DNA of 64,000 nt from the NCBI GenBank assembly GCA_950097015.1, contig CATNEN010000007.1:1240001-1304000 (forward strand). Reading direction: 5' to 3'. Below, piece after piece: positions 1 through 64,000 of the stretch. The position numbers were made by a program, and so were the translations under genes. Numbering within the stretch: position 1 is the first letter of the stretch; every line of letters starts with the position of its first letter. The stretch is from Macrostomum hystrix (taxonomy: Eukaryota; Animalia; Platyhelminthes). The notes beneath the pieces were generated by a model. That model saw only the letters and a program-made list of their open reading frames with translations, did no database searches and was not told the origin of the DNA.

Positions 1-416
1 GCATGCGGCATGGCGTGCACGGAGCAGTTGCACAGGGCCTGGTACTGGTCATGCCGGTGCAGCAGGTCGCAAAGCTCTCTCGAGTACTTGGTGGATAGTC
101 GCCGGCCGGAGTACTGGAACTGCAGATCCTCGGGCGTGGCCTCGGAGCATTGCCGACGCTGCATGCTGCGGGTTGACTTCACCAGGATGAAGTTCTGCGT
201 GCCGGGCAGAATGCGGAGGCCGTCGAAGATGTTGATTGGATAGGAGTCTCGCTCGTGTAGGTACAAGACGGCGCCGGTGTTGAGAGTCTGCGGATCGTCC
301 GGGATGCACTTGTTGCACTCCAAGCTGCCCGGGTCCGAGTCCAGTACCAGGTGAAAGGTGACCCGCTCGGCGGTTTCCGCCACCGTCACGGTGGAGCAGG
401 AGAAAAAGCCTGGCAC
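1..416 (-). CDS. DEG/ENaC (amiloride-sensitive Na+ channel family) subunit, exon 2; continues beyond the window edge
   Basis: Acceptor gcag| at 417-418. The phase-0 frame is open to position 1: VPGFFSCSTVTVAETAERVTFHLVLDS...GAVLYLHERDSYPINIFDGLRILPGTQNFILVK...YSRELCDLHRHDQYQALCNCS. This matches the ENaC palm/knuckle pattern (G..vylH....P......i.PG) followed by the Cys-rich thumb. Confidence 0.8.
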   Translation of the reverse strand, partial: MPGFFSCSTVTVAETAERVTFHLVLDSDPGSLECNKCIPDDPQTLNTGAVLYLHERDSYPINIFDGLRILPGTQNFILVKSTRSMQRRQCSEATPEDLQFQYSGRRLSTKYSRELCDLLHRHDQYQALCNCSVHAMPH

Positions 417-487
417 CTGCCGATGTGAGTTGGCCGAGTTTCCTGCTAATGAACTGCTGTTTGTGATGAGAGAAAATAGCTGGTAGA

Positions 488-600
488 AATGATAATAATA
501 ATAGCAGGAAAGCTTCGGGCAATGGCCCATCATCTGGTGACATTTGACCCGCAGCCAGCGAGAAGGCAATTCCACCCATTCCGCTGACTCCTGTCATCGA
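488..600 (-). mobile_element. 3' fragment of SINE family A with (ATT)n tail, in the ENaC intron
   Basis: The reverse complement CAGGAGTCAGCGGAATGGGTGGAATTGCCTTCTCGCTGGCTGCGGGTC...TTTCCTGCTATTATTATT matches the copy at 34090-34277. Confidence 0.7.
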
Positions 601-761
601 TGCAGGATGCACGATGCGTTAGACCGCTCTGAACTGTGGCTCTTGCTCTTGGCTGTGACGGTTTTCCCTGTCCACGGACTGAACAGCTGTACACAACTGA
701 CCTATCCTATTCTAATTGCTGTCTGCAACAATGTTTAAAGAAACAGTTTGCTTCACGAAAC

Positions 762-1340
762 CTGCAGCTTCTCAACCCGCTCGCACGGCTTGCTGATGAG
801 TACTCCATTGTGGTGCATCTGGACGCTGCAGCTCTCGGCCAGCACCAGCGGGTCCTCGCGCAAGGCGGCCTGGAAGTCGGCCAGCCGCAGGTGATCATGG
901 TAGGCCATGGGCGACAGCAGCTGGGCCAGTGCTGCGTCTGGCACTCGCGACGTGGTGGCAGCGGCGAGGTCCAGCACGTGCCGGCTGTAGGCTCGGGGGG
1001 TCAGGTTGAAGCGCCGCATGCCCGAGTAGGTCATGGGGCTGGCGTCGCACACTGTGATGTTTGGGAACGGCGGCCGCGGAGTCCACGGCTCGAAGGAGAG
1101 GATGACATCGCCGCGGATGTAGACGAAGGTCAGAGTGACCACGTTGTAGAACAGCAGGCCGAAGAAGGCCAGCACGGCAAGGGTCCAGAGGGTGCGAAGG
1201 CCGACGGACTTGGCGGACAGGATCCGGGGCAGACCGCGAACCGAGGTCCGCTTCAGGCAGTCCAGGCAGAGGGCTCGAACCCCCGGCTGCTGCTCGGGCG
1301 GAGGTTTGCAGACAACCACCGTCTGCTGCTCCTGCTGCAT
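762..1340 (-). CDS. DEG/ENaC subunit, exon 1 (N-terminus, TM1, start of ectodomain)
   Basis: ORF 753..1340 reads TSVRGLPRI (pre-TM1 HG-motif position), then hydrophobic TM1 LWTLAVLAFFGLLFYNVVTL, then FPNITVCD (family FPxVTxCN motif). Donor CAG|gtttcg at 760-761 is phase 0 and matches exon 2. Confidence 0.85.
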
Positions 1341-1586
1341 GCTGGGCTAGCTGTCAGTTGAAACAGCTGAAGCAAAGAGTTCTGCTTCAGCACTTTGGCT
1401 GATTTAGCATAGACGATCGCTATCAAACTATCCGCACTTTGAGCAACAGGAGGGTTGCGATTGGTTGGTTGAATTAGCCAATCAGATTGCTATTCGCTAA
1501 AATGAATTGGCCATAGCCATGCAGGTGGCTTTTACTCACAGGAAACAAAATATACTATAATTGAGTCTATTAGCCAATGCGTACAG

Positions 1587-2678
1587 CTGCTCTCCTGTTA
1601 GACAGCCAGACCCCCAACCTGTTAGATACGAACAGCTCACCTGTTAGACAGCCAGACCCCCAACCTGTTAGATACGAACTGCTCACCTGTTAGACAGCCA
1701 GTACTCCAACCTGTTAGATACGAACTGCTCACCTGTTAGACAGCCAGACCCCCAACCTGTTAGATACGAACTGCTCACCTGTTAGACAGCCAGAACTCCA
1801 ACCTGTTAGATACGAACTGCTCACATGTTAGACAGCCAGTACTCCAACCTGTTAGATATGAACTGCTCACCTGTTAGACAGCCAGTACTCCAACCTGTTA
1901 GATACGAACTGCTCACCTGTTAGACAGCCAGTACTCCAACCTGTTAGATACGAACTGCTCACCTGTTAGACAGCCAGACCCCCAACCTGTTAGATACGAA
2001 CTGCTCACCTGTTAGACAGCCAGAACTCCAACCTGTTAGATACGAACTGCTCACATGTTAGACAGCCAGACCTCCAACCTGTTAGATACGAACTGCTCAC
2101 ATGTTAGACAGCCAGACCCCCAACCTGTTAGATACGAACAGCTCACCTGTTAGACAGCCAGACCCCCAACCTGTTAGATACGAACTGCTCACATGTTAGA
2201 CAGCCAGACCCCCAACCTGTTAGATACGAACTGCTCACATGTTAGACAGCCAGACCCCCAACCTGTTAGATACGAACTGCTCACCTGTTAGACAGCCAGA
2301 CCCCCAAACTGTTAGATACGAACTGCTCACCTGTTAGACAGCCAGTACTCCAACCTGTTAGATACGAACTGCTCACCTGTTAGACAGCCAGACCCCCAAC
2401 CTGTTAGATACGAACTGCTCATCTGTTAGACAGCCAGTACTCCAACCTGTTAGATACGAACTGCTCACCTGTTAGACAGCCAGACCCCCAACCTGTTAGA
2501 TACGAACTGCTCATCTGTTAGACAGCCAGTACTCCAACCTGTTAGATACGAACTGCTCACCTGTTAGACAGCCAGACCCCCAACCTGTTAGATACGAACT
2601 GCTCACCTGTTAGACAGCCAGACCCCCAACCTGTTAGATACGAACTGCTCACATGTTAGAGAGCCAGACCCCCCAACC
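1587..2678. repeat. 46-bp minisatellite (about 23 copies), internally a 23+23 dimer
   Basis: Unit CTGCTCACCTGTTAGACAGCCAG(ACCC/TACT)CCAACCTGTTAGATACGAA; ACCTGTTAGA occurs twice per unit. Confidence 0.97.
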
Positions 2679-4720
2679 TAATCTCTATTCAGGCATTAAT
2701 TCAAGAAAGTCTTTGTTTACTAAATATTTAGCAGGACAACCTTCCGCAACCTCAACCTTTATCACTTTCCGATTTAAAAAATGATCAAGAAATCAAAGCA
2801 AGACCCATGGGTCGGTATTTTGAGTAGGCTTATGATGCTTAAAATATTAGTAACAAGCTTCTTAATAGGGCCGGGGACTGCGGATAGACGTGGGTGAGTA
2901 GTTTTGTGCTCACAGGCGGTGTTATTGATGGCGTGTGTTGGTTGGGGCTGCTCACACAGCTACAGCTCAAAATGTTTATTTAATCGTATATCATAATAAG
3001 AATAAGTATTTTTAATTTAGTACTAGTAATGTAGCAAATAGTTGTTAGCCCTGCATATAGTGTGTGCATGTGTGTTTGGTGTGTCTTATTTCTGATGCAC
3101 AGTATAAGCTACAGTTAATCACACACACATAATATATATGTAATATAACACACTAAATTCGCTCTAATTACCATACAGATTATATAGCAAGTGCAGGTAC
3201 ACGGTTTGACAAATAATATAACAATAGAAGTTTAATTATAACAAAATTGTAATTACAAAAGAAATAAAAAAGACCGAAAAAAAGCAACTAAGAAAAGAAA
3301 TTAATATTTTTACCTGAATTCTAAAGAAATCCAATAGAACTTATTATCCAGAGAAACCAACAATTTGAACACAAAAAGAGATCAGCTATAGTCTACTGAT
3401 TAGTTAGAAGCAGTAGTATATTACGCACTCCGAATTGCATAATGTGTAGAAAAAAACAACAGAAACAAAATAGAGCGACGAAAATACTCGACAGACTACT
3501 GACAGGGCAGCTTTAAGTAGCTAGCTATGCGCATTTTAGGATAATAAAAATCGAATTAGCTTAATTAAACACCGATGCTCATCACAAACTGAAATTAGTT
3601 TATTTAAATTCTATTATTATTTCTTAGAGTTCAGCGAGTGAAATCAATTTGTCAAGCCAGTTAACAACTGATAGTTTTCATAGTGAGAGACAGGGGCTGG
3701 GAGTGGCTGTGAGAGAGCGGCTCAGTAAAAACCTTTGCAAAACAACTGGATTAAAGATATAAGAAAATTGTGAGTTTAATAATAATCAACTTCCATTTTT
3801 AACTAGTTTTTAACAAAAAACACAAAGCAAAAGCAAGCAATCAGAAGCTACTGCTGTGCTTCATAATTAGGCAAACAACAACGACGACTCAACTTGAATC
3901 CCACCTAGGAAAGTAAACGCAGTGTCGCAACTCCTTTGGTAGCCTCTCCGAACTGCTAATCAGTTAGTTTATTTTTATTTATTGTGCAAAAACTTGCCCG
4001 AAAGGCAACTGCGCTACTATTACCTGCCTGCGACAGAAGCAGAGAAAAACAAAAGAAAACTTTTTTTCTGTTCGAAATATTTACACAGAAAAGAAAACCG
4101 ATCGTCAAAAAAGAGCTCTATATTTAATAAATCCCGCACACTGCGCTCCGCTGTTATTGTTGCTGGGTGCCGATTGGGGAAATAAAAAATCAATAGAAAC
4201 AAAAGAACAGAAACAACACACTGGGGGGGTATGTTAGCTAATCTACTTGAAAATAACAATAAACACAAGATGGAATTACCTAATAGAGCAATAATAGAAA
4301 TGTGCAGCATTTTCTGTTATCAATTCAGTTGGGTCACAGTATGACCGATTCAAGGAAACACATCAATCAGTAACTATTATAGATTTATGTATTCATAGAC
4401 ATTAACATAGGACTGCCAATCAATGAGTTTTAGTATAAGGATCGCTAAAAAATAAACATTAACACAATAGTAAGTAACAAACGAACAAATATGCGAGAGC
4501 GAATAAAAACTGCTAATTTATTGGGAACTCTAAGACTGACAGACAGAGTGTGAGGATGGGACCGAGGGCTGTAAGCTAAGGAGGAGTTCGCGCACTTTTG
4601 CACTAAAACATCTGCCTTTGTCCATCTGGGCCTAAAACACTGTCTCCGAGCAGACTTCCATGCCGCTGCTGCTGCTGCTGCTGCTCCACTTGCATAGCTG
4701 AGCACAATCATCAGGCTGAC

Positions 4721-4899
4721 TCAGAGGCCGCCGCCGGTGGCCTCCGACTGACCAGCGGCGTCTGACGAGGTCTTGGCAGCTCCGCCCTCGCTGCCACCGT
4801 TGCCACCAGCGGAGGCTGCAGCCGCGGCAGCAGCAGCTGCCATGCTCATTGCGTGCGGCGGAATCAGAGTGCTGTTCAGCTCCGGCTTAATGGCCAGCT
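4721..4899 (-). CDS. GSK3: Glycogen synthase kinase-3, last coding exon
   Basis: Acceptor accgcag| at 4900-4901, phase 1. Reads (E)LAIKPELNSTLIPPHA...poly-Ala...GGGL-TGA and continues PPLFNFTPA from the previous exon, as in the GSK3 C-terminus LFNFTxxELS. Confidence 0.85.
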
Positions 4900-4904
4900 C
4901 TGCG

Positions 4905-5842
4905 GTGATTGTGGGTGGCATTTGACGGATTAGGGCCATTGTGGTTGGTATATGACGGATTAGGGCCATTGTGGTTGGCATTTGACGGATTAGGGCCATT
5001 GTGGTTGGTATATGGCGGATTAGGGCCATTGTGGGTGGCAGATGGCGGATTAGGGCCATTGTGGGTGGGATGGCGGATTAGGACCATTGTGGTTGGCATA
5101 TGGCGGATTAGGGCCATTGTGGTTAGCATATGGCGGATTAGGGCCATTGTGTTAGGCATATGACGGATTAGGGCCATTGTGGTTGGCATTTGACGGATTA
5201 GGGCTATTGTGGTTGGTATATTGCGGATTAGGGTCATTGTGGGTGGCAGATGGCGGATTAGGGCCATTGTGGGTGGCAGATGGCGGATTAGGACCATTGT
5301 GGTTGGCTGATTGCGGATTAGGGCCATTGTGGTTGGCATATGGCGGATTAGGGCCATTGTGTTAGGCATATGACGGATTAGGGCCATTGTGGTTGGCATT
5401 TGACGGATTAGGGCTATTGTGGTTGGTATATGGCGGATTAGGGTCATTGTGGGTGGCAGATGGCGGATTAGGGCCATTGTGGGTGGCAGATGGCGGATTA
5501 GGGCCATTGTGGGTGGCAGATGGCGGATTAGAGCCATTGTGGGTGGGATGGCGGATTAGGGCCATTGTGGGTGGCAGATGGCGGATTAGGGCCATTGTGG
5601 TTGGCATATGGCGGATTAGGGCCATTGTGGTTGGCATATGGCGGATTAGGGCCATTGTGGGTGGCAGATGGCGGATTAGGGCCATTGTGGGTGGCAGATG
5701 GCGGATTAGGGCCATTGTGGGTGGGATGGCGGATTAGGGCCATTGTGGGTGGGATGGCGGATTAGGGCCATTGTGGGTGGCAGATGGCGGATTAGGGCCA
5801 TTGTGGGTGGCAGATGGCGGATTAGGGCCATTGTGGGTGGGA
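4905..5842. repeat. 30-bp G-rich minisatellite filling the last GSK3 intron
   Basis: Unit GGCGGATTAGGGCCATTGTGGGTGGCAGAT, about 31 copies, with 26-bp variants; begins immediately at the splice acceptor. Confidence 0.97.
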
Positions 5843-5883
5843 TAATCAAGATCAAATGAGGAGAGCAGGCCACGCTGACTCAC

Positions 5884-6086
5884 CGGCCGGGGTGAAGTTA
5901 AATAGAGGCGGCAGCGGTTTGTTGCCGGGCAGGCGGGTGCCCTCCAAGCGCAGCTCGTCAAAGAACGGGTGGCAGCAGGCTTCAAGCGGGCTGATGCGCA
6001 GCTGGGGGGTGTACTCCAGCAGCCGGCTGACGAGGCTGATGGCCTCTGACGGAGTGCGCGGCCGGAACACTTTGGCCCAAGGATGG
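5884..6086 (-). CDS. GSK3: GSK3 exon (C-lobe end)
   Basis: [46 protein letters not shown]...[10 protein letters not shown]. Acceptor at 6087-6088; donor G|gtgagt at 5882-5883. Confidence 0.95.
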
Positions 6087-6317
6087 CTGCGGCGAGCGGA
6101 AAATGGGATTAGAAGATTAACTTTTCAATTACCAAAATACTTGTAAAACTAACTTATTGAAACAGTAGATATCCAATTATGAAGTCCATCGAGTTTTTTT
6201 TACACAAAACTGAAATTTCATTAACTAATAAAAATGCACATGAAAACTTCATGTATTAAACAAAAAATAAGTCCTTTTTGACAACACAGAAATTCTATGA
6301 AATAAGCAAAAGTCTAA

Positions 6318-6895
6318 CTTAATACACCATAGAAATCATATTTAATACACCATAGAAATCATATTTAATACACCATAGAAATCCCACTTAATACACCATA
6401 GAAATCCCACTAAATACACCATAGAACTCCCACTTAATACACCATAGAAATCATATTTAATACACCATAGAAATCATATTTAATACACCATAGAAATCCC
6501 ACTTAATACACCATAGAAATCCCACTAAATACACCATAGAACTCCCACTTAATACACCATAGAAATCATATTTAATACACCATAGAAATCATATTTAATA
6601 CACCATAGAAATCCCACTAAATACACCATAGAAATCCCACTTAATACACCATAGAAATCCCACTTAATACACCATAGAAATCCCACTTAATACACCATTG
6701 AAATCCCACTTAATACACCATAGAAATCCCACTTAATACAGCATTGAAATGCCACTTAATACACCATAGAAATCCCACTTAATACACCATAGAAATCCCA
6801 CTTAATACACCATTGAAATCCCACTTAATACACCATAGAAATCCCACTTAATACACCATAGAAATCCCACTTAATACAGCATTGAAATGCCACTA
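6318..6895. repeat. 23-bp minisatellite in a GSK3 intron
   Basis: Unit TTAATACACCATAGAAATCCCAC (variant ...ATCATAT), about 25 copies. Confidence 0.96.
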
Positions 6896-7060
6896 ATTAA
6901 TAGAGCACAGAAATCCTATTTAATACACAAAAGACATGCCATTGATTACACAACAGAAATCCCTTTCAGTACACCAATATCAATAACCAAATGTAATTTC
7001 TATTTAAGACACAACAAAAATGCTGTCTAAATTCGAGATGAGCAAACGCACGGAACTCAC

Positions 7061-7238
7061 CCCTTGATCTGCGGAAACTTGAAGTCCGTATAGTTGGGAT
7101 TCATCTCGCTGATCTGCTCCCTGGTGGGGGTGCCCAGCACTTTGATGATCTCAACCAGCTGGTCCACGCCAGTCTCGCCTGGGTAGATCGGCTTGCCCAG
7201 GAGCAGCTCGGCGAGGACGCAGCCGGCGGACCAGACGT
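7061..7238 (-). CDS. GSK3: GSK3 exon (subdomains IX-X, Axin-binding region)
   Basis: [59 protein letters not shown]. Acceptor at 7239-7240; donor gtgagt at 7059-7060. Confidence 0.95.
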
Positions 7239-7344
7239 CTGCGCGGGGGCGGAAGGCGAGGGCAAAGGGTTCAAGTTGAGGGTTTGGTGACTGGGGTCTT
7301 CATTTGATTTATGCTTTATATGCGAATATATGAGTTCATGAGGC

Positions 7345-7570
7345 TATATGGGATTGAGATTATATAGGATTTGAGATAATATAGGATTTGAGATTATATA
7401 GGATTTGGGATAATATAAGATTTGAGATAATATAGGATTTAAGATTATAAAGGATTTGAGATTATTTAGGATTTGAGATCATTAAGTATTTGAGGTTATT
7501 TAGGATTCGAGGTTTTATAGGCTTTGAGATTATTAAGGATGTAAGGCTTTTTAGGATTTGAGATTATAGG
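7345..7570. repeat. Degenerate ~19-bp tandem repeat in a GSK3 intron
   Basis: Recurrent ATAGGATTTGAGATTAT motif. Confidence 0.8.
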
Positions 7571-7676
7571 GGATTTGAGGGTGAAATTTTATGAAGTCTG
7601 GTGTTTAGAGAATTTATAGTAGTCATGTTTGATTTTCGGGATTTGATAAGATGGCTATGAAGACATTGTGACGCAC

Positions 7677-8025
7677 CAATCTGGCAGGTGTAGTTGGTAG
7701 CGCCAAAGATGAGCTCCGGGGCGCGGTAGTAGCGGCTGCAGATGTAGGACACATTGGGCTCGCCGCGCTGCAGATGCTTGGCGCTGCCAAAGTCGCACAA
7801 CTTGAGCACGCCGGACTCAGGGTCCAGCAGCAGGTTCTGCGGCTTGATGTCGCGATGACAGATGCCCTTGCTGTGAATGTAGGCCAGCGAGCGGAACATC
7901 TGGTACATATAGAGCTTGATGAACAGCACGGGTATAGTCTGCATCTGCTTGCTGTAATGGCGGCACACTCTGTACACTGTCTCAGGGATGAACTCAAGCA
8001 CCAGGTTGAGGTAAACTTCGTCCTT
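7677..8025 (-). CDS. GSK3: GSK3 exon (catalytic loop and activation segment)
   Basis: [20 protein letters not shown]...[12 protein letters not shown]...KLCDFGSAK...[23 protein letters not shown]. Acceptor at 8026-8027; donor G|gtgcgt at 7675-7676. Confidence 0.97.
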
Positions 8026-9115
8026 CTGTGGATTAGCAATTTTTTAAGAAAAAAAATTTTTTGGTTACTAAGGACATTGTTGCTAATCAAAACACATTTA
8101 TTTCTAAGGGCATTGATGTCAATTAAATCGTTTGCCTTTTACAAAGCCCGTTTTAGTTAAGTATGGAACCGTTTGTTATTAGCCGTAATATTCTAGTTAC
8201 TAAGGTCAATAGGTCATGGTCCGTAACCAAGACAACCATTGAGGACAAAAAATATTGTTTAGTCGGGTGAAACAAAGAATGAGACAAAGGATGAAATAAT
8301 TAACCAGTCTTGAAAAATCAACTGGTTAGTTTTTATATGCAAAACAATATCTTATTAGATAGAATGAAAGCTACCTTATTATATAATAACAGAGATAAAA
8401 GTATGGCCTGGGTCCACATATTAAACTAGTGGAAAGAAATGCCACTATCAGTAAAACCTAGACTGTACAAAAGACAGACAGACGGATTCACGAAGTAAGT
8501 ATGTGTGATTAGGCAGGTGAATAGAAATTTCCATTTATAAACTAGTTTTATTATATTATTAGACCTCAGGGTCAAGCCAGACAGACAGGTAGGCCAAGGC
8601 TGTTTCATTACAGCAAAGCTATAGATACACACCCTGCAGGGCTAGATCTATTGGTTAATTATTATTCACAATTATAGATCGATTACTTGCATTTTGATGT
8701 AAGTTTTGTAAGATCGAAAAGGTGCAATACTGCAGGAATGGGGTTGGGAAAGACCCACATTAAGGAAATACGTTATTTTCCCCCCTGGTGAAAGACCACA
8801 GGGTATTTCAAATACCCGCTGCCTACTTCAGGATAGCTCCCAAACCGAATGATCACCATCTGTAACAAAATATTCCGCCCTTTACGATGAACTAACTTTC
8901 AAAGCCGTTTTTGAAAGTTTTGTGATTCTGGAAGTATTTTCATTATCATTCGATCATATCGATTATCATTTTGGGAAATACAGAAAGAATACGAATGTGA
9001 GCGATTGAAATATCCCAATTGTCTCGGTTTAATATTAAGTGTTTGCAATGCAGTTTAGCAACTATTTTGCATAAGTCATGTTGTATAGAAACAAATAGCA
9101 CAGCTGTCAGCTGAC

Positions 9116-9390
9116 CTTCTCTCCACTAGAATAGAAGAAGTATTTCAGAGTGACAATGTTCTGGTGCTCAATTGAGCGCATGATTTGCAATTCTCGATTC
9201 TTGAATCGCTTGTCCTGCAGCACCTTCTTAATGGCCACAATCTCCTTGGGTTCGACCAGTTTGGCTTGGTAAACAACGCCAAAGCTGCCGTTGCCGATGA
9301 TCTTCATGTCGGTGAAGGAGATCTCTTGGGCGCGATCGCCCTGGCCTGGTGTGGCTATCACCGTATTCACCTTTGAATCTTTTGGTGTGC
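9116..9390 (-). CDS. GSK3: GSK3 exon (N-lobe)
   Basis: [17 protein letters not shown]...[15 protein letters not shown]...[21 protein letters not shown]...[11 protein letters not shown]. Phase-1 acceptor at 9391-9392; donor AAG|gtcagc at 9114-9115. Confidence 0.95.
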
Positions 9391-10172
9391 CTGGTGGAGT
9401 GTTAAAAAAATATATATATAATTGGCTTTGGGAATATAGTGATTCACATTTACACTTTTACATTAATAAGACAACAACTATACAGTAATAAGAACAAATT
9501 AAACATAACAATAACAGGAAAATTTTGATGTAGAATATAAATTACCAAAGCATAGAAAAAAAGTTAAATACTAAAACACGAATAGTGTTCTTTGTTCTAC
9601 TTAATTAGAAGCAATAATGTATTTTTGTATAAGCTCATTTCACTTTTAATTTAAACCTAGAATTGATAAACGATATAGGACCTAGATGCCACATAATAAG
9701 ACCACCATAGCAGGAATGACAAGTCAATAAAACAGATTTAAAGTTTCTTTTTGATAGCTCATGGAATGGTTGGGTCTAGTTTGCTATGAATAAGCTAACG
9801 ATAGGTTTGAAATCTGTTTTATTAAAGCACTTTGTTTCTAAAGACTTTTAGTCAATCCTACTACTACCCTTACTAATTTATAATTTAATTGTCAAACAAT
9901 AAACCATTTAAATACTTGCATTACTTGCAAACTAAGTCTGAGTCATAACTAATATTTATTTTTTTAAATAGATGCTAGAGCTGACCTGTTTATTATTAAT
10001 GCCAACTATATATTATGAAATGGCACATCCAACTTTTATCACTTCAGCCATTCATACTTCTCCAAGCTTTGATATTCTTGGTAATTTACCTTGAAAAATT
10101 AAAAGTAAACTAATTTTAAAATTAAGTCATTGGATTTTATTACATATTAATCATAAAATTAGCTTGACCTAA

Positions 10173-10482
10173 TAATAAAAATAATAATAATAATAATTGA
10201 TTACACCTGCCCTAATCGGGTCAGATGTGCAGCCGACAGCACAGCCGCAGCTACTGCGCGGTGCATCTGAAAGCTGCGTATGGCTGTTCAGTCCATGGAC
10301 TGGGGGGACGCCATGCCCACCTTCAATTATCCCAGCTGATGCTGGTACCCATTTAACAGCTAGGTGAACTGAAGCAATGCAGAGTTAAGTGTCTTGCTAA
10401 AGGACACAAATTGTTTAAGTGGAGACGGGAATCGAACCCCCGACCTTCAAGTCATGAGTCCGATGCCCTAAGCACTAGGCCC
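10173..10482 (-). mobile_element. Near full-length tRNA-derived CORE-SINE (family B) with (TTA)n tail and 8-bp TSD
   Basis: The minus strand shows an A-box-like GGCCTAGTGCTTAGG and a B-box GGTTCGATTCCC. The segment CCCATTTAACAGCTAGGTGAACTGAAGCAATGCAGAGTTAAGTGTCTTGCTAAAGGACAC resembles the reverse complement of the MIR core as I recall it. Poly(TTA) tail; TGACCTAA is duplicated at 10165-10172 and 10483-10490. Confidence 0.8.
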
Positions 10483-11216
10483 TGACCTAAAATTAGAAAT
10501 AATCATAGAACAGTGACTTTATATTTGACTGGTCAGGAACACTTCTAAATCTTAGTTTCATAAACTTTGTTGTAAGCATACTAAAATAAACTCTTTCTGA
10601 AAATCAATAAAGGAATGGAGTTACAAAAATTCTATTGCAGTTTTGTCAGAGCAGTGGGTTGCAATTGTCAAACATATTCTTCTTCAGAATTATTCTTTCT
10701 GTTACAAGTTTCATTATGTTGAGTATTTTTTATCCTTCTAAAGTCTAACAATATTTGTCATGTTTAAACATAGCTAGCTATGCTAGTGCTACTGCTAGGC
10801 ATAGACCTCTATAATAAGCTAGGCCTAGGCCTAGGCTAAATTGGGCAATGTAGAAAAGCCAAAATTTACACAATTCAAGAAATGCTAAATAAATTTAGTA
10901 AATCTGTAAAGCAAATAAACTCAACTATAATATAAAATGTAACCTATGTCATGTTCTTATTAGGTTGTTAAATAAAAAAACAGTAACATGAGGTCAAACA
11001 AAGACATGCTGGCATAATAATTTCTGTACAGATAGAAAGGTCTAAAGAATCTGCAACTCCAAAGAAATAAATACCTAGCTAATTCTTAAGCAAACAAAAA
11101 GAATTTAAGTTGCACTTATGCTAAAATAGCAAATATGTAACTGGACAGTTAAATTTAATGTACAGATACATGATGACAAGAAAAACGTTTTTAGCTACAC
11201 TGGAACATTGGCCTAC

Positions 11217-11261
11217 CTGCTGGTTTCATCTTAAATGCAGCAGTCAGTTGAAAGACATCAA
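11217..11261 (-). CDS. GSK3: Candidate 45-nt GSK3 5' exon, (x)DVFQLTAAFKMKPAG; ATG at 11229
   Basis: Acceptor tttcttag| at 11262-11263; donor CAG|gtaggc at 11215-11216; phase 1-1, in frame with the 9390 exon. [16 protein letters not shown] resembles vertebrate SAFGSMKVSR-DKDGSKV. Confidence 0.6.
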
Positions 11262-11902
11262 CTAAGAAACAGTTAAATCCCAGATGATTATCTTTACTTA
11301 ATATTTTTGTTCTGCGTTGGAACCAGTTGATATTGGGGATCAAGGCAATTACATATGATACGTCACCATGACACTAAGGAAAAAATATGAAATAGTTTAC
11401 GTGTTTGAAATCGGTGCTAAAGTTAATAACTGAGCTAACGACATATTTCACAAAAGTAAAAGCCGGTAAATAAAACGACAGTAGCTATTTAAAATAAGAA
11501 CAGTGTTTCTAACCTGAAATTGGCCAACAGTTTGTACTTAACTAGATCGCTTAAACGATATTGTTTTCAGTTATTATGGCAATATTAAGCCATGAAGCAT
11601 GCAAAGTCAGTTGAAAAGACAAGGTAAAAATCTGACAAAGTCAGATGCGCTATGTTAAGACTTCTAGACGTGTTATCTCTCCTAAAATAACTAAATTACC
11701 TGTTTGAATTACATGATTTATTGCATAATTAAATGATAAGCGTGTATAAAATTTTTATGCTGCGTAAATAAGTACGCGAATACGCTTGGCTGCCAATCAG
11801 TGTAATTTTAAACAATCTAACAGTGAGTTTTTACAATTATAGATATTATATTAAGTCATTGTACGAGAACTAATTCTAATTTTGAAAACTTTTGCATCCA
11901 TA

Positions 11903-12175
11903 TCAAATATAATATTTGTGCTTCCGAATGCAGCCGTTGTAGTCGCACACTGTCGCCTCACTGTAGGGAATCAGCCGCGGACGACTGCCAGACAATGCTC
12001 TGTTGACTTCCTCACAGAGCTGTGCCACAGTTGGCCGCCTGCCCTGGCAACCGAACACCAGAACATTGTTGACGTGCACGGAGATGCAGTTGTAGGTTGT
12101 CGTGTCCTCGCGAGCCAGGACAAAAACCTTGGAGTGAAATTCCTGCTCCAGACCAAGGCGAAGGTCGTGAAACAC
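11903..12175 (-). CDS. Small protein of unknown function, exon 2
   Basis: Acceptor ggcag| at 12176-12177, phase 0. Reads VFHDLRLGLEQEFHSKVFVLAREDTTTYNCISVHVNNVLVFGCQGRRPTVAQLCEEVNRAL...stop. AATAAA lies about 180 bp downstream on the minus strand. Confidence 0.6.
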   Translation of the reverse strand: MFHDLRLGLEQEFHSKVFVLAREDTTTYNCISVHVNNVLVFGCQGRRPTVAQLCEEVNRALSGSRPRLIPYSEATVCDYNGCIRKHKYYI

Positions 12176-12257
12176 CTGCCGAGTTGAATAATTAACGGTT
12201 TTGCGCCGGATCGCAAAACGAATCTCGACTCAACACGCGTGCCTCTCACCAACTCAC

Positions 12258-12491
12258 CTGCTCACCGTGATTTCCGTTTGCGCACATGGTGCCGTAGGTT
12301 ATAATGACTTCCACCAGGGCGGCAGCTCTGATAGCGCTCACATTCTGCTCCTCCTGGTCGGTGAGCTCGCGGGCCTCTCCAATTTTGCTATTACGATAGA
12401 CAATTCTGGAGCTCTTTCTCAGCGGGTTTTTGATGGCGCGACCCGAGGTTCGGGCGTAATGAGCAGTCTCTACCAGCCAGGGGACCGACAT
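12258..12491 (-). CDS. Small protein of unknown function, exon 1
   Basis: ATG at 12491; strong donor CAG|gtgagt at 12256-12257; an 82-nt intron joins in frame to exon 2, giving 168 aa in total. Confidence 0.6.
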
Positions 12492-13726
12492 TCAGCTCTG
12501 CCGTGTGTCTGAGCTCTACTCAAACTGATCCAAACTAGCCGATTAATGCTCGAATTCAAAGCAAAACAAGCTTACTTGATTTCAGACTAAATCAATTTTA
12601 TGTTAAGGCAAGTAATTTTTTAGCTTAAACTGGCTTTCGACCACAGACAACCAACCACCTTCTACGCTCGTATTTCATAAAAAGACAAGACACAGGATAT
12701 ACTACAGGTATAATTATATACCAGTTTTATGAAGTTTGGCCATAGACTTTCAAAATGAGGACATCCAGCTGAAAAGAAAAGCCACGTTAAACACGCCATT
12801 AGTTGATTTCGGTAGGTTAAATTACAAGAATATAAAAACGTTTGTCTTTCTATAATATAGCCTCGATCTATATTAAATTCATTAGCATAAAAAATCGTAG
12901 CAATTAATTAAACAAATCAGGATATGTAGGTCCACATGGAACAAAGGTCAGCGCACACTGAAGGATATATCAGCACTGTCACTGAGGCCGAGACAACTAA
13001 ACTCAAAATTGCTGATCTCTAAACACAAAACTAATATAAGCGAGCATTTGTGTACTTATTGTCGGATATCTCAGCACTGTCACTGTCAACAGTTCTCCTA
13101 GCTCAATCGTGAGTGTGTCAGCTGCTGCTCAGCTTGCCTCCGAGTAGTACTCAGCCTGGAATTAGCAGAGCGGTGAGCATGAGTGCATTATTGGCAAACA
13201 ACTGTCAGACAGAGGCACAAGCTCACATTGGGATCGGGTAGGAGACCCATAGCAACAGTCGCAGCCTCCCTAGCCGGCAGGGCCCTGGCTTCGCTCTCGT
13301 GACCAGCGGCCGCTCGCCTCCTCGAAGCGGCGAAGGCAGCTGCGCCGACTGTAACAGGCAGTGAGCAGCCGAGCGCTATGCTGAGCACAGTGCTCAAAGT
13401 AGAAATCCTGTGAGCGGCAGCTGAGGGCATGTCGATGTCAACTACACTCACTCTCACAGCACATGTGCTAATGATTTCGAATAGAATATAGATTAAGGAG
13501 TTCGAGTCGCTAAAGAGAGATTTACCATAGACAGTGAGGCTGCGGTTTCTCCAGTCGACAAGCATTTCACCCTGCTGGAATTTGCAGCTGATGTACTTTC
13601 CGTTGTGATGCACCTCGACCCGAAAGCAGAAATGCACAGCGAGATTCAAGCCTGCCGACTTGGCTTCAGCTGCAGCAGTGCCCTGCGATTTGTTTAATTC
13701 ATTTCGAGTCAAGCAACATGATTAAT

Positions 13727-14000
13727 CAGCGAGGAGGCAATTCTGCCCCATTCGACTGACTCCTGAGCACACACGCACACAGATACCTGGCAGATCTCTG
13801 CCGACTTTCTTATCGTCAGGCAGTGTGCACTTTCACTGTGCCTTGGGGGTTGGCCTTCAAGGTCGTAAATTGCACGACAAGTCCCCGAGTGTCTTTTCTC
13901 TGCGATTTCACCAAAAAATAATTGGGTCCTCGCCGCGGAATCGAGCTCAGGGACCTTGGTGCGAGAGGCACACGCATTGGACCGCACTGCCACTCACCCC
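13727..14000 (-). mobile_element. tRNA-derived SINE family A copy
   Basis: Minus strand: GGGGTGAGTGGCAGTGCGG (A-box-like)...GAGCTCGATTCCGCGGCGAGG (B-box-like). The body matches 41857-42107 and the tail matches 34090-34210 and 488-600. Confidence 0.75.
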
Positions 14001-14237
14001 CAGTCGGTGCACATCCTCAAGCAAAGCGTGGCAGAACCCACCTTGGCTACAAAGACTTCACTCTTCAGTGTCATCGAGCCGGCACGTGACATTCGTCAGG
14101 GCGGGTCTGCCGCCAATCGACTGCAGAGTGACCCGCCGGCCTCCGGTCGCTAATGAGAATCTCGATGCCCAATGCTAAGACAATTTCTTGGGGCAGGCCT
14201 TAGAATAGAGAAATTGGGAATTGATAGGACACCTTGG

Positions 14238-14320
14238 TGCCAGATGTTCAGCCGCTAGCACAGTTGTAGCTATTTCGCGGCGCATGCAGAGGCTGCATAG
14301 AGCGGTTCAGTCCGTGGACT
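14238..14320 (-). mobile_element. 3' fragment of CORE-SINE family B
   Basis: CAGATGTTCAGCCGCTAGCACAGTTGTAGCTATTTCGCGGCGCATGCAGAGGCTGCATAGAGCGGTTCAGTCCGTGGACTGGG is colinear with about 10220-10305. Confidence 0.65.
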
Positions 14321-14475
14321 GGGAGGGCGATGGATTCACGATTCAGTCCATGGACTGGGATGGCGCCGGATTCACGATTCAGTCCATGGAATGGGATGGC
14401 GATGGATTCACGATTCAGTCCATGGACTGGGATGGCGATGGATTCACGATTCAGTCCATGGACTGGGATGGCGAT
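14306..14475. repeat. 36-bp minisatellite, about 4.5 copies
   Basis: Unit GATTCAGTCCATGGACTGGGATGGCGATGGATTCAC, containing the 14-bp palindrome CAGTCCATGGACTG. Confidence 0.9.
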
Positions 14476-14647
14476 AGATTCCTACAGGGATGGTGATAGG
14501 TCCCAATAGACTTTTATTGGGACCATTCAGAAGAGGAACTCACAGTCTTGTCTGCCGTAGACAATGACCCGAGTGATAATAGTTCCACTGGTTCGGAATT
14601 TTCATCCAGTCACGGAAGCACGGCCAGACAAACGAGTCTGGGTGAGT

Positions 14648-14985
14648 CTGCGGGGAAGATGGGTGCGAGGAAGATCGGGTGCGGGGAAGATGGGTGCGAG
14701 GAAGATCGGGTGCGGGGAAGATGGGGTGCGGGGAAGATGGGGTGTGGGGAAGATGGGGTGCGGGGAAGATTGGGTGTGGGAAAGATGAGGTGTGGAAGTT
14801 TGGATGGTGTGGGTAAGATGGGATGCCACGAAGATGGGGTGTGGGGAAGATGAGGTGCGGGGAAGATGGGGTGTGGGGAAGATGAGGTGTGGAAGTTTGG
14901 ATGGTGTGGGTAAGATGGGATGCCACGAAGATGGGGTGTGGGGAAGATGAGGTGCGGGGAAGATGGGGTGTGGGGAAGATATGTT
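14648..14985. repeat. G-rich ~16-bp degenerate minisatellite
   Basis: Repeated GGGGAAGATGGGGTG(C/T), with a longer block duplicated (about 14770-14890 versus 14870-14985). Confidence 0.88.
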
Positions 14986-15152
14986 GTGAGAAAGATTATA
15001 TATGGGGAAGATTTGAAATGAGGGCGGTCGGATTTGTGAAGGATCCGATGTGGTGAAGATGGGAAGTGAAGGAAATAAAGCAGGTAGGAGTAAGGCATGG
15101 TTTTCAGTTGTTTTCCCAAGCTGATCCCGTAAACAATAGACTTAAATCACGG

Positions 15153-15637
15153 AGGCGTGAGCAGCTCAGTTACTCATAGTCAGTTTCATTAGTTTCACAT
15201 ATTGCACTCGGAACAACGAGAACACTTTAGATCTGCGCGCGCGTTGATCACTAAATAGTTAGTAATCGTTAGTTTATTTATAGATGGCTTAAAAATTTGT
15301 CCGCAAACACGCAAATCGAACATCAAAGACAGAAGCGTGAACTGAATAATCAGAAGAAAATTTAACCGCGGCCTTCTACTAGTAGTAGATGCCAAGAGCA
15401 TGCGTTAAATTTAAATTAAAAGGTTCAGAAAACAAATTCAAGGATGCGATTTCTATTCTAGCAATCAAAAGTGTTAAAAGGACATATTGTGTAGACAAAA
15501 ACGACAAAAGCAAAAAATATATTTGCAAAGCTTTTGTTACAAAGAAAAAATGTTGACTTCTAGTAAACCATCATTTTTAACGGTATTAAATCGTTAAAAA
15601 TCGCTTGAAATAGTTCACCATTTAGAATAAGAAGAGC
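15153..15637 (+). repeat. 485-bp direct repeat, left copy (flanks the LINE)
   Basis: AGGCGTGAGCAGCTCAG...TAGAATAAGAAGAGC appears identical by eye to 18773-19257 at a constant offset of 3620. The ORF track gives the same 68-aa ORF at 15195 and 18815. Confidence 0.95.
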
Positions 15638-18600
15638 CAAGCCTGGTATTCTGTGGAGAAGGAACGCCCGGAATACTGACTGGACGGCCTTTGCGGAATC
15701 CGTGAAGCGCCAGACCAACCAGTTAGAATCCGTTGTTCCTGCCACCTGTCAAGAAGTGGACGATCTGGCTGATCTACTCAGCATGACCATCTTGACAGCT
15801 CATGAAACCTCTTGCCCTCTTAAAGCCTACAAAGGCAAAAAATCCGCTCCCTGGTGGAACCCAGCGCTTGGAACCCTCCGGCGAAAGGCCAAATCCCTCC
15901 AGCGGATTGCGCGGAAAAGCAAGGACCAAGCTGACCTGACCGCCTACCAGAATGCGATTCGTGACTTTAAGCGTGACACCAGGAAAGCGAAGTCCGAAAA
16001 GTGGCGCCAATACTGCTCCGAGCTGGAGGGCGCCCGCCCAACTTCTCGCGTTGTAAAAGCGCTCACTCTTGACAAAATGTCGAAGCTCTCAGTGATCAAA
16101 AGACCGGACGGCCGGCTTGCTGAGAATCCTGGCGAATCGCTGGACATCATGCTCGCCAGCGCCTTCCCCCAGACTGCGCCGCTTCAGGACCCGCCGGACC
16201 ACACTCCGGGTGGACACATCCTTGCGACAACTATTATCACTAGAGAACGGACAGCTCGCGCTGCTAACTCCTTCTCGCCTTTTAAGTCGCCTGGACCTGA
16301 CAACATTTACCCCGCCTTCCTACATGAAGCGGTAAAAAATGACAGGTTCCTCGGCCTCCTTTGCAACCTGTTCAAGGCCTGTATCACCCTCGGGTACGTA
16401 CCCAGGTCTTGGCAGGAAGCCACTATCGTCTTCATCCCCAAACCTGGGAAGGGAGACTACCACTCCGCCAAAGCCTTCCGCCCCATCAGCTTAACATCTT
16501 TCTTTCTTAAGCTGCTTGAAAGGCTTGTTCTTTGGCGCCTCCTTCACGTTGAGCTGAGGAACTCCCCGCTCTCCGCCAACCAGCACGCCTTTCGATCCGG
16601 ACGTTCCATCGAAAGTGCTCTGCATGCCATTGTCGACAAGCTGGAGCGCGCCGTGCTTGGCACCGGTTTTGCTCTCTCGCTTTTCCTCGACATTGATGGT
16701 GCCTTCGACAATGTGCTCTTCGGAGCCTTTAGGCGAGCCCTGGAACGCCGGGCTACGCACGAGCACCTCACCCGCTGGATCATGTATATGATCTCTCACC
16801 GAACTGCCACCTCGCACCTGCTTGGACACTCCCGTTCTGTGAATGTCCAGAAGGGAGGCCCGCAGGGTGGCGTTCTCAGTCCGATCCTTTGGAACCTTGT
16901 CATGGACGAACTGCTCTGCAGCCCTGACCCGGACCCGGTCCAAAGAATCGGCTATGCTGACGACGTCACCGCCACCGTGGCCGGACCGTCTCCCCCGGTC
17001 CTTAGAGACCTTCTGCAAGCTTTCATCCACCGTGCCGAACGCTGGGCCAATGGCTGCGGCCTCAAACTCTCTGAGTCCAAGACCGTCGCCATTATGTTCA
17101 CCAGCAAACGAAACTGGAGGATTGAGCCTCTCCTTCTCTATAACAAACCAATCGCCATGGAGAAGCAAACCAGATGCTTAGGTGTCATCCTCGACCACAG
17201 GTTGAGCTGGACACCTCACGTCAAATTCAAAACCCGTAAAGCTCTTGCGACGCTCGCGCAGATTCGCAGAGCCTTCGGCGCCACCTGGGGCCTCACCCCC
17301 CGCCGTCTCTGGTGGATTTACACTACCATTGTAAGACCGGCCATCTCTTTTGCCGGCTTCATCTGGAATAGTGCCCTGGAGACCAAAGGGGTCCTGGAGG
17401 CCCTAAACAAGGTGCAGGGCCGTGCTTGTCGAGCCATCATGAGTGCGGCACCCTCCACTCCCTTCGCTGGCATGAATGCCTTCCTGGACCTTCCCCCTTT
17501 AGATCTTTTTATCAAGGGGGAGGCGATGAAGACGGCTCGTCGTCTTCTGGACGCGGGTATCTCCATCCGGAAGCAACTTGCCTTCAGCAAGCGGAACCTC
17601 CAGCCCCATGGCGACCTCAGCCTACGGGACCTGGACGCAGCAGGAGGTCTCAAAATTCTCTCCGACGGAATCCCGTCGACGCTGTGCCCACCGCAAAAAT
17701 TCAAAACCAGCATTCCGCCTCGCCAGGAAGTACGTGACCACGGCCAACCCCGTGAAATTCACTGCTTCACCGACGGATCGCAAATCAACTCGGTCTCTGG
17801 TTTCGGCTACTGCATTATGTCCGGAGGGAAAACTGTGGCGACCTTCTCCCAGCACACCGGCATAAACTCTACTGTTTTCCAGAACGAAGTTCTGGCCATC
17901 AGCTCCTGCGCCCTGGAGCTGATCTACCAAAACGTCCATGGAGCAGAAATCTTCCTCCACTCGGACAGCCAGGCGGCGATCCATGCCCTTGGACGCACGC
18001 ACACCTGCTCGCGCACAGTCCTCGACTGCGTCGCGCAACTCAACCGCTTAGGGACCCACAACAAGGTGTCCCTAAGGTGGATTCCAGGGCACTCTGGCCA
18101 CCCTGGTAACGAATTGGCCGACAGCCTCGCCAAGGCCGGTTCGACGGGTTCGCTTTTTGGCCCCGTGCCTGCGGTCTCCACCCCTACCGCCGTCGTCAAC
18201 ACTCGGATTAACCAGTGGGTGACCTCAAAGCACAAGGACAGATGGATCAATACCGCCGATTGTCGGCAGTCTCGCGCTGCTGTCCCTTGTCCCTCCACTG
18301 CCCTTCGCAAAGCCTTGCTTGGACTGAACCGCAAGGACATCAGGGCAGTCACCATGGCCCTCTCTGGCCATGGCTGTTTCGCCAGGCACCGCTTCCTGCA
18401 AGGCAAAATCCGCAGTGAGGAATGCCCCTTCTGCCTCTCCTATGTTGAGGATGCAGAGCATTTTATTTGCGACTGCCCCGCCTTCACTCAGGACCGGCTC
18501 ACCTATCTCGGCCCAAACCCGGATCTCCCCGACGTTTTCAGGCCTGAGAACATCTGCCAGCTCGTCCGATACCTGAGGGCCACCGGGCGAGCAACCCTCC

Positions 18601-18772
18601 ACCTCCTGGACACTCCGGAGGAGGACCGCGCTGCGGACGCCGGCACCACCGGATCCCCCTGCGCGACACCGCAGCTCTAGTTGCCCGTGGTCGCCAGGGG
18701 CTAGCGGAATGGGCGGCAACGCCTCCCCGCTGCATCCGGAAGATGCCCCCTGCAGCTAAGTCAAGTAAGTCA
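15638..18772 (+). mobile_element. 5'-truncated non-LTR retrotransposon, I-group (Loa-like), RT + RNase H
   Basis: Uninterrupted ORF2 remnant, then a short 3' UTR and an AAGTCAAGTAAGTCAAG tail. No APE endonuclease or ORF1 is present. Confidence 0.92.
15702..18680 (+). CDS. LINE ORF2 remnant: reverse transcriptase, RNase H, C-terminal Cys/His motif
   Basis: RT: [49 protein letters not shown]. RNase H: [40 protein letters not shown]-terminal CPFC...EHFICDC. The frame is also open upstream to about 15639 (RNARNTDW), so the 15702 GTG is not a true start. Confidence 0.93.
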
Positions 18773-19257
18773 AGGCGTGAGCAGCTCAGTTACTCATAGT
18801 CAGTTTCATTAGTTTCACATATTGCACTCGGAACAACGAGAACACTTTAGATCTGCGCGCGCGTTGATCACTAAATAGTTAGTAATCGTTAGTTTATTTA
18901 TAGATGGCTTAAAAATTTGTCCGCAAACACGCAAATCGAACATCAAAGACAGAAGCGTGAACTGAATAATCAGAAGAAAATTTAACCGCGGCCTTCTACT
19001 AGTAGTAGATGCCAAGAGCATGCGTTAAATTTAAATTAAAAGGTTCAGAAAACAAATTCAAGGATGCGATTTCTATTCTAGCAATCAAAAGTGTTAAAAG
19101 GACATATTGTGTAGACAAAAACGACAAAAGCAAAAAATATATTTGCAAAGCTTTTGTTACAAAGAAAAAATGTTGACTTCTAGTAAACCATCATTTTTAA
19201 CGGTATTAAATCGTTAAAAATCGCTTGAAATAGTTCACCATTTAGAATAAGAAGAGC
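18773..19257 (+). repeat. 485-bp direct repeat, right copy
   Basis: Matches 15153-15637. Confidence 0.95.
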
Positions 19258-19417
19258 AAGTCAGTTTGCTTGACCTTCACTCCTGACTAAAAACCATGAC
19301 ACCATAGGTTATCATCGCTGAACTCCGTTAATTTTGCTTAACTTCCGTTAAAATATATTCACTTCAGTTAAAAAATTTAAGCTTTCGCTAATATTCAAAC
19401 TTCCTTTAACAGTAGAA

Positions 19418-22400
19418 AGACCACAATAATTCCCCCTAGGGGGAAGACCACGCTAATTCCCCCTAGGGGGAAGACCACGCTAATTCCCCCCTGTGGGAAA
19501 GACCACGCTAATTCACCCCTGTAGGATAGACCACGCTAATTCACCCCTGTGGGAAAGACCACGCTAATTCCCCCCTGTGGGAAAGACCACGCTAATTCCC
19601 CCCTGTGGGAAAGACCACGCTAATTCCCCCCTGTGGGAAAGACCACGCTAATTCCCCCCTGTGGGAAAGACCACGCTAATTCCCCCCCCCCTGTGGGACA
19701 GACCACGCTAATTCCCCCCCTGTGGGAAAGACCACGCTAATTCACCCCTGTGGGAAAGACCACGCTAATTCACCCCTGTGGGAAAGACCACGCTAATTCC
19801 CCTCTGGGGGACAGACCACGCTAATTCCCCCCCTGTGGGAAAGACCACGCTAATTCCCCCCTGTAGAATAGACCACGCTAATTCACCCCTGTGGGAAAGA
19901 CCACGCTAATTCACCCCTGTGGGAAAGACCACGCTAATTCACCCCTGTGGGAAAGACCACGCTAATTCCCCTCTGGGGGACAGACCACGCTAATTCCCCC
20001 CCTGTGGGAAAGACCACGCTAATTCACCCCTGTGGGAAAGACCACGCTAATTCCCCTCTGGGGGACAGACCACGCTAATTCCCCCCCTGTGGGAAAGACC
20101 ACGCTAATTCACCCCTGTGGGAAAGACCACGCTAATTCCCCTCTGGGGGATAGACCACGCTAATTCCCCCCTGTGGGAAAGACCACGCTAATTCCCCCCC
20201 TGTGGGAAAGACCACGCTAATTCCCCCCTGTAGGATAGACCACGCTAATTCACCCCTGTGGGAAAGACCACGCTAATTCACCCCTGTGGGAAAGACCACG
20301 CTAATTCACCCCTGTGGGAAAGACCACGCTAATTCCCCTCTGGGGGACAGACCACGCTAATTCACCCCTGTGGGAAAGACCACGCTAATTCACCCCTGTG
20401 GGAAAGACCACGCTAATTCACCCCTGTGGGAAAGACCACGCTAATTCACCCCTGTGGGAAAGACCACGCTAATTCCCCTCTGGGGGACAGACCACGCTAA
20501 TTCACCCCTGTGGGAAAGACCACGCTAATTCCCCTCTGGGGGAAAGACCACGCTAATTCACTCCTGTGGGAAAGACCACGCTAATTCACCCCTGTGGGAA
20601 AGACCACGCTAATTCCCCTCTGGGGGACAGACCACGCTAATTCACCCCTGTGGGAAAGACCACGCTAATTCACCCCTGTGGGAAAGACCACGCTAATTCC
20701 CCTCTGGGGGACAGACCACGCTAATTCACCCCTGTGGGAAAGACCACGCTAATTCCCCCCTGTGGGAAAGACCACAATAATTCCCCCCCTGTGGGAAAGA
20801 CCACGCTAATTCCCCCCTGTGGGAAAGACCACGCTAATTCCCCCCCCTGTGGGACAGACCACGCTAATTCCCCCCCTGTGGGATAGACCACGCTAATTCC
20901 CTCTGGGGGATAGACCACGCTAATTCCCCTCTGGGGGAAAGACCACGCTAATTCCCCTCTGGGGGAAAGACCACGCTAATTCCCCTCTGGGGGATAGACC
21001 ACGCTAATTCCCTCTGGGGGATAGACCACGCTAATTCCCCTCTGGGGGATAGACCACGCTAATTCCCTCTGGGGGATAGACCACGCTAATTCCCCTCTGG
21101 GGGAAAGACCACGCTAATTCCCCTCTGGGGGAAAGACCACGCTAATTCCCCTCTGGGGGACAGAACACGCTAATTCCCCTCTGGGGGATAGACCACGCTA
21201 ATTCCCTCTGGGGGAAAGACCACGCTAATTCCCCCCTGGGGGATAGACCACGCTAATTCCCCTCTGGGGGATAGACCACGCTAATTCCCTCTGGGGGAAA
21301 GACCACGCTAATTCCCCTCTGGGGGATAGACCACGCTAATTCCCTCTGGGGGATAGACCACGCTAATTCCCTCTGGGGGATAGACCACGCTAATTCCCCT
21401 CTAGGGGATAGACCACGCTAATTCCCCTCTGGGGGATAGACCACGCTAATTCCCCTCTGGGGGAAAGACCACGCTAATTCCCTCTGGGGGATAGATCACA
21501 CTAATTCCCCTCTGGGGGAAAGACCACGCTAATTCCCTCCTGTGGGATAGACCACGCTAATTCCCTCTGGGGGATAGATCACACTAATTCCCCCCTGGGG
21601 GATAGACCACGCTAATTCCCTCTGGGGGATAGATCACACTAATTCCCCTCTGGGGGAAAGACCACGCTAATTCCCTCTGGGGGATAGACCACGCTAATTC
21701 CCTCTGGGGGAAAGACCACGCTAATTCCCCTCTGGGGGATAGACCACACTAATTCCCCTCTGGGGGAAAGACCACGCTAATTCCCTCTGGGGGAAAGACC
21801 ACGCTAATTCCCCTCTGGGGGATAGACCACGCTAATTCCCTCTGGGGGATAGACCACGCTAATTCCCCCCTGGGGGATAGACCACGCTAATTCCCTCTGG
21901 GGGATAGACCACGCTAATTCCCCCCTGGGGGATAGACCACGCTAATTCCCTCTGGGGGATAGATCACACTAATTCCCCCCTGGGGGATAGACCACGCTAA
22001 TTCCCCTCTGGGGGATAGACCACGCTAATTCCCCCCTGGGGGATAGACCACACTAATTCCCCCCTGGGGGATAGACCACGCTAATTCCCTCTGGGGGAAA
22101 GACCACGCTAATTCCCCTCTGGGGGATAGACCACGCTAATTCCCTCTGGGGGATAGACCACGCTAATTCCCTCTGGGGGAAAGACCACGCTAATTCCCTC
22201 TGGGGGATAGACCACGCTAATTCCCCTCTGGGGGATAGACCACGCTAATTCCCTCTGGGGGATAGACCACGCTAATTCCCCCCTGGGGGATAGACCACGC
22301 TAATTCCCTCTGGGGGATAGACCACGCTAATTCCCTCTGGGGGATAGATCACACTAATTCCCCCCTGGGGGATAGACCACGCTAATTCCCCTCTGGGGGA

Positions 22401-23236
22401 TAGACCACGCTAATTCCCCTCTGGGGGATAGACCACGCTAATTCCCCCCTGGGGGATAGACCACACTAATTCCCCCCTGGGGGATAGACCACGCTAATTC
22501 ACCCCTGGGGGATAGACCACGCTAATTCCCCCCTGGGGGATAGACCACACTAATTCCCCCCTGGGGGATAGACCACGCTAATTCCCTCTGGGGGAAAGAC
22601 CACGCTAATTCCCCTCTGGGGGATAGACCACGCTAATTCCCTCTGGGGGATAGACCACGCTAATTCCCTCTGGGGGAAAGACCACGCTAATTCCCTCTGG
22701 GGGATAGACCACGCTAATTCCCCCCTGGGGGATAGACCACGCTAATTCCCCTCTGGGGGATAGACCACGCTAATTCCCTCTGGGGGATAGACCACGCTAA
22801 TTCCCTCTGGGGGAAAGACCACGCTAATTCCCTCTGGGGGATAGACCACGCTAATTCCCTCTGGGGGATAGACCACGCTAATTCCCCCCTGGGGGATAGA
22901 CCACGCTAATTCCCCCCTGGGGGATAGACCACACTAATTCCCCCCTGGGGGATAGACCACGCTAATTCCCTCTGGGGGAAAGACCACGCTAATTCCCCTC
23001 TGGGGGATAGACCACGCTAATTCCCTCTGGGGGATAGACCACGCTAATTCCCTCTGGGGGAAAGACCACGCTAATTCCCTCTGGGGGATAGACCACGCTA
23101 ATTCCCCCCTGGGGGATAGACCACGCTAATTCCCCTCTGGGGGATAGACCACGCTAATTCCCTCTGGGGGATAGACCACGCTAATTCCCTCTGGGGGAAA
23201 GACCACGCTAATTCCCTCTGGGGGATAGACCACGCT
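19418..23236. repeat. 3.8-kb ~28-bp minisatellite with two sequence domains
   Basis: Unit AGACCACGCTAATTC(C)n-CTGTGGGAA(A) in the left part and AGACCACGCTAATTCCC(C)TCTGGGGGA(T/A) from about 20880 onward; roughly 135 copies. Confidence 0.98.
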
Positions 23237-24225
23237 CAAATTAAACTCAAATTATGTCAGTTAACTTTATTAACGTTTGTTAACTTACGTTAAAATTAGG
23301 TTAAAATCCGTTTAATTTGCATAAGCTTGAATAGCACACGGTTACAAAAGATCCGCGAGTTATCGCCTCAAGTGAATAAAGGAAAATTAGGTTTAAGAAA
23401 TGCACGCGGAAACACAAAACAAGGAGAAGTGCAAGGGGGGCTTCGACTTTCAGCAGTAGTAAGAAAATGAAGCGCTTGCTTCAAGAGCGGAGGGCGGGCT
23501 AATACTGATAGATAAAGTCTATTTTTACAGTTTCAGAAGTGCCTCGTTGCTCGTTCGTTGCTGTTGGGCTAAAGCAGTGAAGGTCAGATACTTCATTCAT
23601 TTCTTCATTTACGTCAGTGAAAATATAATAAAAAAAGCTTTGTTTATCGATGGGATAAAACAGTATATAGGTGAGAAAAAAGCAACTTCGCAACATAGAG
23701 CAGAATGACAAGCAAATCTGAGAGTGGGAGATAGTGAGTTAGTGAAAGGCTAATGCTATAAAAAATGTCGACGACTAGAACAAGGCTTCCATATTAAAGC
23801 ATTAGTGAAGTGCAAGCAACATAAAGTACATAATAAAATATTAAAATACTAAAAAACTGAATACACGGAAAGAGTCAGGGTCCGTTAGTTAAAAAGCACG
23901 TGACTAATATTTTGGTCAATCACTGTAAGTAAGGAAACGGACAATATAAACTGGATTTTGTAAGACTAGGAAATTAGTCGTACAAGAATTATGCAGCAAA
24001 ATTTAGAAACACATTACTTACCTTCCTAATAATAGCAAGGTACTATTGATTAATAAAATTTTAGTAAAGTTACAAAACAAAATAAAAATATAATCTTGAC
24101 ATCAGTGCTCTGTCTGATTTCAGGCGTAATAGTGGGTGATGCCCGAGGTCCTGAAGGTTCAGGGGTGGGTAATTCCTGAGGCCCAGAAGGTTCAGGGGTT
24201 GGTGATGCCGCAGGCCCGGAAGAAT

Positions 24226-24490
24226 CAGGGGTGACGTCTGATGACCTGAAGGATCAGGGGTGACGTCTGATGACCTGAAGGATCAGGGGTGACGTCTGAT
24301 GACCTGAAGGATCAGGGGTGACGTCTGATGACCTGAAGGATCAGGGGTGACGTCTGATGACCTGAAGGATCAGGGGTGACGTCTGATGACCTGAAGGATC
24401 AGGGGTGACGTCTGATGACCTGAAGGATCAGGGGTGACGTCTGATGACCTGAAGGATCAGGGGTGACGTCTGATGACCTGAAGGATCAGG
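24226..24490. repeat. 29-bp minisatellite, about 9 copies, with degenerate flanking copies
   Basis: Unit GGATCAGGGGTGACGTCTGATGACCTGAA. Confidence 0.95.
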
Positions 24491-24647
24491 AGTTTGTGAT
24501 GCTTGAGGCCCTGAAGGACCAACTTTGGGTATGATTGATGTCCTGAAGGTTCAGGAGTGCGTAATGCCAGATGCCTTGTAGGATCAGGGGTGGACCAAGG
24601 GCGGCGGGCAGTGTGCTCAGGCCAGCTCCGTGTGAGTCTAGTTTCCA

Positions 24648-24947
24648 TCAGGCATTGTTAACCAGATAAGCGCCGCTGTTGGGCCGGCTTCCAGTGCTGA
24701 CTGTGGCGGTCTCCTCCTGCTCCTGAATGGGGTCCAGGAAGGCGCACGCGGTCGCGTGATAGAAGCCGCCCAGGTGGCCGCAGGCGCCAGGAAGCAGCAG
24801 AGAGTCCGAGGCCGCGGTGCAGTCATCGGAGTCGAGCTCGGACAGGTGCGGGTCAATGCCGGCGTAGATTGGCCGGTAGAGCGACCTGGTTGGGGAGATC
24901 GAGCCCGAGTCGGCCAGGCCGCCCGCTGTCGCCGCCGCCGCTGACAG
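24648..24947 (-). CDS. Probable last exon of the 7TM membrane protein
   Basis: Acceptor cctgcag| at 24948-24949, phase 0. GC3-rich frame LSAAAATAGGLADSGSISPTRSLYRPIYAGIDPHLSELDSDD...NNA-stop; phase-compatible with the donor at 27936. Confidence 0.55.
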   Translation of the reverse strand: MSAAAATAGGLADSGSISPTRSLYRPIYAGIDPHLSELDSDDCTAASDSLLLPGACGHLGGFYHATACAFLDPIQEQEETATVSTGSRPNSGAYLVNNA

Positions 24948-25066
24948 CTGCAGGCCGAAGGTGGGGAGGTGCGTCAGGCGGGGAAGGACACTCGGGATTA
25001 ACCAAAAACTGACAAGACAAAACAGCTGGCGAGTTGCCAAAAATTTATCGAACCCTAATTTAACAG

Positions 25067-25706
25067 GTGACAACCCGTTTCTAACAGGTGACAACTCGTT
25101 TCTAACAGGTGACAACCCGTTTCTAACAGGTGACAACCCGTTTCTAACAGGTGACAACCCGTTTCTAACAGGCGACAACCCGTTTCTAACAGGTGACAAC
25201 CCGTTTCTAACAGGTGACAACCCGTTTCTAACAGGTGACAACTCGTTTCTAACAGGTGACAACCCGTTTCTAACAGGTGACAACTCGTTTCTAACAGGTG
25301 ACAACCCGTTTCTAACAGGTGACAACTCGTTTCTAACAGGTGACAACTCGTGTCTAACAGGTGACAACCCGTTTCTAACAAGTGACAACTCGTGTCTAAC
25401 AGGTGATAACCCGTGTCCAACAGGTGACAACCCGTGTCTAACAGATGACAACCCGTGTCCAACAGGTGACAACCCGTGTCTAAAAGGTGATAACCCGTGT
25501 CCAACAGGTGACAACCCGTGTCCAACAGGTGACAACCCGTGTCTAACAGATGACAACCCGTGTCCAACAGGTGACAACCCGTGTCTAACAGGTGACAACT
25601 CGTGTCTAAAAGGTGATAACCCGTGTCCAACAGGTGACAACCCGTGTCCAACAGGTGACAACCCGTGTCTAACAGGTGTCAACACGTGCCTAACATGTGA
25701 CAACCC
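25067..25706. repeat. 21-bp minisatellite, about 30 copies
   Basis: Unit AACAGGTGACAACCCGT(T/G)TCT, with a variant gradient along the array. Confidence 0.97.
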
Positions 25707-26399
25707 AAAATGACGTCTTTCTAAGATACTTTAAAAAAAACGAGCTTGCAATTTACCAAACAATACGAAACCCTAGAGAGGATAGTACGAGCTAGTAACA
25801 CTTTGCGCAGTAAGACGGCATATAATTGGAATACGGAATAAAACAAAAGCATACTTAATATTTTTGGTATGCAGTGCATAGCTTTGGGCAAAGTGCATTT
25901 ATTTACTCTAAAGTAATTTCTCAATACTGCTAACGGAAATAAAATTGATGTACAGTGTTTCTCTTTTTGAAGTTACAAACATTACCTGCTTAGACTACTA
26001 GACAGTAGTATGTTTAAGAAAGCATTAAATAAAAAAACAGTTCCTGCAGCCCTGAATCCCATGTAAAAACAATGCATTTTTCGCAACATATCGGTCGAAG
26101 GCGGTAAGATCAAAGCGCAGACGGGCGCACGAAGTCGCAAACAGTCTGTCCGGGACCGCCGAAATCCTCGGACCGATGCAGAGCGCCTTTCCACACCACC
26201 TTGAACTCAGCGGAGCCCAGCAAACAAGCTGAGCAGCTCAGGTCATCGCGACTTGGCGATGAAGCATCTGCTGCTGCTGCTGCTGCTGCTGCTGCTAGGC
26301 TGGCATAGCCAGTTCGGGGCCTGAGTGCACGGGGCTAAGGAATTTCAGGGTCAGGTCAGTGCCCACTTGTACGAGGAGACTTTACTGGAACATTTATAT

Positions 26400-27545
26400 A
26401 TTAACCTGAGCAGGTGTGAGAACAGGTGACTGGTTAACCTGAGCAGGTGTGAGAACAGGTGACTGATTAACCTGAGCGGGTGTGAGAACAGGTGACTGAT
26501 TAACCCGAGCAGGTGTGAGAACAGGTGACTGATTAACCCGAGCAGGTGTGAGAACAGGTGACTGATTAACCTGAGCAGGTGTGAGAACAGGTGACTGATT
26601 AACCTGAGCAGGTGTGAGAACAGGTGACTGATTAACCTGAGCAGTTGTGAGAACAGGTGACTGATTAACCTGAGCGGGTGTGAGAACAGGTGACTGATTA
26701 ACCTGAGCAGGTGTGAGAACAGGTGACTGATTAACCCGAGCAGGTGTGAGAATGGGTGACTGATTAACCTGAGCAGGTGTGAGAACAGGTGACTGATTAA
26801 CCCGAGCAGGTGTGAGAACAGGTGACTGATTAACCTGAGCGGGTGTGAGAACAGGTGACTGATTAACCTGAGCAGGTGTGAGAACAGGTGACTGATTAAC
26901 CCCAGCAGGTGTGAGAATGGGTGACTGATTAACCTGAGCAGGTGTGAGAACAGGTGACTGATTAACCCGAGCAGGTGTGAGAACAGGTGACTGATTAACC
27001 TGAGCAGGTGTGAGAACAGGTGACTGATTAACCTGAGCAGGTGTGAGAACAGGTGACTGATTAACCTGAGCAGTTGTGAGAACAGGTGACTGATTAACCT
27101 GAGCGGGTGTGAGAACAGGTGACTGATTAACCTGAGCAGGTGTGAGAACAGGTGACTGATTAACCCGAGCAGGTGTGAGAATGGGTGACTGATTAACCTG
27201 AGCAGGTGTGAGAACAGGTGACTGATTAACCCGAGCAGGTGTGAGAACAGGTGACTGATTAACCTGAGCGGGTGTGAGAACAGGTGACTGATTAACCTGA
27301 GCAGGTGTGAGAACAGGTGACTGATTAACCCAAGCAGGAGTGAGAATGGGTGACTGATTAACCTGAGCAGGTGTGAGAACAGGTGACTGATTAACCCGAG
27401 CAGGTGTGAGAACAGGTGACTGATTAACCTGAGCAGGTGTGAGAACAGGTGACTGATTAACCTGAGCAGGTGTGAGAATCGGTGACTGTTTAACCTGAGC
27501 AGGTGTGAGAATCGGTGACTGATTAACCTGATTAACCTGAACCTG
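26400..27545. repeat. 33-bp minisatellite, about 34 copies
   Basis: Unit TTAACCTGAGCAGGTGTGAGAACAGGTGACTGA. Confidence 0.97.
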
Positions 27546-27936
27546 CAAATATAGAACAAGGTCAAGAATTAAGTAAATTTGGGTGAAAACTCGCAACGAA
27601 AGTGCCAAGTGATTTGTAAATTTCGAAAAAACTATACGGAAGCCGAAAAAAACGATAGAGCTAAAAATACGTTGTTGATAGTAAAGTATCTGAAAATTTT
27701 GTGTGTCTGGCACGCGAGCCGAGGCGCAAGCAAAGTCACACAGACGGAGATCTAGCTCCGTCTGTTTCTGAATTCTTACTGAAAAACCTGCTTTGTTTTA
27801 TAGCATGAAAGGTTGATCTGAATGAAAGTTAAACATTTTAAGGGTGTCTTTGTGAGGCTATTCTCATTGTCGAATGTCTTTGTGAGCGGAGTCAAATTGT
27901 CTGTCATTGCATCACTACATTTCCAGCCAGTCTCAC

Positions 27937-28192
27937 CCGCTCGCATTGTCCCAGCAGCCGCTGCCGCTCCATCTCGTGAATCTTTTTGTACTCCACGGCA
28001 TCCTGATAGAACAGAATGAGCACAGCCAGGGAGGGCAGAATGTGAGCAGTGATTACGACAATGCTGTGCACTGGCAGGTAGACCTTCAGGTCGTGATTGA
28101 ATACGCCGGAGCAGGAGGCGGCGCCGGAGCTGCGAAGGAACAGCCAGTAGGCCAGGTTGATGAGGCTGCCGAAGGCGAACACCAGCACACTG
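27937..28192 (-). CDS. 7TM membrane protein exon (TM6-TM7)
   Basis: Acceptor ccctccgcag| at 28193-28194 (phase 2). SVLVFAFGSLINLAYWLFL...VYLPVHSIVVITAHILPSLAVLILFY...LLGQCER. Donor CGG|gtgaga at 27935-27936 (phase 0). Confidence 0.72.
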
Positions 28193-28314
28193 CTGCGGAG
28201 GGCGGGTGACAAGGGCAGCGAGTGATGTACTTTAGTCACAATGGACTGCGTGCGAGTTTTAACACAATTGGTCACTGAATTACAGTATTGTGCAACTGGT
28301 ACCGAAACTAACTA

Positions 28315-28691
28315 CGGGACAGGTGGGGACAACGGGAACTAGCACTCACTGAAGGATAGGAGGGGACAACGGGAACTAACACCCACTGAATGACTGAATG
28401 AGGACAACGGGAACTAGCACCCACTGAATGACTGAATGGGGACAACGGGAACTAGCACCCACTGAATGACTGAATGAGGACAACGGGAACTAGCACCCAC
28501 TGAATGACTGAATGGGGACAACGGGAACTAACACCCACTGAATGACTGAATGGGGACAACGGGAACTAACACCCACTGAATGACTGAATGAGGACAAGGG
28601 GAACTAACACCCACTGAATGACTGAATGAGGACAAGGGGAACTAACACCCACTGAATGACTGAATGAGGACAAGGGGAACTAGCACCCACT
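28315..28691. repeat. 38-bp minisatellite, about 9-10 copies
   Basis: Unit ACAACGGGAACTA(G/A)CACCCACTGAATGACTGAATG(G/A)GG. Confidence 0.95.
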
Positions 28692-29626
28692 GTTTCCTGA
28701 ACAGTCCCATGCCTTCCGAATTTTAAAAGGCCTTAGCAGTCCAGCAGTAGAGTTCGATGTCAAGGACAAGCGCATGATTTTATCAGATTCGAATCGCAGC
28801 CACAGCCAAACGGGAAAATCTGTTTGCACACGCGGACCAGTGAAGCTACAGCCCGGACTAAAAGCCCGAGCTATCCGAGTCGGGCCTGGAGCACTTTGCC
28901 GTTCGCGGTTCAGCTGACTCACAAAAATTGGGACTAAATATATTATTAATCTGGCAGGCAGAATGTTATCCCTGCAGTTCTGCGCCAAGACACACGCGAG
29001 GATTAAAGCACCTGGGCTGCTGGGACAGCCGATTTCAGTCTTCATCCTAGCATTGTCTGTGTCATTTGCGCACCTGGCGCACGTCATCACTCAAGCAACA
29101 GCAGCAGCAGCAGCAGTGTTCAGACAAGTGCAATCTCAATCCGTATTAATGGGATCTGGGGCAGAAATTCGCTATGTGCCACAATGCAAATCCAATTCTG
29201 TGCACTATTCGTCTTCTACGTGTAGTTTCTTAGCTCATGAATAAATCTCATCAGCGAACAGCAGGAACGTGACTTGATAATAACGCGACCAGCTCTGTGC
29301 TTTTTGCAAATCCAAGTGCAAATCATTTCAAACTATGCTGCGCACTGTAGCATCTTTTTGTGTGTCATGTTGATACCACACACTTTGTCAGGTGATTCCA
29401 ACTTGATCTCTCCTTGTCGACATTGAAAGCTTCTTGTGAATATATTAAGCTTCGATTTATTCTCAGGGTCACTGAACCTGTACAATTAACTCTAGAGAGG
29501 GTCATGGAACTTACCATTTTCCGTTGGGTCATGAAACCCCCAATTTTCTGAGGGCAGTGTCGTAACACCCTGATCTATCTAACTTACGAGCTAGTTAGAT
29601 AGTTAGAAATTTAGATTTTCGAAAGC

Positions 29627-30432
29627 ACTGGAACCTTCCAGTGCTTCCAAATTAGTCATGGAACCCTCCAGTGCTTCCAAGTTAGTCATGGAACCTTCCG
29701 TTGCTTCCAAGTTAGTCATGGAACCTTCCAGTGCTTCCAAGTTAGTCATGGAACCTTCCAGTGCTTCCAATTTAGTCATGGAACTTTCCAGTGCTTCCAA
29801 GTTAGTCATGGAACCTTCCATTGCTTCCAAGTTAGTCATGGAACCTTCCAATGTTTCCAAGTTAGTCATGGAACCTTCCAGTGCTTCCAAGTTAGTCATG
29901 GAACTTTCCATTGCTTCCAAGTTAGTCATGGAACCTTCCAATGTTTCCAAGTTAGTCATGGAACCTTCCATTGCTTCCAAGAATTAGTCATGGAACCTTC
30001 CAGTGCTTCCAAGTTAGTCATGGAACCTTCCAATGTTTCCAAGTTAGTCATGGAACCTTCCAGTGCTTCCAATTTAGTCATGGAACCTTCCAGTGCTTCC
30101 AAGTTAGTCATGGAACCTTCCATTGCTTCCAAGTTAGTCATGGAACCTTCCAATGTTTCCAAGTTAGTCATGGAACCTTCCAATGTTTCCAAGTTAGTCA
30201 TGGAACCTTCCAGTGCTTCCAAGTTAGTCATGGAACTTTCCATTGCTTCCAAGTTAGTCATGGAACCTTCCAATGTTTCCAAGTTAGTCATGGAACCTTC
30301 CATTGCTTCCAAGAATTAGTCATGGAACCTTCCAGTGCTTCCAAGTTAGTCATGGAACCTTCCAATGTTTCCAAGTTAGTCATGGAACCTTCCAATGTTT
30401 CCAAGTTAGTCATGGAACCTTCCAATGTTTCC
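29627..30432. repeat. 30-bp minisatellite with a 332-bp higher-order repeat
   Basis: Unit AAGTTAGTCATGGAACCTTCCAGTGCTTCC; the +2-nt variant AAGAATTAGTC recurs at about 29979 and 30311. Confidence 0.96.
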
Positions 30433-30922
30433 ACGATAGTCGCGGTTAATACGGAAAGCCAAAACGTAAATTTATCTGTTGTCAAGCAGTGTTCAAATCA
30501 AATCCAAAAATAAATGACACGAGAAACATTTGCACTGGTTGGACTAGCCTGCTATGAAGCGAATGCTACGAGTATATATGCTCAGACTCAGGCTGAGTGA
30601 CCAGTTTGCTAGGCAGTAGCCGTCGAGTTTGTTTTCCCAGTCAGGGGGGGGGAATGAGAGAGAATCAATAATACTGGGCCAGAATTTTTATTAGGGAGGC
30701 CTGCGATCCCTTCTGTCGATATTTATCAGACCGTGAAGAACAGAACTTGGTTTCTAGGTCCATACAGCTTGTCAGTCACGTCTGTAGACCACTTCATGTT
30801 GAGAGAATATTCACTCCATTTTTCCTTTAGTACATATGCACTTTAATTACTGGCAGGCTACAGTCAAAGCAGTTAATTTAACACCGAGATTAACGGATTA
30901 GATTAGTAACGAAATAACTTAC

Positions 30923-31064
30923 AGCACAACAGTGCAGCGCAGGTAATTCCTGACAGACGGCTCCGTGTTGATGCGATTCAACCGCTTCAGGTGCTTGTAG
31001 GAGACCGCGGCCAGAGCCGCTAGGGCCAGCCATTCCACGGCTAGAAATGCCACTTGGTAGAAGG
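30923..31064 (-). CDS. 7TM membrane protein exon (TM5); not in the ORF track
   Basis: Acceptor ccttccctatag| at 31065-31066 (phase 1); donor CT|gtaagt at 30921-30922 (phase 2). Reads FYQVAFLAVEWLALAALAAVSYKHLKRLNRINTEPSVRNYLRCTVVL. Phases match both neighbouring exons. Confidence 0.72.
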
Positions 31065-31184
31065 CTATAGGGAAGGTAGAGAGCGGATGTGGTGGGCGAG
31101 CCAGATAATGAGTCTTTCAATTTAGGAGTAGGACATGCTACAAGTGAGAGAGTCATCAGGTCAGAGGAGACAGTATAGGACAGG

Positions 31185-32478
31185 ATAGCAGGAGAGGGAA
31201 AGAGAGTAGGATATGGGAGAGAGTCGGAGATTGGAGAGAGAGTAGGAGATGGGAGAGAGAGTAGGAGATGGGAGAGAGAGTAGGAGATGGGAGAGAGAGT
31301 AGGAGATGGGAGAGAGAGTAGGAGATGGGAGAGAGGAGATGGGAGAGAGAGTAGGAGATGGGAAAGAAAGTAGAAGATGGGAGAGAGTAGGAGATGGGAG
31401 AGACAGTAGGAGATGGGAGAGAGAGTAGGAGATGGGAAAGAAAGTAGAAGATGGGAGAGAGTAGGAGATGGGAGAGACAGTAGGAGATGGGAGAGAGAGT
31501 AGGAGATGGGAGAGAGGAGATGGGAGAGAGAGTAGGAGTTGGGAAAGAAAGTAGAAGATGGGAGAGAGAGTAGGAGATAGGAGAGAGGAGATGGGAAAGA
31601 AAGTAGAAGATGGGAGAGAGAGTAGGAGAGGGGAGAGAGAGTAGGAGATGGGAGAGAGGAGAGGGAGAGAGAGTAGGAGAGGGGAGAGAGGAGAGGGGAG
31701 AGAGGAGATGGGAGAGAGGAGATTGGAGAGAGAGTAGCAGAGGGGAGAGAGAGTAGGAGATGGGAAAGAAAGTAGAAGATGGGAGAGAGAGTAGGAGATA
31801 GGAGAGAGGAGATGGGAAAGAAAGTAGAAGATGGGAGAGAGAGTAGGAGAGGGGAGAGAGAGTAGGAGATGGGAGAGAGGAGAGGGAGAGAGTAGGAGAG
31901 GGGAGAGAGGAGAGGGGAGAGAGGAGAGGGAGAGAGAGTAGGAGAGGGGAGAGAGGAGAGGGGAGAGAGGAGAGGGAGAGAGAGTAGGAGAGGGGAGAGA
32001 GGAGAGGGGAGAGAGGAGATGGGAGAGAGGAGATGGGAGAGAGGAGATTGGAGAGAGAGTAGCAGAGGGGAGAGAGAGTAGGAGATGGGAAAGAAAGTAG
32101 AAGATGGGAGAGAGAGTAGGAGATAGGAGAGAGGAGATGGGAAAGAAAGTAGAAGATGGGAGAGAGAGTAGGAGAGGGGAGAGAGAGTAGGAGATGGGAG
32201 AGAGTAGAGGGAGAGAGAGTAGGAGAGGGGAGAGAGGATAGGGGATAGAGGAGAGGGAGAGAGAGTAGGAGAGGGGAGAGAGGAGAGGGGAGAGAGGAGA
32301 TGGGAGAGAGGAGATGGGAGAGAGGAGATTGGAGAGAGAGTAGCAGAGGGGAGAGAGAGTAGGAGATGGGAGAGACTAAGAGATGGGAGAGAGGGCAGGA
32401 GAGGGGAGAGAGGGCAGGAGATGGGAGAGAGTAGGAGATGGCAGAGAGGGCAGGAGATGGGAGAGAGTAGGAGAGAAG
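31185..32478. repeat. 1.3-kb purine-rich (GA) low-complexity array
   Basis: Built from GGAGAGAGAGTAGGAGATG / GGAGAGG blocks; the plus strand is almost entirely A/G. Confidence 0.96.
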
Positions 32479-33084
32479 AGAAGGAGTCTGAGGTGACAGA
32501 AAGACCACTTGAGTAGAGAAAGCTCGAGATGGGAAAAGGGGCCAGACGGGAGCATCAAAGGAGCAAAGAAGCAGAGATGCTGAGTAAGATTACCCCATAA
32601 ACATATTGACATGTGTGTTACGCCTGAAGGGAGTCGAAATGGTTACATTTGATAACCGGACACATTTTTGCACCTGTCGCATTTTTTAAACACCGAAAGT
32701 ACGGAGACAAGCCAGAACAAGAGCACAAGAAAACAGCAGAGGCGGTGGACTCAACAGTCACATGACAAGCAGTCAGATTCTGATGAGCCTTGAGGGGAGG
32801 GACATTGCGTGCCGCTTTGTTTCTCAGTGCGGCGGAGACAAGAATGTCTGCTAAACAGAAAGTACGTAATTCTGTCAGCTGGCTGTTTTTAAAGCATTAA
32901 AAGGATTTGATTTCTTTGCAAGGCTGAAAGACTGTGAAGGCCTCCAGTACATTGGGGCTATTTTATCGGTTTATCAGCATTTGAACTCAGTTCCCAGCAG
33001 CATTATGATCCACATGCTCCTAAAAAGGAATGAAATCCCACTCCCAATACTTTGAGAATTCATTTCAATAAATTCACAAATCCT

Positions 33085-33585
33085 AGGAGATCCCATCACT
33101 AATATTAGGAGATCCCATCACTAATATTAGGAGATCCCATCACTAATAGTAGGAGATCCCATAACTAATATTAGGAGATCCCATCACTAATAGTAGGAGA
33201 TCCCAACACTAATAGTAGGAGATCCCATCACTAATAGTAGGAGATCCCATCACTAATATTAGGAGATCCCAACACTAATAGTAGGAGATCCCATCACTAA
33301 TAGTAGGAGATCCCATCACTAATATTAGGAGATCCCATCACTAATAGTAGGAGATCCTATCACTAATAGTTAGGAGATCCCATCACTAAAAAATAGTAGG
33401 ATATCCCATCGCTAATAGTAGGAGATCCCAACACTAATAGTAGGAGATCCCATCACAAAAAATAGTAGGATATCCCATCGCTAATACTAGGAGATCCCAT
33501 TATTAATACTAGGAGATCCCATCACTAATACTAGGAGATCCCATCACTAATACTAAAAGATCCCATCACTAATACTAGGAGATTC
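33085..33585. repeat. 22-bp minisatellite
   Basis: Unit TAGGAGATCCCATCACTAATA(G/T), about 22 copies. Confidence 0.95.
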
Positions 33586-34089
33586 TAGGAGTTCCAACTG
33601 GACCTGGTTTAGCACTCTTAATTGCAGCCAGGTGATATTGTCAGCATATCAGATTTCCTATTTCTATCCTCAGTGCAGGCAGTCCTGCAGCTCTAACTCT
33701 TGGGTCTCCGGGCCCAGAGGCTGGTTATAAAATGCCAGAATCGATGAAAAGTTCATGAAAGGAAGAAAATTAGTGTGAAAAAAAGCTTGTCTTTGACTGC
33801 AGCTAAAAGCAAATCCTTCGTGCTGCAGGGCGTTAGCTTACAGCCGGCATTGCCATTTCATCTCAGCATTCGCGGCGCTAAGGTAGGAAGGTGGATATTT
33901 CAACCGCGTGTCACAAAAACCTGAGATTTTAGAATAGGGAAGTGAGAGACAGCATCATCAGGTTTCCTTTGTCCCTCAGTCTGTCTGACTGTGCGACACT
34001 GCCCCTGCCCTCCTCCCCTATTTGCTGTCCAAATCCTTTTACACTTTTCTATATGGTAAAATTCTACCAAAGTTGGGTTAATGGCGGGA

Positions 34090-34277
34090 AATAATAATAG
34101 TAACAATAATTGCAGGAGGGCTGCGGGCCGTGGCACATCGTTCGGTGAAACTAGACCCGCAGCCAGCGAGGAGGCAATTCTGCCCATTCCGCTGACTCCT
34201 GACCACACACGCACTCCGCGGCTGCGCCTCAAATGAAGATGGCCTCGCCGCGGAATCGAGCTCAGGGACCCTGGTGC
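34090..34277 (-). mobile_element. Internally deleted SINE family A copy (B-box head fragment joined to a complete tail)
   Basis: GGCCTCGCCGCGGAATCGAGCTCAGGGACC head as at 13927 and 42064; tail with the conserved hairpin and a TTATT-rich end. Confidence 0.7.
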
Positions 34278-34639
34278 CTCGAGTACTTTAGACCTTGGTA
34301 CCGAGAGACCTCGGTAAATGGCTGTTGATATTTTATTTCGAACTATACCTTTCTAGGAAAACGGATATTCTTCCTAGAAATGAGACAATGAGGATAATTT
34401 ATTATTAGCTGAAAGAAAGGATTCGGCGAAAAGAACAGAAATAAAGCCGAAAAGAGACTAAGAGTTTGTGTAATCAAATACTTTGCAGCTGCTTTCGGAT
34501 TTGACAGACAGCTTAAAAATGGGCAACTGCAAAAATGCTAAATCAACACATCTGGCAAGCAACTGCTACACCAGTGCCAGTAGCACTTGCACTTCTGCTA
34601 TTTAGTAGAATGTTGTAGGGCCTCTACGGCAATACAGAT

Positions 34640-35806
34640 TTTGCTGGAGTGACATTCTTGGAATTCGATGTTTGATAGTCTGCTGGAGTGACATTCTTGG
34701 AATTTGATGTTTGAGAGTCTGCTGGAGTGACACTCTTGGAATTTGATGTTTGAGAGTCTGCTGGAGTGACATTCTTGGAATTTGATGTTTGAGAGTATGC
34801 TGAAGTGACACTCTTGGAATTTGATGTTTGAGATTCTGCTGGAGTGACATTCTTGGAATTTAATGTTTGAGAGTCTGCTGGAGTGACACTCATGGAATTT
34901 GATGTTTGAGATTCTGCTGGAGTGACATTCTTGGAATTTAATGTTTGAGAGTCTGCTGGAGTGACATTCTTGGAATTTGATGTTTGAGATTCTGCTGGAG
35001 TGACATTCTTGGAATTTAATGTTTGAGAGTCTGCTGGAGTGACACTCATGGAATTTGATGTTTGAGATTCTGCTGGAGTGACATTCTTGGAATTTAATGT
35101 TTGAGAGTCTGCTGGAGTGACATTCTAGGAATTTGATGTTTGAGAGTATGCTGAAGTGACACTCTTGGAATTTGATGTTTGAGATTCTGCTGGAGTGACA
35201 TTCTTGGAATTTAATGTTTGAGAGTCTGCTGGAGTGACACTCTTGGAATTTAATGTTTGAGACTTTGCTGGAGTGACACTCTTGGAATATTTGAGAGTCT
35301 GCTGGAGTGACATTCTTGGAATTTGATGTTTGAGAGTCTGCTGGAGTGACATTCTTGGAATTTAATGTTTGAGAGTCTGCTGGAGTGACACTCTTGGAAT
35401 ATTTGAGAGCCTGCTGGAGTGACATTCTTGGAATATTTGAGAGCCTGCTGGAGTGACATTCTTGGAATATTTGAGAGTCTGCTGGAGTGACATTCTTGGA
35501 ATTTGATGTTTGAGAGTCTGCTGGAGTGACATTCTTGGAATATTTGAGAGTCTGCTGGAGTGACATTCTTGGAATATTTGAGAGCCTGCTGGAGTGACAT
35601 TCTTGGAATATTTGAGAGTCTGCTGGAGTGACATTCTTGGAATATTTGAGAGTCTGCTGGAGTGACATTCTTGGAATATTTGAGAGCCTGCTGGAGTGAC
35701 ATTCTTGGAATATTTGAGAGTCTGCTGGAGTGACATTCTTGGAATTTGATGTTTGAGAGTCTGCTGGAGTGGCACTCTTGGAATATTTGAGAGTCTGCTG
35801 GAGTGA
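34640..35806. repeat. 39-bp/33-bp minisatellite
   Basis: Unit GCTGGAGTGACATTCTTGGAATTTGATGTTTGAGAGTCT; a 6-nt-shorter variant (GGAATATTTGAG) dominates the right third. Confidence 0.96.
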
Positions 35807-36199
35807 AATTTTTAAAATTCCACGTGCTTGAGTTAAATTTGGAGCATCAATTTCACATGATCTTTAGACCAGCTTCATTAGCTGTGACCTATCATTTATC
35901 CGTATCTATTAGAAACAGGTGAGCTAAAATCAAGGTATTTTCGATAAGAAATATTTTCCAAGATCAAAAGTTGTTTTCAGCTAGGAAAAACAACCCGAAG
36001 ATTGTAACAAAAAGACGATTCTGTCATCATCATTTCCTTAAATTGGGGTAATTTAGACATCCCAATAATTGCCAACCCTGCATAGAGTTTTGTAACATTT
36101 ACAGAATCACCGATGTCATTATGATAATATACGCCCCAAAGTGAACCTTACTCTTACTCAAAGTACTCTTACTGTGTTATGCTAGCGAATGCCAAAACA

Positions 36200-36950
36200 C
36201 TGACAAAATAGCAGGCATTGTACTGAACACTGGGAGGAGAGGGCAGCGGACATTGCACTCAACAATGGGAGGAGAGGGCAGTGGACATTGTACTGAACTC
36301 TGGGAGGAGAGGGCAGTGGACATTGCACTGAACTCTGGGAGCAGTGGGCAGCGGACATTGCACTGAACACAGGGAGGAGAGGGCAGTGGACATTGCACTC
36401 AACAATCAGAGGAGAGGGCAGTGGACATTGCACTCAACAATCGGAGGAGAGGGCAGTGGACATTGCACTCAACAATCGGAGGAGAGGGCAGCGGACATTG
36501 CACTCAACAATCGGAGGAGAGGGCAGTGGACATTGCACTGAACAATCGGAGGAGAGGGCAGTGGACATTGCACTGAACAATCGGAGGAGAGGGCAGCGGA
36601 CATTGCACTCAACAATCGGAGGAGAGGGCAGCGGACATTGCACTCAACAATCGGAGGAGAGGGCAGCGGACATTGCACTCAACAATCGGAGGAGAGGGCA
36701 GCGGACATTGCACTCAACAATCGGAGGAGAGGGCAGTGGACATTGCACTGAACAATCGGAGGAGAGGGCAGTGGACATTGCACTCAACAATCGGAGGAGA
36801 GGGCAGCGGACATTGCACTCAACAATCGGAGGAGAGGGCAGCGGACATTGCACTCAACAATCGGAGGAGAGGGCAGTGGACATTGCACTCAACAATCGGA
36901 GGAGAGGGCAGTGGACATTGCACTGAACAATGGGTGGAGAGGGCAGTGGA
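36200..36950. repeat. 35-bp minisatellite, about 21 copies
   Basis: Unit GGACATTGCACTCAACAATCGGAGGAGAGGGCAG(T/C). Confidence 0.96.
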
Positions 36951-37244
36951 TATATTGTTTGTTTTGAATCGTGTAATCCCATGCAGAAAAACCTTTAGAG
37001 AAATGAATTTCACATGGTTAGGGATCGGTAAGAGATTTTTATTTACCTGACAAAAAGTGCTAAAAAATGATCAATTCATCAATCCATATGGTCGAGCTTT
37101 TTTACAAACTACCGCGGGATCTGGGTGCTGAGAAATGGGAACAGATCAATCAGTAAAATCTACCACCTATTTGATTTTCAGTGTCGTGTATGCACAGGGA
37201 ATATTTGATAAAGTTCAAGTCAGGCACAATATCTGAGCCTAAGG

Positions 37245-37939
37245 AACAGTTTCTGCTGCGATTCTAGCTACGGTTCCTGCTGCGATTCTAGCTACGGTTC
37301 CTGCTGCGATTCTAGCTACGGTTCCTGCTGCGATTCTAGATACAGTTCCTGCTGCGATTCTAGATACGGTTCCTGCTGCGATTCTAGCTACAGTTCCTGC
37401 TGCGATTCTAGCTACGGTTCCTGCTGCGATTCTAGCTACGGTTCCTGCTGCGATTCTAGCTACGGTTCCTGCTGCGATTCTAGCTACGGTTCCTGCTGCG
37501 ATTCTAGCTACGGTTCCCGCTGCGATTCTAGCTACAGTTCCTGCTGCGATTCTAGCTACGGTTCCTGCTGCGATTCTAGCTACGGTTCCTGCTGCGATTC
37601 TAGCTACGGTTCCTGCTGCGATTCTAGCTACGGTTCCTGTTGCGATTCTAGCTACGGTTCCTGCTGCGATTCTAGCTACGGTTCCTGCTGCGATTATAGC
37701 TACGGTTCCTGCTGCGATTCTAGCTACGGTTCCTGCTGCGATTCTAGCTACAGTTCCTGCTGCGATTCTAGCTACGGTTCCTGCTGCGATTCTAGCTACG
37801 GTTCCTGCTGCGATTCTAGCTACAGTTCCTGCTGCGATTCTAGCTACGGTTCCTGCTGCGATTCTAGCTACAGTTCCTGCTGCGATTCTAGCTACGGTTC
37901 CTGCTGCGATTCTAGCTACGGTTCCTGCTGCGATTCTAG
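37245..37939. repeat. 24-bp minisatellite, about 29 copies
   Basis: Unit GTTCCTGCTGCGATTCTAGCTACG. Confidence 0.97.
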
Positions 37940-38427
37940 ATTCTAGATTTTTAAGTTGTCCTAACAATGCAATTGGAAACTTAGAGCAAGCAAAATAAAC
38001 TGCAATTAAAAAAACAGTTCTCCATTATGAAAATTACAAGTTGTTAAAAATAGGAGCCTGGACTGAAGGGTGAGATCTGAACATAACTGTCAGTGGCTCT
38101 AGTTTAAAGGAATTTCAGACGCCCTAATTCTAGTTATCTAGATCTGGTTTTGGCTGTAGGAGCCAATGAGCCAAGTTTCTGTTTGTTAGTCTAGAACATC
38201 ACGTGAGTCACGTGATCAGTGCTCTGTAGTTCAGTGAGGCAGCCAATGACGCTAGCCACTCCCCTTACAGGGAGCTCGATGAGGCATGTGCAAGTTAGGA
38301 AAATTATACAGAAGGTCTTGCAGCAACACCTGCTCGCTTAAACTGGCACACGCATTCAGATTTTAAAGACGTTTTTCACCTGCTTCACTAGAAAGTTAGT
38401 AGAATGACAATAGGACTTGTCAAGAGA

Positions 38428-38646
38428 CTCTTAGCGGAGTGCCAAGTAAATCTTAGCGGAGTGCCAAGAGAATCTTAGCGGAGTGCCAAGTGAATCTTAG
38501 CGGAGTGCCAAGAGAATCTTAGCGGAGTGCCAAGTGAATCTTAGCGGAGTGCCAAGTGAATCTTAGCGGAGTGCCAAGTGAATCTAAGCGGAGTGCCAAG
38601 AGGATCTTAGCGGAGTGCCAAGTGAGTATTAGCGGGATCTTAGCGG
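38428..38646. repeat. 22-bp minisatellite, about 9 copies, next to a splice donor
   Basis: Unit AATCTTAGCGGAGTGCCAAG(T/A)G. Confidence 0.93.
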
Positions 38647-38668
38647 ATCAGGCAGTGGTGCAGCTCAC

Positions 38669-39069
38669 AGAAGCATCGAACCCTAGACGTTGCCTGCTCC
38701 CCGATGGCGGTGCAGCACAGCAGCAGCAGCAGCAGCAGGCCGGGGGCAAAGTACACAATGCGGCTGGGGTAGGGCACGGCATGCCGAGTGGCACAGTAGT
38801 ACTCCAGCAGGCGCATCTGCACGTACAGCAGCAGAACGGCCACACGCAGAGCGGTGGTCAGGTACTCCATCACAGCACCCTCGAAGAACAGCAGGCGAAC
38901 TGAGAGCAGCGCGGCTTCCAGCACGATGAGGCCCTGGAGGCTGAGCACGGCGGAGAAGCGAACCCGGTCGGTTGGCGGGTGGAGCAGCAGTGCCGTCAGG
39001 GTGCTCCACAGCACAGCGGATCCGAAGGCAACGAGAAGCAGGACCAGGGCGGCTGACAGCACAACGCGT
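38669..39069 (-). CDS. 7TM membrane protein exon (TM1-TM4)
   Basis: Acceptor ttccgcag| at 39070-39071 (phase 2). Four hydrophobic segments: RVVLSAALVLLLVAFGSAVLW, FSAVLSLQGLIVLEAALLSVRLLFF, YLTTALRVAVLLLYV, IVYFAPGLLLLLLLCCTAIG. Donor T|gtgagc at 38667-38668 (phase 1). Confidence 0.75.
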
Positions 39070-39127
39070 CTGCGGAATTTCCAAAATCGGGAGAATATGA
39101 GCCTGGGGATTTATGGGTGGGTAGAGA

Positions 39128-39866
39128 AGGGCGGAAATCTGCAGTGGAATCAGGAGGGCGGAAATCTGCAGTGGAATCAGGAGGGCGGAAATCTGCAGTG
39201 GAATCAGAAGGGCGGAAATCTGCAGTGGAATCAGGAGGGCGGAAATCTGCAGTGGAATCAGGAGGGCGGAAATCTGCAGTGGAATCAGAAGGGCGGAAAT
39301 CTGCAGTGGAATCAGGAGGGCGGAAATCTGCTGTAGGATCATGAGGACAGAAATCTGCTGTAGGATCAGGAGGGTAGAAATCTGCTGTAGGATCAGGAGG
39401 GTAGAAATCTGCTGTAGGATCAGGAGGACAGAAATCTGCTGTAGGATCAGGAGGACAGAAATCTGCTACAGGATCAGGAGGACAGAAATCTGCTGTAGGA
39501 TCAGGAGGACAGAAATCTGCTGTAGGGCCAGGAGGGTAGAAATCTGCTGTAGGATCAGGAGGGTAGAAATCTGCTATAGGATCAGGAGGACAGAAATCTG
39601 CTGTAGGATCAGGAGGGTAGAAATCTGCTATAGGATCAGGAGGACAGAAATCTGCTGTAGGATCAGGAGGGTAGAAATCTGCTGTAGGATCAGGAGGACA
39701 GAAATCTGCTGTAGGATCAGGAGGACAGAAATCTGCTGTAGGGCCAGGAGGGTAGAAATCTGCTGTAGGATCAGGAGGACAGAAATCTGCTGTAGGGCCA
39801 GGAGGGTAGAAATCTGCTGTAGGATCAGGAGGGTAGAAATCTGCTGTAGGATCAGGAGGGTAGAAA
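39128..39866 (+). repeat. 27-bp minisatellite, left arm of an inverted pair
   Basis: GGAATCAGGAGGGCGGAAATCTGCAGT variant, then AGGATCAGGAGG(ACA/GTA)GAAATCTGCTGT. Confidence 0.96.
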
Positions 39867-40527
39867 TGCGGGTTCAGTATGTGAACACATTTTCTCTCTC
39901 GTTGGAATGTGGGATTTTATATTCTAAAATGATCCCTTATTAGGGAATAAATGGTGGTTCTAAATTTTACTTGAATATTTTAACTTGCGGGTACATTTAG
40001 GATACTATAGTAAATAATGTTTTCACCTGCCCGTGTATTTCAACATTTGTTAAATTACTGTTAAAACTAGCTGTTGAAAAGGACATCATGCGAGTGAATA
40101 AAGGCGGCAGGTGATTCACACAGGAAATGAGTCCCAACAACCCAGCCTTGGAACCCAATTGTCTGAAACCCAATCCCCCAGACAATATCCGCTCGGTTTG
40201 AGGGGGAGGGGAAAGGGCAACTCAGATGTCCGAAATCCGCATTCCTGAGCGGGGATGAAATATTCATCAATAAAAGACCGATGTAGCTCGTATAATCCTC
40301 TCTGGCTTGGTGAAATTCTTTTAGCTGACAATTCCGAGCCGACAATCAACTCGCCTCTGCGTCGATTTAGCATCGATGCCCAACCCAATCAGATAAATGT
40401 ATGCGCGGATTTTAATGCCATCTCACAAAATGTGCGGTTAAAGTGCACCGCGCTTTTAATTCTTACACTAGTGTACTTTATGGCCTGTGCAGCATCTCAC
40501 AATACTAACAGCTCGATTTCTTCAATC

Positions 40528-41352
40528 CTCCTGATCCTACAGCAGATTTCTGTCCTCCTGATCCTACAGCAGATTTCTGTCCTCCTGATCCTACAGCAGA
40601 TTTCTGTCCTCCTGATCCTACAGCAGATTTCTGTCCTCCTGATCCTACAGCAGATTTCTGTCCTCCTGATCCTACAGCAGATTTCTGTCCTCCTGATCCT
40701 ACAGCAGATTTCTGTCCTCCTGATCCTACAGCAGATTTCTGTCCTCCTGATCCTACAGCAGATTTCTGTCCTCCTGATCCTACAGCAGATTTCTACCCTC
40801 CTGATCCTACAGCAGATTTCTACCCTCCTGATCCTACAGCAGATTTCTACCCTCCTGATCCTACAGCAGATTTCTACCCTCCTGATCCTACAGCAGATTT
40901 CTACCCTCCTGATCCTACAGCAGATTTCTACCCTCCTGACCGTACAGCGGATTTCTACCCTCCTGACCAAACAGCAGATTTCTACCCTCCTGGACCTACA
41001 GCAGATTTCTACCCTCCTGACCAAACAGCAGATTTCTACCCTCCTGGCCCTACAGCAGATTTCTACCTTCCTGGCCCTACAGCAGATTTCTACCCTCCTG
41101 GCCCTACAGCAGATTTCTACCCTCCTGACCCTACAGCAGATTTCTACCCTCCTGACCAAACAGCAGATTTCTACCCTCCTGACCAAACAGCAGATTTCTA
41201 CCCTCCTGACCGTACAGCAGATTTCTACCCTCCTGACCAAACAGCAGATTTCTACCCTCCTGGACCTACAGCAGATTTCTACCCTCCTGACCCTACAGCA
41301 GATGTCTACCCTCCTGACCGTACAGCAGATTTCTACCCTCCTGGCCCTACAG
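40528..41352 (-). repeat. 27-bp minisatellite, right arm (reverse complement of the left array)
   Basis: Unit CTGATCCTACAGCAGATTTCT(GTC/ACC)CTC is the reverse complement of the 39341-39866 unit. Confidence 0.96.
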
Positions 41353-41856
41353 TAATTTTCACGCCAGATTTAGCAGCAGGTTTCAATCGGTAGCATATTC
41401 ATGTAAGAAGATCGCTGCGAGGTCAGTAAAACAGATTCTCTGAAATAAAGGAGAAAAAAGTCATTTGTAAGGATTCGGAGCGCAAAATGGGTTGCGACAA
41501 GGCGTCTTGAAGAATCCCATTTGAGTGAGAAATAAAAAAAATATGGGAATTTTTTATGTGAGCAGTCGAGTGCACTTAATTAGTTTCTGAAAGGTCCCAA
41601 ATTTCCAGACGAACTCCTGATACCTGACATTTGATTAACACACTGCAATAATGACGTGCAGTACTGAATTTTATACCAGATTTTTTTAATTTTTATAACT
41701 TTTTGTTTATAATTTTTTTTCTTCTCTGAGATAATTTTCCTTAGATGAAAATTTTCCTTCCTTAGAAAAATGATCATAAATTGAAGTGACATGTTCAGAT
41801 TCGGTGATGAAATGCTTTGGTTGCTTCCTTTATGGCCAAGACTTTGGCTCATGAGT

Positions 41857-42107
41857 CCATTTCGCTGACTCCTGAGCACACACGCACACAGATACTGTAC
41901 GCAGGCACACACTCTCACAGATGTGTACATCTTCCGACTTTGTCATCGTCAGGCAGTGTACACTCTCACGGTGCCTTGGAGGTTGGCCCTCAAAGGCGTA
42001 CATTGCAAGACAATTGCGAGCCCTCCAAGCCTTCTCTCCGCGGCTGCGCCCGAAATTGAATGTGGCCTCGCCGCGGAATCGAGCTCAAGGACCTTGGTTG
42101 GAGAGGC
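41857..42107 (-). mobile_element. tRNA-derived SINE family A copy in intron 1 of the 7TM gene
   Basis: Colinear with 13745-13975 (CTGACTCCTGAGCACACACGCACACAGATAC...CCTCGCCGCGGAATCGAGCTCA(A/G)GGACCTTGGT). Confidence 0.78.
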
Positions 42108-42150
42108 AAACCTCGCAGATTTTGGAAAACAAAGAGAATCTGCGACTCAC

Positions 42151-42332
42151 TCCACGCAGGCTTGATAGTCGAAGGTCCAGTTGAGGAAGCCGCATTGTTT
42201 GATTGTGACATCGTGACTGAGACTGTACAGCTCCACTGGTGATGATGGTGTTGCTAGGCTCCATTTTTTCAGGTGCTTTGAGCGGGTGTGGCGGGAGGAC
42301 AGCACTAGCGGGCCGGAGACTGGGCTGGGGCA
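42151..42332 (-). CDS. Probable first coding exon of the 7TM protein; 5' boundary uncertain
   Basis: Donor GA|gtgagt at 42149-42150 (phase 2) matches the 39069 exon. GC3-rich frame ...VELYSLSHDVTIKQCGFLNWTFDYQACVE has an N-glycosylation sequon. There is no in-frame ATG back to the acceptor gttttag| at 42333-42334. Confidence 0.5.
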
Positions 42333-42564
42333 CTAAAACTAGCTGTGATTGATTGATTGACACGTCAGCTGCGACTTGCTGCGTTCAGCTGGAATAAAAT
42401 TCTTCGAAAATTAAAGATTTTGCCGTGATCCAGACTCAGTTAAAATAAATAGGCTTTCCTAAAAGTTAAACAAGCGTTTAAGCAAATTTACTTCTAAGCA
42501 AACAGTTTCATAAATCACTGATTGTAAAATTATTATAATTAAAAATTAGGGTTGATATTCGGGA

Positions 42565-42790
42565 GCTTGTAAGCCCAGCTATGAGCCCTTCGGACTTCAG
42601 ACAAACAGGTCGGGAGTTCGAATCGAGTCCGAGTTTTTTTTTTAGTTTATCCAGCTGTAAAATGCGAACTAGCATTAGCTGGAGTGAAAAAAAATTGGTG
42701 GCTATGGTGGCTCCCAGTCCATGGACTGAACAGTGCAAGCCTTTGGGTAAGCTTCGCGCAATGCCACCGACTGTACAAGTGGGCCAACTG
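42565..42790 (+). mobile_element. Diverged family-B-related SINE
   Basis: B-box GGGAGTTCGAATCG, then CCAGCTGTAAAATGCGAACTAGCATTAGCTGG...CCCAGTCCATGGACTGAACAG, matching the reverse complement of about 10285-10362. Confidence 0.6.
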
Positions 42791-43469
42791 GGTTCGGCGT
42801 CATTCCTATCTATAAAATAAAAGTGCACAATATGCCGCATACAATAAATAATGTTTTCGCCAAACTGAAAAGTGCAAAATCTATGATTAGCCGGTCCAAC
42901 CAAACGGGCAGGTTCATTTTCGCATGAATTCTTCCGTGTTACCCGTTTAAGACGAAAATTGGCAATGGCAAGGTAGACAGCGGGGGAGTTAATTTTCTCT
43001 AAGCAACAGAATCATATTTTTCCGCTATAAGCCTGGCAGACTGAAAGCAGTTAGTAGGGCTAACAATCATGATGCTATGTTTCCAAGAATACAATAGAGC
43101 TCATTGTTTTAAATGTGAGTAAAGCGTAGAATGCCTCAACAGATGCTCATTAAAACACCTGGGCTTGGCAAAATTACAGGGGCGTGAATAAAATTTGCTG
43201 ACAAAAAATAGTAAAAAACTCACATCAGGAGACTGAGAGGAGCGCAGATGTGGCTCGTGAAATGGCAAAAATGTTAACTAATGTGATTGCCAAATTAAGT
43301 CCGGAAATTTTTAAGCAATATTTTCACACAGATCAAAGAGCTAGAAATTTATAAACATTAACCTTAGAAACAACTATCCCTAAAAAAACTAAAATGTCAT
43401 CGGAAAATAACATAAAAATCATCCTGCAGGACAAAATTATTAATTAATTACTTCACAGATCCACAAATA

Positions 43470-44160
43470 TGCCTACAAAACCCAGATATCTCCCTACAAA
43501 ACCCAGATATCTCCCTACAAAACCCAGATATCTCCCTACAAAACCCAGATCTCTCCCTACAAAACCAAGATGTCTCCCTACAAAACCCAGATGTCTCCCT
43601 ACAAAAAACCCAGATATCTCCCTACAAAAAACCCAGATGTCTCCCTACAAAACCCATATGTCTCCCTACAAAACCCAGATGTCTCCCTACAAAAAACCCA
43701 GACGTCTCCCTACAAAAACCAGATATCTCCCTACAAAACCCAGATACCTCCCTACAAAAACCCAGATATCTCCCTACAAAAACGCAGATACCTCCCTACA
43801 AAAACCCAGATATCTCCCTATAAAAACCAGATATCTCCCTACAAAACCCAGATATCTCCCTACAAAACCCAGATACCTCCCTACAAAACCCAGATACCTC
43901 CCTACAAAAACCCAGATATCTCCCTACAAAACCCAGATGTCTCCCTACAAAAAACCCAGATATCTCCCTACAAAACCCAGATGTCTCCCTACAAAAAACC
44001 CAGACGTCTCCCTACAAAAACCCAGATACCTCCCTACAAAAAACCCAGATATCTCCCTACAAAAACCCAGATACCTCCCTACAAAAAACCCAGATACCTC
44101 CCTACAAAAAACCCAGATATCGCCAAACAAAGAGCACATGTCTTCCTACAAAACCCAAAA
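43470..44160. repeat. 21-23-bp minisatellite with a variable A-run
   Basis: Unit CCCAGAT(A/G)(T/C)CTCCCTAC(A)n. Confidence 0.95.
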
Positions 44161-46562
44161 ATATCCCGAAAAATGTAAAGTTAAATTTCAAAAAACCTAG
44201 AAATAACCTACAAAGCCACAACATATCTTTCAAAAAACTGAAATCTCTAAAGAAGTGCAGAGATTTGTCACGAAGTCAACGAAATCCTGCCTCAGCCTAC
44301 AAATACGTTAAAAAGCAACACCCTTCAGCCTGCACATGTAAGGACATTCGAAGCAAACAGGCGGAACCGAAGTTAAAGCAGATTTTATGAAAACTCGTTA
44401 GCTTGCGTTAGCACACAAGCCAGACAGTAAAACTCCGCTTCATAAATCAGACTTTTAAGTTAAGCAACTGCGTGGCACCGACAGTGGAAGTCAGCCCGCT
44501 CGAGTTCGCTAGCATTGCCAATGTGCAAACCGGAAACTGCAGGCGGTTCCGTATGGCCAAGCTCTGCCAATGCCTCTCGGTGGGCCGAGCCAACAGCAAA
44601 CAGCTAAAAACGCGCCCTGTTGATATGCATGATTCCGCGCACCGCTGGACATTATACTGTCGCGAATATTACGAAAAAGTAGCTTCATCCAGCAGGTTGA
44701 GCGCAGCCAACTTAATCCACCCAACTCTCTTCTGTCGCCTCTTCAGACCCAATCCATTTCTGCGCGCTCCTCACTTCTCAGAAGCCATGCGAGCCACTGA
44801 GCAGCGAAGCTGGTTGCCAACAAAGTGCGAAGCTGCTTGCTGAGAGAGGTTGAGCACAAGAGGGCGGAGGCACAGCCAGCAGTTGAGACACTTTTCAAGA
44901 GAGAAGCGTGACGCGAGAGTCGCCTAATTAAACTTCAGCGCCTTCAAGCGACTGCCAGCCAGACGCCTGCTAGCAAACGATTTCTTAGCCTACCGTCGGA
45001 AGCTGTGGGCGGATGGCGAATCGATTTCTTCTGCGTGGAAGAGTGCTGGGGCAATTGGGGGCAGGGGAGCGGGGTGAAGGGACCGGCCACACCAGCCTCG
45101 TGTAGAGTTTCAGGGCTTGCTTAAGTTTAAGTCTCTCTTGCCCACCGCATGCGTCTCAGCGTGTCTCATCTATTTTTTGGCAGACTAAAAGAGAGCTGCA
45201 AAGAAAAGCTCGCCCATTCTAAATGCGTGTTTAAACGATGGCTGTCTCAGATACAGTCGCTGGAAGAACTCGCTGCTACCACTTGCTGCCATTGATCAGA
45301 TAAAATGTGCGATTGCTTGAGCTCTACAAAACAATCCGAGTAGAATCTGAAATTCTCTTTGACTGTGAGCTTCTCAAAGCCGATGGCGAGGTAAAAAGAA
45401 AACTGTTTTTACTGCTCCTTTGTTGATAATTTGTGCTAAAAAACGAATTAGTCAATCAAACAGCATACACAAGGATGCACAGCTAATTGACTGTTGGAGC
45501 TATCAGGCCAGTGGACACATCTTTCAAACAACATGATTCTTAGGCCGCCTTAATTCTGAACTTTTCACTTCAGCAAGCAAGTCCGCAATGAAGGGTTGCT
45601 GCAGAGTTGGCCCAACTTGTTAAAAACTTGGCGTGCACTTTTGGCTGGGCCCAGCAACCGAGCTTCAGAGGGGAAGAGGGGGGAGAACACAAGAAAGCCG
45701 AGCGGAGAATTTAGTTTGATGAGACAAAAATCTATTCCGCGGACGGGCCAAGACCAAAGAGAAAGAAATGACGGATAAAAATGAGTAGCAGAGGCGCGGG
45801 TGATTGGGGGATCAGCAGATGAGGAGCCCCTGGCTACTGGGTTAATGAAATCTACATTGGAGAGGCTGGGAACAGCCCGCACTCTATGGAAAATAATAAT
45901 CCGCTAGGTTGACCACAGTCGCCATGCCTGAATGGACGTCGAGCTCATGGAGCAGCTGAGTATGCTGAGCAAACGGGCCTCCGATAGCAGCATCATTTCT
46001 ATAGACACCAGTCCAACTCGCACCAGCTGCCAGCCCGAGGTGGATTCAAAGGAAACATGCATTTGCACTTATAATGCGAGCACTTGTAGGTAGCAGGGAT
46101 ACGCCCATGATTGTGTCTGTGGCATCTGAATTACTAGTTACTAGACATGCTGAAGTTTGCCGGAAAATCCACTTTGGGTTAAGAAGAGAAAATGTGCACG
46201 CGCCATCTTAAACTATTACAGAGTGCTCAACTTGCGCCTGCCAGTCTCTTTATTCTGTCACTTTTTTAATTCTTCTCTCCTTCCGATTCTAATCAATAAA
46301 CTAGAGACTTAAGAAGGCCGGCCACGACTTAGCTAAGAAAATGGCGAAGCGGCAACAGGATGGCAAATTTAGAGACATTGGCTGTGGCCACAAGGCAGCG
46401 GACCAATGGAAAGAGTGGTCCAGTGCTTCAACTTCAAGCCACCCCTGCCTGCTATTTCTCTTACCCCGATGAAGCATAAAGCAGATCCCGGCCAGAGCCA
46501 TTTGCAGCTTTGCTCTCACCAGCAGAGAAAACAATCACTCCAAGGTGAAGACGTCAATCAAC

Positions 46563-47918
46563 ATGAACGCAACAAGCTTTGCAAACGACACGGTGGATCG
46601 CATTTCGTCGCTGTCGCCAGAGGAGAGGGAGGCGCTGCAGACAGCTGCCAGGCTGCTGGTATTCGCCTATCGGTACATCTTCACATGGCTGGTGCCTTTC
46701 CAGTACCTGGCTGGCTGCACGGGCACCCTGCTGTGCATAGTAGTGCTGGTGAGGCGGCACAGCACCCAGAAAGAGATTCGGTCCTGGTTCATAGCGTTAA
46801 GCGTCATGGACATCTATGTGATGACAATCGGCCTGCCGATAATGTACGCCAACATACTGCAAATGCTGGCGGCGCTAGATGACACCAGCAACCTGGAGCC
46901 GGGCAACAGTACGCACAGGCAGAAAGCCTCCAGGCAATACGATCCGCGCACCTGGAGCAAGTTGAACTGCTACGGCATCTCAATACTGCAAAGCTACGGT
47001 CTTCTGGGCTCTAGCTGGGTGCAGGTCGGCATCTCGCTGCTGCGCTGCATCTCCACCGTGGTGCCGCTGAGCTCACGCAGTCGAATTAACGCCAGCAACT
47101 CGCGCAAGACGCTGTTCGCTACGCTGCTGGTCACACTGGCCGTGTCAATCATCATCGTCATGACTACTGTGGACTATAGCCCGAAGAACAGCCAGTGGAC
47201 GTGCGGCCAGAACAGAGAGTCGCCGAACCTGTTCTACAGCATCTTTGTTCTGCGAGTGTTCCTACCGGCCGTCTGCCTGATAGTCAGCACCTCCGTCATA
47301 CTCTACAGCCTGCAGAAATTCAAGCGCGCCTTTCACTCCGAGGCCAGACGCCGCACACTGCAGCAGCGCCGCATCTCTCTAATACTGATCGGCATGAATA
47401 TCAGCTTCCTGCTGTTCGCTCTGCCCTACGAGATTCACCTTATCTATGGCTTCATCATGCGCGAATATCTCAGCAGCAAGAATCTGGTAGCCAGAAGCAT
47501 TGAAAAGATTGTGCAGAAGGTGTTCGCCATCCTCATGTACACGAACAACGCTACTAATTGGATTTTCTATTTTGTACTGGGCAAACGATTCCGCCAGGAG
47601 ATGCGCTACCGCCTGACCTGCACGAGGACTCGGGTGAGCAAGACGGTGCACTATCGCTTCCGCCTGGGACCCAGAGCCGCAGCTGAGCAGACACCCGGAG
47701 ATGATCTGGACAAGCGTCTGCAGGCCGGCGAGAATCACTGCCAGAACAATCGCTGCCGACTGCCCTCTGGCAATCATCAGGCGCCCAACGATGCGCTGGA
47801 GTTGCAGCCGCTGCAGGACAGCCCGATCGGGGAGACCCGGAAGGCACACAGCTACGACATGGCCAGGTGCCACGCCAACCATCGCGTGTGCCACTTCAAC
47901 TTTAAAACGTCCGTTTGA
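46563..47918 (+). CDS. Intronless class A (rhodopsin-like) GPCR, peptide-receptor type
   Basis: Seven hydrophobic segments; N-terminal NAT/NDT sequons; TM2 FIALSVMD; Cys at the top of TM3 (KLNCY) and in ECL2 (WTCG); TM5 LP; TM6 FLLFALP; TM7 NNATNWIFY; helix 8 GKRFRQE. The ATG is at 46563 (the ORF track starts at a GTG at 46545). Confidence 0.92.
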   Translation: MNATSFANDTVDRISSLSPEEREALQTAARLLVFAYRYIFTWLVPFQYLAGCTGTLLCIVVLVRRHSTQKEIRSWFIALSVMDIYVMTIGLPIMYANILQMLAALDDTSNLEPGNSTHRQKASRQYDPRTWSKLNCYGISILQSYGLLGSSWVQVGISLLRCISTVVPLSSRSRINASNSRKTLFATLLVTLAVSIIIVMTTVDYSPKNSQWTCGQNRESPNLFYSIFVLRVFLPAVCLIVSTSVILYSLQKFKRAFHSEARRRTLQQRRISLILIGMNISFLLFALPYEIHLIYGFIMREYLSSKNLVARSIEKIVQKVFAILMYTNNATNWIFYFVLGKRFRQEMRYRLTCTRTRVSKTVHYRFRLGPRAAAEQTPGDDLDKRLQAGENHCQNNRCRLPSGNHQAPNDALELQPLQDSPIGETRKAHSYDMARCHANHRVCHFNFKTSV

Positions 47919-48500
47919 TTGGAACTGAGCACGGATGCTCATTTGTAACCATGACTAATCTATGAACAGCCGCGTGATGTTGTCTTTGTCTTTAGCTAGC
48001 TAGCATTCCCTATTTTAACAGACTCAAATTATCCGTCGTCTGTGTGACGCACTGCACTCCATGCTAACTGAAGCCCGGCGCACAACTGTACAGGAACTTT
48101 CAGACAAATTTCATTGTCGCTAAATGTTTTCTTTTGTTTAAAATGATACTGAGCGTAGATTCTACCGTGCAAACGGAATTTTCTATTGTGAAAACAGTTA
48201 TATAGAGCGTTGCGAAACCCTACTGAATTCTATAAATAGCAAAGAATGCTTACAGACAAATTGATTGATTTTCAATTTCAATCGAGCATAGCAGAAACTA
48301 TAATATATATATCGAAAACTGTAAACTATTCTGCTGCATAACGTATGACCCATTAAGCAGAAAGACTCCAGGAAAAATGAATCAATAAACATGCAGATAA
48401 AATATAGAAAATCACCTTTGTATGTAAGTTATGTACAGCTATTCAGTCCGATGATGAAACTATGCAATGAGAAAATCTTGTTTAAGGATACCAATTATCA

Positions 48501-48575
48501 CCCATGGGTTCAGATTCGAACTCACGACCTCTCGGTCAAAAGGCCGAAGCTCTAACCAGTGGGCGAGGAGCTGCC
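48501..48575 (-). mobile_element. tRNA-like SINE head or tRNA pseudogene fragment
   Basis: Minus strand GGCAGCTCCTCGCCCACTGGTTAGAGCTTCGGCCTTTTGACCGAGAGGTCGTGAGTTCGAATCTG has A/B-box-like motifs, but the acceptor stem does not close. Confidence 0.5.
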
Positions 48576-51220
48576 TACGAGCTCAAAAAAGAGCTTGATT
48601 ATGAATGCGAATCTTCAACCAAGCAAGCTCACATCAAAATAAACTAATCATTGAGGGACAGCAATAGGTGGACACCAGGCTGTTAGGCTAACACTATTTT
48701 AATTTTCCATTCTTAATTAGATCGTGCTGCTCAGATTCTGAGCAGGTAGTGCAGCTTGGCCCGACGATAATCTTTTCTCTCCAGCAGCGAATAAGCAGGT
48801 AACAGGAGCCCCCTCCTCACCTTATCTAAAGGAGCCAGCTTAGCAAGCCCTAAGGCTTAGGGGTGAGGGCCTCCAGCCTGCTGATATGCTCTTGGTGCAA
48901 GCTCTTCCAGCCGGGCCAGAGTCAATAAGATAAAAATAACGCGGTGTGCGCAGTGGCTAAGCAGGGGAATCGCATTAAAACATGGCCAGGCAGAAATAAG
49001 TGTGCATGCTAAATTATGTGAGGAGAGCACACGGCCTGTAGAACGAAGGGAATAATCCTAGCTGTAAGTTCACTGCCACAGCAATCCGTTCTTATGAAGA
49101 TCGACTTCTGTCATATTAAACTCGGGTCAGAGATTCACTGAGTACCAGAAAATGAAAAAAATGCTATACATCTAATGCAATCCAATGTTCAGTACAAAGG
49201 TTTTCTGGCTCAAAATGATGCTGATTATTAACGACTTGCAAGTCACTAACAAGTGAAAATTACTAATACGTGCAAGATGGAAAATAAAGTATTATAAAAC
49301 AAAAAATACTCTTCAGTTGCTACTTTTTAGTAGTAAGCGAATGAAAGCTTCTTTTAAACACACTTTAGATCAGCAAAGTAGAATTTCTGTGCCACAAAAT
49401 AATACAGTATTAGCAAAAATGTTAAAGTGCTGCAGCAACTACTTTATCAGTACTCAAATAAATCTTACTGGCTTAGTTAGAAAAATAATAGAATATAGAA
49501 ATAATTTCTCATGTTATCAAAACAACTCCTCAGTCATAGCAATCATAAACTTTTTGTTGTTTACTGATAAAAATAGTATTTAAGAGTGAAATAAACAATT
49601 AAATACTGTTTTTACTATTAAATTACATTGTGATATTTAGTATTTACTAGCCAAGTATGTTAGCACATAGGTATTTGCTTAGGCAAAAAGGGGGTGTTTA
49701 CTTTTGTAATTTATTTCATTAAAGAAAATTTTATTTAGAAAAAAGAAAGGATAAATGCCTAGACACTTCTGATATTTCCTTTATATTGCAAGCTATATAA
49801 CAAATCATTCAAGTACTTAGTATTCTAAGTGCTGCATTGGTGATGCATTAACTTTTTTCTACACAATATTTAGATACAAATGTTGTAGAAATTGGAAATA
49901 AGTAACCCAGATTTATTTAAATATTATTTAAATTTGAACAGTATGAAATGTTTATACTTCAAGTGTTCATACTCATAGTTGCAATTTTCAACTATTAATT
50001 GAACTAGTAAGTAATTATTACTAAGTAAATATGTTTTGAGGGTTTAAAAAATATATATATTAGGACTAGGTGTTAATATTACTTGACTGAATAAATATAA
50101 ACTAATTAAACATTTATTAGCACATGATAAGCACATGTTAACTCTCCAGAATACTACTTCAGAATTTCTAAATGTACGAAGAATGTTAAATTTACCAAAT
50201 AACCAAAACTGCAATATTAAAAAGAGCAATAACTTAAAAAGTGGACATGCTCCTGGTTTATTGGGAAAATGTTTCGAAATAGCTAAATTCAAATTTCATT
50301 ATGTATTTCGAAATATTTGTCATTGGCATATTTCGAAGTTTTATAAAAAAAACAAATATTTTAATTAAAAATATTTGTGAAGATGATAAAAATATGTAAG
50401 CAGGACAAAAAATGAAAACTTTGTGTTCCGTTTAGCTATGTTAGGTTCGAGTTGGTTCTTCATATCAAAGGATATGATAAATGAGTCGCAACAATGCTTT
50501 ACACAACACGTTAGCATAATAAAGTTGAATTAGCACAATTGAACTTTATTGAAAAGACAATCTATCGAACTTTTCTTTCTTACAAAAACTAAATTCAAAA
50601 AGGTTTTTTTTATTTTTTCGTCTACAGAAAAATACTTGAGGTAGTTATATATTATCACACAACATTAGGTTAAAATAAAAAATTACTAGACAGTATAAGT
50701 ATTTATTTTAAATATTAAAATATTTATTTTACATTTGTTGAACCCCTTGCTTGCAGATTGGTTTGTATTATATAAATCTAATCTAAGAAACTTCCACATT
50801 TCTTCTTTGAAAGTGCGCACGGTTTAAGGACATTGTTGCATTTGCCTCCTTAATATTTTTATTAATGAAGAATATTATTAATTACTATGACAGATTCATT
50901 CTTGCATAGAATGTAGGACATTTTAATAACAGGTAAGTTTAAGGCAACTAACATTCAGTTTAACATGTGGTATGCCCCACACTTCTTATGGTAAATCCAG
51001 AATATTATGCAGATTTCATGTCTTTTGAATTTTTGCCAATGGATTTGTTGTCCAATGGTCTTAAATGAAGGCAAAGACATGCAGGAACATTTTCACAAAG
51101 TTTAAAGCACAATGAATGAATTGCTTCTTATAAATCTCTTTTTGCAATACAAATATCAACTAAAAGTTTCCCTGGGCAAATGCAACTTTCCCTAGGCTAA
51201 CATTGCCTCAGCCCAGGGAA

Positions 51221-51680
51221 GGTTCCAGGTCATTTCAGTGACAAGACATTTTGGTGACAGTCATTTTGGTGACAGAATTGGTCAGTTTGGTGACAACTAT
51301 TTTTGCACCTAAATATGCTAAGAAAATAGCCTTCCATGATCCAGTAGCTGCTTAAAGCCTGCCAATCCTCGCCTTGTCAATCCAAAACTTGAAAAGTGAT
51401 TATTATACACATTTAATAAGGAACGAATAACTATTGAAACTATTGACTACTCATTAAATAATTTAATAATTTAACTCATTTAAAGTAAAACCCAGACTTA
51501 ATCAGAGTGATGCAGCTTCTGATTAATACTTATAGCATTATTTAATTAATACTTTATATGTGTGCATAGTTAAAATGGAAGCCAGTTTTTTAGCATATTT
51601 AGGTACAAAAATAGTTGTCACCAATCTGACCAATTGTGTCACTGAAATGACTTGAGTTGTCACCAAAATGACCTGCGACC
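51221..51680. mobile_element. MITE with ~100-bp imperfect terminal inverted repeats
   Basis: The left arm GTGACAGAATTGGTCAGTTTGGTGACAACTATTTTTGCACCTAAATATGCTAA pairs with 51586-51645. Ends are GGTTCCAGGTCATTT and AAATGACCTGCGACC, with internal TTTTGGTGACA subrepeats. No clear TSD. Confidence 0.75.
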
Positions 51681-53023
51681 ATGCATATCAGTGACAGCAG
51701 AGAAGATACTGTATGATATAAGTGTTCTTACAAACTAAAATAACAAACTAAATGGCTATCCTAAAGTCACAATACCATTGGAAAATAGCTGAGCATTTCC
51801 TTATATTTGTGAATTCTTGTTATATTTGTGAGTTCTATATTGTGCCAATATAGAACTTAGCCCATGTGCCACTTTTTTCACCAATGCTAAAACTGATATT
51901 AGCGTTCTCTTTTGACTATTGATTTTTAGAATAGTCCTACCTTATTTCATTAATTACCAAAATAATAGTAGAGTTTGACTTGCTGTTTCTGAATTAGTTG
52001 GTGTCAGCCTAGGGAAACTGTGGCATCAATTCAAGGAAGTGCTATCAAATAGACAATATTTTTATGGAGAAAAGAAGGCAAAGGACTAATTAAAGTCACT
52101 TAACAAAGTAAAACAAAGATTATTTACTTGTTTTTAAACCATTAGAAAGTTGTTGCTGAGCTAGCAAATTAAAGGAAAAAATTATAACAAAAAATAACAT
52201 TTTATGATGTTTTCAAACTTCCATGCCAAAAGAAAATTTGCAAACCTATTGTCATCATACTTCCTTGACATTACATAGGCATTACAAAACATGTTTATTT
52301 ATATCAAAATATCATTTCTATGGTATTAGGTTAATTGTTTCTGAAAAAATTGAAAAGACTAAGAAACTCAGCATGTAGTCAATTTTGGATTCACCCAAAT
52401 ACTACTTAGGCTGACATACTACTAACTACTAATTATCACTATATAATTTTACTAAATAAAAGGAAATACCTCTAATCAGATTTTAGCTACTTGATACTGG
52501 ATACTTGAAATTGAAAAATGTTCCTAGTAACATATTTTTGCTACCCGCATAGCCCTACTATGGATACTGGGAAAAGTCACCATTGTACTAGCTAACACAA
52601 ATCATAATTAAAAGTTATTCTTGTGTTCTGTACACTAAGAAATTGTGTTTGCTAGAAATAATTTAAAATTATTTACCTAATTAGCTGTATAAAAGTATAG
52701 TTAAAATGTGTTCTGAATATTTTTAACTAGCTATCTGTTTAAGACAATTTTTAGTCAAGCTAGCTTTGTTTTACTTATTATTGAACTATGCAGAACTAGG
52801 CAGCCCTATTGCATAAATTATCAAAATCTACCAGATATTTTATATTAGTCATTTAATAGTTTTATCTATAGATTATACTATTAAAGAATTGGTTTATCAA
52901 CTGTAGCATGTTAATGTAAAAATAATTTTCAAAACAAGAGTTTGATTATTTTGCTTGATAGTCTGGCAGAGTCTTTATTATTGCTATTTATGTTATACTT
53001 TTTAGCAAAATTATATTTATAAT

Positions 53024-53255
53024 CATACATGCGCAACACCTGGCCAGGTGAAATGAGGGCCAAGCAAGGTAACTTGCAAAAACCAATCGACTAAGTGCAA
53101 AAAATCAAAGGGGGGACCAAGGGACAAAAAAGGAAGGCGTGAAGAAAAGGAAAAAGGGGAGAGAAAAAGAGAGCAAATCAGAGCAAACTAAGTCGTAAAT
53201 AGAGCAAAAACTAAGTCGCACGGCTGGCTAAGATTTGGGAGGTTGCGCATGTATG
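53024..53255. mobile_element. 232-bp MITE with 14-bp TIRs
   Basis: CATACATGCGCAAC ... GTTGCGCATGTATG; the flanking 8-mers TTTATAAT and TGAATAAT match at 6 of 8 positions (possible decayed hAT-type TSD). Confidence 0.6.
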
Positions 53256-53835
53256 TGAATAATAGTGTCAGCAATAAAAATTTATATTATCACTAATTCA
53301 GCAATGCCATGTGAGCAAAACTTGTCAACTAGTATAGATACCAAGTTTAACAAGCATGATAAGGATATAGCTTGCTATGAACATCTTGTTGGTATACAAA
53401 TTGCCTAAGTAAATTTGAATTTACATAAGAACCTACAAGACTTGTGTGGCAAGGTTGAGGTAGAAACTAGCAATTGTATATAGCAGAGCATGTTATATTT
53501 TACAATTTTCTTTATTTTTACCTAATATTTACTCTGTGAGACTAATTTTATTATTCCCATAATATTCAAAATTTTAGATATTCAAATCCTCAAAGTGACA
53601 GCAGCACATATCGACAACTGAAACTGTCTGCAAGCTCATCTTAGATCTTGTCTGGCTCAAATTTTGTATAGAACCAGAGTTCTTTATCCTATAGCAAATT
53701 AATATTTATTTGTTTTTATATCCTAGTTCGAATCGTTGTCCAAAAGGTTTTCTTGTTTTATTTCAATAAATAATTAGCTAAGACAGCAGCAGTGAGAAAA
53801 CAGACAAGTTGAATTGCTTTGAGTACGAGCGTGAC

Positions 53836-53936
53836 ATGCCAACTGGCCAGAGCATGCAGCAGCAGCAACAGCGCAGCAGCCGCGGCGGCAGCGGTGGATT
53901 CTCTCGCAGTCGCCAATCTGGACAATCAAATCCCAG
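53836..53936 (+). CDS. ATXN2: Ataxin-2, candidate exon 1
   Basis: ATG CCA ACT GGC...MQQQQQRSSRGGSGGFSRSR...; donor CAG|gtgagg at 53937 (phase 2). Confidence 0.6.
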
Positions 53937-54025
53937 GTGAGGATTGTGGGAAATGTAGATTGTAGAAGTAAGTCAGTTAAATCATTATCGAATAAAATAT
54001 ACCGGGCTCGCTATAACACTTTCAG

Positions 54026-54116
54026 CCGATCGAACAGCTACAACAAGAGCCACCAGACATCCTACAGTCGCGGTGGCGGAAATGTTGTTCACGGTGGTTC
54101 ACCGGCCTTCAACCAG
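54026..54116 (+). CDS. ATXN2: Ataxin-2, candidate exon 2
   Basis: Acceptor ctttcag| at 54024-54025 (phase 2); donor CAG|gtgcga at 54117 (phase 0); open frame RSNSYNKSHQTSYSRGGG...FNQ. Confidence 0.6.
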
Positions 54117-54272
54117 GTGCGATTTAATTGTTTCCAGAGTTGATGCGCCCTCATTCTACTTCCTTCTTAGAATTTACAGTTTCTTATTCCAATAGTTTAT
54201 GTGGCATTCACACTTTTTGTCATTCCGCATGCGATGCCAATTCTCATTCTGTAATCCTTACACACCTTTCAG

Positions 54273-54855
54273 AGTTCTTCGGTTGTGACTGGAAGCACAG
54301 CTCCAGCTCACGCTCAGTTGGATATTCAGGGCATCATGACCTAATCCGTCATTCATTCACGTTGCTACGCGCTACCTGATTGGCCAGCCGATGCAGCTAG
54401 AAATGATTGACGGACAGCAGCCGCCAACGCTTGAGGGCGTCCTACGCACCATTGTATCGCCGGATACTTTAAGAATCTATCAGCCAGACAAGTCCGACCT
54501 GTCGATTCGGTTGACCGAAGTCAAAGAATTCACAGTGTCTGATGTAGATTGCAATGAAGTGCTACGCACTGTTACTGTGAATAATCATCAGCAACAGCAG
54601 CGCGCCAGCCCAGCCCCGCCCAGCTCTGCTGATGTGGCATCATCGAAGACAGCCGTTGAAGGCTTCGTCACCGACGAGGGCATTGCCACGAAGAAGCAGG
54701 TCGTGCTGCAGCGGCATCGTCCGGCTCTATCGTCGCAGACTTCAACAGCGTCAGCCGGAGGTGGAGCCACTTCAACTAGCAGCTCGTCGCCTGCGCCCAG
54801 AGCTGCTGCTGCTGACAGTGCCGGCGGTCAGGGTGGCGGCGGTGGAGATCTGCAG
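54273..54855 (+). CDS. ATXN2: Ataxin-2 exon 3 (Lsm domain); contains a +1 frame break at 54342
   Basis: Acceptor cctttcag| at 54271-54272. LDIQGIMT is in frame 0 and NPSFIHVATRYLIGQPMQLEMIDG...LEGVLRTIVS is in frame +1; together they resemble ataxin-2 FDGIYANMRMVHILTSVVG..YEGVFKT. Donor CAG|gtgagc at 54856. Confidence 0.7.
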
Positions 54856-55256
54856 GTGAGCGTGGCATTATAACAACTTAAACTACTTAAAAGCACTAAA
54901 AGCAGAAATATATGCTTAAAGAAATTTAGAGTAAAAGTTACATTTTTGTTTGAATTTTTGCGTTTAACGCGGATATGATCTCTGAAACGCTACCTGGCAT
55001 TGTGTAACGTCTAACATAAGAAAATTGTTTTTGGTGTTTGGGTGTAACTAGTGAAAAAGTATGCTAGATACGGCTTATTGGTTTATCAATTAAGCATAAA
55101 GGCTCTGTATATCAGAGCGAGAGTAAGTCAGAGTATCTGACTTATCGGAGTAGGACAACTCTCTGTATATCATTTTACTAGCTGTTTTACAGCGTCAGTT
55201 TACTACAAGCCCTGATTAGTCTAATTGTGCCACTAAACCGAACCGAAATCACTCAG

Positions 55257-57329
55257 ATGTTTGAATTCGACGAGAAGCCAATCGATGAGAGACTGTCGAG
55301 CCTGGACTCCTCGAACTTCAAGGCGGCCAAGAGTGGCGGGCCCTTTTTCGATCCGAATGAGATGTTCAAATTCAACGAGAAACTGATGGGGCCGTCCAGC
55401 TTCCGCGATCACCTACCGGAGTACACAACACCCTTAGTGCGCACCAATGATCCGAATTGGCAGCGGCGCGAGGAGCGTGCAGCCCAACTGGCTCGCGAAA
55501 TTGAAAGCAATCGCGACTATCACGACAATATTTGTCGCGAGAGCCGCGACGATATGGACGAGGAGATGCGCTACTCGGCTGTGCACCGACCTGGACAGCC
55601 AGAACCTGCATCTGCTGCTAGGATAGTCAAGCCTAAGCTAGACACCCCGCCGCCTGCTAGAACACCGCCAATTCAGCAGCAGCAGCAACCGACGGAAGCT
55701 GGTTCCGCAGCTGCCCCATCTTCAGCAGCGACATCGTCGTTTTCGTCAGCTGGGCAGCAGCAGCAGCCGCGCGAACTGACCAAATACTGTCCGCCAAATC
55801 GCAGGCCGCCGCAGCCTTCACAACAATCGCAGCCGCCACCGCCGCAGATGGCAGCGCTGCCACCGCAGCCAACTCTAGCCGCAATGCCGCCCAACATGAT
55901 GCAGCAGCCGCCTCCACCTCAGCACGCTCTGCTACATCATCCTCCACCGCCAATGCCTGGTGGAATGGTGCCGATGGCCATGCCGCAGCCTGTGGCTGGT
56001 AACGGTTCAGGCCGGGTTGGCGGGGTTGAGCCTCTAATGCAGCAGCAGGTGACACCGCCTCCTGCTATGCTGGCAAAACAGCAGTTGCAGCAGCAGCAGC
56101 AACAGAGGCCTGTGGCTGGCGGTGCGCGCACGCCATCACGCCAGTTGAGCCAACAGTCGCCTGAGCCGCCCCAGCAAATGCAGCAACAGGCGCCTCCAAC
56201 CGCCCCACCTGCTACTTCCGTCACGTCCGAGTCCTCGGCACCGACAAGCTCAGCTTCAACATCGTCAAGCTCAAATAAGCAGGGTTTGAATGTGTTCGCT
56301 CAAGAGTTCGTTCCCACAGTCACCGCTCCGGCAGCTGCTCCGCCACCGCCGCCGCCCCAGCAGCCTCCGCCTCCGCCCCCGCCGCAGCCGCAGCAGCCTC
56401 CGCAGGCGCCTCAGCTGGCGATGAATCTAACACAGTTGCCGACTCATTCAGCTTCTCAGGCGCCGGCAGCTTCTGCCAGTATGCAGCCGGCCTACTACAC
56501 ACAAATGCCGACAGCGCCGGTCAGCATCTACAGCTTCGCTCGGCCAATGTCTCAGCCGACGGTCACCGCGGCGGCGCCGCACCAGTTCGTGTCCATGCAG
56601 CAGCCCTACCCGACCCAGCCAGGCTACATGCAGCATGCCCAGATCCCCATCATGAATCCCTACGGCTCCTACCCGCATCAGGCTGTGCCCTCGACCATGC
56701 AGCCGCAGCATCAGCATCAGCACTCGCAGCCGCAGCAACAGCAGCAGCAGCAGCAGGCTGGTCAGAAACCTGGTCAGACTGGACCATCGCAGTACGGCCA
56801 GCAGCAGCCTGGCGGCCCAGCCGGCAACGGCGCTGGCTCCCAGCAGCATCAGCAGGCTGCCGCCAACGCAGCCGCTGCCGCAGCCGCTGCTAATCCCGCC
56901 CAGGCACGCATGCTGCCTAACGGTGCTGGCCAGATTCTGTTCCATCCCTATCCTCACTACATGCTGCCTCAGGCGCCACCGCAGCAGCCTCAGCCGCCGC
57001 AGCAGCAGCAGCCGCATTCCCAGCAGCAGCAGCAGCAGGCACAGCAGCAGCATTTGCAGCAGCGCTCCTCCCAGCAGCAGCAGCAGCCGCAGCAAATGCA
57101 CCAAGCGGCTGCGGCGGCAGTTGCCGCTCCGATCATGCCCATGCAGCAGTACCAATTGTATCCTCATCAGCTGCAGTACATTGGTCACTACCCGATGGCC
57201 GGCCCGCAGCCCATACCGTTGACGCCTTACCAGGCTATGGCGCCAGCAGCTCCGGCAGGTCCAGCGCCGGCTTATTCAATCTACCAGCAGCCTCCGCACG
57301 GCTTCTATTCTCAGCCGGCGCCCAACTGA
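55257..57329 (+). CDS. ATXN2: Ataxin-2 last exon: LsmAD domain, PAM2 motif, Q/P-rich low-complexity tail
   Basis: Acceptor actcag| at 55255-55256 (phase 0). LsmAD: FDPNEMFKFNEKLMG...LPEYTTPL...REERAAQLAREIE...DEEMRYSAVHR. PAM2: GLNVFAQEFVP (about 56282-56315). Poly-Q tracts follow. Confidence 0.93.
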   Translation: MFEFDEKPIDERLSSLDSSNFKAAKSGGPFFDPNEMFKFNEKLMGPSSFRDHLPEYTTPLVRTNDPNWQRREERAAQLAREIESNRDYHDNICRESRDDMDEEMRYSAVHRPGQPEPASAARIVKPKLDTPPPARTPPIQQQQQPTEAGSAAAPSSAATSSFSSAGQQQQPRELTKYCPPNRRPPQPSQQSQPPPPQMAALPPQPTLAAMPPNMMQQPPPPQHALLHHPPPPMPGGMVPMAMPQPVAGNGSGRVGGVEPLMQQQVTPPPAMLAKQQLQQQQQQRPVAGGARTPSRQLSQQSPEPPQQMQQQAPPTAPPATSVTSESSAPTSSASTSSSSNKQGLNVFAQEFVPTVTAPAAAPPPPPPQQPPPPPPPQPQQPPQAPQLAMNLTQLPTHSASQAPAASASMQPAYYTQMPTAPVSIYSFARPMSQPTVTAAAPHQFVSMQQPYPTQPGYMQHAQIPIMNPYGSYPHQAVPSTMQPQHQHQHSQPQQQQQQQQAGQKPGQTGPSQYGQQQPGGPAGNGAGSQQHQQAAANAAAAAAAANPAQARMLPNGAGQILFHPYPHYMLPQAPPQQPQPPQQQQPHSQQQQQQAQQQHLQQRSSQQQQQPQQMHQAAAAAVAAPIMPMQQYQLYPHQLQYIGHYPMAGPQPIPLTPYQAMAPAAPAGPAPAYSIYQQPPHGFYSQPAPN

Positions 57330-58144
57330 GCAGCGAACTCTTGCGCGCATCCAAATGGCCGAGCTTACAGTGAGAGAGTGACTTTAAATAGATTAATCCC
57401 ATAGAAACAGCAATCTAAATATTCTGCAGCTCGGCCAGTTATTGTCTGTTTTTTTGTAGCAGAATTCAACTAAAATAATATTGTTAATGCTTAAACTTAT
57501 TTCTACTTAAGAGATTCCCAAAAAAGTCCTTAGGGTCTGCGCGCCACGTGATACCACTAATTACCTGATTTATCACCACCAATCTGTTAAGCTATGAACA
57601 AAATCAATCGCTGGTTGTTTCGTTCTACTTGTATTTGTTTAGAATAGCAGGCAAGCAAATAGGGTGCCTCAGTTGTTGAAGCGTCTAATAGACGTGTGCG
57701 TGTTTTTCTTCTGTTTCCCCTCGGCCAATGACTTGGAAATTAAATCGTTTTCTTAAATAAGCAACGTACTCATCTGTTATACAAAATTATATGTTCAACC
57801 GACCCCTTGCTCTCTGACAGTTATCTAAAAGTCAGAAGTCCACGCTTTTGTCGCTATAATAGCAGCATTCATAGCTAGGTCAAGTAGTCAGTATAGATCC
57901 CCACTTTCTAGCAATGCCTACTTTAATGATGACTTCTTCTTTAAATTTTAGTTTCATTCTTTTCTCAATTGTTTTTGTCAGCTTTTTCTCTTGCTAAAAG
58001 TGAATGTGTTGTCTAAAAGCCGGGAAGAGTGAGGCAAAGAATGTCTTTGTTAATTCTATATTATTGTTGCATACTCTAGTTACCGATCATAAAGAACAAT
58101 TTCTCAGCAATCTAGCTGATGCACGGCTAGGCTGTAGACCAAAC

Positions 58145-58822
58145 CAATCCCAGATACTCAAATTCCCAGGTGTCACCCAGCCGATCCCAGATACTCAAAT
58201 TCCCGGGTGTCACCCAGCCAATCCCAGATACTCAAATTCCCGGGTGTCACCCAGCCGATCCCAGATACTCAAATTCCCGGGTGTCACCCAGCCAATCCCA
58301 GATACTCAAATTCCCAGGTGTCACCCAGCCGATCCCAGATACTCAAATTCCCAGGTGTCACCCAGCCAATCCCAGATACTCAAATTCCCAGGTGTCACCC
58401 AGCCAATCCCAGATACTCAAATTCCCAGGTGTCACCCAGCCGATCCCAGATACTCAAATTCCCAGGTGTCACCCAGCCAATCCCAGATACTCAAATTCCC
58501 AGGTTTCACCCAGCCGATCCCAGATACTCAAATTCCCAGGTGTCACCCAGCCGATCCCAGATACTCAAATTCCCAGGTGTCACCCAGCCAATCCCAGATA
58601 CTCAAATTCCCAGGTGTCACCCAGCCAATCCCAGATACTCAAATTCCCAGGTGTCACCCAGCCAATCCCAGATACTCAAATTCCCAGGTATCACCCAGCC
58701 GATCCCAGATACTCAAATTCCCAGGTATCACCCAGCCGATCCCAGATACTCAAATTCCCAGGTTTCACCCAGCCGATCCCAGATACTCAAATTCCCAGGT
58801 GTCACCCAGCCGATCCCAGATC
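58145..58822. repeat. 37-bp minisatellite, about 18 copies
   Basis: Unit ATCCCAGATACTCAAATTCCCAGGTGTCACCCAGCC(G/A). Confidence 0.97.
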
Positions 58823-61800
58823 CAGGGACTCCATAAGAATTTCTTGGTGCTTGGGTAGATTCCCTAATTGAAATTAAAAACTGCAGGAGCTGCTGTTACA
58901 CCTTACTCACCATATTAAGCACCTCTTCCAGTCTGAATATACGGTTACTTTTTAAAACGAAATCCTTGAATGCTTCGTTAATTTTATGTCGATTGCTTCA
59001 AAAGTTTTGTAGTCCCTTTTTAGTGAGTGTTATCTAAGTGCTCTGCAAGTTTTTAGTTAATTTACACTTTAATTTCCTATTTTGTGTGGACTATGAAAAA
59101 ATATCCATGCAATTTTGTGGAGAAATTTCTTTGTGTTTTCAACTATATTTTGTTCCCTTACATTTTTGGGCACCCGGTCTTACAATAGGAGTCATAAGGA
59201 TACAGATTTAGAGCCAGGCGATGAACTTCTCATTACTTTATGCATAGCATTTTCTCCAGCAATTTGTTTCATCCCGTGTTTTTTTCTCGCCAGATTCTAT
59301 TGCTTGGCCATCTGCGTTTCTCTCTTATAAAATCTAGTGTATGCCCGCCCTACCCAATTTGCATCCCGCCGTTTGTATTCCCCATCCCCAGTGAGCCTTA
59401 GGCCACTCGTTCCCGTCCAGTCTCCGCCCCCACGCCTCAGTCCGCTAATCACCGTTTTTTTCTCCTAAACAATTGTTTCTAAGGTATCTGCTAAATTCCT
59501 TCCAGGATAGCTTCTATCATCAGTATATTACTACTACTATTATTAGGTTTGCTACTATTATTAGTAGCATTCGCATATTCGAAACTAGATTTGTTAACTA
59601 GAGAGGCGCGCAAATTCTACTTGACACCCTCCGATGCCTTTGGGTGTCGTTGTTGTAATTGCTGTTTAAATCTCGTATTTTAGTTTTTCCCAAGTCGGGA
59701 TTAGGGAAGCTCCGCTGTGTGTAATTTTTGGGGTGGGTATTCATTACTTTAACTATTGGCTTGTTTGTGTGCGCGCAGGGAGCAGACTCGTCTGAGTTTA
59801 TTTAGTCTCTCTTTTTCATTTGTATCCGTCAGCTACGAGTATATGAATTTTGGATCTGCAGGTGTCTCATACTGAGAAGAGAGCACTTATCTTTACTAGT
59901 AGATTTATATATGTCCCACTGAATCAAAGCTGCTATGATCTTAACATATACACCCTGCCCCTTAATCTGCCGCGCCTAGTTTTGGTGCATAGTGAGAGAA
60001 TTTCATAACTGGCTCGCTTTTGTTCCAGTTAGATATTTCTCGTGTGTTCTCCGAAATTTCCAGCTAAACGGCGCATTAAATTCGCAGCTTTGCTAACAAA
60101 CTAATAAATGGGAAGATCGACCACTTTTTGAAGATAATTAAAGAAAGCAGAAATACTAGCTTTAATTATAATTATTTAAGAACGAGTATCACTCTCTCGT
60201 CGACTGCAATTTCTTCATTGGACTGCTTTGTTTTCTTGCTTTGTTCATTTATTTTTACTGTGTGAAGGTTGCAGTCCTGTAGCTATTGCTTCGGACTCCT
60301 AACTGGGACTTCAATAGTATGAATATCATAACAGACAAACAAACCCCTTGAGCAGACCACATACTTCCCCGTATTAATTGAACAGCTGTACACCACAGCT
60401 TTGCTGCGGCTGTGGCATTTTGCCCAACTTGCTTAGGTCTAATTTATATTATGTGTGTTTAATCGCCTACTTATAGTAGACAAGTAGGATATGCAAATTT
60501 TCAGATAGACGCGTACATTTCAAGTATTCAGCGTAAGCTCTGGCTAAAAATAGAACTAGGGAATCTCCTCCGACATTCATTAGTCTCGAAATTTCCTCGG
60601 TGCATCGGCCAAGGTTAAAGGAAATTTACGACTCTTTCCCTTCTCCCAGCCTGTAGATCTGTAGTCCGAAAATGTTTCGTCGCCATAGTTACTAGCTTGT
60701 GTGCCTGCTTGCGAATTATTTGAAGTACTTTAACTTTAGAAGCTGATTCTCGACGCTTATCTGACTTGGCAGTCAAACATGCTGCACTTTCTCACGAGAC
60801 TACCTAGTCTCCGAGTGAGAGACACGAACAATAGTTCACAATAGATAAGCTATATATTGCGCCTTATAAAACTGGCTGCAAGGACTGTCAGAAATCTTGT
60901 ACTAACCCGATACTTGACGAGTTTATTTTTGTTTTAGTAATTGTACTTATTACATGACAATTAAGCCGCTGCCCGCTGTCACGCAACAATCTCTGCTTTG
61001 GAAAGCATTACAGTTTTTTAGCTAATTGAAGAAAGTCAATAGCAATTGATGCCTTTGATTAGCAATCAAAGCCTGTTTAAGCATGTTTAATCAGAGCTTT
61101 CATTATTCAGAAGCAGAAAAATGCTGGCAAAAATGGAAAGACTTATTATGTACATATGCGCGTGCTTGATTTCCTGGTTGGTCACATTCATGATAGAAAT
61201 CTGACAGCGAAATAAGAGGAAACAGGCAGCTATAGAATAGTTTCTGAAGTAAAATTGGTTTAACATGGCAACAAGAAAGATAGAATGACAGTAAATTAAT
61301 AATCAGGTGTTGAAAGTGGTGCAATTATTAGAATCAAATTTATCAATTCAGAGATGCTATTATAGCTTAGCTGAATTGTTATATTGAGCATTTCGGAAAT
61401 TGTTTAGAAAACAAAACTTTAAAAGTAGGTTTCACATCACACATGTCAAGTAAAACGTACTCGCGGGGTGAAAAAAAGCATTAGAATTTTTTTAAACTTG
61501 TTTTTTCAAATGAAAAGCAAGTTTTAAGCTCTAACAGAACAAACAAAAGCAAAGGAAAATCAGGTTTTTCATGTCGGGACTTGGGTTCCTAGCGACAGAG
61601 ACAGAATCTCCACGCCCAGCAGCCGCGCGGGATAAAAAAAGCCTTGATAAAAAATAATGATTTGTGCTTTCGTTTTCAACTTAGCATGAGCGATAAAGCG
61701 TCATTCTGTGAAGTTATGCTTAGTGTTCAGCTAGATAAATAAACGAACAGTAGCGAATTTTAGAAATTCAACAAAAAACAATAGCTTGCGGCAACAAAAG

Positions 61801-61842
61801 TACATACTCCGATCTTCACTTGGGTCTTGACTCAATTTAAAC

Positions 61843-62637
61843 TCAGGCGGCAATTTGACTGCTGCTCTCGTCGTAAGCGACCAGCATCATGTCGGTGAAG
61901 TTGCACCGCTTGTGCTGCATCTGCAGCAACTCGCCAGTTGAAGCCTGGTCCTGCTGCTGATCGTCGCCAGTGGAAGCCGACTCCGACATTGAAATTGACG
62001 ATGACGCGTCGCCGACGCTGTCGCGATCTTCAATTCGCGTCACTGTGCCGTTCTCGCTGCAGCCGAAGATCACGGCTGGCAGCTGGCGACCGTTGACAAG
62101 AAGGCCGAGATTGCGCGACTCTTCGAGCGGGGCGAACACAGACTTGGCCGTGGTGGCCGGTGGCGCGCGGTCATCAATGATGAGGCAGACGGCTTTGCCC
62201 ACATTTTTAGCCAGCTGCAGATGTTTAAGCAGCAGGTTGATGTTCTGCTTGGTCACGCCCAGCTTGACTAGGTTGATCTCGCGCCGGACTAGTTCGCGTT
62301 GCATCGACTCCGCGGCCGTCTTGCAGTCGAGTATGGCGCCAAAGACTCCTAGCTGGCCTAGGATGGCGCCAAAGTCGGCATCCAAGACGCCCTCTCGGAG
62401 CAGCGTGCTTCGCGGCATCACTACCGGATAGAAGCCGGACTCCTCGGCAATGGTGAGCACGCTCTCCAGGCTGTCAGCGTCACGAATGCGGCTCCACAGG
62501 AGCTCTCGGTCGCCAGTGACTATGGCCCCGATCTGCTGCTGCTGCTCCGATAAAGGCGAATGGCTGTTACTGCTACTACTACTGTTATTGCTAGGGCTAC
62601 GATAACCGCGAACCTGCGACAGACTGCTCGGCGACAT
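61843..62637 (-). CDS. 264-aa ORF of unknown function (single exon or terminal exon)
   Basis: GC3-rich, non-repetitive frame with a Ser/Gln-rich N-terminus and a globular alpha/beta core (GKAVCLIIDD...VFAPLEESRN...LPAVIFGCS). The frame stays open about 25 nt upstream to a possible acceptor ttctaag. Confidence 0.75.
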   Translation of the reverse strand: MSPSSLSQVRGYRSPSNNSSSSSNSHSPLSEQQQQIGAIVTGDRELLWSRIRDADSLESVLTIAEESGFYPVVMPRSTLLREGVLDADFGAILGQLGVFGAILDCKTAAESMQRELVRREINLVKLGVTKQNINLLLKHLQLAKNVGKAVCLIIDDRAPPATTAKSVFAPLEESRNLGLLVNGRQLPAVIFGCSENGTVTRIEDRDSVGDASSSISMSESASTGDDQQQDQASTGELLQMQHKRCNFTDMMLVAYDESSSQIAA

Positions 62638-64000
62638 TGCGTTGGGTGAAAATCTTGTGGCGCTTAGAAAGAAAATCTATAGAAATTTTGCCTGTAGGCT
62701 TTGAGAAATCAGACTGCTAGGCTGACTCAACTTGGCTCTTGGGGCTAAAGGCCGCCCACGAATTCGGCTTTATCAGTCCAGGAAAAGGGAGAAGGTTGAA
62801 TGGAGGACAAACTGCCCATTCACTGAATACGTGCCTCTCGATGGAAACCTCCGTGCGACCTTGAATGCGCGCAAATTCATTGGCCAGCAGTGGGGGTTCC
62901 CGGGGTATCCCGCACGCCAGCTGGGACTGATAGCTTTTCTCAGGCAATTTCCACTAGCCTAAACGCCCTCCAGCGCACATAGACACTGCACAAGATTTGC
63001 GCAGCTGTCACCGCAGTGCGCGCCTTCAAAGCTAAGCGATCGTCTAATATTGTTTTTGTGTATACTGTGTAGATGCGTGATTAACTCAAGCGAAAAACAG
63101 TTATAAAAAGAAATTGTCATTACTTCATTTCTAAATTTCTTTACTAGGAATAAAAGCTTTATGTAGAACATTCGTTTGCATTTATACATTTGCGGATACA
63201 ATTTATACAAATGCGGTCGCCGGTCTGTCTTCATATCTTGGCCATGATGCAAAACCACACTACTTGTTTCAATTATTTTTATGTTTACCAGTTTGTTTCT
63301 AGTAAGAGATGCTTATTTTTTAATGTTCTCTACGCTCGTAGATGAGAAAGCTATTATAGTACATAAAAATTTGACAGGCGTAATATTTACAATTACGCCT
63401 ATCATAAATTATATTTACTTATTTACAAATTGGCGTAACTGAAAACACTTGTGGGAGAGAGAGGTTACTACTACTTGCTTTTATCAGAGCTGATTAATAA
63501 TAATATATCTGGTGATTTAGGTGTTTTCAAGAATTTACGAGTCCTTAAACTTAATGTCGCTGATTTGCCCCTTGCAGCTTGACCAAGAAATCGAAGTAGG
63601 TATTTTTGTTATGCGCCTACTCAACGAGTTACTTAAAACAGTTAAGTAGTTCTTATTTCAGCGTCCCAGTCAAAGCATAAGATTTAAGAAAAAAAAATCA
63701 CACGCTTTTTTACTTTCTGTCAAGCGGTCTCAAAATCAACCGACAAAAAATGCCCATCGTACTACTAAGACAGTAGTGAGCTTAGAACAGTTTACCAAAT
63801 ATGACACTAGTAACAAATAATTATCCCTTCATATGTAGACTTAACTACAAGTCGAGTGCTACGTTTGCACCACTACTGCTTGCTGACTGTCTGGCGTTGC
63901 GGCTTCTTCATCAGTGCTACTTGCTGACTGTGCTTTAACTGCGTAATTGTTTGTTTTTTATTCGTTTTTTCCGAGGTTTTGCCACCAGATAAGCCACAGT

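Follow-up and report, generated by a model that had tools for sequence, protein, structure and literature searches.

On the minus strand of the window analysed here, the whole 64,000-nucleotide stretch of the Macrostomum hystrix genome, a small gene for a predicted 168-aa protein lies head to tail with a gene for the kinase GSK3, and with a probability of roughly 85% the two are independent same-strand genes, about 400 nt apart, that are transcribed separately. The observations presented below support that this GSK3 really lacks the Ser9-type pseudosubstrate tail. The first-pass annotation of the locus had raised a more eye-catching possibility, that of a kinase fused to a novel domain; this idea fails, the locus is ordinary, and its evolutionary interest is modest. 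The evidence consists of observed transcript structures, the open reading frame, residue conservation and the architecture of a paralogue, together with a donor-like site and a gene neighbourhood that are not conserved.

Transcript structures rest on Logan contigs of the runs X4, X5 and X6, which belong to one study and whose RNA nature was inferred from contigs that skip introns. Such contigs drop rare variants and demonstrate presence, not absence; an isoform that is rare or limited to a stage or tissue could be missed. The contigs of the three runs form one set per gene, separated by an approximately 7-fold gap in depth (109-160 for GSK3 versus 15-21 for the small gene), and the contig depth between the genes is zero at positions 11431-11629, which argues that there is no read-through precursor. 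The joints listed, all but four of the total, correspond to the small gene's 82-nt intron and, in GSK3, to 11217 to 9390 and 9116 to 8025.

Exon 1 of the small gene (12258..12575, minus strand) is represented in contigs of X4, X5 and X6, with a 5' UTR starting at about 12570-12575 and a coding part of 78 codons at 12491-12258. It is followed by an 82-nt GT..AG intron (12176..12257), seen in three runs as joint 12172/12255, which skips 82 nt with CT..AC ends (cut +3), and by exon 2 (11762..12175), in which 90 codons and the stop codon (11905-11903) occupy positions 12175-11903. From 12172 the contigs are colinear to 11762 (X4), 11808 (X5) and 11792 (X6), placing the end of the 3' UTR at about 11762-11808, and they cross both position 11961 and the stop codon of the small gene without splicing. 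The small gene would be a two-exon unit for a 168-aa protein, sharing neither 5' end nor stop codon nor 3' UTR with GSK3.

The GSK3 gene, also on the minus strand, was modelled as a 398-aa protein with GT..AG at every intron. Its mRNA contigs run unspliced from 11368 to 11217, then continue with 9390-9116 and 8025-7677, and reach exon 4 through a loose end (X4, X5 and X6). Exon 1 (11217..11368) is composed of a 5' UTR at 11368-11230, in which two short ORFs precede the start codon (ATG-TAA at 11354 and MSFN followed by a stop at 11258), and of a start codon at 11229-11227 that opens 13 nt of coding sequence (MKPA + G, phase 1). Contigs of three runs begin exactly at 11368 without extra letters, this 5' end being a contig end and not a mapped cap. 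Intron 1 (9391..11216; 1826 nt, GT..AG, 32% G+C) is supported in three runs by joint 9389/11216, which skips 1826 nt with CT..AC ends. Exon 2 (9116..9390) has RNA joints on both sides and encodes TPKDSKV...SSGEK, including the glycine loop, K85 and R96, while exon 3 (7677..8025; joint 8025/9116 in four runs) encodes the catalytic loop HRD (R180), DFG, K205 and Y216. The first 30 nt of exon 4 (7061..7238) are identical to the loose end that X4, X5 and X6 show at 7677; this exon has GT..AG ends and is 85% identical to the paralogue. Exon 5 (5884..6086), which lies outside the stretch compared with reads, was assigned by its frame, its GT..AG ends and 73% identity to the paralogue, and exon 6 (4721..4899), encoding ELAIKPELNSTLIPPH... 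and an Ala/Gly-rich tail and closed by a stop codon at 4723-4721, by its frame, AG acceptor and paralogue match. The gene would be a canonical six-exon GSK3 orthologue whose mRNA starts at or very near 11368 and whose first exon, mostly 5' UTR, contributes only Met-Lys-Pro-Ala-(Gly).

Two of the introns contain repeats. Intron 1 holds a 266-bp SINE-like repeat at 10215-10485, of which further copies were found; ARAGORN detected no tRNA in its tRNA-like head. The intron before exon 6 is filled by a 30-nt tandem repeat.

A fusion created by alternative splicing had been proposed on the strength of a donor within the small gene and of a 45-nt exon upstream of the kinase exons. The donor TAC A|GTGAGG, with its GT at 11961-11960, is indeed present in the sequence, but each contig there reads through it; the donor-like A|GTGAGG (11955..11962, minus strand) lies in the coding sequence of the small gene, where it supplies the codons Ser-AGT and Glu-GAG, and a phase-compatible GT within the upstream ORF is no more than chance expectation. 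The stretch described as a 45-nt exon (11261-11217), preceded by ...tttcttag, followed by GTAGGC and holding ATG AAA CCA GCA G, likewise exists, but is the 3' part of the 152-nt first exon 11368-11217. Contigs are colinear across 11261, and the acceptor-like ...tcttAG before it (11262..11268, minus strand) lies unused inside GSK3 exon 1. The 558-aa fusion is an open frame if 11962 is joined to 11261, and a direct join of 11962 to 9390, made in silico, is also in frame and gives a 546-aa product. However, neither of these joints, nor any other into 11261, is among the joints listed for the assembled contigs of four runs. The two genes are represented by separate contigs, and the use of the 11961 donor was not found at the level of assembled contigs, a rare isoform being beyond their reach.

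A minor chimeric isoform, in which the 11961 GT is spliced only occasionally to 11261 or 9390, could be dropped from contigs as a rare variant. It would find a respectable donor in A|GTGAGG and a respectable acceptor in ...tttcttAG|, both joins leave the frame open, and the two genes share a strand at a distance of only about 400 nt. Such an isoform is nevertheless extremely improbable, considering that contigs over 11961 are all colinear in addition to the zero depth between the genes, and that the GT is missing in M. lignano. The small gene has an orthologue in M. lignano that reads RPQLIPY-QAAS at this place, with CAGGCG (CAG GCG) replacing AGTGAG, yet the 21-residue tail after LIPY is retained. 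Moreover, downstream of the M. lignano orthologue there is another gene, which lies on the opposite strand, and no GSK3 was found within 10 kb downstream. The occurrence of RPQLIPY within a conserved small protein also contradicts the view that RPRLIPY is a decayed RPRTTSF. These data favour the reading of two separately transcribed genes, and the GSK3 protein is considered below as the product of its own gene.

Database searches with GSK3 and the small protein were run exon by exon. Pfam PF00069 (Pkinase) matched exon 2 (E=1.1e-12) and exon 3 (E=3.6e-27) of GSK3, a CMGC kinase, both above cut-off. The top PDB matches were all GSK3 beta or alpha, with E=1.3e-39 for exon 2 (residues 34-122) and E=2.9e-64 for exon 3 (residues 123-237), residue 4 of exon 2 aligning with residue 34 of the full-length chain. 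The proposal that the pocket residues and Tyr216 are intact is borne out by HMMER alignments to full-length-numbered chains, in which the catalytic K85, then R96, R180 and K205 of the phosphate pocket for primed substrates, and Y216 of the activation loop are conserved, corresponding to K54 and R65 of exon 2 and to R58, K83 and Y94 of exon 3, respectively. Compared with vertebrate GSK3 beta (e.g. PDB 1I09), identity over exons 2 and 3 is about 80-88%, and the kinase core, K85, the R96/R180/K205 pocket, Tyr216 and the C-terminal LFNF...LIPPH are common to both proteins. The GSK3 of the window differs from vertebrate GSK3 beta in its Ala/Gly-rich C-terminal tail and in the absence of residues equivalent to 1-25, including RPRTTS9F, and starts at the Met26 position.

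The start at MKPAG, the length of 398 aa and the lack of Ser9, all predicted in the first-pass annotation, agree with the contigs, which start at 11368, where the first in-frame ATG (11229) gives MKPAG with no RxRxxS. MKPAG aligns with vertebrate Met26-Lys27, so that the protein falls short of vertebrate GSK3 beta by about 25 residues; the segment of about 25 residues that carries the RPRTTS(9)F pseudosubstrate would simply be absent. The earlier statement that no RPRTxSF-type exon lies between the genes holds for the rest of the 64-kb window as well, since neither a search for motifs and ORFs along the minus strand up to 30 kb nor one along both strands of the whole window revealed a credible RxRxxS first exon. 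Two motif occurrences were dismissed as chance: RPRNLSF at about 16357, antisense to a 992-aa LINE ORF (15702-18680, plus strand), and RPRAPSW at 24754, which lacks a start codon and falls in a low-complexity region.

There is a small chance that a Ser9-type head is encoded by an unsampled alternative first exon, stage- or tissue-specific, that is spliced to 9390. In other animals alternative 5' exons occur in GSK3 genes, Drosophila shaggy encoding several isoforms according to a passage of PMC7339944, and the RNA runs compared here come from one study. On the other hand, the scan gave only the two chance motifs, and intron 1 of GSK3 offers no candidate. Upstream lie a LINE and one or more further transcribed genes, and the paralogue starts with MKP too.

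Besides the gene in the window, this paralogue (C38:6,2xx,xxx, minus strand) is the sole GSK3 locus of the 220-Mb genome; the two match at 100% and 87% identity, and the match that follows them at 36%. Comparison with it corroborates the short head, as the C38 copy has the same MKP start and is also without the Ser9 tail. The two genes have the same exon-intron layout, with a start of ATG AAR CCA G followed by a phase-1 intron, and are 73-87% identical per exon. In the C38 gene ATG AAG CCA G|gtaagt is followed by VASFGEQKV..., a difference just past the start from the AGTPKDSKV of the gene in the window. A stop codon stands 9 codons upstream of its ATG, no open frame precedes that ATG, and no small gene was found within about 8 kb upstream. 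Since both GSK3 genes share the MKP and phase-1 intron start, the short head would be older than their duplication.

Limulus, fish, shark and the sponge Geodia have heads of the type RPRTTSF, RVRAPSF or RIRATSF. Because RxRxxSF is thus found in a sponge, a chelicerate and vertebrates alike, the absence of this head from the GSK3 of the window is probably, as we infer, a secondary loss within animals. A GSK3 without the inhibitory N-terminal phospho-site is known from Dictyostelium, whose GskA, like M. hystrix GSK3, works without a Ser9/Ser21-type phospho-regulatory site (PMC3776220). Unlike Dictyostelium, M. hystrix is a bilaterian animal, and other animals (Geodia, Limulus and vertebrates) carry the site, which again suggests loss rather than a primitive state. 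A fragment search for flatworm GSK3 N-termini gave many animal N-terminal fragments, none of them recognisably flatworm, and no relevant paper came up in literature searches on Ser9 in flatworm GSK3.

A longer head would also result if the GSK3 mRNA were trans-spliced at the AG at 11375-11374, where the terminal AUG of the leader would open a 49-residue extension that includes the basic RRTKILS. The 35-nt spliced leader of M. lignano (PMC8629364), which terminates in ATG, has an exact match in the genome, and ...ttttttccttAG|TGTCAT is a good acceptor, 5 nt upstream of the position where the contigs end. Between 11373 and the MKPAG codon the frame stays open; the 48 codons from the AG to the ATG are stop-free while the other two frames have 5-6 stops (chance about 0.03). 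Trans-splicing at this site is very unlikely all the same. The GSK3 contigs of three runs start at 11368 with neither the leader sequence expected of a Macrostomum-type spliced-leader operon nor other non-genomic letters, and leader letters would have stayed, since contigs elsewhere run up to a variable base (7910, beside the 7909 variant). Furthermore, the stretch is non-coding in composition (G+C 0.35, and GC3 0.33 versus 0.76 in the coding sequence), the paralogue has its stop 9 codons upstream of the ATG, and in M. lignano trans-splicing does not affect about 70% of the genes (PMC8629364). Overall, little chance is given to a minor GSK3 isoform with a new N-terminal head, gained either by way of the leader AUG (AG 11374; 48 codons, RRTKILS) or through rare use of the 11961 donor; if it were real, its head would stand in, in this lineage specifically, for the Ser9 pseudosubstrate that was lost.

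GSK3 is a crossing point of Wnt and insulin/PI3K signalling, and Macrostomum is a model for regeneration and stem cells. Judging from the sequence of the short GSK3 favoured here, the kinase should be constitutively active on primed substrates. Its expected controls are complex formation (Axin/Wnt) and tyrosine autophosphorylation rather than N-terminal serine phosphorylation through Akt or other AGC kinases. If both GSK3 genes truly lack the Akt-target serine, insulin/PI3K-Akt cannot switch GSK3 off by the textbook route in this animal, and phospho-Ser9 antibodies would be meaningless in it. The absence of Ser9 is worth recording in annotation and makes a small point about evolution. It does not amount to a new mechanism, because other GSK3s are known to lack the site and mice with Ser9/Ser21 knock-ins are viable, as cited in a passage of PMC3776220.

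The 168-aa protein appears so far to be confined to Macrostomum. In an exhaustive search of 1.8 billion representatives its sole true relative was M. lignano P0001, 70% identical to exon 2, the second match being a repeat-protein that was taken as spurious. Exon-by-exon searches of Pfam and NCBIfam gave no match above threshold, a word search with exon 2 gave no match, and a PDB sequence search with the small protein reached E=1 only. Its fold is possibly thioredoxin-like (UPF0728 or Rdx-like), although unproven. Matches to UPF0728 (PF15092, C10orf53-like) occur in a consistent register for the window protein (exon 2: 13.5 bits, E=0.065) and for the M. lignano orthologue P0001 (14.2 bits, E=0.038), both sub-threshold and far below the Pfam gathering score of 27 bits. 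Its ESM Atlas neighbours carry Rdx or UPF0728, and the Atlas's own model (pLDDT 0.65) has a TM of 0.52 to MIEN1/Rdx and of 0.40-0.48 to thioredoxins. A single-sequence AlphaFold model of the small protein, which is poor (pLDDT 38.9), has a beta-alpha-beta-beta-beta order. In contrast to Rdx/SelW-like thioredoxin-fold proteins, no CxxC/CxxU redox motif is evident in the sequence, and the small protein has about 50 more N-terminal residues than the UPF0728 and Rdx candidates.

The minus strand of the window carries two neighbouring genes: an ORF of 168 codons in two exons (12491-12258 and 12175-11903) and, about 640 nt downstream, a GSK3 gene. In the rebuilt model GSK3 exon 1 has its 3' end at 11217 and is followed by exons 2 to 6 at 9390-9116, 8025-7677, 7238-7061, 6086-5884 and 4899-4721; all introns have GT..AG ends, and the predicted product comprises 398 residues. 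Frame checks and local tblastn comparisons with selected loci relied on the spliced translations (398 and 168 aa); database and family searches used single exons, or proteins returned by searches, as queries.

The region 9000-12600 is present in seven public sequencing runs, four of which were placed as assembled contigs on 7650-13600. Three of these (X4, X5 and X6) come from one study and carry the label '?'; they are identified as RNA by contigs in which GT..AG introns are skipped. In all three the GSK3 contigs (depth 109-160) start exactly at 11368, at record position 1 with zero extra letters, run colinearly to 11217, and are joined to 9390-9116 and then to 8025-7677, the first 30 nt of exon 4 forming a loose contig end at 7677. 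The 45-nt stretch ending at 11217, initially taken for a separate exon, is thus the 3'-terminal part of a first exon of 152 nt; the AG before 11261 is unused in the contigs. The contigs of the small gene (depth 15-21, same three runs) run from 12570-12575 to 12258, skip an intron of 82 nt, resume at 12175 and end at 11762-11808, crossing position 11961 and the stop codon unbroken; a contig of run X1, from a different organism, is likewise colinear across 11961. Contig depth is zero at 11431-11629, between both genes. These data show that the small gene and GSK3 are two transcription units.

The first-pass annotation had proposed that a donor at 11961 in the small gene is spliced to 11261 or 9390, yielding a chimeric kinase. 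Its arithmetic was correct, since joining 11962 to 11261 gives a single open frame of 558 codons, and a direct join to 9390 keeps the frame too; a phase-compatible GT inside an ORF followed by 11 open codons is, however, within chance expectation. The fusion itself is contradicted by the colinear contigs and the gap in depth, and among the joints listed for the contigs of the four runs none falls at 11961 or 11261. Contigs lose rare variants and a rare chimera would escape them; such a product is unsupported. The sequence features described at first, namely the ORF and its frames, therefore stand, and their reading as a fusion finds no support.

Two further observations concern these contigs. 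Low-depth RNA contigs (2.6-4.7, X4 only) at 12986-13436 on the minus strand overlap a 174-aa ORF (13188-13712), possibly a further small gene that is transcribed upstream of the 168-aa one. The X4 GSK3 contig is interrupted between 7866 and 7909, and X1 has G for A at 7909, differences that are probably allelic variation in exon 3.

The first in-frame ATG of 11368-11217 lies at 11229, with A at -3. The 5' UTR contains two upstream ORFs, ATG-TAA (11349-11354) and the four-codon MSFN* (11244-11258), which might damp GSK3 translation. Exon 2 aligns with human GSK3 beta, in full-length numbering, from residue 34 (E=1e-39), and gap-free extension of this alignment equates Met1-Lys2 with vertebrate Met26-Lys27. 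The 25-residue vertebrate head carrying RPRTTS9F, visible in the database fragment P0010, has no counterpart in this GSK3, in which K85, R96, R180, K205 and Y216 are all kept. Scans for R[PAS]R[TSA]xS[FYLW] on both strands of the 64-kb window, and for ATG-started, phase-1-ending ORFs with RxRxx[ST] on the minus strand up to 30 kb, returned no credible Ser9 exon. Of two look-alikes, RPRNLSF (about 16357) is antisense to a 992-aa LINE ORF, and RPRAPSW (24754) has no start codon and lies inside low-complexity sequence. Together with the contig start and the first ATG, these scans bear out the earlier claim that the kinase lacks Ser9.

A longer head would arise if the GSK3 mRNA were trans-spliced at the AG at 11375-11374, the AUG of the spliced leader adding 49 residues. 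The 35-nt leader of Macrostomum lignano (PMC8629364) has exact copies at at least 23 places in the genome, the AG is acceptor-like with a polypyrimidine tract before it, and between 11373 and the ATG the GSK3 frame is free of stops for 48 codons, against 5-6 stops in the other two frames (chance about 0.03). However, the GSK3 contigs contain no leader letters, which would have been retained, as contigs elsewhere reach a variable base (7910, beside the 7909 variant); 11230-11373 has a non-coding composition (GC3 0.33 versus 0.76 in the CDS); and the paralogue shows no comparable open frame upstream of its ATG. Trans-splicing at this site is accordingly very improbable. Elsewhere, exact leader 35-mers occur about 11.7 kb apart on contigs C15, C17 and C42, and a three-mismatch variant (…CTCTCTTTTTTGCATG) lies within a 927-bp tandem array at C39:12.667-12.686 Mb; the two may be different kinds of leader-RNA gene array.

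Only two GSK3 loci were found in the 220-Mb genome, the second (C38:6213781-6214128) being 87% identical in exon 3. It has the same layout, with a first coding exon ATG AAG CCA G|gtaagt joined to VASFGEQKV... and a stop codon nine codons upstream of the ATG, and it also lacks Ser9. The MKP start followed by a phase-1 intron, common to both genes, argues for MKP being the true start and puts the origin of the short head before the duplication. Since N-terminal GSK3 fragments of the sponge Geodia (RVRAPSF) and of Limulus, shark and fish (RPRTTSF) carry a Ser9-type site, its absence in M. hystrix would most simply be a secondary loss. The absence is shared with Dictyostelium GSK3, a known example without this site, and mouse Ser9/Ser21 knock-in cells undergo mitosis without defect (PMC3776220). 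A literature search found no publication that addresses Ser9 in flatworm GSK3. The locus is ordinary, a neighbouring gene pair of which one is a Ser9-less GSK3 of known kind.

The small gene is single-copy in the genome. A word search with its exon 2 gave zero matches, no NCBIfam families were found in its exons, and the best Pfam match, UPF0728, scored 13.5 bits, below the 27-bit cut-off. An exhaustive search of 1.8 billion representatives identified a single true relative, the 162-aa P0001, which is 70% identical over exon 2 and is encoded in M. lignano (GCA_002269645.1), and the family appears from these searches to be Macrostomum-restricted. P0001 also matches UPF0728 below threshold in the same register, and in the ESM Atlas it lies close to Rdx/UPF0728 clusters and thioredoxin-like folds (best TM 0.52); the 168-aa protein is possibly thioredoxin-like, the single-sequence structure model being too poor for use. 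Its RPRLIPY motif had been likened to a decayed RPRTTSF. In M. lignano the motif reads RPQLIPY, with CAG GCG in place of AGT GAG and hence no GT, and the tail after LIPY has the same length with 12 of 21 residues kept. Downstream of the M. lignano gene, the nearest called gene lies on the opposite strand, and the first 10 kb contain no GSK3 exon. The likeness therefore arose by chance within a small conserved protein, and the two species do not share the placement of its gene next to GSK3.

The GSK3 introns consist mostly of tandem repeats (4908-5844, 6317-6963 and 7345-7579) with units of 30, 23 and 17 nt (14-31 copies, 78-91% match), the 30-nt array creating spurious long ORFs (MALIRHLPPT...) on the GSK3 strand; a 46-nt array of 24 copies lies downstream of the gene (1587-2679). 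Intron 1 contains a 266-bp dispersed repeat (10215-10485, minus strand), whose 5' part resembles a tRNA (GGTTCGATTCCC box), with no tRNA called in it by ARAGORN. It has more than 2,400 genome candidates at first look, the top 40 of them 92-96% identical, and a very high RNA contig depth of 2,800-5,300. This repeat is probably a young SINE family.
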